The notes: generated from the sequence alone by a model not told the origin. A stretch of 64,000 nt of DNA from an uncultured cyanobacterium (GCA_963803805.1 CAWDOD010000003.1:128001-192000), one strand, 5' to 3'; shown: positions 1 to 64,000, counted from the first letter of the stretch. Numbers and translations are program-made.

Positions 1-1
1 G

Positions 2-76
2 GCTTGGAGTGCAATTTTAATTCTGCCTGTGTTGAGTTTTACTACAGCAGTCGTAGTTTGGTGGCGACGAAGATAA
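2..76 (+). CDS. 3' end of a membrane protein (GldG-like ABC-transport-associated protein), partial
   Basis: Manual translation AWSAILILPVLSFTTAVVVWWRRR*: a terminal TM helix plus WWRRR, typical of cyanobacterial GldG-family C-termini. Confidence 0.55.
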   Translation, partial: AWSAILILPVLSFTTAVVVWWRRR

Positions 77-104
77 ATCATTGCTCATTTATCAAGAGTA
101 GTAT

Positions 105-395
105 TTAGTTAACTAAAGCCATCCTTAACAGGCCTTGCTGTCCAATGAGAATTTCTCTTAAGAGACTTAAAATTCCTACCCAGATAATGGGGCTGATATC
201 TACTCCGCCAATAGGAGGAACTATTTTACGGGTAGGGATGAGGAAAATTTCTGTGGGTAAGGCAATCAGCTTAAAAGGAAAGCTGTTGAGGTTAACTTGG
301 GGATACCAAGTGAGGATGATGCGAAAGATAAAAAATAAAGTCAGTATCCCCGACAACAGACTCAAAATCCAGATGGTTATGTTAAGAGGATTCAT
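105..395 (-). CDS. YggT family membrane protein (Ycf19/YlmG-like)
   Basis: RIILTWYP...PTE.FL.PTRKIVPPIGGVDISPIIW motif; start trimmed to MNPLN at 395. Confidence 0.9.
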   Translation of the reverse strand: MNPLNITIWILSLLSGILTLFFIFRIILTWYPQVNLNSFPFKLIALPTEIFLIPTRKIVPPIGGVDISPIIWVGILSLLREILIGQQGLLRMALVN

Positions 396-553
396 AAATT
401 TTTCAAAAAAGACAATATTAAACTTTGTAAACAAACCTGAGTTTATTTTATCTTTAATTTTGCTAAGAAAATGACAATTGACCAAAAACCAAGGCTGGAA
501 ATGAGCTTGTGCCAATGTTTTCGCTCAAGTTGGCAAGAATATTTTCTTTTGAT

Positions 554-571
554 GTGACAAACTATTACAAT
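554..571 (+). promoter_or_regulatory. Possible HLR1 (RpaB) site upstream of psbX
   Basis: GTGACAAA-CT-ATTACAAT is an imperfect match to the (G/T)TTACA(T/A)(T/A)-N2 direct repeat. Confidence 0.3.
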
Positions 572-611
572 TAATAATCACAATAGTAAATCTTAAAATA
601 GGGACAATTCT

Positions 612-731
612 ATGACACCTTCTTTAGCAAACTTTTTCTACAGTCTACTTGCTGGCCTTTTAATCGTGGTTGTTCCCACATTAGTAGGTTTGGTCTTTAT
701 CAGCCAAGCAGACAAAGTGAAGCGTTCCTAA
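612..731 (+). CDS. psbX: Photosystem II protein PsbX
   Basis: Manual translation MTPSLANFFYSLLAGLLIVVVPTLVGLVFISQADKVKRS (39 aa, absent from the ORF track); yggT-psbX-ycf66 synteny. Confidence 0.95.
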   Translation: MTPSLANFFYSLLAGLLIVVVPTLVGLVFISQADKVKRS

Positions 732-880
732 AATTAAGGGCTAGGTTAAATAACCTATAATTTAGGCAGCAAGTTGGGGACAGGAAAATATTCATCTCAG
801 ATGAGAACTGAATTTCTACTTTTTCTAGTCCCCATAAACTGTTTAAGCTGCTACCATAGGACTGACTTAGGAGAGCAGCA

Positions 881-1828
881 ATGGTGATTTTTAGGCTATA
901 CTCAACCAGTGTTCTGGCACAAGTAAATATCGGTGGAAGTTCAGCCGTTATTCTAGGTATTGTGATTGCAGTAGCAGGAGCATTACTTTATTTCTTACGT
1001 TCCATTCGCCCGGAATTATCTAGAGATCACGACATCTTTTTTGCCGCTGTTGGCTTGTTGTGCGGCTTCATTTTGATATTCCAAGGCTGGCGACTAGACC
1101 CAATCTTGCAATTTGGCCAATTTCTTCTTACTGGCTCGACAATTTTCTTTGCTTTAGAAACAATTCGTTTGCGGGGAGTAGCAACGGAACAAGCGAGGCG
1201 AGACACGCCCATTGTAGACGATGAACGCCCCGTAAGTAGAGTTTATCGTGCTGAATTAGATGAGTTAGAACCCTACGAAGAAGAACGTTACGATAATCGT
1301 CGTTTGCGAGGTTATCAAGATCCTCGTAGCAATCGCCGTCCCCCAGCAACAGCAACCACCTCCGATTATCCTAGTCCTAGTGCTAGAGATGGTCTGGATA
1401 CTTCAGAACGGGATCGCTACAATTCTAGAGATGATTATAGAGAACGTCCCCCTAAGCGTCGCCCTCGTAAAACTCCTGTTCAAAACCCCTATGATGATTG
1501 GAGTGATGAAGCTGAGACTTGGAGGGAGCAACCAACTACTCCTCCCCAACGTCCTCCTCGCCGCCCTCGTCCTCAACAACGGCCACCGCAAGAAACCAGG
1601 AGTGAGGAAGACCGCCCTAGGCAAACAAGAAAGCGTCGTCCTCGCCCTTCTGATGTAGGTTACAAACCACTTATACCGGAAGAAGAAGTAATGCCGACCG
1701 AATATGTTGACTATCAACCCATAGATGAGTTAGACGATCAACCAAAAGACGAACCGAAAGATCGAGATGAACCTAGCGATCGCCAAGATTCAGAAGTTAA
1801 AGATAATCTTGGTAATTTTGATTATTGA
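881..1828 (+). CDS. ycf66: Ycf66 family protein
   Basis: LYFLRSIRPELSRDHDIFFAAVGLLCG...QGWRLDPILQFGQFLL N-terminal domain followed by an R/P/D-rich disordered tail. Confidence 0.9.
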   Translation: MVIFRLYSTSVLAQVNIGGSSAVILGIVIAVAGALLYFLRSIRPELSRDHDIFFAAVGLLCGFILIFQGWRLDPILQFGQFLLTGSTIFFALETIRLRGVATEQARRDTPIVDDERPVSRVYRAELDELEPYEEERYDNRRLRGYQDPRSNRRPPATATTSDYPSPSARDGLDTSERDRYNSRDDYRERPPKRRPRKTPVQNPYDDWSDEAETWREQPTTPPQRPPRRPRPQQRPPQETRSEEDRPRQTRKRRPRPSDVGYKPLIPEEEVMPTEYVDYQPIDELDDQPKDEPKDRDEPSDRQDSEVKDNLGNFDY

Positions 1829-1914
1829 GTTGCTAACGGCTAATAGCTAATGGCTTGTTGTGTTACTTCCCCTGCCTTCCCTAACTTCCCTAACTCCGAC
1901 TCCCGGCTTAAATA

Positions 1915-2472
1915 ATGCTATCGGCTTCCAATTATAAAATCTCTCGCTTGATTCCCTGGGGGATTAACTTAACCTTAATTGTGGCCCTAACAGCTTGTAA
2001 TTCTGCTGAGAGTCCTCAAAAACCGGCCACCCTCAATAGTCGTTACAATGATGAAGAGCCGGCATTAAGCGGAGATGGTCGCCTTTTAGCCTTTGTTTCT
2101 AACCGTAAAGGTCATAGCCAAATTGCCCTCTATGACTTAAAAAGAAAGCAACTCATTGACCTTCCTGGTTTAAATGAGGATAATACCATTACCCAGAATC
2201 CAAGTTTAAGTCTAACTGGCCGTTATATAGTTTATATTGCTAGCGACGGTGGCCGTCCTACCATATATCTTTATGACCGCATAACCGAAAAATCCGAAGT
2301 TCTTAGCCGCAACTATCGTAGTTGGGTACGCAACCCCCACATAAGTCCTGAAGGACGTTATATAGTATTTGAATCTGCACGTCGAGGTCAATGGGATATT
2401 GAAATTCTTGATCGAGGTCCTGATATTGAATTAGATATTATTGATGGAACCTCTATTACTGGACCAGAATAA
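1915..2472 (+). CDS. TolB-like PD40-repeat lipoprotein
   Basis: Lipobox LTAC; repeats PALSGDGRLLAFVS, PSLSLTGRYIVY, PHISPEGRYIVF. Confidence 0.85.
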   Translation: MLSASNYKISRLIPWGINLTLIVALTACNSAESPQKPATLNSRYNDEEPALSGDGRLLAFVSNRKGHSQIALYDLKRKQLIDLPGLNEDNTITQNPSLSLTGRYIVYIASDGGRPTIYLYDRITEKSEVLSRNYRSWVRNPHISPEGRYIVFESARRGQWDIEILDRGPDIELDIIDGTSITGPE

Positions 2473-2496
2473 TCAAGGTAATAAGTAACACTGCCA

Positions 2497-3003
2497 ATGT
2501 CCTCCAAATATCTACTTCTCGTCGTTCTCAGCAGCTTACTAACTAGCTGTGGAAGTTACCCCCGCTTACTTAATTCTCCTTTTGATTCTGGGGGACGTAG
2601 CTTAAATAGTCCGGCGGCTGAACTAGAACCAATAATTGCTGCTAATTATATTGTCTTTGTTTCTGATCGAGGTGGTTCTCAGGATATTTATCTTTATAAT
2701 ACTGCTCAAAAAAAACTAGTTAACTTACCAGGACTTAATTCTTTAGATGCGATCGCCTCTCATCCTTCAGTATCTGAAGATGGTCGCTACATTGTGTTTA
2801 CTGCCAGTCGCCAAGGTAACAGAGGAGTTTATCTTTATGACAGGGAAACTACTCAAAGCCGCAATCTTACCAATAATTTAGCAGCAGAAGTACGTAACCC
2901 TTCTATTAGTGCTGATGGTTCTACTATCGCCTTTGAAGCGAATACTGACGGTCAATGGGATATTTTAGTTTATGAAAGTTCTGGAAAGCCTATAGATCAA
3001 TGA
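2497..3003 (+). CDS. TolB-like PD40-repeat lipoprotein
   Basis: Lipobox LTSC; repeats PSVSEDGRYIVF, PSISADGSTIAF. Confidence 0.85.
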   Translation: MSSKYLLLVVLSSLLTSCGSYPRLLNSPFDSGGRSLNSPAAELEPIIAANYIVFVSDRGGSQDIYLYNTAQKKLVNLPGLNSLDAIASHPSVSEDGRYIVFTASRQGNRGVYLYDRETTQSRNLTNNLAAEVRNPSISADGSTIAFEANTDGQWDILVYESSGKPIDQ

Positions 3004-3022
3004 TCACTTAGCAGTTATCAAT

Positions 3023-3049
3023 GGGCGGCTTGCTGTTGTGGTTAGGAAT
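3023..3049 (-). repeat. 27-bp small dispersed repeat, copy 1 (degenerate)
   Basis: gggcggcttgctgttgtggttaggaat has 5 mismatches to the copy at 20454. Confidence 0.5.
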
Positions 3050-3104
3050 CAGTTATCAGTGTAGAGATTGCTGTTTTTGCTAAATCGTTGGTTTTTCTTC
3101 TTTG

Positions 3105-3608
3105 ATGATCAAAAGCAAAGTTTTAATCTGCTTACTACTTGTTTTAACTATTAGTAGCTGTACTAATGGCTTATTTGTTTCGCCGCAAATTCCTACTGGG
3201 GGAATAAATAGTCGCTTTCCAGATGAGTATCCTAGTTATAGCGGCGATGGTCGCTATCTTGCCTTTGCTTCGGATCGTCAGGGTCATAGAGATATTTACC
3301 TGTACGATAATCAAAGACGCACCTTAGTTGCCCTACCTAATCTCAATCATCGCAACTCTAGTCAAGACCAACCTGCCTTAAGTAATAAGGGGCGCTACAT
3401 CGCCTACGTTTCTACAGAAAGGGGCAAAACAGATATTTTCGTTTATGACCGCAACAGCCAAAGATCCCAGCTTTTAAGCGCCAATATTCGCGGTTCTGTA
3501 CGACATCCTACTATCGCTGGGAATGGTAGTTCTATAGCTTTTCAAACTAGTCAGTTGGGTCAATGGAATATTGCCATTGTAGAAAGAAATATCTCCCCAG
3601 AACAATAG
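3105..3608 (+). CDS. TolB-like PD40-repeat lipoprotein
   Basis: Lipobox ISSC; repeats PSYSGDGRYLAF, PALSNKGRYIAY. Confidence 0.85.
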   Translation: MIKSKVLICLLLVLTISSCTNGLFVSPQIPTGGINSRFPDEYPSYSGDGRYLAFASDRQGHRDIYLYDNQRRTLVALPNLNHRNSSQDQPALSNKGRYIAYVSTERGKTDIFVYDRNSQRSQLLSANIRGSVRHPTIAGNGSSIAFQTSQLGQWNIAIVERNISPEQ

Positions 3609-3765
3609 TTTGGGACTACTAGGATATATGAGTTAAATTAGATACTAATGGGTATCATTCTGTGATTGTTAACTAAAATCTTTTTCAGCATCAAAATTAA
3701 AAACTGGGAGTATATACTACCAACCAAGACTTCATCAAAGCGGTAGGGAGTAGAATTTTTTTGCC

Positions 3766-5196
3766 ATGAAAAGCAAGACTAAAAGTTTGGTTATTTTTGT
3801 CACTACCATCGGTTTTAGCCTTAGCAGTGGGATTATTCCCCTTAGCTTTCTTAACAACCAGCAACCAGCATTAGCTCAAAATAGAGACGAACAAACTAAT
3901 ATTCGTGTCTATGAAATAGCTAGTCCGGCGGTAGTTTCTGTTGAAACAGGGGATGGTAATGGTAGTGGTAGTATCATTACTTCCGATGGTTTAATACTTA
4001 CCAATGCTCATGTTGTCGAAGGTTATACAACTGCAACGGTTATTTTGGCTGATCAGCGGCGTTTAGATGCAGATGTGGTCGGTTTCGGAGAAAATGGGCT
4101 TGATCTGGCTGTTTTGAAAATTAGAGGGGTAACCAATCTGCCAACAATTAAATTAGCTGGAGAGAATTCAATCAAAGTAGGTCAAAGGGCTTTTGCTATT
4201 GGCAATCCTTTCGGACGCTTTCAAGGCACTTTTACCACCGGAATTGTTAGTCGTATTGATAGCGATCGCGGTTTAATTCAAACTGACGCAGCGATTAATC
4301 CCGGTAATTCTGGTGGCCCTCTCCTTAATTCTCAAGGGGAGTTAATTGGGGTCAATACAGCTATTTTTACTGGTAGTAGTGGTTCAGGCAATATTGGTAT
4401 TGGTTTCGCCATTGCTATACAAAGAGTAGAACCATTTTTAACTGCTGTACGTTCAGGTAATGCCCCTCGTAACACTCCCCAATCTAGGATAGCAAGGAAT
4501 AGCAATACTCCTGTTCCGCAAAACTTACCTCTCAATGGTGCAGCAATCCCCGGCAGATTAGACCAAGGGGATAATGTTTTACCTGATAATAGTTTTTTTG
4601 ATGCCTATATTTTTGAAGGGCAAGCAGGGGCGCAAATTAAAATTGATATGGCAAGCCGTGAGATAGATCCCTATCTAATTTTAATTGGTCCGGGAGGAGT
4701 GAAAGTCTCTGAAGATGATGATGGTGCAGGGGACAATAACGCGCGTATTCAAACGAGTCTGCCTGTCAACGGAACTTATTTATTAATGGCTAACTCCTAC
4801 GAACCAGGAGAGTCAGGAAGCTACAATTTAACAGCAAGGTCTGATAATAATAGTGCTATCAATCCTCCTAGAAGCAGCGGTTATCTTTTACAAGAAAGAG
4901 GTATTTTAGGCCCTGGGGCATTGATTTTGCCTTCTGATGGTAGTTTATACCAAACCCATACTTTTAACGGTCGTGCAGGTCAGTTTGTGGAACTTAAACT
5001 GGAAAGTAGCGATTTTGATACCTATTTAATTCTTCTTGATCCTCAAGGTAATAAGTTAGCTGAAAATGATGATCTTAATGACAGTAATAGTGATTCTGGT
5101 TTGAGCATTACTTTACCCGTCAATGGTAGTTATCAGGTAATTGTTAATTCCTATGATAGTAATGGCCGTGGGCGTTATTTTTTAACGGTACGTTGA
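3766..5196 (+). CDS. Trypsin-like (HtrA/S1C) serine protease with two C-terminal PPC domains
   Basis: Catalytic triad in TNAHV, DLAV and IQTDAAINPGNSGG; two PPC repeats (DPYLIL...EDDDG, DTYLIL...ENDD); no PDZ domain. Confidence 0.9.
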   Translation: MKSKTKSLVIFVTTIGFSLSSGIIPLSFLNNQQPALAQNRDEQTNIRVYEIASPAVVSVETGDGNGSGSIITSDGLILTNAHVVEGYTTATVILADQRRLDADVVGFGENGLDLAVLKIRGVTNLPTIKLAGENSIKVGQRAFAIGNPFGRFQGTFTTGIVSRIDSDRGLIQTDAAINPGNSGGPLLNSQGELIGVNTAIFTGSSGSGNIGIGFAIAIQRVEPFLTAVRSGNAPRNTPQSRIARNSNTPVPQNLPLNGAAIPGRLDQGDNVLPDNSFFDAYIFEGQAGAQIKIDMASREIDPYLILIGPGGVKVSEDDDGAGDNNARIQTSLPVNGTYLLMANSYEPGESGSYNLTARSDNNSAINPPRSSGYLLQERGILGPGALILPSDGSLYQTHTFNGRAGQFVELKLESSDFDTYLILLDPQGNKLAENDDLNDSNSDSGLSITLPVNGSYQVIVNSYDSNGRGRYFLTVR

Positions 5197-5243
5197 AAAA
5201 TTTTCTATATTAGTTATGTCAGAGATACACTGAATTGGGATAA

Positions 5244-5852
5244 ATGATAAATGAAAAAAGCTTAATTGTTTTTAGCCGTTATCCTGAACCAGGAAAGACT
5301 AAAACCCGTATGATTCCCGCTTTAGGTGCAGAGGGTGCAGCACAGTTACAGAAGAAAATGACAGAGGATACTTTGGCTGAAGCAAGAAAGTTGCTAGATG
5401 ATCATGCTACCAAAGTAACCGTTTTTTTTGCAGGAGGGAATCAACAATTAATGCAAAAATGGTTGGGTGCAGATTGGATTTATCAACCTCAAACCGAAGG
5501 AGATTTAGGGGTAAAGATGCACTCAGCATTCCAAACATCTTTTGATGAAGGTAGTAATAAAGTCGTAATTATTGGTATTGATTGCCCCGATCTAAATGCT
5601 CAATTGCTAACAGAATCTTTTCAACTTTTAACCGAGAAAGATTTGGTTTTAGGTCCTGCTCAAGATGGTGGTTATTATTTAATTGGTTTGCGTTATTTAA
5701 TTCCAGAACTATTACAAAACATTAGTTGGGGAACTTCCCAAGTTTTTGCACAAACAACAGCGATCGCAACTCAACTCAACCTAGCAACAGCTTATCTTCC
5801 TATCTTAAATGACATAGATCGTCCTGAAGACCTTTTAATCATTGATTACTGA
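5244..5852 (+). CDS. TIGR04282/DUF2064 family glycosyltransferase (CofC-like)
   Basis: PEPGKTKTR, GDLG, IIGIDCP, GPAQDGGYYLIG and DIDRPEDL motifs. Confidence 0.85.
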   Translation: MINEKSLIVFSRYPEPGKTKTRMIPALGAEGAAQLQKKMTEDTLAEARKLLDDHATKVTVFFAGGNQQLMQKWLGADWIYQPQTEGDLGVKMHSAFQTSFDEGSNKVVIIGIDCPDLNAQLLTESFQLLTEKDLVLGPAQDGGYYLIGLRYLIPELLQNISWGTSQVFAQTTAIATQLNLATAYLPILNDIDRPEDLLIIDY

Positions 5853-5878
5853 TGCTTAACGGCAACGGCAAGCCGTAC
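5852..5878 (+). repeat. 27-bp small dispersed repeat, copy 2
   Basis: atgcttaacggcaacggcaagccgtac matches the reverse complement of 20454..20480 at 24/27. Confidence 0.6.
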
Positions 5879-5970
5879 ATTGAAAATTGCTCATTAGTTT
5901 GACAGGTTGTCTTTTGCCTTTACTGAGAAAGTCAAGGAAAATATCTCTACCTTTTTAAACTTGACACAGG

Positions 5971-7218
5971 ATGAGCTATTTGATGTTGAAATGGAAGTTT
6001 TGCCAAGGGAACTTACTCCTAATTACTCTGGTTTGCCTACCTTTAGCCGCAAGATCTGAAACAGAAGAAAATATTGTTAGTATTTGCCAAGCAACTAGAC
6101 AACCTGCGGATCTAGATTGTTTGGTTGCTGAAGAAATTATCCCTAATGAATCCCTAGCTAAACTTCCAGAAGAGTTAAGTGAAGCAATTACAATCCAAAA
6201 TGATTTACCTCCTTCAATAATAAATGATCACAGGGAAGAATTACTTGCTGATAGTGATGGAGAGGTTAAAGAGGGAGATTGGTCTTCCGCTAGACCGGAT
6301 GGCCATGCACCTATTGGCGTAATGGGGGATCATGTTCATAAAGCTGGGGAAGTGATGCTTTCCTATCGCTATATGTTTATGGAAATGGATGGTAACAGAG
6401 ACGGTACTAACGATTTAACAGATGGCGAAGTCTTGCAACAATTCATGGTGACTCCTAAGAGGATGACTATGGAGATGCACATGGTGGGGGGGATGTATGC
6501 ACCGACGGATGACTTAACTTTGATGGCGATGATTCCTTTTGTTTCTTTGGAGATGGATCACGTTACTCGTTCAGGAAGGACTTTTACAACTAATTCTGGA
6601 GGTATTGGCGATGTTAAGTTAGGCGGTTTGTATAATATTATGCGCCAAGATAACCAGCGTATTCACCTTAATTTAGGGGTAAGTATTCCTACAGGTTCTA
6701 TTGAAGAAGAAGATGTTACCCCAGCTTCTGCCCCCAATGAGACGATTTTACCCTATCCAATGCAAATTGGTTCTGGTACTTTTGACCTGCTACCGGGTAT
6801 TACTTATTTGGGGCAAACCGATAGTTTATCTTGGGGTGGTCAGTTTAATACAGTGTTACGTTTAGGGGAAAATAGTAACAACTATACTTTGGGCAATCAA
6901 TATGCGTTAACTGGCTGGATTGCGAAGAATTGGACAGATTGGTTAAGTACTTCTATTCGGTTAAACGGTAAAACTTGGGGGAATATAGATGGGGCAGATT
7001 CTCGCTTGAATCCCCGCATGATTCCTACCGCAGACCCTGATAGGAGGGGTGGTACACGCCTTGATTTAGGTTTTGGTTTGAATCTCTACGCACCTCAAGG
7101 CGGGCTTAAGGGTGGGCGTTTAGCCGTGGAGTTTGAGTTGCCGATTTACCAATCCTTAGAAGGGCCACAATTGGAAACCGATTGGCAGTTAACCCTTGGG
7201 GCGCAGTATGCTTTTTGA
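5971..7218 (+). CDS. Outer-membrane beta-barrel transporter (MetA-pathway/SphA-like), His/Met-rich
   Basis: Signal peptide; RPDGHAPIGVMGDH, GIGDVKL and LPYPMQIGSGTFD motifs; C-terminal Phe (GAQYAF). Confidence 0.7.
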   Translation: MSYLMLKWKFCQGNLLLITLVCLPLAARSETEENIVSICQATRQPADLDCLVAEEIIPNESLAKLPEELSEAITIQNDLPPSIINDHREELLADSDGEVKEGDWSSARPDGHAPIGVMGDHVHKAGEVMLSYRYMFMEMDGNRDGTNDLTDGEVLQQFMVTPKRMTMEMHMVGGMYAPTDDLTLMAMIPFVSLEMDHVTRSGRTFTTNSGGIGDVKLGGLYNIMRQDNQRIHLNLGVSIPTGSIEEEDVTPASAPNETILPYPMQIGSGTFDLLPGITYLGQTDSLSWGGQFNTVLRLGENSNNYTLGNQYALTGWIAKNWTDWLSTSIRLNGKTWGNIDGADSRLNPRMIPTADPDRRGGTRLDLGFGLNLYAPQGGLKGGRLAVEFELPIYQSLEGPQLETDWQLTLGAQYAF

Positions 7219-7231
7219 GGTGGTGTTTGTA

Positions 7232-8449
7232 TCAAGCGCTTCTTAAAGCAACAATCGGATCAAGTTTTGCTGCCTGCCTTGCGGGGACAACACCAAAAAA
7301 CAAGCCAATTCCTCCTGAAACCCCTACAGCAAGGGCGATGGCAACGGGAGAGATCCCCGCTTGTAAAGGAGTAACCGCACCAATCAAAACTACACCACCA
7401 ACACCAATTAAAGTACCAATTACTCCCCCAGCAGCAGAGAGGATTACAGCTTCAATTAAAAATTGAATTAAAATATCTTTTTGCTGTGCGCCAAGGGCTT
7501 TGCGTAAACCAATTTCTTGGGTACGTTCAGTCACAGAAACGAGCATAATATTCATAACACCGATGCCCCCAACTAAAAGAGAAATTCCGGCGATCGCCGC
7601 TAATAATAAAGTTAATGCTCCGGTGATTGTACCAGCAATTTGCAGGATATCTTTTTGAGTTTGAATACCAAAATCATCTTCTCCGGTAATCTTATGACGC
7701 TGACGTAATAAGTTGGTGATTTGAAACTTGGCAGCGCTGATACTTTCTTCATTAAGAGCAGAAATAGAAATCACACTAACTTCTGTACCATAAGGAGAAG
7801 TTCTACCAACAATTTGATTAGCTACTGTGGTTAAAGGAATAAAAACACTATCATCTTGATTAGTACCAAAAAAGGAACCTTTGCCCTTCATTACCCCAAT
7901 AATTTCTAAACTAATATTTTTGACTCTTAGCTGTTTACCTAAAGGATTTTCTTCTCCAAAAAACCTTTCAGCTATTTCAGCCCCTAAAACCACAACTCGT
8001 TTATTTCCTGTCACATCTAATTCGTTAATAAATCTCCCCTTAGCAACATCAAAACTCCTCACAGTCAAAAATTCTGGCGTTACCCCCAAAACCAAAGTAT
8101 CTTTGTTATTTGCTTTATAAGTCGCGACCGCTCTAGTATTAATTTGTGGCGAAACTTCATCAATAGCCCTAGCTTGAGAAGCGATCGCTTTAGCATCTTC
8201 TAAGACTAAAGTTTTGGGTAAATCAAAGGTTGTTTGACGAGCCTCTCTAGAACCAGGAATAATAAATAAAACGTTAGGACCAAGGGACTCAAACTGTTCT
8301 GAAGCCAATTTTTGCGCTCCTTGACCAATACCAACCATAGCAATTACCGAAGCGTTACCAATAATAATTCCCAGCATAGTTAAACTGCTACGCAATTTAT
8401 TAGCAACTAAAGTTGTACTAGCCATTTTCAGGCTTTCAAAAATATCCAT
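7232..8449 (-). CDS. MacB/FtsX-type ABC transporter permease
   Basis: NKLRSSLTMLGIIIG and ISLLVGGIGVMNIMLVSVTERTQEIGLRKALGA. Confidence 0.93.
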   Translation of the reverse strand: MDIFESLKMASTTLVANKLRSSLTMLGIIIGNASVIAMVGIGQGAQKLASEQFESLGPNVLFIIPGSREARQTTFDLPKTLVLEDAKAIASQARAIDEVSPQINTRAVATYKANNKDTLVLGVTPEFLTVRSFDVAKGRFINELDVTGNKRVVVLGAEIAERFFGEENPLGKQLRVKNISLEIIGVMKGKGSFFGTNQDDSVFIPLTTVANQIVGRTSPYGTEVSVISISALNEESISAAKFQITNLLRQRHKITGEDDFGIQTQKDILQIAGTITGALTLLLAAIAGISLLVGGIGVMNIMLVSVTERTQEIGLRKALGAQQKDILIQFLIEAVILSAAGGVIGTLIGVGGVVLIGAVTPLQAGISPVAIALAVGVSGGIGLFFGVVPARQAAKLDPIVALRSA

Positions 8450-8514
8450 TGATCATTTATCATTAAACGTTTTAAAACTGGCATAAGACCATAGAATCAA
8501 TTCTTACTTACTAC

Positions 8515-9945
8515 CTATTCTCCAATTTCTTTCCGGTCTTCCGGCTGATCAATATAAACTCTTGCTCCTTTTTTAATACCAGATAAAATTTGAGTTTGAT
8601 CATCGATAGTGATACCCGTAGTTACAGGTTTAAATTCTGACTTTTTATCATTAAGAGGAACATAAACTCCAGTTTTTCCTCCCTCTGTCACAATTGCCAC
8701 TGTAGGAACTACCAAAGCCTCCTCAATTTCTTCCCCTAAAAAAGTCACATCTACATTCATTCCTGACTTGAGTTCTTCTTGCCCTGCCAATAAATTTATT
8801 TTGACTTGAAAAGAAGTAACATTTTGCTCTTCAATCGCTTCAGGAGCAACTAACTTAACTCTGCCTTGAAAAACCTGATCAGGATAAGCATCAGCAACAA
8901 CTTCTACAGGTTGCCCTAGCTTTAATTGCCCAACATCTACTTCAGGAACCTTAGCTGTAACCTCCAAACCCTTAGCTAAGGCAATAACCGATGTTGAGGT
9001 GGCCGAAGCTGTACTAGAAGCGGAGGTGGTAGGGGTGACAAAAGAGCCTTCTGTGGCGTATTTCTGGGTTATGATGCCATCAAAAGGAGCTTTAAGGAGT
9101 GTATCATCCAAATTCACTTTAGCTGCCTGTACTTGAGCCTGAGCCGCTTCAGCCGCAGCTTGAAATTGAGCCACTTCTTCGGCGCGGCTGCCTTTTTCTA
9201 ACTCTTCTAAAGCAGCCCTTGCTTCTGCTACTTGGGCTTCTAATTGGCTGATTTCTGGTGCTTCGGTTCTTTTTTCTTGTTGAAGTCGCCTTTGAGCTTC
9301 ATCTAAAGATGCCTTGGCATTACGATATTCAGTGAAGGTTTCTTGGTATTGATCTTCCGAGATCGCCCCCTGTTGCCATAAAGTTTGGTAGCGTTTGGTG
9401 CGCTCTTCGGCTAAATCTAACCTTGCGCTAGCTGCTTCAATCTGGGACTCCCCTTGGGCAATTTGTTCAGGGTTAGAAAGCGTAGCTTCCTGTAAGCGAG
9501 ACTCCGCCTGTGCTAAACGCGCTCTTCCTTGGAGAATATCCCCTTTGCGATTACCAGCCAAGGCTTCATCTAATCTGGCTTTAGCTTGTTTATAATCAGC
9601 CTGGGCGCGAGCATACTGAGCTTGTAAGTCCTTATTTTCCATAATGGCTAGAACTTGCCCCTGCCGAACTTTCTGCCCCTGCTCAACTAAAAGTTCCCTC
9701 AACCTACCAGGATTTTTAGGGCTAATATTGACACTTTGAATCGGTTCTACTTTGCCACTAGCCGGGATACGTAAAGTGAGGTCTTTTGCTTCTACTGGTA
9801 CAGTTAATTCTTCTAATTCTTGTTTAGGGCGACTACTATTAATAGCTAAATAGCCAAGGCTACCAAAGATTAAAGTACTTGCAGTTGCTAGTCCTATCCC
9901 CCAACGTAAAGGTCGTTTAACTTTACCAAATAACGGAATTTCCAT
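8515..9945 (-). CDS. Efflux periplasmic adaptor subunit (MacA/HlyD family)
   Basis: N-terminal TM helix, lipoyl half-motifs, long coiled-coil hairpin, KAPFDGII. Confidence 0.9.
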   Translation of the reverse strand: MEIPLFGKVKRPLRWGIGLATASTLIFGSLGYLAINSSRPKQELEELTVPVEAKDLTLRIPASGKVEPIQSVNISPKNPGRLRELLVEQGQKVRQGQVLAIMENKDLQAQYARAQADYKQAKARLDEALAGNRKGDILQGRARLAQAESRLQEATLSNPEQIAQGESQIEAASARLDLAEERTKRYQTLWQQGAISEDQYQETFTEYRNAKASLDEAQRRLQQEKRTEAPEISQLEAQVAEARAALEELEKGSRAEEVAQFQAAAEAAQAQVQAAKVNLDDTLLKAPFDGIITQKYATEGSFVTPTTSASSTASATSTSVIALAKGLEVTAKVPEVDVGQLKLGQPVEVVADAYPDQVFQGRVKLVAPEAIEEQNVTSFQVKINLLAGQEELKSGMNVDVTFLGEEIEEALVVPTVAIVTEGGKTGVYVPLNDKKSEFKPVTTGITIDDQTQILSGIKKGARVYIDQPEDRKEIGE

Positions 9946-10169
9946 ATTTTTAGCGATTGTTGTTCAAGTATCGCTTCTGTAATCATCCTCATCTCTCTAG
10001 CATAACCAAAATGGTCTTGGGACATTTATCAAGGGCAACCCAAGTTAAATTCTGATTCGTCGATAATACCTGGAAAACCGGTCGCCCCTACAATGATTAT
10101 TGATTGTTGGTCACTAACCATTGATAACCGACTGTACTAGGATATTGTTAATGATTATGAGGCGGCACC

Positions 10170-11048
10170 GTGCCTAAAAGTAACTGGTTATTTTCTTTTC
10201 TTGCTGGCGTAACTTCTTTAGGAAGTCTAGCGTTACCAGCTTCTGGACAGGCTCTTTTGCCTTATACCTTAGAGCTTGATTCAGAACAGCTTGAACAACA
10301 AGGTTTAAATTTGGTTCAGGATGCGGTGCAATTGGTAAGGTTTCAGCAATATGAACTAGCTTTACCAAGAGCAAAGTTAGCTACTCAAGTAGCTCCTGAT
10401 AATTTTCAAACTTGGTTTGTTCTAGGCAGTTTATACTTACAAAATGAAGAGGCAGATAAAGCTATTGAAAGCTTACAAATATCTCGCTCTCTGGCTCCGG
10501 CAGAAGAATCTGGTATTCTCTTTACCCTTGGTTCAGCTTATTTTCAAAAGGGAAATTATCAGGCTGCTATAGAGAATATCGAAAAAGGTTTGGAAGTAGA
10601 GCCAAATGCGGTGGAAGCTTTATTCGATTTGGGTAACTCTTACTTAATGCTCAAAAATTACTCCAAAGCCTTAAGTAGCTATGAACAGGCATACAACAAA
10701 GAACAAAAATTCTGGCCTGCAATTAATAATATCGGCTTGGTTAAATATGAACAAGGGGATGTCACCGGAGCTATTGAAGAATGGGAAAAAGTCTTAGAAA
10801 TAGAGTCTGAGGCCGCAGAACCTCAGTTAGCGATCGCTGTTGCTTGGTATACCCACAAAGCAGACAAGAAAGCTAGCGGCTTAGCTTTAGGTAAAGCGGC
10901 TTTAAACCAAGACAATCGCTATGGAGATTTGGACTTTCTTAAGCAAAATCTTTGGGGAGAGCAACTTTTAGTAGATACAGCAAGATTTTTAGCTGATCCT
11001 CAAGTTGAAGCACTCGTACCTCAAACTCCTTTGCTTGACCAAAGATAA
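10170..11048 (+). CDS. Tetratricopeptide repeat protein
   Basis: Signal peptide and successive TPR motifs (LGSLYL, LGSAYF, LGNSYL, IGLVKY). Confidence 0.88.
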   Translation: MPKSNWLFSFLAGVTSLGSLALPASGQALLPYTLELDSEQLEQQGLNLVQDAVQLVRFQQYELALPRAKLATQVAPDNFQTWFVLGSLYLQNEEADKAIESLQISRSLAPAEESGILFTLGSAYFQKGNYQAAIENIEKGLEVEPNAVEALFDLGNSYLMLKNYSKALSSYEQAYNKEQKFWPAINNIGLVKYEQGDVTGAIEEWEKVLEIESEAAEPQLAIAVAWYTHKADKKASGLALGKAALNQDNRYGDLDFLKQNLWGEQLLVDTARFLADPQVEALVPQTPLLDQR

Positions 11049-11128
11049 GCGTTGGTGTAGAAAGAGAAAATTGTCTCCTTCTTGCCAAAACCACCAATAC
11101 ATAGTACATATGTATTTAAAGGGAATAA

Positions 11129-11166
11129 CAGCGAATACCAGAGCTTTTCAGCCAAGGTATTCGCTG
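11129..11166. terminator. Hairpin between convergent genes (possible terminator)
   Basis: cagcgaatacc...ggtattcgctg forms an 11-bp perfect stem. Confidence 0.5.
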
Positions 11167-11211
11167 ATTAAATTGAGAATTTAGCCTGAAAAATGGTTCT
11201 TTAATTTTTAA

Positions 11212-11610
11212 TCATTCTTCAGGCAAAAGTTGGCGAATCTGCTCAACAAATTGTTGGTGATCCACCACTGGTTTAGAGATGTAGCTATTAGCCCCACTTT
11301 GTTTAAGAAAACTTTCTTTGTCCCCTTCCATTGCATGGGCTGTGACCAAGATAATTGGTATTTCTGAAGTTTGAGGATCTGCTTTTAGCATTTGGGTAAT
11401 TTTAATACCATCTACCGCCTTACCTCGGTAAACGCTATGAGCAAGAGAAACATCCATCAAAATAATGTCGGCCCCCCCTGCTTGGGCAATTTCCATTACC
11501 TCTTCTACATCTTCAGTATGTTTAACATCCAAACCCCCGCGTTTGGTAAGAATCTTAGAAAAAACGCGAGCATTAATAGGATCGTCTTCTACAATCAAAA
11601 CTGTCGTCAT
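11212..11610 (-). CDS. Single-domain response regulator (DivK/CheY-like)
   Basis: VLIVEDD, ILMDV, VTAHAM and ISKP receiver motifs. Confidence 0.92.
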   Translation of the reverse strand: MTTVLIVEDDPINARVFSKILTKRGGLDVKHTEDVEEVMEIAQAGGADIILMDVSLAHSVYRGKAVDGIKITQMLKADPQTSEIPIILVTAHAMEGDKESFLKQSGANSYISKPVVDHQQFVEQIRQLLPEE

Positions 11611-11758
11611 AGGCGTTGCCTCAAGGGAGTCGCTGTAAATAAGGGCGAATTTTAAGATTAAACTGACAAGGACTTTTGTAATGTTGCCACTGAGAGCAGC
11701 AATAAGTCATTAATTAAGCATTATCTTTGTTTTAAGGAAAGTTTAGGATAAATAACTC

Positions 11759-14272
11759 ATGGCAAAACAGCTAAACCTGTTAGAAAATGGTCAGATCGTC
11801 CCCACGGCGCTACACGCAGAAATGGAACGGTCTTATCTTGAATATGCCATGAGTGTCATAGTCGGCAGGGCATTACCGGATGTTCGAGATGGGCTAAAAC
11901 CAGTCCATCGACGAATTTTGTATGCCATGCACGAACTAGGTTTGACCCCAGATAGACCTTATCGTAAATGTGCCAGAGTAGTGGGAGATGTTTTAGGTAA
12001 ATATCATCCCCATGGAGATCAGGCGGTTTATGATGCATTGGTACGAATGGTACAAGATTTCTCCAGTCGCTATCCGTTATTATCCGGACATGGGAACTTT
12101 GGTTCGGTGGATAATGACCCTCCTGCTGCCATGCGCTATACAGAAACTCGATTGGCAGAAATTGCCCATCAAGCTTTGTTAAGGGAAATTGGAGAAGCAA
12201 CGGTTGACTTTACAAGTAACTTTGACAACTCTCAACAAGAACCAGTAGTACTACCAGCTCAGTTACCTATATTATTGCTTAATGGTTGCTCCGGGATCGC
12301 AGTGGGTATGGCCACAAATGTACCTCCCCATAATTTGGGAGAGGTTGTAGATGGCTTGATTGCCTTGATTGATAAGCCTAACTTAGCTGATGAAAAACTT
12401 TGGCAATTAATTAGGGGACCAGACTTTCCCACTGGAGGAGAGATTATTGATACTGCCGTCATTAAGGAGGTTTATAGCCAAGGTAGGGGGAGTATTCCTT
12501 TACGGGGGGTAGCAACTGTTGAGAAATTGCGTACTGAAGGTAAGCGACGCAGGGTTAAGACAGCGATTGTGGTGACAGAATTACCCTTCCAGGTTAATAA
12601 AGCCGGTTGGATTGAGAAAGTTGCTGATTTAGTTAATCAAGGGCGTATTGAAGGCATTTCTGATCTTCGTGATGAGAGCGATCGCGATGGTATGCGAGTG
12701 GTGATTGAATTAAAACGGGATACGAATGCTCAACAAATTCTCCAACAACTTTATAAACAATCTGCTCTACAAAATAACTTTGGGGCCATTATGCTGGCCT
12801 TGGTGGATAATAAGCCCTGTCAGCTTTCTTTACGAGAATTATTAGAAGAGTTCCTTAGTTTCCGGGAACAAACCCTTACTAGGCTTTATAGGTACGAATT
12901 AGAGCAGAATCAAAAGAGGATTCATCTGGTTGAAGGATTATTAGCAGCCCTGAAAAATTTGGATCGGGTGATTGAGATTTTGCGTAATGCCCCTGATGGT
13001 AGTACAGCAAGGGTGACGCTACAAGAAGAATTAGGGATTAGTGAAGCCCAAGCCGATTCTATTTTAGCTATGCCCATGCGCCGCTTAACAGGGTTAGAAA
13101 GGCAGAAGTTGCAAACAGAGTATGAGGAATTGCAAGGGGCGATCACGAAGTTAAATCAATTATTAGGCGATCGCACGGAGTTATTAAAAGCCCTGAAAAA
13201 AGAGTTACGTTCCTTGAAGCGTAAGTATGGTAATCCTCGTCGTACAAAGATTCTGTCAGCGGAGGAGGTACAAAAAGCTACGGCTACGGCGAAGAAGGGG
13301 ACAAGAAGTAAAAAGTCTCCTCAGAAATCCAGCGCAGTGCCAGTTTTGGAAGCAACAGAACCTTTACCTCCTCAAGATGCGGTGATAGAGGTTACTCGCC
13401 AAGGTTATATCTATTGGCAAACTCCCTCCGGAGGACAAAAAGCTGCCACTAGTAGCAGGGATTTTGTGATTGAGACTTTAGCCATGAAGCAACAAGAAAC
13501 TTTGGTGGTACTAACCGCTAGTGGGAAAGCCTATCCTGTTGCCCTTACAGAAATTCCCCAAGCAGGAAATATTAAGAAAACTCCCTTGTTGAGTTTGTTG
13601 CCAAAATCTGTTCAGAAGCCGGAAGAAAGGGCTGTAGGGCAGTTTTTTCTGCCTCAAGGTAAAAACGAAAAAGACCGAGATTTAGTCTTACTTACCAAGC
13701 AAGGGCGTATTAAACGCTTAGATTTATCAGAGTTAAAAGATTTGAGTAATCGAGGACTACAAGTAGTTAAACTCAAAGACAAGGACAGCTTAGATTATGC
13801 GGCTTTAACCCAAGAAGGACAACAAATTGCCATCGCCACCACAGGAGGGCGCATTTTACGTTTTGAGGTTAATGATGAACAATTGGCAATTATGGGACGC
13901 AATGCCCAAGGTAATCAAGCTTTGAGATTACGTTACAACGAAAATATTGTTGGTGGGGTTGTTGTGACCGAAAAAGATAGTCTTTTACTCGTATCAGAGT
14001 TTGGTTATGTGAAGCGATTAGCAATTAAGTCTTTACGTTTAGCTAATCGAGGGGATATTGGCACTCAGGCTTTACAATTTTCTGAGTCTGAGGATACCTT
14101 GGCTGGAGTAATTTTAGCTCCGAAGCAAGCTAGTTTTACTCTTTTAACAACAAAGGATAAGGTGATTAATTTACCCATTAAGCCTATTAAAAATTGGGGC
14201 AAAGATGGTACAGGGAATCATCTCTCGAAGTTGAAACCCACAGATAGGGTAAAAGAGATTTGGCTAAACTAA
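11759..14272 (+). CDS. gyrA: DNA gyrase/topoisomerase IV subunit A (second GyrA homolog, ParC-like)
   Basis: [22 protein letters not shown] and AAMRYTE; C-terminal pinwheel repeats; no clear GyrA-box, so it may be ParC. Confidence 0.85.
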
Positions 14273-14392
14273 GCTAAGACCCTTAGAAAGCTGGTATTTA
14301 TCCCTCCTAGCCCAATTTTCCTCAATGCCTTTAACTATTAGACATCTTAGAAGCGCGGGCAGATCAATCAAATGTTCAATGTTTCATGATCA

Positions 14393-14956
14393 ATGGTACA
14401 AACACCACCTAAAACACTTACATTGGCAGAGTTTTTACAATTACCTGAAACAAAACCTGCTCAAGAATATCTTGAAGCTAAAATCATCCAAAAACCAATG
14501 CCCCAGGGGAAACATAGTGCTATTCAAGGAGAGTTTGTTTCGGCTATTAATAGTGTAGTCAAACCCAAACGTCTTGCACGTGCTTTTCCTGAATTACGTT
14601 GTACCTTTGGGGGGCGTTCAACTGTTCCTGATATTGTAGTGTTTGTTTGGAATCGAATTCCTCGCGATGACAATGGAGAAATTGCTAATGCTTTTCCTTT
14701 AGCACCAGATTGGACAATTGAAATCTTATCGCCAGATCAAAGTCAAACAAAAGTAACCAAAAACATTCTTCATTGCTTGAAACATGGGACTAAAATGGGT
14801 TGGTTAATTGATCCTGCTGAACAAACTGTATTTGTCTATTGTCCTAAACAAGAAGTTGAAGCATTTGATCAGCCAGATGATATTCTTCCTATGCCACCAT
14901 TTGCCAGTGAGCTAAACTTACTCATCAAAGATTTGTTCGCTTGGTTGCTAGAGTAA
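14393..14956 (+). CDS. Uma2 family endonuclease (DUF820)
   Basis: LTLAEFLQLPETKPA, VPDI, PDWTIEILSP, GWLIDP. Confidence 0.9.
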   Translation: MVQTPPKTLTLAEFLQLPETKPAQEYLEAKIIQKPMPQGKHSAIQGEFVSAINSVVKPKRLARAFPELRCTFGGRSTVPDIVVFVWNRIPRDDNGEIANAFPLAPDWTIEILSPDQSQTKVTKNILHCLKHGTKMGWLIDPAEQTVFVYCPKQEVEAFDQPDDILPMPPFASELNLLIKDLFAWLLE

Positions 14957-14986
14957 ATTATAGAGTTCGATTAAAAAGAAAAATTT

Positions 14987-16378
14987 ATGGTAACGAAAAG
15001 GATTAGGGAAATATTACGCCAAGGGCAACCTGATGATGGGGTAACAATTCAGGGTTGGGTGCGTACTAAGCGGGAATTGAAAAATTTTGCTTTTATAGAA
15101 GTTAATGATGGTTCTTCTTTGGCGAGTATTCAAGTGGTACTTAATCCTGATTTGCCAGATTATGAGGACTTGCTTAAACGTCTTAATACAGGGGCTTCGG
15201 TGGAAGTAGCAGGGGTTGTCGCTGCTTCTCCGGGTAAAGGACAACGGGTAGAAATACAAGCTTCTAGGGCAGAAGTTTATGGGGAATCTGATGTGGAAAC
15301 TTACCCTTTGCAAAAGAAGCGCCACTCCTTTGAATTTCTGCGTACTATTGGTCATTTGAGAGGGCGTACTAACACTCTAGGAGCAGTTTTTAGGGTACGC
15401 AATGCTTGTTCTGAGGCTATTCACCAATTTTTCCAATCGAGGGACTTTCTCTGGGTTCATACCCCCGTTATAACCGCTAGTGATTGTGAGGGGGCAGGGG
15501 AGTTATTTAATGTGACGAGTTTGAATTTAAAAGATGTCCCCCGCCTTAATAATGGGGAAATAGATTATAGCCAAGATTTTTTTGGTCGCAGGGCCTATCT
15601 TACCGTAAGTGGGCAATTAGAAGCGGAAGTGATGGCGATGGCTTTTAAGGATGTTTACACTTTTGGTCCCACTTTTCGGGCAGAAAATTCCAATACTTCC
15701 CGCCATTTAGCTGAGTTTTGGATGGTGGAACCAGAAATGGCTTTTTGTGATTTAGCAGGGGACAGAGATTTAGCGGAACAGTTCCTTAAATATGTGTTTA
15801 AGTTTGTCTTAGAAAAGTGTCCTGAAGATTTGGAATTTTTCAACAAACGCATTGATGATACGGTTTTAGCTACAGCAGATAATATTATTAATAGTGAGTT
15901 TGCTAAGATTACTTATACAGAGGCGATCGCACTTTTAGAAAAAGCTGAGCGGAAGTTTGAATATCCCGTTGAATGGGGTGTAGATTTACAATCAGAACAT
16001 GAACGTTATTTAGCAGAAGAATTATTTAAAAAGCCTACCATTGTTACTGATTATCCGGTGGGAATTAAGGCTTTTTATATGCGTTTAAATGATGATGAAA
16101 AAACCGTTGCGGCTATGGATGTTTTAGCCCCCAAAATTGGTGAAATTATCGGTGGTTCACAACGGGAAGAACGTCTTGATGTGTTAGAAAGACGCATTAA
16201 AGAACAAGCATTGCCCACAGAAGATTTATGGTGGTATCTTGATTTGCGCCGTTATGGGACAGTTCCCCATGCGGGTTTTGGTTTAGGGTTTGAAAGGTTG
16301 GTACAGTTTATGACAGGTATGAATAATATTCGCGATGTTATTCCTTTTCCTCGCACTCCTTTAAGTGCAGAATTTTAA
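14987..16378 (+). CDS. asnS: Asparagine--tRNA ligase
   Basis: [38 protein letters not shown]. Confidence 0.97.
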
Positions 16379-16383
16379 CTTTG

Positions 16384-16485
16384 GAGAACTCCAATAAATA
16401 AAATATCCCCACCAAGTATAAGATTTTAGCAACTAGCAACTAGCCATAAGCTTATCGCTTAGCGATAAGTCTTTTCTTGGTTCTC
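16384..16485. mobile_element. MITE-like dispersed element, short copy (3 internal heptamers)
   Basis: Near-identical to 22924..23123 outside the heptamer core; imperfect inverted ends gagaactccaa...ttggttctc; internal palindrome cttatcgct-t-agcgataag. Confidence 0.65.
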
Positions 16486-16486
16486 T

Positions 16487-17806
16487 CTAAGTGACGAGGA
16501 GAGAGTCTGAAGGCTTATTCACCCTAGCACTTTCAGCAGTTTGGGTGTAGATCCTTTCTACCACTTCTGCTAAACGCTGCATTCCTGTAGCGATTTCTTC
16601 AGGAGTTGCTGTTAAGCTGATGCGAATACATTGCTGTTTGTGGGGCCATTGTTCCTGTAAGCCAGGGAAGAAAGGACTGCCGGGAACAACAATTACTCCT
16701 ACTTCTTTTAATTCTTGATAAAGTTCCCAATCTGTTAAAGGTAAATCTTCTAACCACAGCCAAGCAAAAATAGCTCCTTCACCACGATGCAAAAACCAAG
16801 GTAAGTCTTGGGGAAGGGCAGCATCTAAGGTGGCTTCTAGGATTGCTAATTTGTTTTGGTAATGGGGACGAATTACTGAGGTAGAAATTTCTGCTAAAGC
16901 ACCACTAGCGATCGCCTTGGTAGCTATAGCCTGTCCGTAGCGAGAAGAGTGAAGGCAGAGGTTGGTTTGGAAGCATTCTAAAACTTGAATTAATTGAGGA
17001 TCGCCAATAGCTACCCCCACTCTTTCCCCCGGTAATCCGGCTTTGGATAGGCTAAGACAGTGGATGATATTACCACCAAATCGGGGTGTCATAGGGGTGA
17101 AGTTTAAGGCTGGGTAAGGGGTTGCGTAGGCAGAATCAATTAAAACTGGTATGTTATGAGGGGCCGCTAGGTCAGTAATTTTCTGCACCTCTGCGTCACT
17201 CAGAACGTTACCTGTGGGGTTGCAGGGACGGGAAAAGATAACGCAGCCGGTGGTTTCATTAATGGCAAGTCGGCTGAAATCTGGGCGATATTTGAAGCGA
17301 TGTTGTTGGTGGTCAATTTCTAAATGGGGTTTGTAGGCGATGATTGTGTCTGGGGTTAAGCTGACTCCTCCATATCCGGTATAGTCAGGGCTGAGGGGTA
17401 AAACAACTCGCTTTAACTTTCCCCTAGGACTGTAGCCAGCCAAGGCATTAGCTCCGTAAAAGTAAATAGATTGGGAACCGGGGGTAATGAGAATATTTCT
17501 GTCGGTAAGGTTTAACCCATAGCGATGGTTAAAATCCTTCGCGATCGCCTCAATTAAAGGAGTATATCCTTGAGAGGAGCCATAACGCCCCACAACTTCA
17601 CCATATTCAGGGCTAGCTAGCAATTGTGCATTGCAATCTCGCCATAATTGTTCTACTTCTGGCAAAATTACCGGGTTGCCAGCACTAAGATTGATGAAAT
17701 TTCTCCCTTTACCTGCTCGCAAGGTTTCAATAATATCTTTCATAATTGCCCTAACTCCTGTAAGAGTGGACATTTGCTTACCAATTTGTGATAGGTGAGG
17801 ATTCAT
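16487..17806 (-). CDS. avtA: Valine--pyruvate transaminase
   Basis: TGVRAIMKDI, LSAGNP, SRPCNPTGNV and LSLSKAGLPGERVG (PLP lysine); start trimmed to MNPHL. Confidence 0.9.
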   Translation of the reverse strand: MNPHLSQIGKQMSTLTGVRAIMKDIIETLRAGKGRNFINLSAGNPVILPEVEQLWRDCNAQLLASPEYGEVVGRYGSSQGYTPLIEAIAKDFNHRYGLNLTDRNILITPGSQSIYFYGANALAGYSPRGKLKRVVLPLSPDYTGYGGVSLTPDTIIAYKPHLEIDHQQHRFKYRPDFSRLAINETTGCVIFSRPCNPTGNVLSDAEVQKITDLAAPHNIPVLIDSAYATPYPALNFTPMTPRFGGNIIHCLSLSKAGLPGERVGVAIGDPQLIQVLECFQTNLCLHSSRYGQAIATKAIASGALAEISTSVIRPHYQNKLAILEATLDAALPQDLPWFLHRGEGAIFAWLWLEDLPLTDWELYQELKEVGVIVVPGSPFFPGLQEQWPHKQQCIRISLTATPEEIATGMQRLAEVVERIYTQTAESARVNKPSDSLLVT

Positions 17807-17829
17807 AGGATTTTTTAGTTGGAGTAGCA

Positions 17830-17883
17830 CTTCAACCATTAGTGTATAGCGCGATACACCAATGGTTGAAGCGATCGCGCTAT
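17830..17883. promoter_or_regulatory. Long hairpin with an alternative pairing upstream of avtA
   Basis: 18-bp stem 17830-17847/17854-17871 (1 mismatch); alternative 10-bp stem 17846-17855/17874-17883. Confidence 0.45.
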
Positions 17884-17898
17884 CTATATTTCAGTACT

Positions 17899-19180
17899 TT
17901 AGTTGATATCTTGCCAGACATCATCAAATAAATTATCTTCTTCTTCTTTTCCCTTCTCTTGTTCCCCAGAAAGAGCAACATCAAAGCCGTTATTATCTTG
18001 TCCCATCTCGCTTAGATCGAACTCTTCATCTTGTTCTGAAGATTCTACTAGTTCTAGTTCTTCTTCAATACTATTTTCTAGTGCTGCTAAGTCCAAGTCT
18101 TCTTCACTACTTCCTAAATCTAGATTCTGATTCAGAAACCACTTGTCCATTGAGGTCTAAAGATTCTTCTTCTTCCCCAAATAGATTGTTCCCCAAGTCT
18201 ATTAACTCTGGGTCCATTTCCCCTTGAGACTCTCCTCCTAATTCTATAGGAGTTACTTCTTCTTCGGTTAAAGCCTCTCCAAAATCTAGTTCTGATGCTA
18301 CTTCAGTTTCCGATTCTTCCCCAAAATCTATTGCAGGTTCATCTTCTTCTTCGGTTAAAGCCTCTCCAAAATCTAGTTCTGATGCTGCTGCAATTTCCGA
18401 TTCTTCCCCAAAATCTATTGCAGGTTCATCCTCTTCTTCAGTTAAAGCCTCTCCAAAATCTAGTTCTGATGCTGCTTCAAGTTCCGACTCTTCTCCAAAA
18501 TCCATTGCAGGTTCTTCTTCTGCCATGAAATCTAATTCTGGCTCTTCTTCGGTTAAAGCTTCCCCAAAATCCATTTCTGATGCTACTTCAAGTTCCGACT
18601 CTTCCCCAAAATCTATTGCAGGTTCATCTTCTTCAGTTAAAGCCTCTCCAAAATCCATTTCTGATTCTGCTTCAACTTCTGATTCATCAGAAGAATCTGT
18701 GAAATCCAAATCCGACTCTGCTTCTAAGACATATTCTTCTTCAATGATAGTAGGCTCGTCAGCATCTAAAGCCAACTCTTCTAGATCACTATCATCTTCT
18801 TGTTCAAAAGCTGAGAAATTGTCTTCATCGTCATCACTGACAGATTCTTCTAAATCTTCAGCTTCTCCTTCCCAAGGGCAGAATTCTAGACTGATTCTGA
18901 CTTTACCTTTCTGCCAACCTTGAGCGCCAAATTTTAAAACCTCACAGTTGATGCCATTTTCAGTAAACCAATGCTTTTTAGCTTCAGTTATGTCACCAAT
19001 ACCATATGCCATGAGCTGTGTATAAAGAGCCTGTGATAGCTCTTCTGCCCTAAAGGTGTGTCCGACTAAAAGTTGGACCGAATCATCAACTGAGAGTACT
19101 TCACCGCCAGAAAGCGGCTCGAACGTATTATCCACGACTATTTTTTCCCTGTTTAGCTTTGCAATGTTTAGCCGAGTCAC
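17899..19180 (-). pseudogene. KGK-domain protein with a long acidic repeat tail, frameshifted near 18124
   Basis: GINCEVLKFGAQGWQKGKVRISLEFCP is a KGK domain; ORFs 18107..19180 and 17899..18150 join if one base is removed (tca gaa T cta gat versus the repeat's tca gaa cta gat); could be an assembly error. Confidence 0.7.
18256..18680 (-). repeat. Intragenic acidic tandem repeat, about 87-bp (29-aa) unit, about 5 copies
   Basis: gcctctccaaaatctagttctgatgct at 18273, 18360 and 18447; encodes SELDFGEALTEEEDEPAIDFGEES. Confidence 0.85.
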
Positions 19181-19331
19181 TGTTTATTATTGCTTAGATT
19201 AGCTCAGTAACTATCAAGAGAGACTAAAACAATTTAAAGAAAATGCTAAATTATGAACCTCAAGCATAGTATTAGCAAAGCAAAATAATTCATAATTTAT
19301 AACTTAATTATCTTCATCTTGCCCAAAATGT

Positions 19332-20327
19332 TTAGAAAAACCAGCCGTAGGAGTGTAAGCCTTTGCCTAATAAGTTTACTCCCAGGTAACAGATCCAAAC
19401 AACGAAAAAGCCTGTGGTAGCAAGGATAGCTGGTTTTCTTCCCTGCCAACCACGGGTGATGCGGGCGTGTAAATAAGCTGCAAAAATCAACCAAGTAATT
19501 AAGGCCCAGGTTTCTTTCGGGTCCCAACTCCAATAAGATCCCCAAGCTTCGTTAGCCCAAACTGCTCCGGCGATGATACCAATAGTTAGTAGGGGAAATC
19601 CTAAGCCGATGATCCGGTAGCTAATGTTATCTAAGGTGTCAGCAAGGCTTAAGCGTTGAGGGGAAAGGCTTGGTGTAATGATTGGATTTACTCGCGCCAT
19701 AACTGCGGTATTGCCACTACTACTACCTTCTAAGGAAATATTCTCTTGAGTTGCCGCAACTGGTTTTAAAAAGGCTGAATTACGATAGCCCCCAGTGCCT
19801 ACAGAACTACCTCGGAGTTCCACTTTTTCGCCACGAGTAACTATTAAAAAAGCGATCGCCAGTAAAGAACCTACCATTAAGGTGGCATAGCTAAGCATCA
19901 TGACACTAACGTGCATCATTAACCAATTAGATTTTAAAGCTGGGACTAACGGTTCGGCCCCTTGCAATTGGGCTGGTAAAGTTAAGGCTGCAAAAGCAGT
20001 TATTCCCATAGCAAGAGGAGCTGTAAAAACTCCTACCAAGTTACTACGACTCATTCTTTGGGCAATAAAATGAATTGTGGTTATGCCCCAAGCAAGGAAG
20101 AATAAGGATTCATAAAGATTACTTAAAGGAAAGTAGCCAGCTTCTAGCCAACGGGCGCTAAGTAAGGCTGCTATACAAAGATTGGCAATTCCCATACCGG
20201 CTGTTCCTAAAGTAGGTAAATAGGTTAGGTTAGGAAAAGCGGCTCCAACCCAGTAAACTAGCATGGTAACTAGTAATACAGCAAAAGAGATATTATCAAG
20301 GATATTCTGAAGTTCAACTAAGTTCAT
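19332..20327 (-). CDS. ccsB: c-type cytochrome biogenesis protein CcsB/CcsA
   Basis: [20 protein letters not shown] and [18 protein letters not shown] (WWD domain). Confidence 0.95.
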
Positions 20328-20453
20328 AAAAGTATTCTCTTAAAATAGTTTTAATTAAAGCTCTAACAATCCGTCGAACTAATAGATGTGCTTGTAAATA
20401 ATATCGTAACGGTTATCGGCAATGGTTGAAAATCAATGATCAATGTGATCAAT

Positions 20454-20480
20454 GTTCGGCTTGCTGTTGCCGTTAGGCAT
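20454..20480 (-). repeat. 27-bp small dispersed repeat, copy 3
   Basis: gttcggcttgctgttgccgttaggcat, embedded among aatgatc/ataactg-type heptamers. Confidence 0.6.
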
Positions 20481-20536
20481 TATTGAATTGATAACTGTAG
20501 GGCTTGCTATTGTCTAAGACATCATTGATAACTGAT

Positions 20537-21604
20537 ATGCGATTACTACTAGTTGCTAGTCCAGTTGGTTCTTTGCATTCTGGTCAGGTGGGGGGAGTGG
20601 GTTTAGATATTCGTAACATTGTTGGGGAATTGCAACGGCGAGGTTACGAATTACAGGTTGTTGCTCCCTATGGTTCTCGAATCGAGTCTGTTTCAGTTAA
20701 AGAAATTGAAGGTAATTTTCAACCCCTAGCTCCCAATCAAAATAGTACTGCTCCTGTGGTTATTCCTCCCAATGCTGTTTTGAGTAATATGTGGGAATAT
20801 GCCCGTCGAGTTCAGGGTGATTTTGATTTAATTATTAATTTTGCCTATGATTGGTTGCCTTTTTATTTAGCTCCTTTTTTCACTTGTCCTGTTCTCCACC
20901 GGGTTAATATGGGTTCTTGGACTTTGGTGATGGATCGGGCTATTGAACAGGTAGCTTTTTTATGTCCGGGGACTTTAGGGGCTTTGACGCGATCGCAAGC
21001 TGCTACTTTTTCTGTGGCGAAGCAGTTTCGCACTTTAGGTGCAGGGCTAGATATTAGTAAATATGAGTTTTGTGCTAAACCGGGAGATAGTTTAGCTTGG
21101 GTGGCGCGAATTTCCCCAGAAAAGGGGCTGGAAGACTCTGTGGCAGCAGCAGCAGAAGCAGGGGTGACTTTGAAGGTTTTTGGTTATATCCAAAACAAAG
21201 ACTATTGGCAGCAAGTTTGCCAAGATTATCCCCAGGCATCAATTAAATATATGGGTTTTTTACCTACGGAACAATTACAAAAGGAATTAGGAAAATGTCG
21301 GGGATTATTGATGACTCACCATTGGGTGGAGGCTTTTGGTCTGGTGGCTATTGAAGCCCTTGCCTGCGGTGTTCCTGTCATTACCTACAATCGGGGTGGC
21401 CCTGGAGAGATTATTAGAGATGGTGAAACGGGTATTTTGGTAGAACCTGGTCAAGTAGATGGGTTAGTCAAAGGGATTGGCAATATAGATAGTTTAGATC
21501 GTAGGGCCTGTCGCCAGCAGGTAGAAGCAGAATACTCCTTAGAGGTATTTGGTGATAGGCTAGAGCAGTGGTTTCAAGACGTTCTCAATGCAGCCCATAG
21601 CTAA
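20537..21604 (+). CDS. GT4 glycosyltransferase, pteridine (tetrahydrobiopterin) glucosyltransferase-like
   Basis: SPVG...GGV, NMWEYAR, NFAYDWLPFYL, RISPEKGLED and WVEAFG..AIEALACGVPV resemble cyanobacterial BGluT/PgtA. Confidence 0.8.
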   Translation: MRLLLVASPVGSLHSGQVGGVGLDIRNIVGELQRRGYELQVVAPYGSRIESVSVKEIEGNFQPLAPNQNSTAPVVIPPNAVLSNMWEYARRVQGDFDLIINFAYDWLPFYLAPFFTCPVLHRVNMGSWTLVMDRAIEQVAFLCPGTLGALTRSQAATFSVAKQFRTLGAGLDISKYEFCAKPGDSLAWVARISPEKGLEDSVAAAAEAGVTLKVFGYIQNKDYWQQVCQDYPQASIKYMGFLPTEQLQKELGKCRGLLMTHHWVEAFGLVAIEALACGVPVITYNRGGPGEIIRDGETGILVEPGQVDGLVKGIGNIDSLDRRACRQQVEAEYSLEVFGDRLEQWFQDVLNAAHS

Positions 21605-22076
21605 TGGAGGTTCAGTGGCAGGAGGTTCTGTCGAAAGGCGCTTCCCCTTAACAACCGTAGGAGCGCTCGTTACAAGCCCTCAAGGAAGAGTTTTAATAAT
21701 TAAAACCCATAAGTGGCGAGGTACTTGGGGAGTTCCAGGGGGAAAGGTTGATTGGGGTGAAGATTTAGAAACTGCTCTATTGCGTGAGTTTCAAGAAGAG
21801 GTGGGATTGGAGTTAACGGAGGTTCGTTTTGCTTTATTGCAAGAAGCCGTTATTGATCCTCAGTTTTACCAAGAAGCCCATTTTATTTTACTTAATTACT
21901 ATGCCCTGAGCAAGAGCGAAACGGTAATTCCCAATGAGGAGATTGCTGAATGGGTTTGGGTTACGCCTCAACAAGCTTTAGATTTTTCTCTTAATAGTTA
22001 TACTCGCATTCTCATTGAGGATTATCTTCGGGTTCAAGGAGGAATATCTCCAGTTTATAACTATAGTTATTCTTGA
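21588..22076 (+). CDS. NUDIX hydrolase
   Basis: Nudix box GGKVDWGEDLETALLREFQEEVGL. Confidence 0.9.
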   Translation: MQPIANGGSVAGGSVERRFPLTTVGALVTSPQGRVLIIKTHKWRGTWGVPGGKVDWGEDLETALLREFQEEVGLELTEVRFALLQEAVIDPQFYQEAHFILLNYYALSKSETVIPNEEIAEWVWVTPQQALDFSLNSYTRILIEDYLRVQGGISPVYNYSYS

Positions 22077-22136
22077 TAGATTGACTAGTAGGAGTAATGA
22101 GTAATGAGTAAATTTTGGATTTAGTAATCATTCTTA

Positions 22137-22862
22137 ATGGCGAAACTGAAAAAAGCACTAATAACAGGATCTTCTCAAGGTATTGGTAAGGCGATCGCCT
22201 TAGATCTTGCTAGTAAGGGTTTTGATGTGGCTATTCATTACCTAAATAGTGAAAAGGATGCTGTCAAAACTTGTCAAGAAGCTATGGATTTGGGGGTAAA
22301 GGCGATTACTCTTCAAGGAGATGTCACTAAACCGCAGGAAGTAGAAAAGATTATAGAACAAGCGGTTGAGGGTTTAGGTGGACTATCGGTGGTGGTCAAT
22401 AATGTCGGAAATTATCTCGAAAAAATCACCAGCGAAGTATCTATAGATGAGTGGCATAGCATTATTGATTCTAACCTCCATGCTACTTTTTATGTTACCC
22501 AAATGGCTTTACCCCATTTAAAAAAGGCAGGCTGGGGAAGGATTATTAATCTCGGTTTTGCTAGCGCCCATAATATCTTGGCACGGAAAAATATCACTCC
22601 TTACGTGATTGCTAAAACAGGCATAATTATTTATACCAAATCCATCGCTAAAGAAGTGGTGAAGGATAATATTACGGCTAATGTGGTGTCTCCTGGGGTG
22701 GTAGAAAATTCCGTAGATTTAGATGATTTTATTCCTCAATTACCTGCTAAGCGTCCAGCCAGTTTTGAGGAATTTACTAATGCTGTTTGGTTTTTTGTTA
22801 ACCCCCATGCAGATTACATAACCGGACAAGTATTAGAGGTTGCAGGAGGTTGGAATCTTTAG
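22137..22862 (+). CDS. SDR oxidoreductase, pteridine/dihydrofolate reductase-like (TmpR/FolM type)
   Basis: TGSSQGIG, VAIHY, VNNVGNY and YVIAK (YxxxK). Confidence 0.75.
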   Translation: MAKLKKALITGSSQGIGKAIALDLASKGFDVAIHYLNSEKDAVKTCQEAMDLGVKAITLQGDVTKPQEVEKIIEQAVEGLGGLSVVVNNVGNYLEKITSEVSIDEWHSIIDSNLHATFYVTQMALPHLKKAGWGRIINLGFASAHNILARKNITPYVIAKTGIIIYTKSIAKEVVKDNITANVVSPGVVENSVDLDDFIPQLPAKRPASFEEFTNAVWFFVNPHADYITGQVLEVAGGWNL

Positions 22863-22923
22863 AATTGCTAATAGCTAATAGTCTGAAATAAGCTGTAACT
22901 TTTAACGATCAACTATTCTCTTA

Positions 22924-23123
<200 letters not shown>

Positions 23124-23136
23124 TCTTAGTTGATAA

Positions 23137-23457
23137 TTAACAACAAGATTTTGCTGGTAACATAACAGCAACACGGCGATAATCGGCTAAATACTGTTCT
23201 AAAGCGACTAACTGAGGGAGATTAAGACTATAGTAAATCCATCTTCCTTCTTGGCGAGGGCGAACTAAAGCTGCTTCTTTGAGAGTTTTAAGGTGGAAAG
23301 AAAGTTTAGACTGGGAAATATCCATAATTTCGCACAACTCACAAACACAAAGTTCCCTTTCTCTTAATAGTTCTAAGACTTTAATTCTGATTGGTTCTGA
23401 AAGGGCATGGAATCCAGAAGTAATTGAATCGGACTGTTTTGTGGTTGTTGCAGTCAT
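23137..23457 (-). CDS. ArsR/SmtB family transcriptional repressor
   Basis: FHALSEPIRIKVL, ELCVCEL metal box, SQSKLSFHLKTL; C-terminal CC. Confidence 0.92.
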   Translation of the reverse strand: MTATTTKQSDSITSGFHALSEPIRIKVLELLRERELCVCELCEIMDISQSKLSFHLKTLKEAALVRPRQEGRWIYYSLNLPQLVALEQYLADYRRVAVMLPAKSCC

Positions 23458-23514
23458 ATCAAATTTGTTTGAACAGTTTTTACTCTTTTTAGCTCTTACC
23501 TTATAGTATTTGAC

Positions 23515-24249
23515 CTAAAAAACATGAATTCCGCTGCCCATTTGATAACCTCCCTGCCAAAAATCAGTACCTTCATTTTCTTCAGGCTTAACTTTTATGG
23601 TTAAGGGTTTGTCGCTGATATCAGAATAGCCTTGATCATGGAGGGGATTGTAAATTAAATCAAACTCGTAAGCATAAGCCCAACTTTCTGCCCTTGTCCA
23701 ATTTGCCAAGGGATTAATTTTTAGTCTTCCTTGACTATCAAGTTCTAAAATCGGCATCTTCGGTTCTTCTCCTACTTGGTTACGACGACGGCTAGTAATC
23801 CAAGCTTGGGTGTTTAGTTCTTGAAGGGCTTGTTGTAAAGGTCTAACCCTAGTTAAGCACAGGAACTTATCCAGATCCCTTTCCCAAAGATTTTCCCCAT
23901 ACTTAGCTGCAAACTTAGCAGCAGAATCTACTCCTGGAATCTTATAAACTTGCAAGTTTAACCCATAGAATGACTTGGCTTTTTCAAGTAGTTGTAGAGT
24001 TTCTCTAAAGTGGTGCAAAGTATCTACAAATACCACAGGCACAGAAGTTTGTGGGCGCAAATAACGATAAAAAAGATCGCTAATTACTAGATCATCTATA
24101 TTAAAGCCACTTGCTTGCACCAGTCCGGTGGGAAAAACACTAGTAGACCACGACAAAATTTCTCTTGGATGTAGGTGTTCAAACTTACTATTTAATCTTT
24201 CTAAATCTAGGTCAGAAATTCTCACTGGCAGAGGTGCGATTTGAGTCAT
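23515..24249 (-). CDS. PAPS reductase (CysH) family protein, catalytically degenerate
   Basis: FVDTLHHFRETL, KINPLANW and YNPLHDQGY are present, but the C-terminus reads GSGIH instead of ECG(L/I)H. Confidence 0.8.
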   Translation of the reverse strand: MTQIAPLPVRISDLDLERLNSKFEHLHPREILSWSTSVFPTGLVQASGFNIDDLVISDLFYRYLRPQTSVPVVFVDTLHHFRETLQLLEKAKSFYGLNLQVYKIPGVDSAAKFAAKYGENLWERDLDKFLCLTRVRPLQQALQELNTQAWITSRRRNQVGEEPKMPILELDSQGRLKINPLANWTRAESWAYAYEFDLIYNPLHDQGYSDISDKPLTIKVKPEENEGTDFWQGGYQMGSGIHVF

Positions 24250-24489
24250 ATTACTTACCCTGAGATGGAATTGCATTATTTCGACTTTGTAAATTTTAAC
24301 TTATTCAAGACCCATATTTCCTAGGGAAAACCGTAATTAAATTATAAATTTATGAACAACTAATGATGAATTATTAAGCTACGGTATTTTTAGGGCCATG
24401 ATGTCTACTCTAGAAGTCTCAAGGAACTACGAAGGAGAACTAAGGTTGTGTCAGAATGAGGACTTGTTATCAAGTTCCCTTTTATTTAC

Positions 24490-24747
24490 ATGGAATTAAT
24501 TTTATATAGTAAGCCGGGATGTCATCTTTGTGAGGGACTACAAGAAAAGCTAGAACAGATCGATGATGTAAGCTTTGAATTAGAAGTACGGGATATAACT
24601 AGTCGCCCAGAATGGTTCGCCGCTTATCAATATGAAGTACCGGTTTTGTGTCGTTTGCACTCAGGTAAAGAACAGATGTTACCTCGCCTTTCTCCTCGTT
24701 CTTCTGTTAAGCAAGTGAAACAGATGTTACAGAAATTTCTAAGCTAA
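24490..24747 (+). CDS. Glutaredoxin-like protein (DUF836)
   Basis: LYSKPGCHLCEGL...YQYEVPVL. Confidence 0.88.
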   Translation: MELILYSKPGCHLCEGLQEKLEQIDDVSFELEVRDITSRPEWFAAYQYEVPVLCRLHSGKEQMLPRLSPRSSVKQVKQMLQKFLS

Positions 24748-24794
24748 TCTTGATCAAATATAAATAAAATTCTTTGGAGTGAGGATTTAAGGAT

Positions 24795-26282
24795 ATGAAA
24801 TTGAGGGAGTTGTTAGGTAAGATTTCTGGGGCTGTTGAAATAGCCACAAATTGTCACCAAGATGTTGAAATTAAAGGACTTGCCACTAATTCCCACGCTT
24901 GCCAACCGGGAGATCTATTTATTGGGATGCCAGGGACAAGGGTAGATGGAGGAGAATTTTGGCCAAGTGCCATGGCAACGGGGGCTGTTGCCGCTTTGAT
25001 CAGTCCCCAAGCTGCCCAGAAGAAACCTCCTGGTAGAGAAGATTGTGTAGTAGTAGCAGAGGATTTAATTGCGGCTTGTGCTTCTGTCGCAGCGTGCTTT
25101 TATGATTATCCTAGCCAAAAATTAAAAATGGTGGGCATAACAGGAACTAATGGTAAAACTACTACTACCCATTTAATTGAGTTTCTGCTTAATCAAGTAG
25201 AGTTACCCACAGCTTTACTAGGAACTCTTTATTCTCGTTGGCCAGGTTTTTCTCAAACTGCTACCCATACAACCCCTTTCGCAGTAGAGTTACAAAGGCA
25301 ATTAGCCCAGGCAGTGCAAGCAGGTAGTGAGTATGGGGTAACTGAAGTTAGTTCCCATGCTTTATCCCAAGGAAGGGTAAAAGAATGTCGCTTTGAGGTG
25401 GCAGTTTTCACGAATTTGACCCAAGATCATCTCGATTATCATGAGAATATGGAGGATTATTTTGAGGCGAAGGCTTTATTATTTAGCCGGGAATATCTTC
25501 AAAGTAAGGCGATTATTAACCTCGATGATCCTTACGGTAAGCGTTTAATCGAACGGGTTGGTAAAGAAAAAGTTTGGAGTTATAGCATTGCTAACCCTGA
25601 AGCAGATTTATACACGAGCAACTTAACTTATGAATCTAATGGTGTAAAAGGAACTTTACATACTCCCCAAGGTGAGATTGCTTTTACTTCCCCTTTAGTG
25701 GGTCAATTCAACCTCGCTAATCTCCTCGCTGCGGTGGGAACCCTCCTTCACTTAGATTTAGCTTTGGACAAGATTGTCCCTGCTTTACCAAACTTTCCTG
25801 GAGTACCTGGGCGCATGGAAAGGGTACAAATCAACCCGGATCAAGATATTAGTGTCATTGTTGATTATGCCCATACCCCCGATAGTTTGGAAAACCTCAT
25901 CAAAGCAGCAAAACCTTTTATTAGCGGTCAAGTAATCTGTGTTTTTGGTTGCGGAGGCGATCGCGACAGAACTAAACGCCCATTAATGGGTAAAATTGCA
26001 GCTTCGTTAGCAGATGTAGCGGTGGTGACATCTGATAATCCCCGAACAGAAGACCCTGAAAGGATTTTAGAAGATGTCTTAGGGGGCATTTCCCCAACAA
26101 AAGAACCAATAGTAATCAGCGATCGCGCCACTGCTATTCACCAGGCAATTAAGGAAGCTAAACCCGGAGATGGAGTTCTAATTGCTGGAAAAGGTCACGA
26201 AGATTATCAAATTTTGGGGACGGAGAAGATTCATTTTGATGATAGAGAACAAGCTAGGGAAGCCCTACAAAAAAGGGTTTAA
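24795..26282 (+). CDS. murE: UDP-MurNAc-tripeptide synthetase (meso-DAP ligase)
   Basis: GITGTNGKTT, EVSSH, NLTQDHLDYH, DYAHTPD, DNPR, AGKGHE. Confidence 0.97.
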   Translation: MKLRELLGKISGAVEIATNCHQDVEIKGLATNSHACQPGDLFIGMPGTRVDGGEFWPSAMATGAVAALISPQAAQKKPPGREDCVVVAEDLIAACASVAACFYDYPSQKLKMVGITGTNGKTTTTHLIEFLLNQVELPTALLGTLYSRWPGFSQTATHTTPFAVELQRQLAQAVQAGSEYGVTEVSSHALSQGRVKECRFEVAVFTNLTQDHLDYHENMEDYFEAKALLFSREYLQSKAIINLDDPYGKRLIERVGKEKVWSYSIANPEADLYTSNLTYESNGVKGTLHTPQGEIAFTSPLVGQFNLANLLAAVGTLLHLDLALDKIVPALPNFPGVPGRMERVQINPDQDISVIVDYAHTPDSLENLIKAAKPFISGQVICVFGCGGDRDRTKRPLMGKIAASLADVAVVTSDNPRTEDPERILEDVLGGISPTKEPIVISDRATAIHQAIKEAKPGDGVLIAGKGHEDYQILGTEKIHFDDREQAREALQKRV

Positions 26283-26323
26283 AATTGTTAGGGGAAGGGG
26301 AAAAATTGCTAGTTGATAACTGA

Positions 26324-27046
26324 TTATTGATTATTGATTATTGCCTTAAAAGCAAACTGAGGCAATACCAACATTCTACGCCAACGCCAGGGTTCTTTAT
26401 ACAAACGATATAACCATTCCAAATTATTATTCCGTAACCACCCAGGCGCTCTTAATTTCACCCCTGCCCAAATATCAAAACTACCCCCTACACCAATCCA
26501 AGTAGCTTGGGGACAAAGATGGCGATTTTCTCTAATCCAAACTTCTTGACGAGGCACTCCTAAACCAACCAAAATAATCTTCGGTTGCAATTGTTGTAAA
26601 GTTTGTTGCCATTGCTGTTGTTCCTCTGAGGAAAGAAAACCGTGATTTGTGGTAATAGAAATACCAGGAACCTTTTGCCGCCAAATTTGAGCTGCTTTTT
26701 CTGTAATTCCTGGCGCACCGCCATAGAAAACAATCGGACAAGCTTCTCCTTTTTGCCCCATTTGTGTTATCAATGATTGAGCTAGTTCGATGCCGGGACA
26801 ACGTTTTTGTTGAGGACTTTTCCCCCGTAAGCGTAAATAAAGCACTACCCCAGCCCCATCAGGAATAACCAAATCCGCAGCGTGAATAATCTCTCCTAAA
26901 GGTTGATCTTTTTCCGCTTCCATGACCATTTCTGCATTAAGGGTTACGACATGATTGCCTTTATTTTCTGCTATACGCGATGCCAACCAGCCAACATAAT
27001 CGTTACTGAGATGGATTGGTATTCCTAATACTGAAGATTTTTGCAT
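26324..27046 (-). CDS. WecB/TagA/CpsF family glycosyltransferase
   Basis: VTLNAE, PDGAG, LGVPRQE, GVGGSFD and LEWLYRL; start trimmed to MQKSS because the upstream extension is an aataggg repeat. Confidence 0.9.
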   Translation of the reverse strand: MQKSSVLGIPIHLSNDYVGWLASRIAENKGNHVVTLNAEMVMEAEKDQPLGEIIHAADLVIPDGAGVVLYLRLRGKSPQQKRCPGIELAQSLITQMGQKGEACPIVFYGGAPGITEKAAQIWRQKVPGISITTNHGFLSSEEQQQWQQTLQQLQPKIILVGLGVPRQEVWIRENRHLCPQATWIGVGGSFDIWAGVKLRAPGWLRNNNLEWLYRLYKEPWRWRRMLVLPQFAFKAIINNQ

Positions 27047-27059
27047 TGGTTTATAACAG

Positions 27060-27085
27060 AAATAGGGAATAGGGAATAGGGAATA
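27060..27085. repeat. STRR heptamer tract (aataggg)
   Basis: aaatagggaatagggaatagggaatag. Confidence 0.75.
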
Positions 27086-27131
27086 GTGATCAAATTTTAT
27101 CCCTGTCAGCAACTAGCTATTAGCAAAATTA

Positions 27132-29144
27132 TCAAAGTTTGGGTAAAACTTCTGGTAATAGATAACCTGGTAATAAACCAAGAGCCATATTTTGACCAGA
27201 GATACCACATTCTCGATAACAAGCTCTGATTGTATTGATGATATAGTTAAAAGTATTTTTATAAACAACTTCTTCCTCTGGATGCACTTGTGCTAAAACC
27301 TGCAAATGTGCTTCAAGGGAAGCTTTGAGATAATTAGACTTAACCCCAGATTCTAAATCAAACTGCTGTTCTGTGGCTAGTTGATAATTAAGCAAACCTA
27401 AATTGTTGTAGGTACTTAAAAGATCAAAACTTATAGGGGCAGGATTGTTACTTTTGCTTAACTGTTCGCTAATCTTAATAGCATGAGTAAAAGCAACTAT
27501 TGCTTTTTGTAAGTAAGCCTGTTTTTGTCTTAAATTCTGGGGAAACTTGAGGCTAAGATGCCAATAAGCTGTACCCAAGTTATTTTGAGTTGCAGCACAG
27601 GCAACTGGATGAACTTCTGAGGTACGATACTGGAGGGCATATTCATAGGCTTCAATGGCTAAATGCAACCAGTTACCATCCTCTTGATGTTGAGATAAAT
27701 TCCAGTAAGCCGTACCTAAATTATTTTGCATCATTGCCCAATGTAAGGGGGCTGTTTCAGGATTATATTGGGCTAAAGCTTCTTCATAGGCAGCGATGGC
27801 AAGCTTTAAGTTGTCTTGAGGTTCCTGGTGTTGGGCAAGATGCCAATAAGCTGTACCTAAATTATTTTGGCTAGAAGCGTATTGTTCCCCGTCAAGTTCT
27901 GGAGTACGATATTTCAAAGCGGCTTCGTAGGCAGCGATCGCATTGATAAGATTTTCTGCGGTATCAACGTAGCGGGCTAAATGGTTATAAGCTGTCCCCA
28001 GATTATTTTGAATCATGGAGTAAACTTGAGTTTGAGTAGGAGCAATTTCTACTTTATTTGAAGCGAGATGATAGGACTTAATCGCCTCTAGTAAGTAAGC
28101 TAAAAGTTGCTCAGTTGAGGCAGCTTGCCCAGAAAGCAGCCAATAAAAATTACCTAAATCATTAAGAACCTCTGGGGCATTAGGATCACTGCTATCACTA
28201 CTTTGATACCATTTATAATAAGCTTGTATAGCGATAGTTAGATTTTCTTTAGAAGCATCTCCATTAGCAATGCGATCGCGGTAACGATGACCGATACGTA
28301 AATAAATTTGAGCCGCTAATTCTGGAGAGTCAGCATTACGATTCAACTTTTCTATATCTTGCCAACTATAAAGCTGCAATTCCTGAGTCGAAGATTTTTC
28401 TTCTTCTTCTTCTTCTTTTTCAGGAATATTATCATCAAAAATTATTATCGACTCATCTTTCTTTTGTTCTTTTACTTCACCATTAAGCAACTCTTCTGAA
28501 CTATCTAAGGCTTCATCCAAGGAAAAATCCCCTTGCCCGTTGGGGTTAGAATCTGCCCACAAAAAAAGAGAATCTTCTTGGGGAATGGGGGTAGGTTCTC
28601 CTTGAAACAAAAATACTCCGGTACACCAGCGCCAAAATTCCGGTGCAGATTGTTGAACAACATTTAACCAAGGCTGGGGCAACCATAATAATAAGTTTGA
28701 TTTTAGTCTTGGTAAATAGGGTTCTAAGCTTTGGAGGTGACGCAAAAAGCTTCGTTGAACTGTTGTAGATTGCCGAGTGAGACGTTCAATACCAACAATT
28801 TGAAAACTAGGTAAAGAGTTAATTGGAGTGGGGGCAGGGTTTTGTCTTACCCACTGGGCAATCTGGGCAAGGAGGTTAGGATTATTGACATCAAAGTTGA
28901 GACTAACCAAGCGAGGATAATTAGCCTCTGGGCTTTCTGTTGTGGGATCTTCTTTTAAATCACGATTCAGTTGCCCAACTAAGCGATCACGCAGACTAAA
29001 ATCATCGCATACTGCCACAAAAATTTGGCGATGCAAATTAAGATTGAGTGCCAGTTTCAGGCGCTGATAGACTTGCTGATTATGACTCAAAACTTGGGGA
29101 ATAGCAGTATCAATCGCAGAGTTCATTTCTTCAATAAAAGACAT
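27132..29144 (-). CDS. Tetratricopeptide repeat protein with an uncharacterised N-terminal domain
   Basis: Repeated QNNLGTAYW...AI.AYE.AL long TPR units; N-terminal SAPEFWRW domain. Confidence 0.85.
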   Translation of the reverse strand: MSFIEEMNSAIDTAIPQVLSHNQQVYQRLKLALNLNLHRQIFVAVCDDFSLRDRLVGQLNRDLKEDPTTESPEANYPRLVSLNFDVNNPNLLAQIAQWVRQNPAPTPINSLPSFQIVGIERLTRQSTTVQRSFLRHLQSLEPYLPRLKSNLLLWLPQPWLNVVQQSAPEFWRWCTGVFLFQGEPTPIPQEDSLFLWADSNPNGQGDFSLDEALDSSEELLNGEVKEQKKDESIIIFDDNIPEKEEEEEEKSSTQELQLYSWQDIEKLNRNADSPELAAQIYLRIGHRYRDRIANGDASKENLTIAIQAYYKWYQSSDSSDPNAPEVLNDLGNFYWLLSGQAASTEQLLAYLLEAIKSYHLASNKVEIAPTQTQVYSMIQNNLGTAYNHLARYVDTAENLINAIAAYEAALKYRTPELDGEQYASSQNNLGTAYWHLAQHQEPQDNLKLAIAAYEEALAQYNPETAPLHWAMMQNNLGTAYWNLSQHQEDGNWLHLAIEAYEYALQYRTSEVHPVACAATQNNLGTAYWHLSLKFPQNLRQKQAYLQKAIVAFTHAIKISEQLSKSNNPAPISFDLLSTYNNLGLLNYQLATEQQFDLESGVKSNYLKASLEAHLQVLAQVHPEEEVVYKNTFNYIINTIRACYRECGISGQNMALGLLPGYLLPEVLPKL

Positions 29145-29261
29145 ATTCCCTTGTTCTTAGTCTAGCAACTTCCTTCAGGATTATTATGGGTTGATAAATT
29201 GCTAGTCGCTAGTTGCTAATCGCTAAAATCTTTTTCTTTAAGTGTGTAAATTCTAATTTTT

Positions 29262-30353
29262 CTAAGCAATAGGTAAAGAAAAACGAAATGTACTACCTTG
29301 ATCTAACTCACTTTCTACCTCAATTTCCCCCCCTTGTAACTCTACTAAATGACGGGCGATCGCGAGGCCAATTCCTGTACCTCCTGAATGACGCGATCGC
29401 GAACTATCTGCCCTCCAGAAGCGTTCAAAAACATGACTGAGGTTTTCTGGGGCAATTCCTGATCCTGTATCTATTACAGCTATCCAAACATAACTATTTT
29501 CTGCCCAAGTCCGAATGGTGATGGAGCCTTTTTCGGTATAAAGTAAGGCATTACCAAGCAAATTAACTAAAACCTGCTCAGTGCGGTCAACATCTGCTAT
29601 AACTGGTGGTAAGTTAGGGGGACAATCTAATTGTAAAACTGGCCCTTCTTCCCAGAGTTGATCGGTGAATCTCTCTACTAAGGACTTTAGTAAAGGGAAT
29701 AGAGGTAAGGGTTTGAGGTTGATTGGTAAATAGCCGGCTTCCGCTTTAGATAGTTCCTGCAAGTCATTAACTAGCCTCTCTAGACGCTTTGTTTCTCGTA
29801 CCAGACGCAGATATATTTCTGGGGATGATTCAATGCGGCCATCGGCTAATTCTTCTAAGTAACCCCGTACCACCGTTAAAGGAGTACGCAATTCATGGGT
29901 CATATCCCCAATTAACTCCCGCCTCTGTTGTTCGACTCCTTCTAAGTTGTTAGCCATGCGGTTGAAGCTTTTACCGAGTTGGTTCAACTCCGGAATTTCT
30001 ATGTCTGGCATTCTTTCTTGTAAGTTACCTGCGGCTAGTTTCTGGGTTACTTCTTCCATTTCTTTTAGGGGTTGCATGATGCGCTGAGAAATCCAGTAAC
30101 TGAGTCCCCCGGCTGCGGTTGCCCCAACAATAGCGGGTAAGATGATACTACGATTCCAGGCTGCTTGAAAACCCCGAATTAGGAAGGTACGGGAGGAACG
30201 AACTGTTACAAAACCTCTTCTTTCTAGCTGTTCAAGTTGTAAGATAAATGTTTTGGGGGAAGCGAATTTAGAAACTAAGGTAAGACTACCTAAGCCTACA
30301 ACAATAACTAGTAGGTGGGACAAGAATAAGCGTTTACCTAAACCTAATGACAT
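29262..30353 (-). CDS. HAMP-domain sensor histidine kinase (BaeS-like)
   Basis: Two TM helices, HAMP, HELRTPL, NLLGNA, DTGSGI, GGTGIGL. Confidence 0.92.
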   Translation of the reverse strand: MSLGLGKRLFLSHLLVIVVGLGSLTLVSKFASPKTFILQLEQLERRGFVTVRSSRTFLIRGFQAAWNRSIILPAIVGATAAGGLSYWISQRIMQPLKEMEEVTQKLAAGNLQERMPDIEIPELNQLGKSFNRMANNLEGVEQQRRELIGDMTHELRTPLTVVRGYLEELADGRIESSPEIYLRLVRETKRLERLVNDLQELSKAEAGYLPINLKPLPLFPLLKSLVERFTDQLWEEGPVLQLDCPPNLPPVIADVDRTEQVLVNLLGNALLYTEKGSITIRTWAENSYVWIAVIDTGSGIAPENLSHVFERFWRADSSRSRHSGGTGIGLAIARHLVELQGGEIEVESELDQGSTFRFSLPIA

Positions 30354-30513
30354 TAATTATTTGTACTCAGTGGTAAATTGAACTAACCGACTAATAAGGT
30401 AAACTATTGAGTTCTTCTTTGTAGAAGTTCCAATTAGGCATAAATTTACTCATGTAAGCTTTAAACGGATCGCCATGATTGCGTTTGACCCCACGCTGAT
30501 AACTGATAACTGT

Positions 30514-33432
30514 TCAAGGTTCATTGATAATTGTCTCCACTATTCCTGACTGCCCATCAATCAAAACTTCCTGCCCATCTTGGAATATTTGGGTAGCATC
30601 GTGAATATCCATCACTGCAGGAATACCGTACTCACGGGCAACAATAGCCCCGTGGGAAAGACGGCCTCCTACTTCTGCAATTAAGCCTCCTGCTTGGGAA
30701 AGTAAGGGTGACCAACCAGAGTCTGTATAAGGAACAACTAAAATAGTTTTTTTATTAACCTCACCTATATTTTGCAAATTTTGCGCCACCTTTACTCTTC
30801 CTCTAAATCGGCCAGGACTTGCACCAATGCCTTGTAATCTTTGACCAGGGGAGATAGAGGTAGGGGAAATGAATGAAGATGCTGGGGTATTGCCGTAGAC
30901 AAGATAGGGGACAGTTGCCAGCTTTTTGTCAGCCTTGAATTGTGATCGCCTCTGGGAAATCAATTGAGGAAGTTGCCCAATTAATTCGGAATTTTCTTCT
31001 GTAATTAAACGGCGAATTTCGCCAATTTTTAGAAAAAAGATATCTCCTTTAACTGCCAGTAATTCTGCGTTCAACCATTGTTTTTCTAAAGCCAAAAAAC
31101 AAGAGCGTAAATGAGCTAATAATTGGCTATAAATCTCTGTAACTAGACCTTTGAGATCGAGTCTTCTTTGGACTAGTTTAACTCGCCAATTCTTTAACCC
31201 AGAAGCCTGAGTTTCTCTTTTCTCATTACCCCTTAGCAAAAATCTAGCAAATAACTCTCTAACTGGTCGAGGATCTTCTTGCCAACGAGGAATAGAAATA
31301 TCCGTTGCTGCTTCACTAAGATAACCGTAACGTTCCAACCATTGATCGAATTGTTCTAAAATGCCAGCCCCATCAGTCATTTCAGCAATCTGGGCAAATA
31401 GGGCAGGGCAACTATCAGAAGCTAAGCGGTTCATGGGCAGTAAATTACGAGTGTTAGCTGCCAAAGTTGCTAAACTATTAACCGCCTCTACTTCTGGAGT
31501 ACTGCTATTATCCAATTGTCCTGGATTAACCTTAAACAATCCCTGTCTAATCGCTAAACTTAAAGGGGCAAAGATACTATAATAAGTTACTTGTTTAAGG
31601 GCTGAGAGAATTTTATCTACTCTTTCTAGAAGTTGGCTAGAAGATAATTGATCAGGGTCTTGAGCGCTAATTTTGACCAGAATTTGGGCAAACTCAAGTT
31701 TATAATCTCTGTCAAAGTCCTTTTCTAAACTTAATTCTCGCTTCAGTAAACGTAGTAAACCAGGTAAGTTGCGCAAAGTTGAACTTAAAGGAGGTTTACT
31801 AAACTTTTCTCCTCTAGTTAAGAATGCCAAACTTTCCGGGGGCAAACCCATGCGTCGGAAAATTTCTCCTAACAGGGTCGCATTAAAATAAGCCCTTTGG
31901 TAATGGAGAGTTGCTGTACGTTTAAAATCTAAATCTTTAGCTTGATCTCCTAAAACCAGAGTAAAAATCTCTCCCCAAACTCCACAGGTAAGGGGACGAT
32001 TAATTGACCAAGTAAGGGGACGAATAATACCTGGTATAACTTCAGCCGCAATTTTACGTGTCCAGATAGGATAAAGAGTGGTTATGGGTCGCGTTTGCAG
32101 CAACCAGAGTCTTTTACCATCATAAGTCCACTCAATATCTTGGGGAATACCGTGGTAACGCTTTTCCAATTCCCTAGCTACCTTAGCAACCCTTTGCAAA
32201 ACGTTGGGGGGAACATCTCCTGTACCTTCAATTACTGAATCTTTTAGTTGATTAGTTTTATCCTGGGAATTCAATTTTTGAGGATAAACTCGATATTGCT
32301 GCGGAGTTACCTGCCCGGAAACAACTTGAACTGCATCCCCTGGTAAAGCTTCAATCACCACTGCTTGATTAAGCTGATCTACTGGATCACGACTAAAGGC
32401 AACTCCAGAAAAGACACCTTGGATCTGTTTTTGTACCAACACTGCCATCGAAGTATCTTCTTGACTCCGATCATCACGATACTTAACAGCAGCAGGAACA
32501 TTATAAGAAGCAAGACAGTCAAGAATAGCTGTTGACAAAGCCGTTTTATCAGTAACATTCAAAACAGATAGATACTGCCCTGCTGCTGAAGCAGCCACAG
32601 AATCTTCCCCAAGGGCAGAAGAACGAACTACCAAAGGATTAGTCTGTGAAGGTTGTAAAAAACTTACCAAGGGTTGAGAATCATCCCCTGGAAGTAAAAC
32701 CCAACCTGGGGGAATGTTATAACCCCAACTTTTCAATTGAGATAAATTAGCAGCTTTTTCCCCCACCTTAAAGGGGTCAAGTTTTTGATTAAGAGAAATA
32801 ATAGCGCGATCGCCTCTAAAAAAACGAAACATCTTCTGTGACTCCACCTTTCCTTCAGTAGCTGGTAAATCTAAATCATCAGGAATTTGTTGGTATATCC
32901 AGAAGATTAAACCAGAAAGGGCGATCGCCCCCCAAATTCTTTCTGGTTCATGGCTATGACGTAACCCTAAAATTAAAGGTAGTAAAATTAAAACACTGAT
33001 ACGCCCAGATTCCCGTTGCCGCAGAATCGTAAAACTAATACCACCTAATAGGAAAATAAAAGCCGCAGTGATGGGATCATGAACTACTATACCCCAAACA
33101 ACATTGGTAGTCCCTGCCCCCTTCCCCATCCAATAACGTCCCATGATTAAGGCAATTAAAGCCACTAATTCCCAAACAGCTTCCGTGGGGAAAAAGTAGC
33201 GGGCTAGCAAAACAGCAGCAATACCTTTACAAGCTTCTGATAAAACGCTTAAAATACCAACAACTTTACCGCCATGATAAAAAGCTGCCGACACAGAAAC
33301 ATTACCTGTACCTAGTTGCCGAAGATTCTTCCCGGTTAAAGCAGAAGTTAGCCAAGCAATTAGGGGTAATCCTCCTAACAAAGGACAGACGATGAGAATT
33401 AGTAGTAAACCCCAAACCTGTGTCAATGTCAT
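30514..33432 (-). CDS. PlsY-like membrane domain fused to a PEP-utilising dikinase-type enzyme (ATP-grasp plus phospho-His domain)
   Basis: LRQLGTGNV and EACKG (PlsY-like); VGEKAANL, VVRSSALGEDS and DIEW...QTRPIT (ATP-grasp); GGRLSHGAIVAREYGIPAV (His domain). Confidence 0.85.
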   Translation of the reverse strand: MTLTQVWGLLLILIVCPLLGGLPLIAWLTSALTGKNLRQLGTGNVSVSAAFYHGGKVVGILSVLSEACKGIAAVLLARYFFPTEAVWELVALIALIMGRYWMGKGAGTTNVVWGIVVHDPITAAFIFLLGGISFTILRQRESGRISVLILLPLILGLRHSHEPERIWGAIALSGLIFWIYQQIPDDLDLPATEGKVESQKMFRFFRGDRAIISLNQKLDPFKVGEKAANLSQLKSWGYNIPPGWVLLPGDDSQPLVSFLQPSQTNPLVVRSSALGEDSVAASAAGQYLSVLNVTDKTALSTAILDCLASYNVPAAVKYRDDRSQEDTSMAVLVQKQIQGVFSGVAFSRDPVDQLNQAVVIEALPGDAVQVVSGQVTPQQYRVYPQKLNSQDKTNQLKDSVIEGTGDVPPNVLQRVAKVARELEKRYHGIPQDIEWTYDGKRLWLLQTRPITTLYPIWTRKIAAEVIPGIIRPLTWSINRPLTCGVWGEIFTLVLGDQAKDLDFKRTATLHYQRAYFNATLLGEIFRRMGLPPESLAFLTRGEKFSKPPLSSTLRNLPGLLRLLKRELSLEKDFDRDYKLEFAQILVKISAQDPDQLSSSQLLERVDKILSALKQVTYYSIFAPLSLAIRQGLFKVNPGQLDNSSTPEVEAVNSLATLAANTRNLLPMNRLASDSCPALFAQIAEMTDGAGILEQFDQWLERYGYLSEAATDISIPRWQEDPRPVRELFARFLLRGNEKRETQASGLKNWRVKLVQRRLDLKGLVTEIYSQLLAHLRSCFLALEKQWLNAELLAVKGDIFFLKIGEIRRLITEENSELIGQLPQLISQRRSQFKADKKLATVPYLVYGNTPASSFISPTSISPGQRLQGIGASPGRFRGRVKVAQNLQNIGEVNKKTILVVPYTDSGWSPLLSQAGGLIAEVGGRLSHGAIVAREYGIPAVMDIHDATQIFQDGQEVLIDGQSGIVETIINEP

Positions 33433-33788
33433 AATTTAAGGTAATAGGTTTTTAAGCAAAGCGTCTATTTTATAACTTCATTCTATAGTGATATCAAAAA
33501 GCTTCGAGATTAAAGGAGAAAGGAGATGGTGCGTTTTCATTTCTAACATTTTGTTTGAGAGCAAGGTTTTAAGTTAAGAAACGCTCCCCATAATATCTCT
33601 ACTATTAATGGTAAGTTGGAAGGCAATAAAGACTCCTCTTAAGAAACACAAGCTAAAACCACGATAAAATCGTAGGTATTGTCAAGAAGTGTTTCTTCCC
33701 AAACATTGGGGTGCAGATTTTCACCCTGTTCCCTGCTCCCTGCACCGTGAGGTGCTAAGAAAGTGTTAGTTTTCGTGAGGCGGTCATC

Positions 33789-34400
33789 ATGATTGCAGTT
33801 GTTGATAAAAAGCCTGTCTCATTTGATGAGTTTATTGGTTGGTATCCAGAAAGTTCTGAGAATAAGTATGAATTAAGACGAGGAGTAATTGTAGAAATGC
33901 CTAAACCTCGTGGTAAGCACTCCAGATTAGCAGGTGACTTGGCATTCGATCTGGGTCTGCTCATTAGGCAGGCAAACCGACCCTATTTCATCCCCAAAGA
34001 ATGTGTGATCAAAATTGCCAATAATACAGGCTATGAACCTGACATTATTATTTTAGATGAAGAAGCAATTGTAGCCGAACCTCGTTGGGAACGTGAGTCA
34101 ATTGTTACCTTAAGTGAATCAATAAAATTAGTTGTAGAAGTAGTCTCAACTAACTGGCGGGATGACTATCTTTTCAAGCTGGCAGATTACGAGGCCCTTG
34201 GCATTCAAGAATATTGGCTGGTGGACTATTTAGGGCTTGGTGGTCGGCGCTATATTGGTTCACCGAAGCGTCCTACTTTTACTGTTTGCACTTTGGTAGA
34301 TGGGGAATATGAGTTGCATCAGTTTCGTGGTGATGAGCGTATCATTTCTCCCACTTTTCCAAACTGGGAATTGACAGTAGACCAACTATTTAATCGATAA
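33789..34400 (+). CDS. Uma2 family endonuclease
   Basis: YELRRGVIVEM, YEPDI, VVEVVSTNWRDDY, GIQEYWLVD. Confidence 0.9.
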   Translation: MIAVVDKKPVSFDEFIGWYPESSENKYELRRGVIVEMPKPRGKHSRLAGDLAFDLGLLIRQANRPYFIPKECVIKIANNTGYEPDIIILDEEAIVAEPRWERESIVTLSESIKLVVEVVSTNWRDDYLFKLADYEALGIQEYWLVDYLGLGGRRYIGSPKRPTFTVCTLVDGEYELHQFRGDERIISPTFPNWELTVDQLFNR

Positions 34401-34550
34401 TACCTTCAGCATTCATATAGCTATCTAAGCCCTGTATATGAGAATACTCTTGTAGCAAAAATACATAGCTAGTAATCCCAAATATATATCCTGTTAAGCT
34501 TAAGATCAAAAGTTATAATAACTATTGCTCAGCAACTCCCACTCAGAATC

Positions 34551-35210
34551 ATGGTTCAAGCTCCCATAACTTCCTCTACAACACTCTATCCTGATTCTGA
34601 CGGTAAACCAATGGCTGAAAACACGGTGCAGTATGGTTGGATAGTCCGCTTAGTAACTAACCTCAAGCAATTATTAAAGGATGAGACTGCTTTTGTGGCT
34701 GGAGACTTGCTCTGGTATCCAGTGCCGGTAGAAACTCCCCCTGCACCTTGTCAAGCACCGGATGCAATGGTGGCTTTGGGTCGTCCTGATGGAGACAGAG
34801 GTAGCTACAAACAGTGGGAGGAAGAGAACATTGCGCCCCAAGTAGTATTCGAGATTCTTTCACCGAGCAACACTAGGAAAGAAATGCTTTCCAAGCAAGC
34901 TTTTTATGAGAAGTATGGAGTTTTAGAGATGTTTTTCTATGACCCAGATACTCAGGACTTCTGGGGTTTTGCCCGTGAGAGTCGGGAGGGAAATTTTTCC
35001 TTAGTTACACCTCTACATTTACCTTGGACTTCAACCGTATTGGGGATCAGATTTGAGTTGTACTCAGATGGTTTAGCAGTATTTTATCCAGATGGGGAAA
35101 GGTTCAAAGATCCAGGAGAGTTTGCCCAGGAGCGCGACCAAGCTCAAGCGGAGCGTGACCGGGCATTTGCTAAGCTCCGTGAGTTGGGGATTGATCCGAA
35201 TACGCTCTAA
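34551..35210 (+). CDS. Uma2 family endonuclease
   Basis: YPDSDGKPMAEN, APDAMV, PQVVFEILSP; LRELGIDP tail. Confidence 0.9.
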   Translation: MVQAPITSSTTLYPDSDGKPMAENTVQYGWIVRLVTNLKQLLKDETAFVAGDLLWYPVPVETPPAPCQAPDAMVALGRPDGDRGSYKQWEEENIAPQVVFEILSPSNTRKEMLSKQAFYEKYGVLEMFFYDPDTQDFWGFARESREGNFSLVTPLHLPWTSTVLGIRFELYSDGLAVFYPDGERFKDPGEFAQERDQAQAERDRAFAKLRELGIDPNTL

Positions 35211-35244
35211 AAGCTTGTCTACTAACCTAAAATGTAGCGGGTAA

Positions 35245-35311
35245 GGTGGGTGGGCAAACTACGTCAATTTAACAATTAATTTCACCAATTATATCCATTT
35301 GCCCACCCTAC
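35245..35311. repeat. REP-like palindrome (GTAG/CTAC type)
   Basis: gggtgggcaaa...tttgcccaccctac, an 11-bp perfect stem; followed by a 20-bp tandem duplication ctacaagat..gcgatc.ca (35308-35347). Confidence 0.55.
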
Positions 35312-35580
35312 AAGATATGCGATCACACTACAAGATCCGCGATCGCACTTAACAACGCTCCTCTCCTTTATATGGTTTCCAAAAGTATTTCGGTTTAAAA
35401 GGTACAAAACCTGGAGGTTGGTTTAGATATTCGTATATCTCCTCAGATACTACTAATCCATTAAAAGGTATATCAGTAAGACTATCCATGTCCAATAGCT
35501 CATGGTAGTACCTAAATTCATCTACTTCTACACCAACTAATGCGTATCGGAAGTCGTTAGCTGAACGTAAATGTTGATAC

Positions 35581-36592
35581 ACGTGAGTTCGATGAAGTTA
35601 AAAAACAGCAGAAGGAAGTTCAGCTAGGCCTTTGGGGTCAAGGTCAAGGGAAGGCTTTTTGGGCAAGAAAGTATAAGCGATTAGACCAGCTAAGAGATTA
35701 ACCAAAAAATTCCAAACGCTACGGTGTCTTGAATGCTGAATCTGACAGATATTCTTGAGCTGGTCATTAACAGTCTCAATCAGAGAACGCTTACGTAGGA
35801 GAATCTTATCCTGAAGACGCATTAACTTCGGCTTCATATTTTTCTTGCGGTGTGTAATCAGTTGTAGTCTTTGTTCATAGAGTTTCTCAAACAAATCCTG
35901 AGAAATATAACCTCGGTCGCCAAATAACTTACCAATCAAGCCATCAGCCATATCTGGCACAGGGTTACGGTCATCAGTATTACCCTCTGTAAGTTTGAAA
36001 GCAAGCAGCTCACCTTTGTCATTAATAATTAGATGTAGCTTGAAGCCATAATGCCATCCCATAGCATTTTTGCCCCAACCTACCAAACCTTCAAAAACAC
36101 GGTGGCTTTTGGAGCGATTCGGGTGGCAGACCTCAATGGGGGTAGAATCAATAAAGCTGATGCCGGTAATTTCTCCTCGAAGAGTATGTAGAAAACAGCA
36201 AAGAAGCATTAAGCTCCACGGCATTAGCTCTACGAATCGAGTGTAACTGACCAAGTTGGGAAAAGCTTTCTTCCAGTAAGGCAAGACTTGTAGAGTGTAA
36301 AATTCTTTAAAAGTGCGAAATCCCGAACCATGAAAGGCAATGACAATGGTCATCACTTCGCTTAGGCTTAGGCGGGAGCGACATAGACGCTCTCCACAAG
36401 TTGCTGTTAACATTGGCTGTTGTTGCCAATGCCTCTCAAACCTTTGATAAAAGTCATCTACCTGACAGAATATTTGGGTGATATCGAGACGAGATACAAT
36501 ATTGGACATAGCATCAGATTCTGATTAAGATTCATTTTCAGCATACCTCTGATGCTTTTCTTTTCTCTCTTTTTCCTCCGTCGAACTCACGT
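35581..36592 (-). mobile_element. IS982 family insertion sequence (1012 bp)
   Basis: Perfect 12-bp TIR ACGTGAGTTCGA at both ends; direct repeat TGATAC at 35575-35580 and 36593-36598. Confidence 0.92.
35598..36509 (-). CDS. IS982 family DDE transposase
   Basis: SEVMTI, SYTRF, FIDSTP, YGFKLH, GDRGYIS, KRSLIETVNDQLK. Confidence 0.93.
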   Translation of the reverse strand: MSNIVSRLDITQIFCQVDDFYQRFERHWQQQPMLTATCGERLCRSRLSLSEVMTIVIAFHGSGFRTFKEFYTLQVLPYWKKAFPNLVSYTRFVELMPWSLMLLCCFLHTLRGEITGISFIDSTPIEVCHPNRSKSHRVFEGLVGWGKNAMGWHYGFKLHLIINDKGELLAFKLTEGNTDDRNPVPDMADGLIGKLFGDRGYISQDLFEKLYEQRLQLITHRKKNMKPKLMRLQDKILLRKRSLIETVNDQLKNICQIQHSRHRSVWNFLVNLLAGLIAYTFLPKKPSLDLDPKGLAELPSAVF

Positions 36593-36884
36593 TGATACAG
36601 CAAATGACCTAACTCTGTCATCATGTAGGCATCTTGGAAAGTGTGTACGCCACACTCACTAATTCCTTGAGGATAAACATTACACCACCAATCTACTGAA
36701 GAATTTTCTTCTGTGTGATGAACACTCACTTGACAATCAAATTTGCGTCCGTCTGGTAGCAGCAAATCTAATCCTGTAAAGTGTTTAGCGAGCGCTTCTG
36801 CTTGTGGCTCAGAGTTACATTCAACACAAAGACTAAATAACCAACCCATATATTTTAGAATCGATATTTGACTATACCCAGCTT

Positions 36885-37487
36885 TCACGAAGTTTCATAG
36901 CGTATCCAGTGACGGCTGATAGCTTTATCCAACTCTCCGAAAGGATATTCTTCTTCATAAGACTCCTTTAAGGCTAACAAGAAGGTCAGAACTGCCTTTC
37001 CTTCTTCAGGGGTCAAACTTTCGAAGCGCTCATGAAACGCGGCTAGTGACTCACCAGAGTCGAACGATTCTAATGCCTGTTTCCTGTTCAGTTCCAGAAT
37101 ATCATCCGGGAGACCGGGAGAACACTGAGCAAGATAGTTATAGCTTTCTACTATATCATTGCGAGATAGCTTGGTAAGTATATCTATCAGTGCATCTACA
37201 AAAATACGGACGGAGTAGAATGATTTTAGGGAATAGTAGAGGAAAGCAGGTAAAAAATATAGCAATGCCTCCGGAGTCAGCGCTACAATATCACCTCCTA
37301 TTTCATAACGCATCTCCTGAGCAGTAAGTTCTATGGGGGTTATCGTAGCTAGAAACTGACCCAATTTTTTATATTCGTACTGCACTAGGGGTTCTGGTGC
37401 TAATATCTGAGTAGCTAGGGGTCGAGGGCGTGAGGCAAAGGCATTAAAGAAATATGCTTTCAGGTCTTTGTCAGGAGGTATTTGCAT
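36885..37487 (-). CDS. Hypothetical protein, candidate cognate immunity protein (DUF6714-like)
   Basis: Lies 16 bp downstream of the toxin gene; LTPEALLYFLPAFL motif; the family call is from memory and unverified. Confidence 0.6.
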   Translation of the reverse strand: MQIPPDKDLKAYFFNAFASRPRPLATQILAPEPLVQYEYKKLGQFLATITPIELTAQEMRYEIGGDIVALTPEALLYFLPAFLYYSLKSFYSVRIFVDALIDILTKLSRNDIVESYNYLAQCSPGLPDDILELNRKQALESFDSGESLAAFHERFESLTPEEGKAVLTFLLALKESYEEEYPFGELDKAISRHWIRYETS

Positions 37488-37503
37488 ATCATCGCGAGAT
37501 TAT

Positions 37504-38826
37504 CTAGTGTGCTTGTTGAATTTGCTTCCGGATTGACTCAAGCGCCACTATCACTGCTGCAATCCCTGCTGATATAGCACCAACTGCAACCACGGCTTGA
37601 ATGGCTTTCCCAAGTGCAATAATTGCAATAATAAGTCCAACTATTGCAGCAATAGTTAATCCTGCTTCGATGAGCTGCCGAGAGCGTTCGACCACTTCCT
37701 GCATAGCTCCGACTAATTCTTGTGGACATTTATACTTGTCGAAGTTCCTATAGCAACGCATCATGTTGTTGTTTAGTTGTGTTATGTGCTCACGATGTTT
37801 TCTATTACCGCCCCTAAAGCATTTAGTCATTATCACAGTCCGTGCTGAAAGTTCTGCTGCAATAGCAGCTATCTTAGTTGCTAGAGTTGGGCAGTCGTCC
37901 TTATTACTGCATCCACCAAGTTGACCTTTGACTTTTTTAGTTGCCTCTACTGCTGCCCGCAAAGCCTTATATTCCAGATCACTACAGTCTCCTGGAGGCT
38001 TCATACCATCACCAGGATAAAGTTGTACTAATTGACTTACCGCCATCTCGGTGTTTGTTTTTTTACTTTGAATATTTGTATTGCTGCGCTCATTAATAGA
38101 CTGTTGTTGAATGCCTGGTGCAGATCCTTGTTGCACCACATGGGTCAACTCATGGGCAACCAACTTCTGCCCCTCAAGACTCCCAGGATTATACTCGCCT
38201 TGCTTAAAAAAGATATCCTGCCCCGTAGCAAACGCCCGTGAATGCAAAGAGCGATTTAACTGATTAGCATTACCATCAGTATGTACCTTCACCCCACTAA
38301 AATCTGCTCCAAAAACCCGCTCCATCGGCTTCTTAATCTTCTCAGATAGCCCCTGACCACTACCCCTTGCTCCTTGGATACTTTGCTCCACACCAGGGTC
38401 AACTCCTCCCCCAGCAACTCCACCATGACGCATCACCGTTGGTTTAACTACTGGTTCTACTTTTGTTTGTACTGATTCATTAAAGCCAGGAGAATTAATC
38501 TGTTTAACCACCTTTGCTGCTGTGGCATCAGCTTCCTGTTCATACTTATCCCCTGGTTCCCCTACCGTTAACTTAGTTTGTACCTCTAAGTTTTCTTCTT
38601 TCTCCTGACCTTCACAAGCATCACACTTAGTTTGAATAGAATTACTCAAATAACTTTTACCTACCTCAGAAGCAATTGGCCGCTGCCAACCTGCCGTTTC
38701 TTCGGTACTCTGCCATCTGCCCGTTGCTGGTTGAATACCAACCGTAGGTGGTTTAAAGGAGGAAGATGGGGGGGAATGACTGGGAGGAGTCCAGTGAGAA
38801 GACTTGCTGGTGTGGGTTTTACTCAT
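37504..38826 (-). CDS. DUF4157 (eCIS core) domain polymorphic toxin with an Ntox16-like tip and a hydrophobic tail
   Basis: VQTKLTVGEPGDKYEQEAD; FGADFSGVKVHTD...RAFATGQDIFF...AHELTHVVQQ (HExxH); tip PPGDC...C...C...AR...KCFRGG..H...C. Confidence 0.85.
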   Translation of the reverse strand: MSKTHTSKSSHWTPPSHSPPSSSFKPPTVGIQPATGRWQSTEETAGWQRPIASEVGKSYLSNSIQTKCDACEGQEKEENLEVQTKLTVGEPGDKYEQEADATAAKVVKQINSPGFNESVQTKVEPVVKPTVMRHGGVAGGGVDPGVEQSIQGARGSGQGLSEKIKKPMERVFGADFSGVKVHTDGNANQLNRSLHSRAFATGQDIFFKQGEYNPGSLEGQKLVAHELTHVVQQGSAPGIQQQSINERSNTNIQSKKTNTEMAVSQLVQLYPGDGMKPPGDCSDLEYKALRAAVEATKKVKGQLGGCSNKDDCPTLATKIAAIAAELSARTVIMTKCFRGGNRKHREHITQLNNNMMRCYRNFDKYKCPQELVGAMQEVVERSRQLIEAGLTIAAIVGLIIAIIALGKAIQAVVAVGAISAGIAAVIVALESIRKQIQQAH

Positions 38827-38968
38827 AAAACCTCTGGGAATGTAGGAGAAAAAGTATAACTTTTTGTTGCTTTTAAGGTTATCTAATTTCTTTTAAGCTA
38901 ATACTTTGACTAAATATATCTTAACGTCAGTATTCATAGGGAACTAAAACTTTTGGGAGAGAAAAGTA

Positions 38969-40963
38969 ATGGCTATAATTGCAACTCCTGATCAGAATGA
39001 AATTAACTCAAATAACCTCATCACTGCCTTAACTCCTATTTACCAGGACTTAATCAACTATGCTCAACGTCAACAACAGCAAGAAGTTGAGGAAAAACCA
39101 ATTGATGTTATCTCAGAATTAGAAGCGATCGCATCTTCTCTCCCTCACTTAGAAAAGCTTTGTCAAACCTTCACCCTTTCTACCTTTGAGCGTAACATCC
39201 TCTTACTCTGTCTTTGTCGAGTAGTTTTTCCCGATGCTCCTTACTGGTTAACCCAAGCCCAAGGTAATCCCCGTGCAGATTATCCTACTCTGGGTTTGGC
39301 TTTGCAACTATGGCAAGATAACCATTGGAGCGCTGTAACTCCCACATCTTCTTTACGTCGCTGGCAACTGCTATTAGTTGACACTAACCAAGAAGATATT
39401 ACCCTGGCTCCCTTAAAAGTTGATGAAACTATTCTGCACTATTTAATGGAGGAAGATTACTATGATGCACAACTAGCCCGTTTCCTCAAGCCTTCAACTA
39501 TTCAAAGTTCTCAACTCCCTACATCTCACCAACAAATAGCTACTAATCTTATCAACATTTGGTCACCTTCATCTACCTACAATACAGTACCAATTGTGCA
39601 GTTATGTGGCCATTCACTAACTACCTGTGAAGAAATTGCGATTGCAGCCTGTCAGGAAAATAATTATCCCCTCTACTACCTTTCTGCTTCTCGACTACCT
39701 AACAACCCCGATGAATTATCATTTTTGCTGCAACGCTGGCATCGGCAAGTCAAGTTAATTGGTGGTGTGTTGTTGTTGGATTGTCATAACCTTCATCACA
39801 CAGACATGGTTAGGGAAGAAGCTATCTCTCGGTTAGTGGAAGATATAGAAACCCCCTTAATAATTTGCAGTGAGAAAAGGAAAAGTTGGCCCAGGCGGGA
39901 GGCGATCGCCTTTGACATACCTCAATTAACTCACGAAGAACAACTGGCACTGTGGCAAACTAATTTAGGTGAAGCAACCTCTCAACTGAATGGTACTGTA
40001 GAATCCCTGGTAACTAACTTTAGCCTCAGTAGTACAAAGATTAAAACTGCTTGTTTAACCACAACGGAACAGCAACAGCAAACTCCCTTAGCAGAACAAC
40101 TTTGGCACTTTTGTCGCACCCAAGCCCGTCCCCAATTAGATGATTTAGCACAACGGGTAGAAAGCCAAGCTACCTGGGAAGATTTGATCCTGCCGGAAAA
40201 AACAAAGAGTCTGTTGCAGGAATTAGCCAGCCAGGTACGCCAAAGGGCAAAGGTTTACCAAAAGTGGGGTTTAGCTAAACGTAGTGTTAGGGGTTTGGGA
40301 GTGAGTACCTTGTTTGCTGGGGAGAGTGGTACAGGTAAAACCCTGGCGGCTGAGGTTTTGGCGAACGAGTTTAAATTGGATCTCTATCGCATTGATTTAA
40401 GTAGGGTTGTAAGTAAGTATATTGGCGAGACGGAGAAAAACTTAGAGCGTATTTTTAGCGCAGCCGAAGGAGGGGGAGTAGTTTTGCTTTTTGACGAAGC
40501 GGATGCTCTTTTCGGCAAACGCACCCAGGTTAAAGATAGTCATGATCGCCATGCTAATGTAGAAGTTAGTTTCTTGCTACAACGGATGGAAGCATATCAA
40601 GGTTTAGCGATTTTAACCACAAACCTCAAAGAATCCCTCGACCAAGCTTTTCTGCGCCGTCTCCGTTTTATTGTTTCTTTTCCCTTTCCCGATGCTGATA
40701 GTAGAAGCAAAATCTGGCAACGGATGTATCCTCAACAAACCCCAACTAAAGGATTGAACTATGAAAGCTTAGGTCAACTATCGGTAACTGGGGGCAGCAT
40801 CCGCAACATTGCCCTTAATGCAGCTTTTCTCGCGGCTGAAGCTCAAGAGGCGGTGATGATGAAGCATATTTTGATAGCAACTAAGGCTGAGGCAATGAAA
40901 ATTGAAAAAATCCTCACTGATCGTGAAATTGCTGGTTGGATAACTGAAAGTTATGATTTTTAA
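38969..40963 (+). CDS. AAA+ ATPase, Afp15/Pvc15-like (eCIS-associated type)
   Basis: N-terminal LCQTFTLSTFERNILLL domain; degenerate first AAA module; Walker A FAGESGTGKT, VSKYIGETEKNL, Walker B LFDEAD, DQAFLRRLRF. Confidence 0.85.
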   Translation: MAIIATPDQNEINSNNLITALTPIYQDLINYAQRQQQQEVEEKPIDVISELEAIASSLPHLEKLCQTFTLSTFERNILLLCLCRVVFPDAPYWLTQAQGNPRADYPTLGLALQLWQDNHWSAVTPTSSLRRWQLLLVDTNQEDITLAPLKVDETILHYLMEEDYYDAQLARFLKPSTIQSSQLPTSHQQIATNLINIWSPSSTYNTVPIVQLCGHSLTTCEEIAIAACQENNYPLYYLSASRLPNNPDELSFLLQRWHRQVKLIGGVLLLDCHNLHHTDMVREEAISRLVEDIETPLIICSEKRKSWPRREAIAFDIPQLTHEEQLALWQTNLGEATSQLNGTVESLVTNFSLSSTKIKTACLTTTEQQQQTPLAEQLWHFCRTQARPQLDDLAQRVESQATWEDLILPEKTKSLLQELASQVRQRAKVYQKWGLAKRSVRGLGVSTLFAGESGTGKTLAAEVLANEFKLDLYRIDLSRVVSKYIGETEKNLERIFSAAEGGGVVLLFDEADALFGKRTQVKDSHDRHANVEVSFLLQRMEAYQGLAILTTNLKESLDQAFLRRLRFIVSFPFPDADSRSKIWQRMYPQQTPTKGLNYESLGQLSVTGGSIRNIALNAAFLAAEAQEAVMMKHILIATKAEAMKIEKILTDREIAGWITESYDF

Positions 40964-41085
40964 GTTATTTTGAGCAGCTTTTATGTTCCTCATATCTGTT
41001 GTCTCGTCTTGTGGTTGTATTGTCATAAAAATTATTATTTTGGCTGAGATGACTTTTAGGAATTCTGGCATTTTGATAGTCAACG

Positions 41086-42081
41086 CTACTTCAACAAATC
41101 TCGCCGGGGTTTAAAAGTTTCCACTTCTCGCAACTTCTCATACAATTCTTTTTCTTCAGGGCTAATTTCTTTAGGAATAATCACCTCTATTTCCACCAAT
41201 TGATCGCCCCGCTTCCCCTCTGCATCGGGATAACCTTTATTAGCTAAGCGTAATCTTTGACCAGATTTTACTCCTGGGGGAACATTCATCTTCACCAAAC
41301 CATCAAGGGTAGGCACTTCCACTGCCCCTCCTAAAACTGCTTCTGTGGGAGTTAAAGGCACTTGACAAAAAATCTCGTTCCCTCGTAAAGCGAAAAAGGC
41401 ATGAGGTTTAACCGTCATTTTTAAATAAAGATCCCCACCATTAATCCCTTGCCCCCGGAGACGAATCTTCTGTTGATCAACTATCCCTGCCGGCATTTCA
41501 ACTTCCAAAGAACGTCCATCTTCTAAACGAATACGTTCTTTCCCTCCTTGGTAAGCTTTTTCTAGGGGTAAAGTTAACCTAGCTTCGACATTACGGCGAC
41601 TTTTCTTAACCACAGGAGGGCGATCGCGATCATTTCCTCCTACGGTATAAGCGCTTTTAGTAGTTCCTGGGCGATAGGCATCTTTAGTAGTAATCCTAGT
41701 ACTAGGTGGTCTAGTTTTAACTCCCACTCCTGTTTCTCTGCGCCTACCCATCAACTGGTCAATAAAGCTATTAAAATCGCCATACTGACTGTAATCCACA
41801 CCCCGGCTAGTACTACTTCTTCCTCCAGCCGCCTTGCCTTTACGAAAGCCTTTCTGCTGCCAATAACGACTAAATTGGTCATACTCTGCCCGTTTAGCCC
41901 CGTCGGAGAGAACTTCATAAGCTTCCCCAAGATCCTTAAACTTCTCTTCAGCAATTTTATCCCCCGGATTTAAGTCAGGGTGGTACTTCCGGGCTAATTT
42001 CCGATAAGCCCGTTTAATCTCTTCTGCTGAGACATCTTTACTAATACCAAGAATCTCGTAGTAGTTACGGAAGTTTTGCAT
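41086..42081 (-). CDS. dnaJ: DnaJ-class chaperone (J-domain plus C-terminal domain, no zinc finger)
   Basis: HPD motif (KYHPDLNPG); downstream of dnaK3. Confidence 0.9.
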   Translation of the reverse strand: MQNFRNYYEILGISKDVSAEEIKRAYRKLARKYHPDLNPGDKIAEEKFKDLGEAYEVLSDGAKRAEYDQFSRYWQQKGFRKGKAAGGRSSTSRGVDYSQYGDFNSFIDQLMGRRRETGVGVKTRPPSTRITTKDAYRPGTTKSAYTVGGNDRDRPPVVKKSRRNVEARLTLPLEKAYQGGKERIRLEDGRSLEVEMPAGIVDQQKIRLRGQGINGGDLYLKMTVKPHAFFALRGNEIFCQVPLTPTEAVLGGAVEVPTLDGLVKMNVPPGVKSGQRLRLANKGYPDAEGKRGDQLVEIEVIIPKEISPEEKELYEKLREVETFKPRRDLLK

Positions 42082-42082
42082 A

Positions 42083-42202
42083 AGGAATTAGGAATTAGGG
42101 AATAGGGAATAGGGAATAGGGAATAGGGAAAGAATATACTGTTGTCCATTCCCTCAACTTTTCACGATTAGCAATTAGCAACTAGCAACTAGCAACTAGC
42201 AA
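42083..42202. repeat. STRR heptamer tracts between dnaK and dnaJ
   Basis: aggaatt/agggaat about 7 copies (42083-42130) and (t/c)tagcaa x5 (42168-42202). Confidence 0.8.
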
Positions 42203-42205
42203 TGA

Positions 42206-44443
42206 TTAAAACCAATCATCATCCTCCTCATCCCAATCATTTTCATATTCATAACGTCGGGGACGGTTTTTGCTGTTACGTTGGGGTTGGTATTCTTCAT
42301 CCTTGGGGCGGCGGGATCGGCGATCGCTGCGGTTCTCTTTGTATCCGTCGTCGTAAGAATCGTTGTAACGGGGCTGAGGACGTTCCTCATAAGGCTCTCT
42401 GTAGCGAGGTTGAGGGCGTTCCTCATAAGGATCTTTGTAGCGAGGTTGAGGGCGTTCCTCATAGGGATCTTTGTAGCGAGGTTTGGTGCGATCACCGTAG
42501 TCATCATAAGCACTTCCGCCGCTATATCCTGGCGAAATTCTAGGATTGTAGGGGGCTTCGTAATCAGGATCTTTTTCCCCGGTGAAGGTGCGTTTAATCG
42601 AACCAAAGAAGTCGTCTTCTTCGTCTTCATATTGCATCCTGATTTCTCTATTCAATTCATATAAGGTATCTTGTAAATCAGATTGCGCCCTATCTATACC
42701 CCTTTCGTCATCTTTTTCTAAGCTATTACGCATCTCCGCGATTAAAACTTCAATGCGACGGCGATAATAACTAGCAAATTGGCTACCAAAATCTAGGGTT
42801 ACTTCCCGGAGTCGCCTTTGGGATTGATCTATCAAAGCTTGGGCGCGATTACGTTTTTCGATTCTTTCCCGGCGTTCCCGATCTAATTGCGAAAACTCCT
42901 CCGCTTCCCGAATCATTTTGTTGATTTCTGTTTCGCTGAGGGTAGATGCCCCTTGAACAGTAACGGTTTGTTCTCTGCCAGTGGTTTTATCCATAGCAGA
43001 GACTTGGAGAATGCCATTAGCATCAATATCAAAAGCGACTTGAACTTGGGGTATCCCTCTAGGGGCAGGAGGAATACCTGTGAGTTTAAAACGTCCTAAT
43101 GATTTGTTGTCACCAGCCATTTCCCTTTCCCCTTGGAGGACATGGACTTCTACCATGGTTTGGTTGTTTTCCCCGGTAGAAAAGATGTCGGAACGGCGAA
43201 CGGGAATGGTAGTGTTGCGGGGGATGAGTTTTTTTGTTACTCCACCAATGGTTTCTAAACCCAAGGAGAGGGGGGTAACATCCAAAAGAAGAACGTCTTT
43301 GATTTCTCCCCCTAAAATCCCCGCTTGAATTGCTGCCCCCACTGCCACAACTTCATCAGGGTTAACATTTTGGTTGGGTTCTCGGTTAATCAAACTCTCC
43401 ACCAACTCCTGTACCATGGGAATACGAGTAGAACCCCCCACCAGTACCACGTCATCAATTTGTCTGGGGGTTAAGCCTGCATCCACCACAGCCCGTTTTA
43501 AGGGGCGGCGTAAGCGATTTACCAAATCCCCACACAATTCCTCAAACTGATTACGAGTTAACTGGGTTTCAATATGTTTTGGCCCCTCGTCTGTGGCGGT
43601 GATGAAGGGTAAGTTTATTTCTGTAACTGAAACCCCAGAAAGTTCAATCTTGGCCTTTTCCGCCGCTTCCATTAATCTTTGCAAAGATTGGCGATCGCGC
43701 CTTAAATCTACTTTTTCTGTTTCTAGGAACTGTTCGGCTAACCAATCAACAATTTTACGATCAAAATCATTGCCCCCTAACTGAGTATCACCGCTAGTAG
43801 AACGAACTTCAAATACTCCATCTCCCACTTCAAGGACAGAGACATCAAAAGTTCCTCCCCCCACATCAAATACGAGGATGGTACGATTATTTTTCTGTTC
43901 CAAACCGTATGCTAAAGAAGCAGCCGTAGGTTCATTAAAAATCCTTAAAACCTCCAACCCAGCAATCTTGCCGGCATCCCTAGTCGCTTGCCTTTGGGAA
44001 TCATTAAAATAAGCAGGAACTGTAATCACTGCCCCGGTAACTTCTTCCCCTAAATAACGACTAGCTTCTTCAGCTAGCTTCCGCAAAATCTTGGCCGCAA
44101 TTTCTTCCGGGGCGAATTCTTTACGCAAGCGAGGACACCTAATTTTGGGATTACCATTTTCATCCCGGCGAATGGTGTAGGGAACTTGCTTCGATTCTGG
44201 GGTTAGTTCTGAATACTTGCGCCCAATCAGACGTTTACCCCCATAAAAAGTGTTCTGAGGATTAAGAACAGCCTGCCTACGGGCCATTTGCCCCACCACC
44301 AACTCCCCATCTTTATTAAAACCAACTACAGAAGGAGTGGTGCGTGTTCCTTCTGAGTTTGGAATCACAATTGGCTTGCCACCTTCCATAACTGCTACTA
44401 CGGAGTTGGTTGTTCCCAAATCTATGCCGACTACTCTGCCCAT
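42206..44443 (-). CDS. dnaK: Molecular chaperone DnaK (DnaK3 type)
   Basis: [17 protein letters not shown] and DVGGGTFD; extended C-terminus ending WDEEDDDWF, typical of cyanobacterial DnaK3. Confidence 0.96.
42365..42482 (-). repeat. 36-bp intragenic tandem repeat in the DnaK3 tail ([12 protein letters not shown] x3+)
   Basis: gta(g/a)cg(a/g)gg at 42365, 42401, 42437 and 42473. Confidence 0.85.
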
Positions 44444-44554
44444 GGGCGCTTTTTTCTCCTGCTGTTGCTTCCCAGTTGTTAGCTAAGTTCGCACTCTAGC
44501 CTAACTAATTTACATAATATATATTGACTATTCTGAATTTATTCTATCTTGTGC

Positions 44555-45427
44555 TTATTGCTCCTTGCGTAAGTCTCGAATTGCTTCAATACTTAACCCT
44601 GTTGTTTGTGCGATCGCTTCATCATCTAGTTGATTAAGCAATTTCCTAGCAATGGCAAGTTTTTCTTGTTCTATTCCTTGTTTGATCCCCTCTTCTCGTC
44701 CTTCTTGCTTTCCTTCTTCTCTACCAAGCCTCACTGCCCCTTGCTGATCATAAATAAACATTTCTCTACGTTCCAAATCCTCTAATTCATCGGGGGTTAA
44801 GTTGGCTTGGTTGGCGATTTCAAAAGCTTGCTGAAGTTCGGAAGGGTTATCCATATTCTCCGGAATTGAAGTTAGTGAACGGGCCGATTTGATAAAATAA
44901 ATCCATTTATCGGTAATAGTTTCTAGTTGTGCTTCTTCTTTGGTAAATTTTGGTAACTCCACAAATACCAGTTCAATCTCGTTTTCCGGATAAAGCGAAG
45001 CATCCGATACTTCTCGATAGACAAAGCGAGAGGTAAAGTGATCACGTTGAGGAAACATTTCAAAATCAGTGAGGGTTAAGGCAATAACTGGTTTGAGCAT
45101 TCGGTAGCCTTCTCCCTTTTGGAGTTGAAAAGCATAAGTCTTGGCTGCATTGAACAAAACTCTTTTACCAAAAGACTCCACATTCAAAATCTGCATTTCA
45201 ATAATAATGATTGTGCCATCATTGAGTTTCGCTTTGACATCAAGGTAAGTATCTTTTAAGCCTTCTACTCTTGGAGGTAAGTTGGGATTGATGATTTCTA
45301 AGTCTTCAATGGTAGAATTGCCTTCATAAATCAAGGCATTGAGGAAACTAATGAGAATGTTTTTGCTTTGTTGAGAACCAAAGATTTTCTTAAAGGCGTA
45401 GTCAGTTTTAGGGTTTATAAATCTCAT
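44555..45427 (-). CDS. Rpn family recombination-promoting nuclease / putative transposase (PD-(D/E)XK)
   Basis: MRFINPKTDYAFKKIFGS, LDVKAKL, IIEMQ, FVELPKF; EEG-repeat tail; start trimmed to 45427. Confidence 0.9.
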   Translation of the reverse strand: MRFINPKTDYAFKKIFGSQQSKNILISFLNALIYEGNSTIEDLEIINPNLPPRVEGLKDTYLDVKAKLNDGTIIIIEMQILNVESFGKRVLFNAAKTYAFQLQKGEGYRMLKPVIALTLTDFEMFPQRDHFTSRFVYREVSDASLYPENEIELVFVELPKFTKEEAQLETITDKWIYFIKSARSLTSIPENMDNPSELQQAFEIANQANLTPDELEDLERREMFIYDQQGAVRLGREEGKQEGREEGIKQGIEQEKLAIARKLLNQLDDEAIAQTTGLSIEAIRDLRKEQ

Positions 45428-45472
45428 CACTCTAGCCAAACCTAAGTCTTGCAATATTCTAATAATTAAACT

Positions 45473-46987
45473 ATGGGAACTACTAAAATTGAACGAGTCC
45501 GGGGTGTTAATGACATCTTGCCTGATATTTGTGCTGTAGAACAGCAAATTGCTGAACAACTCAGTAGCTGTTTCCAATCTTTTGGCTATCATCCTATTGA
45601 CGTACCAATTCTGGAATATACAGAACTTTATTTACGTAAATCTGGTGAAGAATTAATTTCCCGGATGTATGATTTTACTTTTTATAACCGTCGCCTTTGC
45701 CTGCGTCCAGAGTTTACGGCTTCTATTGTTAGGGCGTATATTGATAATTTGCAAGGGCTGCCTCTACCCCTACGCCTCTATTATCAGGGGCCAGTATTTC
45801 GTTATGAAAAGCCTCAAAGGGGGAAATACCGCCAGTTTACTCAAATGGGAGTAGAAATGCTTGGGGCAGGAGGGGCTATGGCTGATGCTGAGGCGATCGC
45901 CACGGCTTGCAAATCATTGGCAAAGCTGGGTTTAAGTAATTATCGCCTGGTTATTGGCCATATTGGGGTTTTGAGTAAGTTTCTAGGAAGTTTAGATTTG
46001 GAAAATCGCCTCAGCAGCTTTTTGCTGGCGAATATGGAGATGTTACGCAAAGAAGGTAGGGAATATATAGAAAAGAGTTTGCAAGAGATTTATCCTTATT
46101 TTGGTGCTGCTGTAGAAGATATTCCTAGTACCAATAAATTAACTCAACTTTTCCAACATAGCTCTAATGAAGAAGCCAGGTTAGCGATTTTAGAACTAGT
46201 GGAGAGTATGAATATTAATTTGGATGATACTCGCCAACCAGAAGAAATTGCTGAACGCTTATTAGATAAAATTAAGCACCAAGATCAAAATCCAGGCATC
46301 AATAAAGCCCTGGGGTTTATGGAAGAATTGGGACAAATTAAAGGCAAGCCGGAAGAGGCTTTACCCCAAGCAGAGAAAGTTTTAAAGACTTATGAAATTG
46401 ATAGTGCTGCTTTAGGTGAATTGCAGGATATTCTCAAAAACCTTGAATTCTATGATATTAACCAAGAAAGCATTAGCTTGGATTTTGGAATGAGTCGCGG
46501 TTTGCAGTACTATACCGGGACAATTTTTGAGGTTCATCACGGTAATTCAGGACAAGGACAGCAGTTGTGCGGTGGCGGTAGATATGATGAATTAGTTGCT
46601 ACCCTTAGTGGTAAAAAGAATATCCCCGCTACCGGCTTTTCTTTCGGCATGGAAAGATTAAGACTAGCTTTGGAAGAGGAAAATTTATTACCAACAAAGG
46701 TGAAAGAAACTGTAGACGTTTTAGTTATTCCTGTAACTCCCCAAGAATATAGCTATGGTATCCAAGTAGCAGAAAAGTTGCGCCACGGCGGGTTAAAGGT
46801 AGAACTAGATGTACGAGGTAAGAATGTTTCTAGTAATTTACAATATGCAGTTAAACAAGGTATTCCTTTTGCTGCAATTTTAGGTTCACAAGAAGAAAAA
46901 GCCGCTAAGGTGATGTTAAGGAATTTAGCAGCTAATAAACAAGAACAAATTGCTATTAGTGAAGTTTTGACATTGATTCAAGGGTAA
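45473..46987 (+). CDS. hisS: Histidine--tRNA ligase (long insertion-domain type)
   Basis: LRPEFTAS, FRYEKPQRGKYRQFTQ, RGLQYYTG, GGGRYD and GFSFGMERL, plus a C-terminal anticodon-binding domain. Confidence 0.8.
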   Translation: MGTTKIERVRGVNDILPDICAVEQQIAEQLSSCFQSFGYHPIDVPILEYTELYLRKSGEELISRMYDFTFYNRRLCLRPEFTASIVRAYIDNLQGLPLPLRLYYQGPVFRYEKPQRGKYRQFTQMGVEMLGAGGAMADAEAIATACKSLAKLGLSNYRLVIGHIGVLSKFLGSLDLENRLSSFLLANMEMLRKEGREYIEKSLQEIYPYFGAAVEDIPSTNKLTQLFQHSSNEEARLAILELVESMNINLDDTRQPEEIAERLLDKIKHQDQNPGINKALGFMEELGQIKGKPEEALPQAEKVLKTYEIDSAALGELQDILKNLEFYDINQESISLDFGMSRGLQYYTGTIFEVHHGNSGQGQQLCGGGRYDELVATLSGKKNIPATGFSFGMERLRLALEEENLLPTKVKETVDVLVIPVTPQEYSYGIQVAEKLRHGGLKVELDVRGKNVSSNLQYAVKQGIPFAAILGSQEEKAAKVMLRNLAANKQEQIAISEVLTLIQG

Positions 46988-47068
46988 ATTAAGGTTAATT
47001 GCTAGTTGCTAGTTGTGGTCTTAGCTATCAACTACATTCACCATTTACTGATAACTGATAAGTGATTT

Positions 47069-47845
47069 ATGTCAATAAACCCCAAAAACGATTGTTGTTT
47101 TTCTGCTCTGGCTTTAAGCCCGCCTTATTGGGATTGTGCTGGAAAATTAGCAGAGAATTTAACTGAATTTGCACCAGGTATCAACTTAGTTGTGGCTACT
47201 GATAATGTTAGTTATTTCAAAGAGTTTGATAATGTAATTGCTATTCCTCATCGTCATTACTTTGGTTATCGTCCCTACAATGACAAACTATTTGCTATTG
47301 AGGCAGCACTACAAAGATTTTCTGTTGTTGTGCAAATAGATGTTGATATCACTTTGTTACAACCGCTTGAAACTATGGTTAGTAATAATTGGCAGCCCGG
47401 TATTACTGGTAGAAGTGAATCTTTAGTAGAACATACCCAAAAATATAATCCTAAAACTCTTGTTCATCTCGAAAAAATCTGCGATCGCCTAGAGCTAGAA
47501 CTAGATAATATTAGATGGATAGGAGAAAGTTTATTTGCTTTGAGACGAGATTCTGGCAAAGAACAGAGGTTTTTGGCTTGCTGGAGAAAGTTAGCACATT
47601 ACTGGGATATTCATAAGTTAGGTGCAGGGGAAGGGGCTATTCTTGGCTTGGCAGCAGCTTCTGTAGGGTGGGAAGTAGAAAAAAATGAACATTGGACAAA
47701 GCTGAAATCAGCTTTAGTACATCAAGATATACATAAGGACATTGTCGAGGCTCAATCAGCTAAGTTAAAACGGAGGTGGCACTATCGATTACGCATACTA
47801 CGCTCCAAACTTTTAGCGTTGAAGGACAGAGATTTTTATCAATAA
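47069..47845 (+). CDS. Hypothetical protein, possible GT-A fold glycosyltransferase
   Basis: VVATD...YNDKLFAI...QIDVD (DxD-like) pattern. Confidence 0.45.
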   Translation: MSINPKNDCCFSALALSPPYWDCAGKLAENLTEFAPGINLVVATDNVSYFKEFDNVIAIPHRHYFGYRPYNDKLFAIEAALQRFSVVVQIDVDITLLQPLETMVSNNWQPGITGRSESLVEHTQKYNPKTLVHLEKICDRLELELDNIRWIGESLFALRRDSGKEQRFLACWRKLAHYWDIHKLGAGEGAILGLAAASVGWEVEKNEHWTKLKSALVHQDIHKDIVEAQSAKLKRRWHYRLRILRSKLLALKDRDFYQ

Positions 47846-47895
47846 TATCTAGTGGTTTGTTGATTAAAAATTGACGGCTCAAGGGTTTCAAGACA

Positions 47896-47932
47896 ACTAG
47901 CTATTAGCCATTAGCCATTAGCTACTAGCAAT
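47896..47932. repeat. STRR heptamer tract between convergent genes
   Basis: actagct attagcc attagcc attagct actagca. Confidence 0.7.
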
Positions 47933-47935
47933 TAT

Positions 47936-48346
47936 TTACGTTTGCACCATCTTAGTTGACAAACCTGCCCAATCTCCGGAAGGAAGTTTACCTAAAATGT
48001 AAACATCAATTTCAGTTTCACCAACAAGATAAACCTGGAGGTTTTGAAGATTATCCTGGAGGGTAGAAACCAAATCTTGATACTGCTTCACCGTTTCTTT
48101 TTCCGAGGTATTGTGCCAATCTTTCTCTGTAGTTGCTTGTTGAAAAAACTTCTCAAATTCTACAGTTTTAATGGATACATTCTCTTGTTTAGCTATCTTT
48201 TCTAAAATAACTATCTCGTTGATTTCTGATAAATCTTCTTGAGAGTAAGTAAATACTTCAAAGGGATAATCTGATTCACTTATCCAAAGAAGATCAGTAG
48301 TTGCGAGACGTAATTTCTGGAGAATATCTAAATTAGTTTTGTCCAT
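47936..48346 (-). CDS. Nuclease A inhibitor (NuiA) family protein
   Basis: LLWISESDYPFE, FEKFF, VYLVGETEIDVYILG, GLSTKMVQT. Confidence 0.9.
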   Translation of the reverse strand: MDKTNLDILQKLRLATTDLLWISESDYPFEVFTYSQEDLSEINEIVILEKIAKQENVSIKTVEFEKFFQQATTEKDWHNTSEKETVKQYQDLVSTLQDNLQNLQVYLVGETEIDVYILGKLPSGDWAGLSTKMVQT

Positions 48347-48379
48347 TGCAAGTAATTATTTTAATAATGATAAATCATG

Positions 48380-50182
48380 TTACCGTTCAATAGGTAAAGT
48401 AATAGTAAACTCTGTTCCTTTATCAAGTTTAGAATTGACTTCTATTTTTCCTTTATGCTTTTCAATAATTTGATAACAAATTGATAAGCCTAATCCTGTC
48501 CCTTTGCCCACGTGTTTAGTAGTGAAGAAAGGGTCAAATAATTTATCCTTAATTTGAGTAGCAATTCCTGGACCATTATCACTAATTCTTATTTTAATTA
48601 AGTTGGCATCAATCTGACGACTACAAATAGCGATCGCCGGATTAAATTTACGGCCGCTATCATTACCATTTTGTTCCTCAATTGCATCAATAGCATTAGC
48701 AATAATATTCATAAAAACCTGATTAAGTTGAGCTGGGTAGCATTCAATTACAGGACAGTCCCCATAGTCTCGCACTACTTGAATATTATGCTTTAAACGA
48801 CTATTTAGAATTAATAGTGTATTATCAATACCTTCGTGAATATCAACTTTCTTCATGTCTGCTTCATCCAGACGAGAAAAGTTCTTGAGAGAAAGAACAA
48901 TTTTACGGATTCGTTCTGCTCCCATATCCATAGAAGTAATGAGTTTAGGCAAGTCTTCAGATAAGAAATCTAAATCAATTTCCTCAATATAATTGCCAAT
49001 CTCAGAATTATTTTCAGGATACTTTCGGTGATAAAGCTGAACTAATTTTAATAAATTTTCTGTATATTCTTGAGTATGTTGGATATTACCATAAATAAAG
49101 TTAACAGGATTATTGATTTCATGGGCAATTCCTCCTACCATTTGTCCTAAACTAGACATTTTTTCAGTTTGAATTAGTTGAGATTGAGTTTCCTTTAATT
49201 CTTTAAGAGCTTTAGTTAATTCTTGAGTACGTTCTTGAACTCTTTCTTCTAAGTTCTGGCGATTTATTTCTAGTTCTTGAGTGTATTGACCAATTCTTTT
49301 AATTAACTGATTAAGAGAAATAGCTAAAGAACCTACTTCATCTTCTGTTACCACAGGCGCTCTTAAATTGAAATTGGATTCTTTCGTGACTCTTTGAGCT
49401 AAATAAGTAACAGCCTTTAAAGGTTTGGCAATGTGACGACTTGTATAAATTGCTAATAAAAGTGCGATTCCAGCACTAACTAACATACTAAAGGTAATAA
49501 TTTGTATCCGTAGGGCTAAAGCCGTTTCCAGCTTTTCTTGAGCCTCTTGGGCCTGAGTTTTTGCTGCTTCGGTAATAGCAACCAACTTTTCTGACAAGCT
49601 GTTAAATTCGCTGTCTGCTGGACTGACTACATCTTCACTTAAAAAAGTTAGTAAGTCTTGCTTTGCTCCTTGTATTTCTTCTGGTTTGAGGTCTGGAGGA
49701 ACAATTTGTTCGTATAAAGTATTAATGGATTCTGTATAAGAAGCAACAGCAGTTTCATAATTAATTAGAAACTGCTCAAATTCTCTGGGTTTAATCGCTG
49801 AATGGCGAGGATGTTCATCAACAAATATCATTAAATCAGATATGTTATTTTGAACTCTTTCTACATGGCTAACAAATGTGGAGCGTTGCAAATCAAAACT
49901 AATCGCTTTACCTAAAGTAGGTAATAGTTTTTGGGGATGGTTACGCATTTGCAAAAGGCTATTTTCCAACTCCAACAACAACTGTTGTTGTTGGTCTGCC
50001 ACCGTCAAAGTTTCTAAAGCTTTTCTTTCGTAATATTCCCCTAAAATTAGTCCTACTGTTGTTCCAAAAACACCAATACCAATTGCTAAGCCATAGCCAT
50101 AGCTGATTTTTTCAGATATGCTTAAACGGTGAACCAATCGTTTGATCCAAACAGAGAGATTTTGCTCGAAGAGGCGATTCAT
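48380..50182 (-). CDS. HAMP-domain sensor histidine kinase (NtrB-like)
   Basis: Two TM helices with a helical periplasmic domain, HAMP, EKMSSLG...AHEINNP, NAIDA, DNGPGI, FFTTK, GTGLGL. Confidence 0.92.
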   Translation of the reverse strand: MNRLFEQNLSVWIKRLVHRLSISEKISYGYGLAIGIGVFGTTVGLILGEYYERKALETLTVADQQQQLLLELENSLLQMRNHPQKLLPTLGKAISFDLQRSTFVSHVERVQNNISDLMIFVDEHPRHSAIKPREFEQFLINYETAVASYTESINTLYEQIVPPDLKPEEIQGAKQDLLTFLSEDVVSPADSEFNSLSEKLVAITEAAKTQAQEAQEKLETALALRIQIITFSMLVSAGIALLLAIYTSRHIAKPLKAVTYLAQRVTKESNFNLRAPVVTEDEVGSLAISLNQLIKRIGQYTQELEINRQNLEERVQERTQELTKALKELKETQSQLIQTEKMSSLGQMVGGIAHEINNPVNFIYGNIQHTQEYTENLLKLVQLYHRKYPENNSEIGNYIEEIDLDFLSEDLPKLITSMDMGAERIRKIVLSLKNFSRLDEADMKKVDIHEGIDNTLLILNSRLKHNIQVVRDYGDCPVIECYPAQLNQVFMNIIANAIDAIEEQNGNDSGRKFNPAIAICSRQIDANLIKIRISDNGPGIATQIKDKLFDPFFTTKHVGKGTGLGLSICYQIIEKHKGKIEVNSKLDKGTEFTITLPIER

Positions 50183-50242
50183 TAGTTATGTAGATACTCC
50201 CGACACAAAGTTTAGACCGAACTTTATTTAATAAAAGAAATT

Positions 50243-51118
50243 CTAAAGAAATTCGTCTTCTCCAATTGCTTTATAAACTTGGCGAATAGAATCGTAATCA
50301 CTATCTCGAACCAAGGTAAGTTTAGAACTTACATATTCTGGGTTATCTTTAGTTTTAGCGATCGCCTCAATTAATTCTTGCTGATTTTCAAGCATACCTT
50401 GCCGCAAAATCTTCACTAATTTTGGGTCTAGTTGACTGCTAGCCATAAAAACATTATCGGGTAAAACTTCTCCTTGTGCTAGTAGTTTGAACTGCTGAGG
50501 TAATTTCTCATAATCAGAGGTTGAACCAGCCCAAGCATCAACTTTCCTCCCCTGTATTGCCTTCCTACTACCTTCACTACCTAACCAAAATATTTCTAAA
50601 TCTTTGGTAGGGTCAATTCCTGCTTCTAAAAGTAATTCTAAAGGTCCTAAATGACCACTAGTAGAACCAACAGAGGACATGGCAATTTTTTTACTTTTTA
50701 ATTGTGTCAGGGAAGTTATTTGACTATTAATGTCCACAGCTATAGCTGAACGATTGTTAGAGCCAGTAATCGCTACTATAGGAACAGCATTAGTACGGGA
50801 AGAAATAATTACATACTCAGAAGCCCCGGCTAAAACTAAATCTAATTCAGCTAACTGTAATCCTGATACAGCTTCTGTATGATTTCCTACCGAAACAAGT
50901 TCTACAGGCATATCAATTATGTTGGCTAAAGTGCTAGCAAATTGTCCATACTTTTCCTCCAATTCTTCTGGTTGATGAATATAGGTAACGGTAAATCGCA
51001 ATTTCTCCTCCTCACTTTTTTCGCCAGATAGCTCCTCAGAAATGGGAGGATTGTTAACTGTTGCTGAACAACTAGTTAAAAATAGTAGGGAGTACCAGAA
51101 AAACTTTCGCCTTTTCAT
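50243..51118 (-). CDS. PhnD/PtxB-like phosphate/phosphite/phosphonate-binding lipoprotein
   Basis: Lipobox LTSC; GSTSGHL motif; DSDYDSIR C-terminus. Confidence 0.85.
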   Translation of the reverse strand: MKRRKFFWYSLLFLTSCSATVNNPPISEELSGEKSEEEKLRFTVTYIHQPEELEEKYGQFASTLANIIDMPVELVSVGNHTEAVSGLQLAELDLVLAGASEYVIISSRTNAVPIVAITGSNNRSAIAVDINSQITSLTQLKSKKIAMSSVGSTSGHLGPLELLLEAGIDPTKDLEIFWLGSEGSRKAIQGRKVDAWAGSTSDYEKLPQQFKLLAQGEVLPDNVFMASSQLDPKLVKILRQGMLENQQELIEAIAKTKDNPEYVSSKLTLVRDSDYDSIRQVYKAIGEDEFL

Positions 51119-51326
51119 TGTATTTTCAAGAAAGTGAGGAGTAGGTAATAGGTAGAGAAATGTAAAGTATTTTTTATTAACTTTTTACTATTGGCAACTA
51201 GCAATTAGCCTTGCAAAGTAGTGTAACCTGTGCCAGATTCATAGCCGCCACATTGATAGGAACTAGAGTTATTTATCCTGGTCAACTCAAATATAAAGAA
51301 AATCATGTTGCCCCCAGGCTATTACT

Positions 51327-53300
51327 ATGCGTTTTTCAACTATTACAATTTATACTTTAGCTGCTTTAGGATCTGGAGAGTTAGCTTACAAAGCTGTTGC
51401 CCAGGCAAATATAGCCCCAGAAGCACAGCAAGATAATTATCTTATCTCCCCCCAAGTTACTTCTCCCCAAGAAGCACAGCAAAACAATTATGCTGTTTCC
51501 CCCCAAGTAACTCCTCCAGAAACTTTAGCTGCACCTGAGTTTGCCCGAACTCTTTCTGGAATAACCCCTGTTTCTCAAAATTTGGCAGTTACCGTCACAG
51601 ATATTCAGGTAAAAGGAGTTAGTGAGGAATTGCAACAAATTGTTCTCAACACAGTTACCACCAAAATCGGAGGTGATACTAGCGAAAATCAACTACAGAA
51701 TGATTTAGCTGAGATTGTTGACACAGGGTTATTTGCAAATGCTAGGGTTAATACCACTACTAGCCCTGATGGTATAAACGTAGTATACCAAGTTGAGCCA
51801 ACTATTATCGAATCGCTTCAGCTTTCTGGGGCTGAGGTTTTAACTCCAGAAGTTGCGAGGGAAGTTTTTCAATCTCAATTAGGTAAACCGGTTAGTGTGG
51901 GTAGTTTGCAGCAAGGTTTGGCAAAGCTTAATCAATGGTATCAAGATAACGGCTATGTATTGGCACAGGTTTTGGCGGTACAACCAAATCCTGATGGGGT
52001 TTTGAACTTGACTGTTGCCGAGGGGAAAGTGAGTAATATTGAGGTTCGCTTTTTAGATGAAACAGGAGAAGTTACCGAAGGGCGCACAAAACCATCCTTA
52101 GTAGAGTCAGAATTAAACTTGCAAACCGGGGAAATATTCCAGATTGAAAAAGTACAAGAAGATGTTGGCAAGCTTTATCAATTGGGATTATTCCAAAAAG
52201 TGGACGTAGCCCTCAATGGTGATGCGAATAACTTAGATGTGATTTATGAACTAACGGAAATACAATCTCGTCGTATTAATGTGGGGGGAGGTTACAGCAA
52301 TAGAACTGGAGTTTATGGCACAGTTAATTATAACGACCAGAATGTCGGGGGTATAGGTAATAAGTTAGGTTTGGATTTGCAACTTGGCAGCCGCACTTTC
52401 CAATTTGATACTAAATATGGCAGTCCTTACCGTGCCGATAATCCCGATAAGTTAGGCTATCAAGTCAATGCTTTCCGTCGCCGCAGCGTCTCGAATACCT
52501 TTGACGATGATATCACCCTGGGGAATGGAGATGAAGCTAGGGAAGGTCGCTTTGGCGGTGGAGTTAGTTTTAACCGTGATGTTGAAGATTGGAATACTTC
52601 TGTTGGTGTCAATTACACTCGTACTAGTATTCGGGATGAGGAGGGAAATGTTACTCCTTTTGATAGTCAAGGTAATTCCCTTTCCTTTAGCGATACAGGT
52701 ATTGACGATCTCTTAAGCATTTCAGCAAATATTAGCAAAGATCAAAGAGATAATCCCATCAATCCTACTTCTGGTTCTTACATTAGCTTAGGGACAGAAC
52801 AATCTATTCCGGTGGGTTTGGGTAATATTCTTATGAACCGCTTGCAAGCCAATTATAGTCATTACACCCCCGTAAGTTTGTTAGGGAAAGAAACCCCAGA
52901 AGTACTAGCTTTTAACCTCAAGGGGGGAACTGTTGTGGGAGACTTACCTCCCTACGAAGCTTTCAATTTAGGTGGCTTAAATTCTGTACGGGGTTATGGT
53001 TTTGGTGAAGTGGCTAGCAGCCGTAGTTATGTCCTAGCTTCAGCAGAATATCGCTTCCCTCTCCTTTCAGCTTTTAATCTGCCCATTGGCGGAGTTTTGT
53101 TCGCTGATTTCGCTTCCGATTTAGGTTCTAGTGATAATGTTCCTGGAGAACCAGGGGTTGCGAGGAATAAGCCTGGTAGCGGCTTTGGTTATGGTACAGG
53201 AGTGAGGGTAAATTCTCCTTTAGGTATTTTACGGGCAGATTTAGGCTTCAATGATCGCGGCGAAACTGAAGTTGGTTTTGGTATTGGGCATCGGTTTTGA
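51327..53300 (+). CDS. BamA/Omp85 family outer-membrane protein
   Basis: POTRA domains; FNLGGLNSVRGY; SPLGILRAD; FGIGHRF end; 51-bp tandem duplication near 51413-51520. Confidence 0.92.
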   Translation: MRFSTITIYTLAALGSGELAYKAVAQANIAPEAQQDNYLISPQVTSPQEAQQNNYAVSPQVTPPETLAAPEFARTLSGITPVSQNLAVTVTDIQVKGVSEELQQIVLNTVTTKIGGDTSENQLQNDLAEIVDTGLFANARVNTTTSPDGINVVYQVEPTIIESLQLSGAEVLTPEVAREVFQSQLGKPVSVGSLQQGLAKLNQWYQDNGYVLAQVLAVQPNPDGVLNLTVAEGKVSNIEVRFLDETGEVTEGRTKPSLVESELNLQTGEIFQIEKVQEDVGKLYQLGLFQKVDVALNGDANNLDVIYELTEIQSRRINVGGGYSNRTGVYGTVNYNDQNVGGIGNKLGLDLQLGSRTFQFDTKYGSPYRADNPDKLGYQVNAFRRRSVSNTFDDDITLGNGDEAREGRFGGGVSFNRDVEDWNTSVGVNYTRTSIRDEEGNVTPFDSQGNSLSFSDTGIDDLLSISANISKDQRDNPINPTSGSYISLGTEQSIPVGLGNILMNRLQANYSHYTPVSLLGKETPEVLAFNLKGGTVVGDLPPYEAFNLGGLNSVRGYGFGEVASSRSYVLASAEYRFPLLSAFNLPIGGVLFADFASDLGSSDNVPGEPGVARNKPGSGFGYGTGVRVNSPLGILRADLGFNDRGETEVGFGIGHRF

Positions 53301-53323
53301 GGGGGTTATGGTATTTTTGAACC

Positions 53324-54145
53324 ATGAAAAAATATCAAACTTTTTGGCTTTATATTTTACTAATTGGAATCGCCTTATTAATGCTCTTTCCTTTAATTTG
53401 GCTAATTAGTACTTCCTTAAAATCTCCCACAGAAAACATCTTCCAATTTCCCCCACAATTACTACCCCAACAGCCCACCCTACAAAACTTTGCTACAGTT
53501 TGGCAAACCTATCCTTTCGGGCGCTATCTTTGGAATAGTACCTTTGTCGCTGTTTTAACCGTGGGCTTAAACCTCTTGTTTTGTTCCTTAGCTGCTTATC
53601 CCTTAGCCAGGATGAACTTTCGGGGTAAAGATTGGATTTTTGCGGTGATTGTCTCTACCATCATGATTCCTTTTCAAATCGTCATGATTCCTTTGTATAT
53701 TCTGACAGTACGCTTAGGTTTACTCGATAGTTATTTAGGGGTAATTTTTCCTAGTTTAGCTTCTGCCTTTGGTATCTTTTTATTGCGCCAAGCCTTTCAA
53801 GGAGTTCCCAAAGAATTAGAAGAAGCTGCCCGCATTGATGGCTGTTCAGATTTGGGTATTTGGTGGCACGTAATGATACCTGCGGTACGCCCTGCCTTAG
53901 TTACCCTAGCTATCTTTGTCTTTATCGGTTCTTGGAGTGATTTTCTCTGGCCTTTAATTGTACTCAACGACCCTAGTTATTACACTCTCCCCCGTGGCGT
54001 TGCTGACTTAGCAGGGACTTTTTCTTTGGATTGGCGTATTATCGCTGCTGGTTCAGTAATTTCCATCTTACCAGTCCTGATCTTATTCGCCCTTGTACAA
54101 CGTTACATAATACCTACTGAAGCAGGAAGCGGAGTTAAAGGGTAA
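53324..54145 (+). CDS. Carbohydrate ABC transporter permease
   Basis: EAA loop ELEEAARIDG; WSDFLWPL. Confidence 0.92.
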   Translation: MKKYQTFWLYILLIGIALLMLFPLIWLISTSLKSPTENIFQFPPQLLPQQPTLQNFATVWQTYPFGRYLWNSTFVAVLTVGLNLLFCSLAAYPLARMNFRGKDWIFAVIVSTIMIPFQIVMIPLYILTVRLGLLDSYLGVIFPSLASAFGIFLLRQAFQGVPKELEEAARIDGCSDLGIWWHVMIPAVRPALVTLAIFVFIGSWSDFLWPLIVLNDPSYYTLPRGVADLAGTFSLDWRIIAAGSVISILPVLILFALVQRYIIPTEAGSGVKG

Positions 54146-54162
54146 AAGATAATATTGATAAT

Positions 54163-56613
54163 TTACTTAATCATTGGCTTCATCTCCAAAGCAGCTTTAG
54201 GATAAGCAATACGTTGGTGATTAAATTGTTGCCATACTCTCACAAACACCTTAGCAACTCTAGCTAACTCTTCTCTAGTCAAGCCAGAATCGGCTAATTG
54301 ACCATCTTGCCATCTTGCCCTCATGATTTTATTAACAACCATCAAAGCTGCATCAGGAGTAATATCTTTAAGGGAACGCAAAGCCGCTTCGCAACCATCA
54401 GCTAACATCATAATTCCCGTTTCTTTAGATTGGGGAATTGGCCCTGGGTAGCGAAAATCTTCTTCCTTAACAGGACATCCTCCCTCTTGCTCTGCTCTTT
54501 GTCTAGCTTGGAAATAGAAATAGGAAATTAATAAAGTTCCTTGGTGTTCGGGAATAAAATCTCGAATAGCTTTAGGAAGCCCATGTTTTTTCGCCAGAGT
54601 AATACCTTCAGAAACGTGTTTTTTGATGATAACCGCACTCTTGACTGGATCATTAATTTCATCATGCTTGTTGGGACCTCCCATTTGATTCTCAATAAAT
54701 CCTTGAGGGTCGTGCATTTTACCAATATCATGGTAAAGGGTTCCTGCTCTAACTAGCTCGACATTACATTGCAATTCCCTCGTCCCTGCCTCAGCTAAAG
54801 AAGCCACAAATAGGGTATGTTGAAACGTTCCTGGAGTCTCTGTGGCTAAGCGTTTGAGTAGAGGACGGTTAGGGTTAGATAGCTCCACAAGACGGATTAA
54901 AGTGATTAAATCAAAAACCCGCTCTAGGTAAGGGGAAATTCCTAAAGCAATGATACTCCAAGCAACTCCAAAGAACCCAAAAAGAACTGAATCCTGCAAC
55001 ACAGGATACCAAATAGTTCCTGCTGTAGCACTGCGAATCAAAATAATAATTAAACAAACAAATCCTTGGGTTAAACCAATAGCCCCCCCCAGGGCAGCCA
55101 TTTCTTCCCGTGATCGCATTCTTCGGGCTACTACTGCTGCAACTATACCTCCTGCAGCTCCTGCAAGTAAGTATTCCCAACTAATTACAGCTCCGTTACC
55201 TCCCATAATACTAAAAGCAGAAGCCCCTGTGAGAAGGACAACTTGGGTAACACCCAAAGCAGGATTGTAAAAGCTACTAGTGAGCAAACCCACAGCAGCC
55301 AAGTTGTTGTAACGAGGACCGAAAAAAATCAGGGTTAAGGGAGGGGTTAAACTCAACAAACAAAGTAAAATACCATCGCGACTTCGCAATCTAATATTTA
55401 CTTTTTTCTGCACAAAGACAAAAATCCCTGTAGCCCCGACTAAAACAACACCACAACCCATCAATCCTAGCCAGTTAGGGCTACGACGGCTCAAGCCAAA
55501 ATAATCTAAAAGAGCAAAGTCTTCCTGGCTAATTTCTTCTCCCTCTTCAACAATTACTTCTCCTTGACGTACTGGCAAAGGTTTAGGTTTGATATCCAGA
55601 ACTGCCTGTTCTGCTTTACGCCTAGTTTGTTCCTCATCTTCAATTAAATTAGGTTTTAAAGTATCCATCAATAGCTCTGTAGCTAACGGAAGAGTTAAAA
55701 CAGGAACTAAGGGGTCAATTTGCTGACTGATAGCATTGGCAAGAACCTCATCTGGTAGTCCCCGGACAATACCTTGAGTAAGCATCCTTTCTGAGGCGCG
55801 ACGAATACCGCTTTTAGTTTCTCTCCAAGTTTGATCTCCTAACTCAATGAGGGTATCTTCATAGTCTGAAATGAGATTAATTAATTCTGATTCTCTATTT
55901 TCAAAGATTTTTTCTTTACCCTGAGCGTAATTTCTCCGTACTTGGGCAATTTGGGCCACTAACTCAGAAAATTCGGCACTAGAAACTTGCTGTCGATAAT
56001 CTCTTAATTCCCGAATACTTTGTCTCAAAGTTGGCTTTAAACTTATCTCTGAAGACTGTTTTAGCTCTGTTTCTGAAACTGCTGATAAAACACTTTGCCA
56101 TTCTTCTTCTTTGCTACTGCCAAGGCGACGTTGAATGGGCAAAGAGAGAATTTCTTCGTCAATTAAAGCAAATGAGTCAGCTAACTGTCTCATTTCATCA
56201 ATGCTTATAAAAATACTTCCTAATTCTTGATTAATTTGATTAGTGGCTTCTTGATCTATTTTTAGTACAGGAACGACACCTGTACGGGCTTCTTTACGTT
56301 CTTCTTGGGTCGTTTCTGGGTCTTTTACTTTGGCAGAAAAAGGGGCTGTGATAGTTTGAGGAGCAATTGTACCCACTGCTAACTCAGGTTGGTTATAGAA
56401 GCGTTGTCCTACTACTCCAGTAAGAGAAATTACTGTCAACACAAAAACTAACGGCCCTTCAGCACTAAGTTTGCGTTTTTTAGGGGAGCTAGATTGGGAT
56501 TGAGAGTCAAGCACCTTTTTATTAGTATGTATTGGCAACAACAAAGGTACTTGAGCTTGATATTTTTGCTGCCAATGATAAACTTTTTCTTTTATGGAAT
56601 GAAATTTGCCCAT
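54163..56613 (-). CDS. 7TM-HD phosphohydrolase (PgpH-like, putative c-di-AMP phosphodiesterase)
   Basis: Extracellular domain, multiple TM helices, PGTFQH, YHDIGK, EHQGT, FRYPGP, LADGCEAA. Confidence 0.9.
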   Translation of the reverse strand: MGKFHSIKEKVYHWQQKYQAQVPLLLPIHTNKKVLDSQSQSSSPKKRKLSAEGPLVFVLTVISLTGVVGQRFYNQPELAVGTIAPQTITAPFSAKVKDPETTQEERKEARTGVVPVLKIDQEATNQINQELGSIFISIDEMRQLADSFALIDEEILSLPIQRRLGSSKEEEWQSVLSAVSETELKQSSEISLKPTLRQSIRELRDYRQQVSSAEFSELVAQIAQVRRNYAQGKEKIFENRESELINLISDYEDTLIELGDQTWRETKSGIRRASERMLTQGIVRGLPDEVLANAISQQIDPLVPVLTLPLATELLMDTLKPNLIEDEEQTRRKAEQAVLDIKPKPLPVRQGEVIVEEGEEISQEDFALLDYFGLSRRSPNWLGLMGCGVVLVGATGIFVFVQKKVNIRLRSRDGILLCLLSLTPPLTLIFFGPRYNNLAAVGLLTSSFYNPALGVTQVVLLTGASAFSIMGGNGAVISWEYLLAGAAGGIVAAVVARRMRSREEMAALGGAIGLTQGFVCLIIILIRSATAGTIWYPVLQDSVLFGFFGVAWSIIALGISPYLERVFDLITLIRLVELSNPNRPLLKRLATETPGTFQHTLFVASLAEAGTRELQCNVELVRAGTLYHDIGKMHDPQGFIENQMGGPNKHDEINDPVKSAVIIKKHVSEGITLAKKHGLPKAIRDFIPEHQGTLLISYFYFQARQRAEQEGGCPVKEEDFRYPGPIPQSKETGIMMLADGCEAALRSLKDITPDAALMVVNKIMRARWQDGQLADSGLTREELARVAKVFVRVWQQFNHQRIAYPKAALEMKPMIK

Positions 56614-56735
56614 GATGACGAATAAATATATTTCAAACTATAGGAGTTAGATAACTCAAGTCCCATCAGCTTGTAATCTGAAAATTCTGTAATTAGCTCT
56701 TTCGGATTTAGCTTAAACAACTAAACTAATTATGC

Positions 56736-57677
56736 CTATTCTTCTTGGGAAATAATCCGAAGTTGGGGACGAGACTGGAGAATTTTAGGAGAAGCTACTG
56801 CAGCTATGTTAAGTAACTTGTGATTATCGTTGAGTTGTTCAACTCCAGACCAAACTGAAAAAAGTTTGGTGGCGAGGGACGCAATTTTTTGGCTTGTGAG
56901 ATGTTTTTTGATGACTAAACGCCATCTAGAAGGAATACCGCTAAAGCTGTTGTAAACTCCCCCTAAGGCTCCTGTTAAGGCCGCTGTTAGGGTAGGATAG
57001 TAACCCGTTTGTACGGCTCTTAACACCCCTAGACGAAAGTTTGCTGGGGTGGCAAGAAAACAGTAAAATGCTAAAGCTATAGGAGTATAGTTTTTTTGAC
57101 CTTCACGGGATAAGCAAGTAACAACTTGCTGCAAGGGCAGACCTTGGGAAATGAAAATTTCAACCTGTTCTAGTTGTCTAATTAACGGCGTTTCAATTCC
57201 TCTACAATAACTAATAATTTGAGAAATTAAATTAACAGGGTTAAGTTTTTCTTTTAGAGCTAGACTGAGGCTATAACTCCAAATGAGCATAGATTGATGA
57301 TCGTAGCCATCTTTAGCCCAAATCTGTGCTGATTTTGTTAGATTTGCCCTTTGTAAGTTGCTGATTTCGTGGAAAAATAGGGCTATTGGCAAAGTTGCCA
57401 CTGCTAATTCAGCGCTGTTAGCTTTGTTTTTTAAGTTTAGTAGTGAAGACTCTGCAAAGCACATTTCCTCCAAATAAGCATCATGGGTGAAAGAACCAAA
57501 CTTAACTAGGCTCTCAAGAGTGCAAGTGCTAATTCTACTCCATTCAAGAAGATGGTCTTGGGGAAAATTAAGCCAATTTTGTCCTGAAGGATTTCTTTGG
57601 TAACTTCTGCCTAGACCTTCTCCTAAATAGCTACCTAATAGACCTCCTTTAAATCTGCTTAAAAGTGGGTGTTCCAT
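56736..57677 (-). CDS. ADP-ribosylglycohydrolase-like protein (degenerate)
   Basis: SRFKGGLLG...GEGLG and TAALTGALGG...GIP..W fold motifs; acidic metal ligands absent. Confidence 0.7.
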   Translation of the reverse strand: MEHPLLSRFKGGLLGSYLGEGLGRSYQRNPSGQNWLNFPQDHLLEWSRISTCTLESLVKFGSFTHDAYLEEMCFAESSLLNLKNKANSAELAVATLPIALFFHEISNLQRANLTKSAQIWAKDGYDHQSMLIWSYSLSLALKEKLNPVNLISQIISYCRGIETPLIRQLEQVEIFISQGLPLQQVVTCLSREGQKNYTPIALAFYCFLATPANFRLGVLRAVQTGYYPTLTAALTGALGGVYNSFSGIPSRWRLVIKKHLTSQKIASLATKLFSVWSGVEQLNDNHKLLNIAAVASPKILQSRPQLRIISQEE

Positions 57678-57766
57678 TAGATACCTAAATATTGGGACAG
57701 AAGTACACTTCGAGATTACTTTGATTTTATCTTAATTATTTTTGTTGATTTAAAATATATTTTGAT

Positions 57767-58237
57767 TTACTGCCTAAGATAATCTACTAAGGCTTTTAAC
57801 CCCAAATAATAGCTGTTGCCTCCAAAACCACTTATTTGTCCTATGGCGATAGGGGCAATGAGAGAGTTGTGACGGAAGGCTTCGCGCTGATAAATATTAC
57901 TTAGATGCACTTCTACTGTAGGAATATTTACCCCAGACAAAGCATCGCGAATAGCAATACTAGTATGGGTATAAGCTCCAGCATTAATTAAAATTCCTTG
58001 GTGCTTGCCCACAGCTTGGTGAATTGCATCAACTAAAACCCCTTCGTGATTAGACTGGAAACTGGAAACTTGAGCTTTTAAGTTTTTTCCTTCTTCTTTT
58101 AAGAGGAAGTCAATTTGCTCTAAAGTCACAGAACCATAAACATCTGGTTCCCTTCGCCCTAGCAGGTTCAAGTTAGGTCCATGTAGAACCAAAATATTTA
58201 TCTTGCGCAAAGCCTCGAAATTCACTTCATCGCACAT
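57767..58237 (-). CDS. aroQ: Type II 3-dehydroquinate dehydratase
   Basis: [37 protein letters not shown]. Confidence 0.96.
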
Positions 58238-58383
58238 TAGCGCTGTCGCCGACGCTGTTGTGGTTCATCAACAGGAATGGGTATAGGCTCCGATTCTGGT
58301 TGGGGTTCTGGTCCAAGAAGAGTTTCAATGAGCTGGCGCGCCCATTCTTTTAGCTTTTCTAACACCTTCTCGATATAGTCCAT
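58237..58383 (-). CDS. Small protein (48 aa), not in the ORF track
   Basis: [53 protein letters not shown] upstream; its TAA overlaps the aroQ ATG (TAATG). Confidence 0.8.
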
Positions 58384-58411
58384 TGTTATAAAGACTGCTC
58401 CTGCGAGACAA

Positions 58412-58427
58412 TGTATTTAATATTACA
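58412..58427. promoter_or_regulatory. NtcA-binding site
   Basis: tGTA-tttaatat-TACa is a perfect TGTA-N8-TACA; it overlaps a TAATAT -10-like hexamer on the minus strand. Confidence 0.6.
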
Positions 58428-58612
58428 CAATTACAAGCTGTAACTTCTCAATAATTGCTTTCTTTAGCAAGAAAGATGTAATTTTAAAAGTTAGCTTGCT
58501 AGATTAACTGAAACAATAAGTTCAGTTATATTAAGATTAACACAGCCTTCTAGTAAGAGCGCATCCTACTAAAGTACCCTTGTCAATGATCATTTTATGT
58601 AGTCTGTTTGTG

Positions 58613-59868
58613 TTATCTGTACAGCTTTATTAGCTTTCTTCTGAGCAAGTCTAGAGCGTAGCAAGCGCTAAAATATCTGATGGTGTCTCTGGTTTTTTCG
58701 GGAGCAAGATAGTAAGGAAAACTTTGTACTTCGCCATTTGGTTGGGCAATCGCCAGATAAACTAGTCCTACTGGTTTTTCTTTTGTACCACCTCCAGGAC
58801 CAGCTACACCGGTGATACTCAAACTCCAATCAGTATTTAATTGTTTCTTAACCCCTAACGCCATTTGTTGGGCTACTACAGCGCTAACTGCACCAAACTG
58901 TTCTAAGTCAGATTTCTTTACTTCTAAAAGAAATGCTTTAACTTGATTATCATAGGCAATAATCCCCCCTCTAAAATAATTAGAACTCCCAGGCACAGAG
59001 GTAAACATGGCCCCTAAACCTCCTCCGGTACAAGATTCTGCCACGCTAATAGTTTTTTGATTTTTCTGTAAAAGTTCTCCTACTACAGAAGCAAGGGTAT
59101 CTTCATCTGCCCCAAAATAATCTAGTCCAGCAATTTCTTTAATCTTGGCTTCCACTGGGGCGATCACCGCTAAAGCCTCCCCCTCCGATTTCGCCTTAGC
59201 AGAAACCCGCAATCTTACTTCCCCTTCAGAGGCATAGGGAGCAACGGTAGGATTGGTGAGGGTAAATAAATCCGTAACTTTTGTAGCTAAAGCAGATTCC
59301 CCTATACCTCGAAACTTAAGCAAACGACTATAAATAATCTCTTTTCCCCAACCTTGGCTTTTTAAATAAGGGACGGCGGTTTCTTGCCACATCCGTTTCA
59401 TTTCTGAAGGAACCCCAGGAAAGGTTAGGATGGTTAAATTTGCTTTCGGTTGCCAGATAATTCCTGGTGCAGTGCCTGCGGGGTTTGGTAAGATGCTTGC
59501 CCCTTTGGGTAGTAAAGCTTGCTTACGATTGTTAGGAGTCATTTCCCTACCCCTTTGAGCGAACTTGGCGGTAATATCTGCAATAATTTCTGGCTTTTCT
59601 TCTAAAGGAGTTTTTAAAAACTCCGCAATAGTTTCAGTTGTTAAGTCATCAGGAGTTGGCCCAGTCCCCCAGTGAAGATTAAGATGGAGGCACGCTGACT
59701 AGCGATGGCGATCGCATTTTGGAGACGTTGAGGATTATCTCCAACCACGGTTTGGTAATAATGAGGTATGCCTAAACTTGCTAGCTGTTGGGCTAAATAT
59801 TGAGAGTTGGTGTTGACAATATCTCCTAGTAATATTTCTGTGCCAACACAAATTATTTCTGCATTCAT
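58613..59868 (-). pseudogene. cinA: Competence/damage-inducible protein CinA, with a 1-bp deletion frameshift near 59658-59662
   Basis: [15 protein letters not shown]...GGLG continues as PTPDDLT if one base is added in a G/C run; C-terminal PncC domain AESCTGG, SITGVAGP; probably a homopolymer error. Confidence 0.85.
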
Positions 59869-59925
59869 GGGGTTAGATAACTGGTGAAGCGAAGATTAGA
59901 TTATACAAGCTAAAGTTACCGTATC

Positions 59926-61086
59926 TCAGTCTAGAAACCATTCAGCATCATCAGCTTTTTTCAGACTTTCTTGAAGTAACTCCTTTCTGTCAAGCCACTT
60001 TCCTTCATAGCGTACACTTCCAAAGGTATCATCAAGAACTTTTTTACCGTTGTGATAAGCATGAACATGGATACCAACCTCCTCTGGGCGTTTTAAAGTC
60101 CAAACAATTGCTGGAGTACTTGGCCAAATTTTGATAGCATCATATTTGCAATTAGCCAGATTAAGAGTCTTTTTCACTTCGGAAGTGTCTGGATTTCCTA
60201 AAAATATATCGTGTAGTTGTTTGAGGGGGTTTGAAACGATATGTTGCTTCGACCAATTCCCGTCATGACCACAATTAGAACAAAAATGCTTACGGTGAGG
60301 ATTTTCAGCAAAGTCCCCTAGATCAAGATGCGGTGCATGACAACGATTACATATTAAGCAATCTAGTGGTCTTTTAGTGACTACAGCTTCAAGGTAAGCT
60401 AGTGCTGCTGGTGGCGTTATAGCAATTCTTGGCCTAAGCTCTAAATCTGGGAAAAGGCCTGGTTGATCTAAAATCATTAGTACGGGAAAAGTCTGATCAA
60501 TATTTTTCTTCTCACCTTCTTCCTTTCGAGCATGAAGATGAATTCCGATACTATCAGGTACACCATCCAAAACAGTATTGATAGCTGGCGGTAGCGAAGC
60601 CCATACTCCTACTCCCCCTGAATATTCCTCTAAATCAAGGATAAAGGGGTTCTTAACATAACACATAGCCTGAGATGCATTACTGCAAATAACATCCTCT
60701 GATTTATCAGCTTTGGCAAGTGCTTTAATATCTGCCTTAGTTCCCCAATAAACGTGGTGGGTTCTGCACCACCATCGTTCTGCTCCATGCCTAAACTTGC
60801 CCGCTTTAACAATATCACAAGGGAGTATAGCATCACAGCCAGCTTCAGGGGACGGAAAATATCCCAAAATGTGATCGCTGAATACACATACGTTTCCCAT
60901 TGTGCGATCCTTAGTCCAAACTACAACTGTTTCTTTCGTGTAATTTGCTGGTCTGAGTGGTTGTTCTTCACCTAGTTGGGCTATAACCCTTGTTTTGCCT
61001 CGCTTAGCATCCTTATCATAAATTTCCTCTACAAGAGTTAATTTGATAGTTCCATTAGGTAAAGCTTGCCTAAGAATAAATGCCAT
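59926..61086 (-). CDS. Hypothetical Cys/His-rich (putative Zn-binding) protein
   Basis: 386-aa ORF; WWCRTHH, CNRCHAPH and HRKHFCSNC motifs; two GIHxHA motifs. Confidence 0.75.
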   Translation of the reverse strand: MAFILRQALPNGTIKLTLVEEIYDKDAKRGKTRVIAQLGEEQPLRPANYTKETVVVWTKDRTMGNVCVFSDHILGYFPSPEAGCDAILPCDIVKAGKFRHGAERWWCRTHHVYWGTKADIKALAKADKSEDVICSNASQAMCYVKNPFILDLEEYSGGVGVWASLPPAINTVLDGVPDSIGIHLHARKEEGEKKNIDQTFPVLMILDQPGLFPDLELRPRIAITPPAALAYLEAVVTKRPLDCLICNRCHAPHLDLGDFAENPHRKHFCSNCGHDGNWSKQHIVSNPLKQLHDIFLGNPDTSEVKKTLNLANCKYDAIKIWPSTPAIVWTLKRPEEVGIHVHAYHNGKKVLDDTFGSVRYEGKWLDRKELLQESLKKADDAEWFLD

Positions 61087-61175
61087 CTTCCGCTTGTTCT
61101 TAATATGGATAGGTATTGCCTTTTACCCAAAGCTTAACTGATAATTAATCAAGTTAAGTTTCTCTGGAGTTGCGA

Positions 61176-62435
61176 GTGAAGGTTTTGGTCGTTGGGAATG
61201 GAGGGCGCGAACACGCCTTGGCTTGGAAACTGTTGCAATCAGAGCAAGTTGATAAAGTATTTTGTGTTCCGGGTAATGGTGGAACAGCTTTATTGGAAGG
61301 GTGTCAGAATTTAGCTTTAAGTGGAGATGACTTTGAGGGGCTAAGTAAATTTGCTTTAGTTAATGGTATATCTTTAATAGTTGTTGGGCCGGAAGTTCCC
61401 CTCGCTTTAGGAGTTACAGATCGCCTGCTTCGAGATAACTTGAAAGTTTTTGGACCGACTAAAGCTGGGGCGCAAATTGAATCGAGTAAGTCTTGGGCTA
61501 AAGAATTAATGGCAGAAGCTGGTATACCCACAGCTCATTGCGAAACCTTCACAGAATTAGCCCCAGCCCAAGCTTATGTTATTGATAAAGGAGCGCCTAT
61601 AGTAGTTAAAGCAGATGGTTTAGCAGCAGGTAAGGGAGTAACTGTTGCCTCTACTGTAGAAGAGGCAAATAGTGCCTTAGAAGCGCTGTTTGCTAAGGGA
61701 TTTAGCGAGGTTGTGGTAGAAGAGTTTTTAGTTGGAGAAGAGGTTTCAGTTTTTGCTTTAACTGATGGCATTAGCTTGCGTACCTTGATTACTGCCCAAG
61801 ATCATAAAAGAATTGGTGAAGGAGACACAGGGGAAAACACAGGGGGCATGGGGGCTTATGCTCCAGCACCTTTGGTAACTCCTCAATTGATGGAGCGCAT
61901 TGAGAAAGAAATTCTGCAACCGACGGTAGACGCTTTGCAACAAAGAGGAATTGATTACCGAGGTGTTCTTTATGCCGGATTAATGATTTCTCCCCAAGGT
62001 GATCCTTTGATTCTTGAATTTAATTGCCGTTTCGGAGATCCTGAAACTCAAGTCCTTTTACCTCTGCTAGAAACTCCTTTAGAAGAAATTCTCTTAGCTT
62101 GTGCTGAAAAGAGATTAGAAAAGCTACCTCCCATTGAATGGAAACAAGGCAGTGCTGTTTGTGTCGTGGCTGCTTCCCAAGGCTATCCGGGGGCATATGA
62201 GAAAGGTTTTACTATCTCTGGTATTGAAAAGGCAGAAGAACTAGAAACTACCGTATTTCACGCTGGTACAAAGTTGATGGGAGGGAAGCCTGTTACCAAC
62301 GGTGGGCGAGTTTTAGGAGTTACAGCAGTAGGAGCATCTTTCTCAGAAGCGATCGCACAAGTTTATAAAGGAATTGACTCCATAGATTTTACCGGAATAT
62401 ACTTCCGCAATGATATTGGCCATCGGGGGAAGTAA
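61176..62435 (+). CDS. purD: Phosphoribosylamine--glycine ligase
   Basis: GNGGREHAL, VVKADGLAAGKGV, QDHKR, NTGGMG, EFNCRFGDPE, TNGGRV. Confidence 0.97.
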   Translation: MKVLVVGNGGREHALAWKLLQSEQVDKVFCVPGNGGTALLEGCQNLALSGDDFEGLSKFALVNGISLIVVGPEVPLALGVTDRLLRDNLKVFGPTKAGAQIESSKSWAKELMAEAGIPTAHCETFTELAPAQAYVIDKGAPIVVKADGLAAGKGVTVASTVEEANSALEALFAKGFSEVVVEEFLVGEEVSVFALTDGISLRTLITAQDHKRIGEGDTGENTGGMGAYAPAPLVTPQLMERIEKEILQPTVDALQQRGIDYRGVLYAGLMISPQGDPLILEFNCRFGDPETQVLLPLLETPLEEILLACAEKRLEKLPPIEWKQGSAVCVVAASQGYPGAYEKGFTISGIEKAEELETTVFHAGTKLMGGKPVTNGGRVLGVTAVGASFSEAIAQVYKGIDSIDFTGIYFRNDIGHRGK

Positions 62436-62489
62436 GTCAAAAGTCAAAAGTAATCGCTCAATGATCAATGATTCAGTTATTAATGATCA

Positions 62490-63758
62490 TTGATAACTGA
62501 CAATTTTGGGAGCATTAGAGCCTTGGAAATAGTAACTATCATCGCCATTATTCTTGCTGCTATAGGAACTGGTTTAATAATTTCTGACCGCCGTAAAGAT
62601 AAGTACTCTCCTTGGCAAGCAACTGTTATTCCCTTAGCTTCTATTCTTGGTAGCGGTTTTTTAATTTCTGCCCCTTTGTTAGCTAGACAGTTAGGGAATT
62701 ATGCCCTTTTCGGCATGGTGATATTAATTGCGATCGCTTATTTACTTGGGGAAGCGGTGCGCTTTAATATTCAATATTTAGAACCAAGAATGGAGAGAGG
62801 GGACAAAGGCTTAGCTTTTACGATTGAAAAAATATCTTTCTATGTCTTAGCTGCCGGTTATGTAATTGCTGTCGCTTTTTATCTAAATCTACTTTCTGCT
62901 TTTATCCTCGAAGGCTTTTTTGATCTATCCCCCCTCATTACTAAGATCGTAACCTCAATTTTTATTCTTTTAATTGCTTTACTTGGTTGGTGGCGAGGGT
63001 TAGATATTTTAGAGTCTGTGACTAAAAATGCTGCTAGTCTTAACTTAGTTTTAATTGTCGCTTTTTTGATTGGTTTGTTTTCCTATAATCTCTCAGAATT
63101 TGCTGAGGGAAAATGGCAACTCTTAACAGAAAGCCCTTCATTTAGTTGGGGAACAATACGCTCTCTTTTGGGCTTACTTTTCATTACCCAAGGTTTTGAA
63201 ATTTCCCGTTTTCTTAGCTCTAAATATGATCATGCTTTGCGAGTGAAAACCATGAGATATGCTCAGTTACTTGCTGGGGCCATTTATATTCTTTTTATCG
63301 CTTTAGCAACAACCATGTTTCGTTTACCTGGAGGACAAAGTACCATTGCTGTCTTAGAATATGCTCAGTTAGGAGTCTTTATTCTGCCTTTTTTGATGCT
63401 TATCGCTACCTTTTGTAGCCAATTCAGCGCCGCAGTTGCTGATACGGCAGGTTCTGGGGGTTTAATGGTAGCAATAACAGAAAGACAAGTATTTGTCCAA
63501 AGACCAGGGCGCACTGATTATTTTATTGTGGCTGGTTTAGCACTGGTGTTGACTTGGTTAACGGATGTTGTTGAAATTATTAGTATTGCTTCTCGTGTTT
63601 TTGCACTTTTTTATGCCCTTCAGTGTGCAGCCGCTTTAACTCTAGCCTTTAAAACCCCAGGGGTAAAGAATCGTTTTCTCAACATCGCTTTATTTATTAG
63701 CGCAATCTTTATTTGTTTATTGGTAGCAATCTTTGCTAAATCTGCTTTTTATAACTAG
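62490..63758 (+). CDS. APC-superfamily-like membrane transporter
   Basis: About 12 TM helices; PLASILGSGFL, QGFEISRF, SQFSAAVAD. Confidence 0.65.
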   Translation: MITDNFGSIRALEIVTIIAIILAAIGTGLIISDRRKDKYSPWQATVIPLASILGSGFLISAPLLARQLGNYALFGMVILIAIAYLLGEAVRFNIQYLEPRMERGDKGLAFTIEKISFYVLAAGYVIAVAFYLNLLSAFILEGFFDLSPLITKIVTSIFILLIALLGWWRGLDILESVTKNAASLNLVLIVAFLIGLFSYNLSEFAEGKWQLLTESPSFSWGTIRSLLGLLFITQGFEISRFLSSKYDHALRVKTMRYAQLLAGAIYILFIALATTMFRLPGGQSTIAVLEYAQLGVFILPFLMLIATFCSQFSAAVADTAGSGGLMVAITERQVFVQRPGRTDYFIVAGLALVLTWLTDVVEIISIASRVFALFYALQCAAALTLAFKTPGVKNRFLNIALFISAIFICLLVAIFAKSAFYN

Positions 63759-63818
63759 TAGGGATGGGTTGATCTAAATTGCTGCTATTACCTGAAATCT
63801 AGATCAACCTGCCCTTAC
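63758..63818. repeat. REP-like palindrome (GTAG...TTAC)
   Basis: gtagggatgggttgatctaaat ... atctagatcaacctgcccttac imperfect inverted repeat. Confidence 0.55.
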
Positions 63819-63847
63819 ATAGGAATGTCGTTAATGATAAATGATAA

Positions 63848-64000
63848 ATGATAAATGTTCTTTGGCATTCTAAGTCTGGAAGAATCGGCTTAATACTAAC
63901 AGTTACTATCGTTTTAATAGCTTCCCTTGCTCCTGTTTTAAATCCTTTTGATCCTGCTACTGCTAGAGATTACGCTGCTAGATTAAAACCTCCTTCGGTT
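63848..64000 (+). CDS. Peptide ABC transporter permease (OppC/DppC-like), 5' partial
   Basis: Manual translation MINVLWHSKSGRIGLILTVTIVLIASLAPVLNPFDPATARDYAARLKPPSV fits an OppC N-terminal domain. Confidence 0.7.
   Translation, partial: MINVLWHSKSGRIGLILTVTIVLIASLAPVLNPFDPATARDYAARLKPPSV

Follow-up and report, generated by a model that had tools for sequence, protein, structure and literature searches.

The cassette described here is, at a probability of roughly three in four, a satellite module of cargo, immunity and loader genes that belongs to the single, dispersed contractile injection system (CIS) of an uncultured cyanobacterium. It lies in a window of 64,000 nucleotides (the whole stretch of DNA analysed). 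The reading as a satellite cargo-plus-loader for a distant CIS, one of two offered by the initial annotation, is supported by the CIS encoded in the genome, the eCIS-type ATPase, the recurrence of the gene pair and a credible immunity gene. The functional genes of the region appear to be three, coding for a cargo toxin, a DUF6714 protein and an AAA+ ATPase, and all three were open with their catalytic motifs kept. The features are as follows.

35349..35580, minus strand: split gene, C-terminal part (homologue alignment)
35581..36593, minus strand: IS982-family insertion sequence, 1013 bp, with transposase at 35598-36509
36594..36849, minus strand: split gene, N-terminal part; a conserved cyanobacterial hypothetical of about 175 aa, outside the cassette
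36885..37487, minus strand: candidate immunity protein, 200 aa, DUF6714 family (Pfam, linkage to Ntox16, predicted complex)
37504..38826, minus strand: candidate CIS cargo toxin, 440 aa, with disordered N-terminal region, DUF4157/PVC-metallopeptidase, linker, Ntox16 helical domain and hydrophobic two-helix tail
37510..37650, minus strand: hydrophobic helical hairpin at the toxin C-terminus, aa 393-439 (relatives' alignment and model)
37750..37995, minus strand: Ntox16 domain, aa 278-359 (PF15523), with R329, H344 and six conserved cysteines
38122..38349, minus strand: DUF4157/eCIS_core zincin domain, aa 160-235 (PF13699), HExxHxxQ
38527..38544, minus strand: YEQEAD motif, aa 95-100, part of a confidently modelled helix (aa 94-110, pLDDT 84-92)
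38827..38968, no strand: divergent intergenic region, 142 bp between the toxin and ATPase starts
38969..40963, plus strand: AAA+ ATPase, 664 aa, Afp15/Pvc15/Cis15 family, cyanobacterial 'satellite' clade (domains, homology, tree)

The head-to-head arrangement of toxin (37504-38826, minus strand) and ATPase (38969-40963, plus strand) across a divergent gap of 142 bp was borne out, and the flanking genes were two Uma2 genes and one for DnaJ (Pfam), as claimed. The description of the cassette as stand-alone holds for the window and fails for the genome, which encodes one CIS on other contigs. Both promoters, which are putative, presumably sit in the region 38827..38968. A scan of positions 35200-41200 gave 10 promoter-like and 6 terminator-like sites, compared with 11.3 and 5.2 in shuffled sequences, and hence no signal. 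The whole genome of 5.3 Mb contained only 9 DUF4157 matches, yet at three of its ATPase-family loci at least one such match adjoined the ATPase gene, so the pairing of ATPase and DUF4157 is more than chance.

Pfam analysis agreed with the earlier view of the minus-strand gene as a DUF4157 HExxH protein with a C-terminal toxin-like domain, showing PF13699 followed by PF15523 (Ntox16). The eCIS_core/DUF4157 match at aa 160-235 had an E-value of 5.5e-30 (103.8 bits, cut-off 22) and the Ntox16 match at aa 278-359 an E-value of 8.5e-19 (68 bits, cut-off 25). The zincin motif was intact (HELTHVVQQ), and the Ntox16 residues R329 and H344 were invariant, with N341-x-x-H344, across 19 sequences. In the predicted structure, pLDDT was below 50 for aa 1-87 and 93-96 for the DUF4157 part (aa 141-240), while the C-terminal domain was confidently helical; the Ntox16 domain formed a four-helix bundle, and the tail helices spanned residues 392-412 and 417-439. 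The hydrophobic hairpin formed at the C-terminus was retained in most Ntox16 relatives and is a possible membrane-insertion element. The YEQEAD motif was conserved in the relatives of the toxin and common to eight proteins of this genome (8 six-frame matches), three of them without DUF4157; it may serve for recognition within the loading region. The toxin tips varied between paralogues and homologues of the DUF4157 protein, and the C-terminal domain showed a dN/dS of 0.34 relative to the same-genus copy. A fold search of the model against the PDB returned generic helical bundles and nothing at E 0.001 or better, and a sequence search against the PDB produced nothing meaningful.

Two tightly linked hypothetical genes had been reported after the toxin, both as candidate immunity genes. 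The first stood: it is a 200-aa ORF (36885-37487, minus strand) beginning 16 bp after the toxin gene, and conserved linkage and the model uphold it as a candidate. The second is a gene piece cut by IS982 and has no toxin linkage elsewhere. The 200-aa protein matched DUF6714 at 28.4 bits (cut-off 27) and had 67 relatives, most of them with PF20461. A DUF6714 gene followed directly after Ntox16 in 5 of the 7 cyanobacterial Ntox16 loci found in 401 genomes; the other two were the weakest Ntox16 matches, and ankyrin genes came next. The predicted complex of toxin and DUF6714 protein had an ipSAE of 0.90 (runs 0.90, 0.85 and 0.91), the best of 3 controls being 0.01. Of solved complexes, 116 of 157 reach the mark set for this tool, as do 2 of 215 mismatched pairs, counts that apply only approximately with our own alignments. 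At least 77% of contacts were shared between runs, the partner had a pLDDT of at least 89, and the modelled interface took in toxin residues 339-343 and 345-350. The model supports binding of the DUF6714 protein to the Ntox16 toxin, and the gene, with a dN/dS of 0.40 relative to its same-genus copy, is a credible immunity gene of this toxin. DUF6714 as an exclusive partner of Ntox16 was rejected, as 10 of the 15 cyanobacterial genomes that encode it have it away from any Ntox16; the neighbours in the 10 loci checked were housekeeping genes (tocopherol cyclase, PsbP), or else DUF6714 was fused to Cys_rich_CPCC. A literature search on DUF6714 found no paper.

The two parts of the split gene aligned to residues 1-82 and 82-152 of one 174-aa homologue. 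The IS982 transposase matched NF033520 at 265 bits (cut-off 130), and the element had inverted arms of 28 nt, with a direct repeat of 5-8 bp, GTATC(AAC), present at each end. The transposase occurred at 14 places in the genome, 100% identical at 12 of them, and the DNA of the element was 100% identical to 8 other copies. The GTGA overlap noted between the two genes is probably not the start of the second one: 51 of 53 homologue matches began within residues 11-18 of the ORF at 36538-36888, and 36 began at residue 14 (Met14), so the real start is probably the ATG at 36849, which is 35 bp past the stop of the 200-aa gene. The split gene was rejected as a second immunity gene: 33 of the 151 genomes of the order carry its family, some of them lacking the cap gene, and in genome G029 the homologue and the ATPase-toxin pair were about 0.6 Mb apart.

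The ATPase contained PF22977 (WHD, a winged-helix region) at aa 35-172 and PF00004 at aa 448-571 (E 1.1e-25), with Walker A (GESGTGKT), Walker B (LLFDEAD) and an arginine-finger segment (RRLRF). It is of the classic-clade (Cdc48-like) AAA+ type, its best solved relatives being p97/Cdc48 D2 (E about 3e-30). Gene neighbourhood and homology to Afp15 confirmed the Afp15/Pvc15-like identity first assigned to it, placing it in an eCIS family. By tblastn, aa 393-614 were 50.9% identical to Afp15 of the Serratia entomophila plasmid (E 1e-60), whose gene sits between the tape-measure and DUF4255 genes; the N-terminal 390 residues gave no alignment to Afp15 in the same search. Neighbourhoods were counted in the best 80 of 569 ATPase relatives, one locus each. 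A cap gene (Pvc16_N/DUF4255) lay directly upstream, co-directional and within 1 kb, in 64 of these 80 loci, a DUF4157 gene lay within 1.5 kb downstream in 43, and at least one CIS gene was present in 70. The window ATPase is not beside a DUF4255 cap gene, which is on contig C2; since cap-gene adjacency is a positional feature, the assignment to the eCIS family stands and the type of locus differs. No curated NCBIfam cut-off was reached by the ATPase, and the best match, IteA, stood at 97.5 bits (cut-off 510), so no named equivalog was assigned. PF22977 was rejected as a marker of eCIS ATPases because another protein in five cyanobacterial genomes matched it at full length; that protein is about 500-550 aa (one frame 802 aa), and its five genomes lack both the cap gene and DUF4157. 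Relative to the same-genus copy, the dN/dS of the window ATPase was 0.12 over 660 codons, which indicates purifying selection at the sequence level.

A whole-genome search for tail genes revealed one dispersed CIS on other contigs, in line with the original statement that the window has no tail genes: sheath, tube, cap and VgrG mapped only to contigs C2 and C4. The CIS genes were located as follows.

C2:292-298 kb: sheath, three tubes and cap
C4:344-348 kb: gp25, Baseplate_J and P2_I
C4:522-527 kb: CIS_tube, VgrG and PAAR

The local HMM inventory of the genome gave 1 sheath, 3 tubes, 1 cap and 1 VgrG. The genome carries exactly one CIS, spread over at least three loci. Neither a tape measure nor a tail fibre could be recognised in the genome, and the spike locus is cut off by the end of contig C4, so the CIS may be incomplete. 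The toxin is not within about ten genes of a CIS operon; as every CIS structural gene is on a contig other than that of the cassette, the link between cassette and CIS rests on co-occurrence and homology. When 13 regions upstream of genes in cassettes and CIS loci were compared by a crude method, no regulon motif emerged, and the sole 11-12-mers common to three of these regions were the ribosome-site/start regions of three paralogous toxin genes on contig C8.

Among 201 cyanobacterial genomes, the cap gene was present in 26 and the window-type ATPase in 22, all 22 of which also had the cap gene. DUF4157 was present in 29, of which 25 had the cap gene, and the remaining 4 matched at only 25-62 bits. 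The co-occurrence of ATPase and cap gene (22/22) and the CIS of this genome leave without support the other reading first offered, in which no contractile tail is involved and the toxin is processed or exported by the ATPase together with the DUF4157 peptidase. An ATPase clade outside the structural operon and the lack of a tail gene in the 64-kb window, as within 10 kb of the homologous pairs L023 and L040, would fit such a system. Against it, a homologous pair on a plasmid of strain PCC 7112 adjoins baseplate genes, no secretion signal domain was found on the toxin (Pfam) and no membrane channel gene in the cassette, and we regard it as highly improbable.

Phylogenetic analysis placed the window ATPase in an all-cyanobacterial clade (SH-aLRT 98); every cap-gene-linked copy in the tree fell outside it. 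At least six other cyanobacterial genomes and one plasmid also carried the divergent ATPase/DUF4157 pair, with other tips. The pairs were as follows.

L023 (DUF4157 plus ATLF-like), L030, L040 (Ntox11), L108, L109 and the same-genus L152
Oscillatoria nigro-viridis PCC 7112, plasmid pOSC7112.04: pair adjoining P2_I, baseplate and gp25 genes

All six head-to-head pairs fetched from other genomes fell in the clade of the window ATPase, carrying different toxin tips, and the orientation was found in this one clade only. The clade is old and covers several cyanobacterial families, so detachment from the structural operon represents a stable state rather than a recent breakage. Genomes G029 and G173 retained a cap-linked ATPase alongside the satellite ATPase.

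In the present genome, a sister module on contig C2 had a frameshifted ATPase separated from its toxin by IS630. Beside the PAAR and VgrG genes on contig C4 lay a 463-bp, internally deleted ATPase relic, in which three pieces of the window gene are joined end to end (DNA identity 96.6-98.4%). The genome kept only two intact full-length ATPase genes, and the same-genus copy of the toxin was interrupted. Given an IS-ridden genome, damaged sister modules and this interrupted toxin, some decay of the CIS is possible. That the cassette is itself a disused fragment of an IS-broken CIS locus would agree with these remains and with the 14 places of IS982, one of them inside the neighbouring gene. It is nevertheless unlikely in view of three open genes with catalytic motifs, the low dN/dS of the ATPase and the age and family range of the satellite clade.

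The ATPase could also serve the whole CIS, in assembly or for all cargo, with no special tie to the neighbouring toxin, its adjacency to DUF4157 then being a relic of an ancestral operon order of ATPase followed by DUF4157. That order is seen inside the operon in the 43 loci counted above (best 80 of 569 relatives), and the eight YEQEAD proteins outnumber the two intact full-length ATPase genes. The head-to-head arrangement, however, is not the operon order and was seen in one clade only (6 of 6 pairs fetched from other genomes); G029 and G173 hold both kinds of ATPase; and the window and C2 modules, which share ATPase and cargo N-terminus at 65% and 55% identity, were duplicated with both parts together. 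A general factor of this kind is accordingly a doubtful but serious alternative to the satellite module. A more specific form of the satellite reading is proposed tentatively: an old cyanobacterial loader lineage outside the operon, in which each satellite ATPase may be dedicated to the adjoining cargo through its extreme N-terminus, would let one tail machine be armed from several exchangeable loader-cargo-immunity modules, with G029, G173 and this genome running general and dedicated loaders.

From the gene content and the models, we infer loading by the window ATPase, delivery by the CIS, toxicity and protection. The cargo toxin would consist of a disordered N-terminus with the YEQEAD helix, the DUF4157 zincin and the Ntox16 effector with its hydrophobic hairpin. 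In the cytoplasm, the DUF6714 protein would cover the conserved [DN]xxH face of Ntox16 and protect the producer and struck kin. The ATPase would recognise the disordered N-terminus, unfold the cargo and thread it into the tube of CIS particles made from the genes on contigs C2 and C4.

Cargo choice and loading are the least understood step of eCIS and restrict the application of these systems to protein delivery. Should satellite ATPases prove cargo-specific, loader and N-terminal signal would be portable matched pairs, a two-gene module could arm one particle with chosen cargo, and paralogues within one genome would form a natural specificity panel. The DUF6714 neighbour would be the first candidate immunity family for Ntox16, and this the first function proposed for DUF6714. 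The plasmid module of Oscillatoria nigro-viridis PCC 7112 offers a cultured strain carrying such a pair. If none of this holds, the locus is an orphan CIS effector locus of a type already counted by surveys.

Table 2 and the text of Zhang et al. 2012 (PMC3482391) list Ntox16 for cyanobacteria with a PVC export route and PVC-metallopeptidase; the Fig. 4D legend states that PVC-AAA adjoins such toxins, and the text describes Microcoleus chthonoplastes as rich in them. The cassette shares with these toxins an N-terminal PVC-metallopeptidase followed by a variable tip. The table gives no immunity protein for Ntox16 and describes many PVC toxins as lacking immunity genes, whereas here a DUF6714 gene is a conserved neighbour of Ntox16. 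The head-to-head pair may already be drawn in the figures of that paper; the literature found, with figures and supplements outside its coverage, held no description of detached head-to-head ATPase-toxin modules. In Geller et al. 2021 and Danov et al. 2024, DUF4157 is a marker of CIS cargo, the eCIS-associated toxins (EATs), with many per genome in filamentous cyanobacteria (18 predicted in Moorena producens); 88% lie within ten genes of the operon, whereas the present toxin is on another contig with its own ATPase. The thylakoid-anchored CIS of Anabaena sp. PCC 7120 has two DUF4157 effector candidates, alr3311 and alr3312, according to Weiss et al. 2022 (PMC8894136). Both genomes combine a cyanobacterial CIS with DUF4157 proteins, but the Anabaena effectors flank a single compact 15-gene cluster and the present CIS is spread over at least three loci.

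With Afp15 the window ATPase shares an AAA module at the identity given above; the Afp15 gene lies between tape-measure and DUF4255 genes, whereas the window gene is detached. Pvc15 is reportedly a loader as well, acting with PVC payloads, which are not known to carry DUF4157. For AlgoCIS of Algoriphagus machipongonensis, a preprint describes the cargo proteins Cgo1 and Cgo2 with an NTD-DUF4157-CTD scheme, in which loading depends on the NTD and is mediated by Alg15 (10.64898/2026.05.27.728243). The present toxin resembles them in its disordered N-terminal region, which would serve for loading, its DUF4157 domain and its variable C-terminal effector, and its presumed loader is an AAA+ ATPase of the same family. 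The cargo and ATPase of AlgoCIS and PVC are encoded within the structural operon or at its end, whereas here they are on another contig, head-to-head, accompanied by a candidate immunity gene and with an ATPase of a separate cyanobacterial clade.

The window covers 128001-192000 of contig C3, and its cassette genes were as follows:

37504-38826, minus strand: toxin ORF of 440 aa, with PF13699 (eCIS_core, formerly DUF4157) at aa 160-235 (E 5.5e-30) and an Ntox16 domain (PF15523) at aa 278-359 (E 8.5e-19)
36885-37487, minus strand: ORF of 200 aa matching DUF6714 (28.4 bits, barely above the cut-off of 27)
38969-40963, plus strand: ATPase ORF of 664 aa, with a PF22977 winged-helix region at aa 35-172 and a PF00004 AAA module at aa 448-571

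The toxin and ATPase starts lay 142 bp apart on opposite strands, the gap from the toxin to the 200-aa ORF was 16 bp, and the zincin motif of the toxin (HELTHVVQQ) and both Walker A and Walker B of the ATPase were intact. The ORF geometry, the Pfam domains and the intact motifs confirmed the initial annotation of a DUF4157 toxin head-to-head with an AAA ATPase. The cassette was flanked by two Uma2 genes, a DnaJ gene and a DnaK-like gene. The DnaK-like gene (42206-44443, minus strand) carried a long C-terminal extension with tandem repeats of a 12-residue type, and the opposite-strand ORFs at this extension are likely repeat artefacts.

The second hypothetical gene downstream of the toxin, annotated initially as a linked cassette member, did not hold up as one, being cut by an insertion sequence and belonging to a family also present in genomes that lack genes of contractile injection systems (CIS):

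35581-36593: IS982 copy (NF033520, 265 bits; 28-nt inverted arms; short direct repeat at the ends)
35349-35582: C-terminal part of the split gene, a 77-aa ORF

A 116-aa ORF combined the N-terminal part with IS-encoded residues. Against a 174-aa homologue, the two parts matched residues 1-82 and 82-152, with a shared boundary residue. Homologues begin at Met14 of the ORF, which makes the GTGA overlap an unlikely start. The IS982 transposase occurred at 14 places in the source genome and was 100% identical at 12 of them, which indicates a recent insertion. The split-gene family (about 160-190 aa, with no Pfam model) was present in 33 of 151 genomes of the order; because some of these had no CIS genes, and the member in genome G029 lay far from that genome's ATPase-toxin pair, the gene was treated as a bystander. 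A repeat scan showed two tandem 20-nt units, 85% alike, just 3' of the split gene (35304-35343), followed by an inverted-repeat-like stretch.

For the ATPase family, one genome per species was scanned with an alignment of four paralogues, giving at least 600 stretches and at least 569 relatives. The best 80 of these were kept and their loci read with iterated local profiles seeded from the source genome's own genes. These 80 were mostly 40-50% identical (best segment) over the full length and came from more than 10 phyla including archaea. Among the same best 80 of at least 569, a co-directional cap gene (Pvc16_N/DUF4255) lay at most 1 kb upstream of the ATPase in 64 loci, a DUF4157 gene at most 1.5 kb downstream in 43, and at least one CIS gene was found in 70, while four of the 10 loci without one were short contigs. 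The AAA module was 50.9% identical (E 1e-60) to a Serratia entomophila plasmid ATPase encoded between tape-measure and DUF4255 genes, which is Afp15 by gene position. The Afp15 match and the cap and CIS gene neighbourhoods therefore make the assignment to the eCIS ATPase family sound. PF22977 (WHD) was ruled out as an eCIS marker, with full-length matches in five genomes without a cap gene or DUF4157. Another protein, of about 500-550 aa (one frame of 802 aa), gave full-length PF22977 matches of 95-153 bits in genomes G017, G038, G047, G141 and G025.

Family searches of the whole genome, with Pfam scans of the matches, showed that the source genome encodes one CIS, split over three loci:

Contig C2, 292-298 kb: a sheath and three gp19-type tubes sharing a strand; the opposite strand carries a LuxR-type response regulator and a Pvc16_N/DUF4255-TIG cap
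Contig C4, 344-348 kb: gp25, a 734-aa Baseplate_J protein and a Tail_P2_I protein
Contig C4, 522-527 kb, near the contig end at 528.8 kb: CIS_tube protein, VgrG, PAAR, IS1 and the remains of an ATPase gene

Profiles seeded from the genome's own genes and run in all frames gave exactly 1 sheath, 3 tubes, 1 cap and 1 VgrG, and neither a tape measure nor a tail fibre could be identified among its CIS genes. The ATPase remains (C4:521467-521929; 7468-7930 of excised locus L019) formed a 463-bp relic beside IS1, PAAR and VgrG, made of three non-adjacent pieces of the window gene (39608-39696, 40112-40286 and 40753-40944) joined head to tail and 96.6-98.4% identical to it in DNA. The spike locus therefore once carried a very recent copy of the window ATPase gene, since lost through internal deletions.

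The initial annotation had offered, besides a satellite cargo-plus-loader module for a distant CIS, a system in which the ATPase and the DUF4157 toxin work without a contractile tail. Among 201 cyanobacterial genomes sampled, the cap gene was present in 26, DUF4157 in 29 and both in 25, the four DUF4157 matches in genomes without a cap gene scoring 25-62 bits. The ATPase type, counted as a WHD match on a frame of 600-750 aa, was present in 22 of the 201, and all 22 also carried the cap gene; as the sample includes related genomes, this means "not found without" rather than proof. In this sample the tail-independent alternative was left with no room. In Oscillatoria nigro-viridis PCC 7112, plasmid pOSC7112.04 carries an ATPase gene head-to-head with a DUF4157 gene of 1076 aa, at a distance of 85 bp. 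Downstream of the ATPase gene, phage-tail (P2_I-type), baseplate and gp25 genes run towards it, so the same module occurs next to tail genes as well as away from them. The reading as a satellite module of the dispersed CIS was retained as the most likely one.

In a FastTree phylogeny of 84 rows, the window ATPase and one on contig C2 grouped as sisters in a clade (support 98) of 10 rows, all cyanobacterial and none cap-linked. In an IQ-TREE quick search (LG+G4, 50 rows), to which 18 ATPases from the sampled genomes were added, this satellite clade expanded to 15 rows (SH-aLRT 98), with none of the 21 cap-linked rows inside. Besides the ATPases of the window, C2 and C3b and six others, it included those of all six head-to-head pairs taken from other genomes; the C3b row sat on a long branch and its exact placement is unsure. 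The partners in the six pairs included a tip with an anthrax-lethal-factor-like peptidase domain (L023), an Ntox11 protein without DUF4157 (L040), and tips of no recognised type (L030, L108, L109), the sixth pair being the same-genus locus L152. Two genomes (G029, G173) held both ATPase kinds, the cap-linked outside the clade and the head-to-head inside.

The source genome contained nine DUF4157 matches and further ATPase paralogues:

Contig C2, 205-211 kb: sister cassette, ATPase 65% and cargo N-terminus 55% identical to those of the window; 857-aa toxin; IS630 between the two genes; ATPase frameshifted near residue 594
Contig C3, 198000-204300 (L013), 7-12 kb past the window end: third cassette, three DUF4157 genes facing an N-terminally short ATPase
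Contig C9, 22531-26170 (L014:7517-11170): full-length ATPase of another clade, head-to-head with a 448-aa protein

One DUF4157 gene of the third cassette had a serum-amyloid-A (PF00277) C-terminal domain; small ORFs, each about 136-139 aa long, lay between its DUF4157 genes, and a DUF4288 gene and a transposase were nearby. The C9 ATPase fell in a different group (support 94), whose eight copies included no directly cap-linked one and three with co-directional DUF4157 genes. Its 448-aa partner had no Pfam match, a Q/S-rich N-terminus and a stretch resembling PD-(D/E)xK by eye, and may be a DUF4157-less cargo nuclease. The motif YEQEAD was common to eight proteins of the genome, three of them without DUF4157, which by this N-terminal motif are candidates for further CIS cargo:

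C2:1003056-1003640: open frame
C2:1031381-1032370: open frame
C8:130749-132506: open frame

YbjN-domain proteins were encoded repeatedly just 3' of long DUF4157 toxins, at three unrelated loci (C2:919965-924242, excised as L016; L109; pOSC7112.04, L169), and may be chaperones or immunity proteins of the adjoining toxins.

A bolder reading, that the satellite ATPase is dedicated to the neighbouring cargo, is held only tentatively. It is favoured by the restriction of the head-to-head orientation to one ATPase clade, by the coexistence of satellite and cap-linked ATPases in G029 and G173, and by the duplication of the window and C2 modules as ATPase and cargo N-terminus together. An extreme N-terminal "KSSxWTP"-like motif common to five head-to-head cargo proteins (window, C2, same-genus genome G415, L023 and L030) adds support; it was not found in the head-to-head cargo of L040, L108 and L109.

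The AlphaFold2 model of the toxin, from 19 sequences (mean pLDDT 69), placed a confident helix carrying YEQEAD (aa 94-110) after a disordered N-terminus (aa 1-87). The DUF4157 domain (pLDDT 93-96) and a four-helix domain (aa 283-387) were separated by a disordered linker (aa 241-277), and two hydrophobic helices (aa 392-439) came last. No solved structure was found to match the fold. R329 and H344 were invariant in the alignment, in agreement with the Ntox16 signature "R, [DNE]xxH" (Zhang et al. 2012, Table 2, PMC3482391), and six cysteines and the hydrophobic tail were also kept.

Ntox16 was rare, occurring in 6 of 401 cyanobacterial genomes at 7 places. A DUF6714 protein was the next gene in 5 of the 7 (window, L110, L116, L112 and L114), that of L110 being 53% identical to the window protein; the two weakest Ntox16 matches had ankyrin-repeat genes next. 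DUF6714 itself was matched in 15 of the 401 genomes, by a six-frame search that missed the weak copy of the source genome, and at 10 loci checked it stood beside housekeeping genes or was fused to Cys_rich_CPCC; the family is thus wider than a partner of Ntox16. The Cys_rich_CPCC domain was N-terminal in three genomes (L117, L121, L122), and in other genomes a stand-alone DUF6714 gene followed tocopherol cyclase or PsbP. When toxin aa 262-392 and the 200-aa protein were modelled as a complex, with a separate alignment for each chain, the runs gave ipSAE scores of 0.90, 0.85 and 0.91, and the best of three controls gave 0.01. Among reference cases, 116 of 157 solved complexes and 2 of 215 mismatched pairs pass the score mark, a calibration that is only rough for own alignments. 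The runs shared at least 77% of contacts, partner pLDDT was at least 89, and the predicted interface comprised toxin residues 339-343 and 345-350, around the [DN]xxH motif. The modelling supports binding of the DUF6714 protein to the Ntox16 domain. In the part of Zhang et al. 2012 (PMC3482391) consulted, the Ntox16 entry gives no immunity protein, and no mention of DUF6714 was found in the literature searched.

The cassette of G415 was 80-84% identical in DNA to that of the window and lay in a different neighbourhood, with the dnaJ and Uma2 matches on other contigs. Its ATPase was 85% identical in protein and its candidate immunity gene 72% identical, with a second DUF6714-like gene after it. 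The toxin gene was interrupted by about 1 kb, and a 269-aa ORF joined the YEQEAD region straight to Ntox16, without DUF4157. Between the two genomes, dN/dS was lowest for the ATPase (0.12) and higher for the C-terminal part of the toxin (0.34) and the candidate immunity gene (0.40). Purifying selection acts on the ATPase; the toxin and its candidate immunity gene evolve faster, as is typical of such pairs.

By analogy with Cgo1/Cgo2 and Alg15, and with the PVC payloads and Pvc15, we infer every step of the following working. The ATPase would recognise the disordered toxin N-terminus, unfold the toxin and thread it into the tube of CIS particles whose genes lie on C2 and C4. In the producer, the Ntox16 domain would be kept inactive by the DUF6714 protein, which would also shield kin struck by the toxin. 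Once delivered, the helical domain may be carried to a membrane by the hydrophobic hairpin, and DUF4157 may release or refold the effector. Natural DUF4157-less forms exist among the toxin relatives and in G415, and in AlgoCIS, according to the part of the report consulted, DUF4157 is dispensable for cargo loading (10.64898/2026.05.27.728243).

In comparison with known systems, the toxin and ATPase are of the same kind as the PVC-metallopeptidase toxins with PVC-AAA neighbours in the consulted part of Zhang et al. 2012 (PMC3482391), the toxin is of the same kind as the EATs in the consulted parts of Geller 2021 and Danov 2024, and the ATPase is one of the loader ATPases, already a known kind. 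Figures or supplements of key papers may already show head-to-head ATPase-toxin pairs. As far as the available text of these papers shows, the new elements are a cyanobacterial ATPase clade outside the structural operon and head-to-head with polymorphic cargo, DUF6714 as a candidate Ntox16 immunity family, and a near-identical, deleted relic linking the window ATPase to the spike locus.
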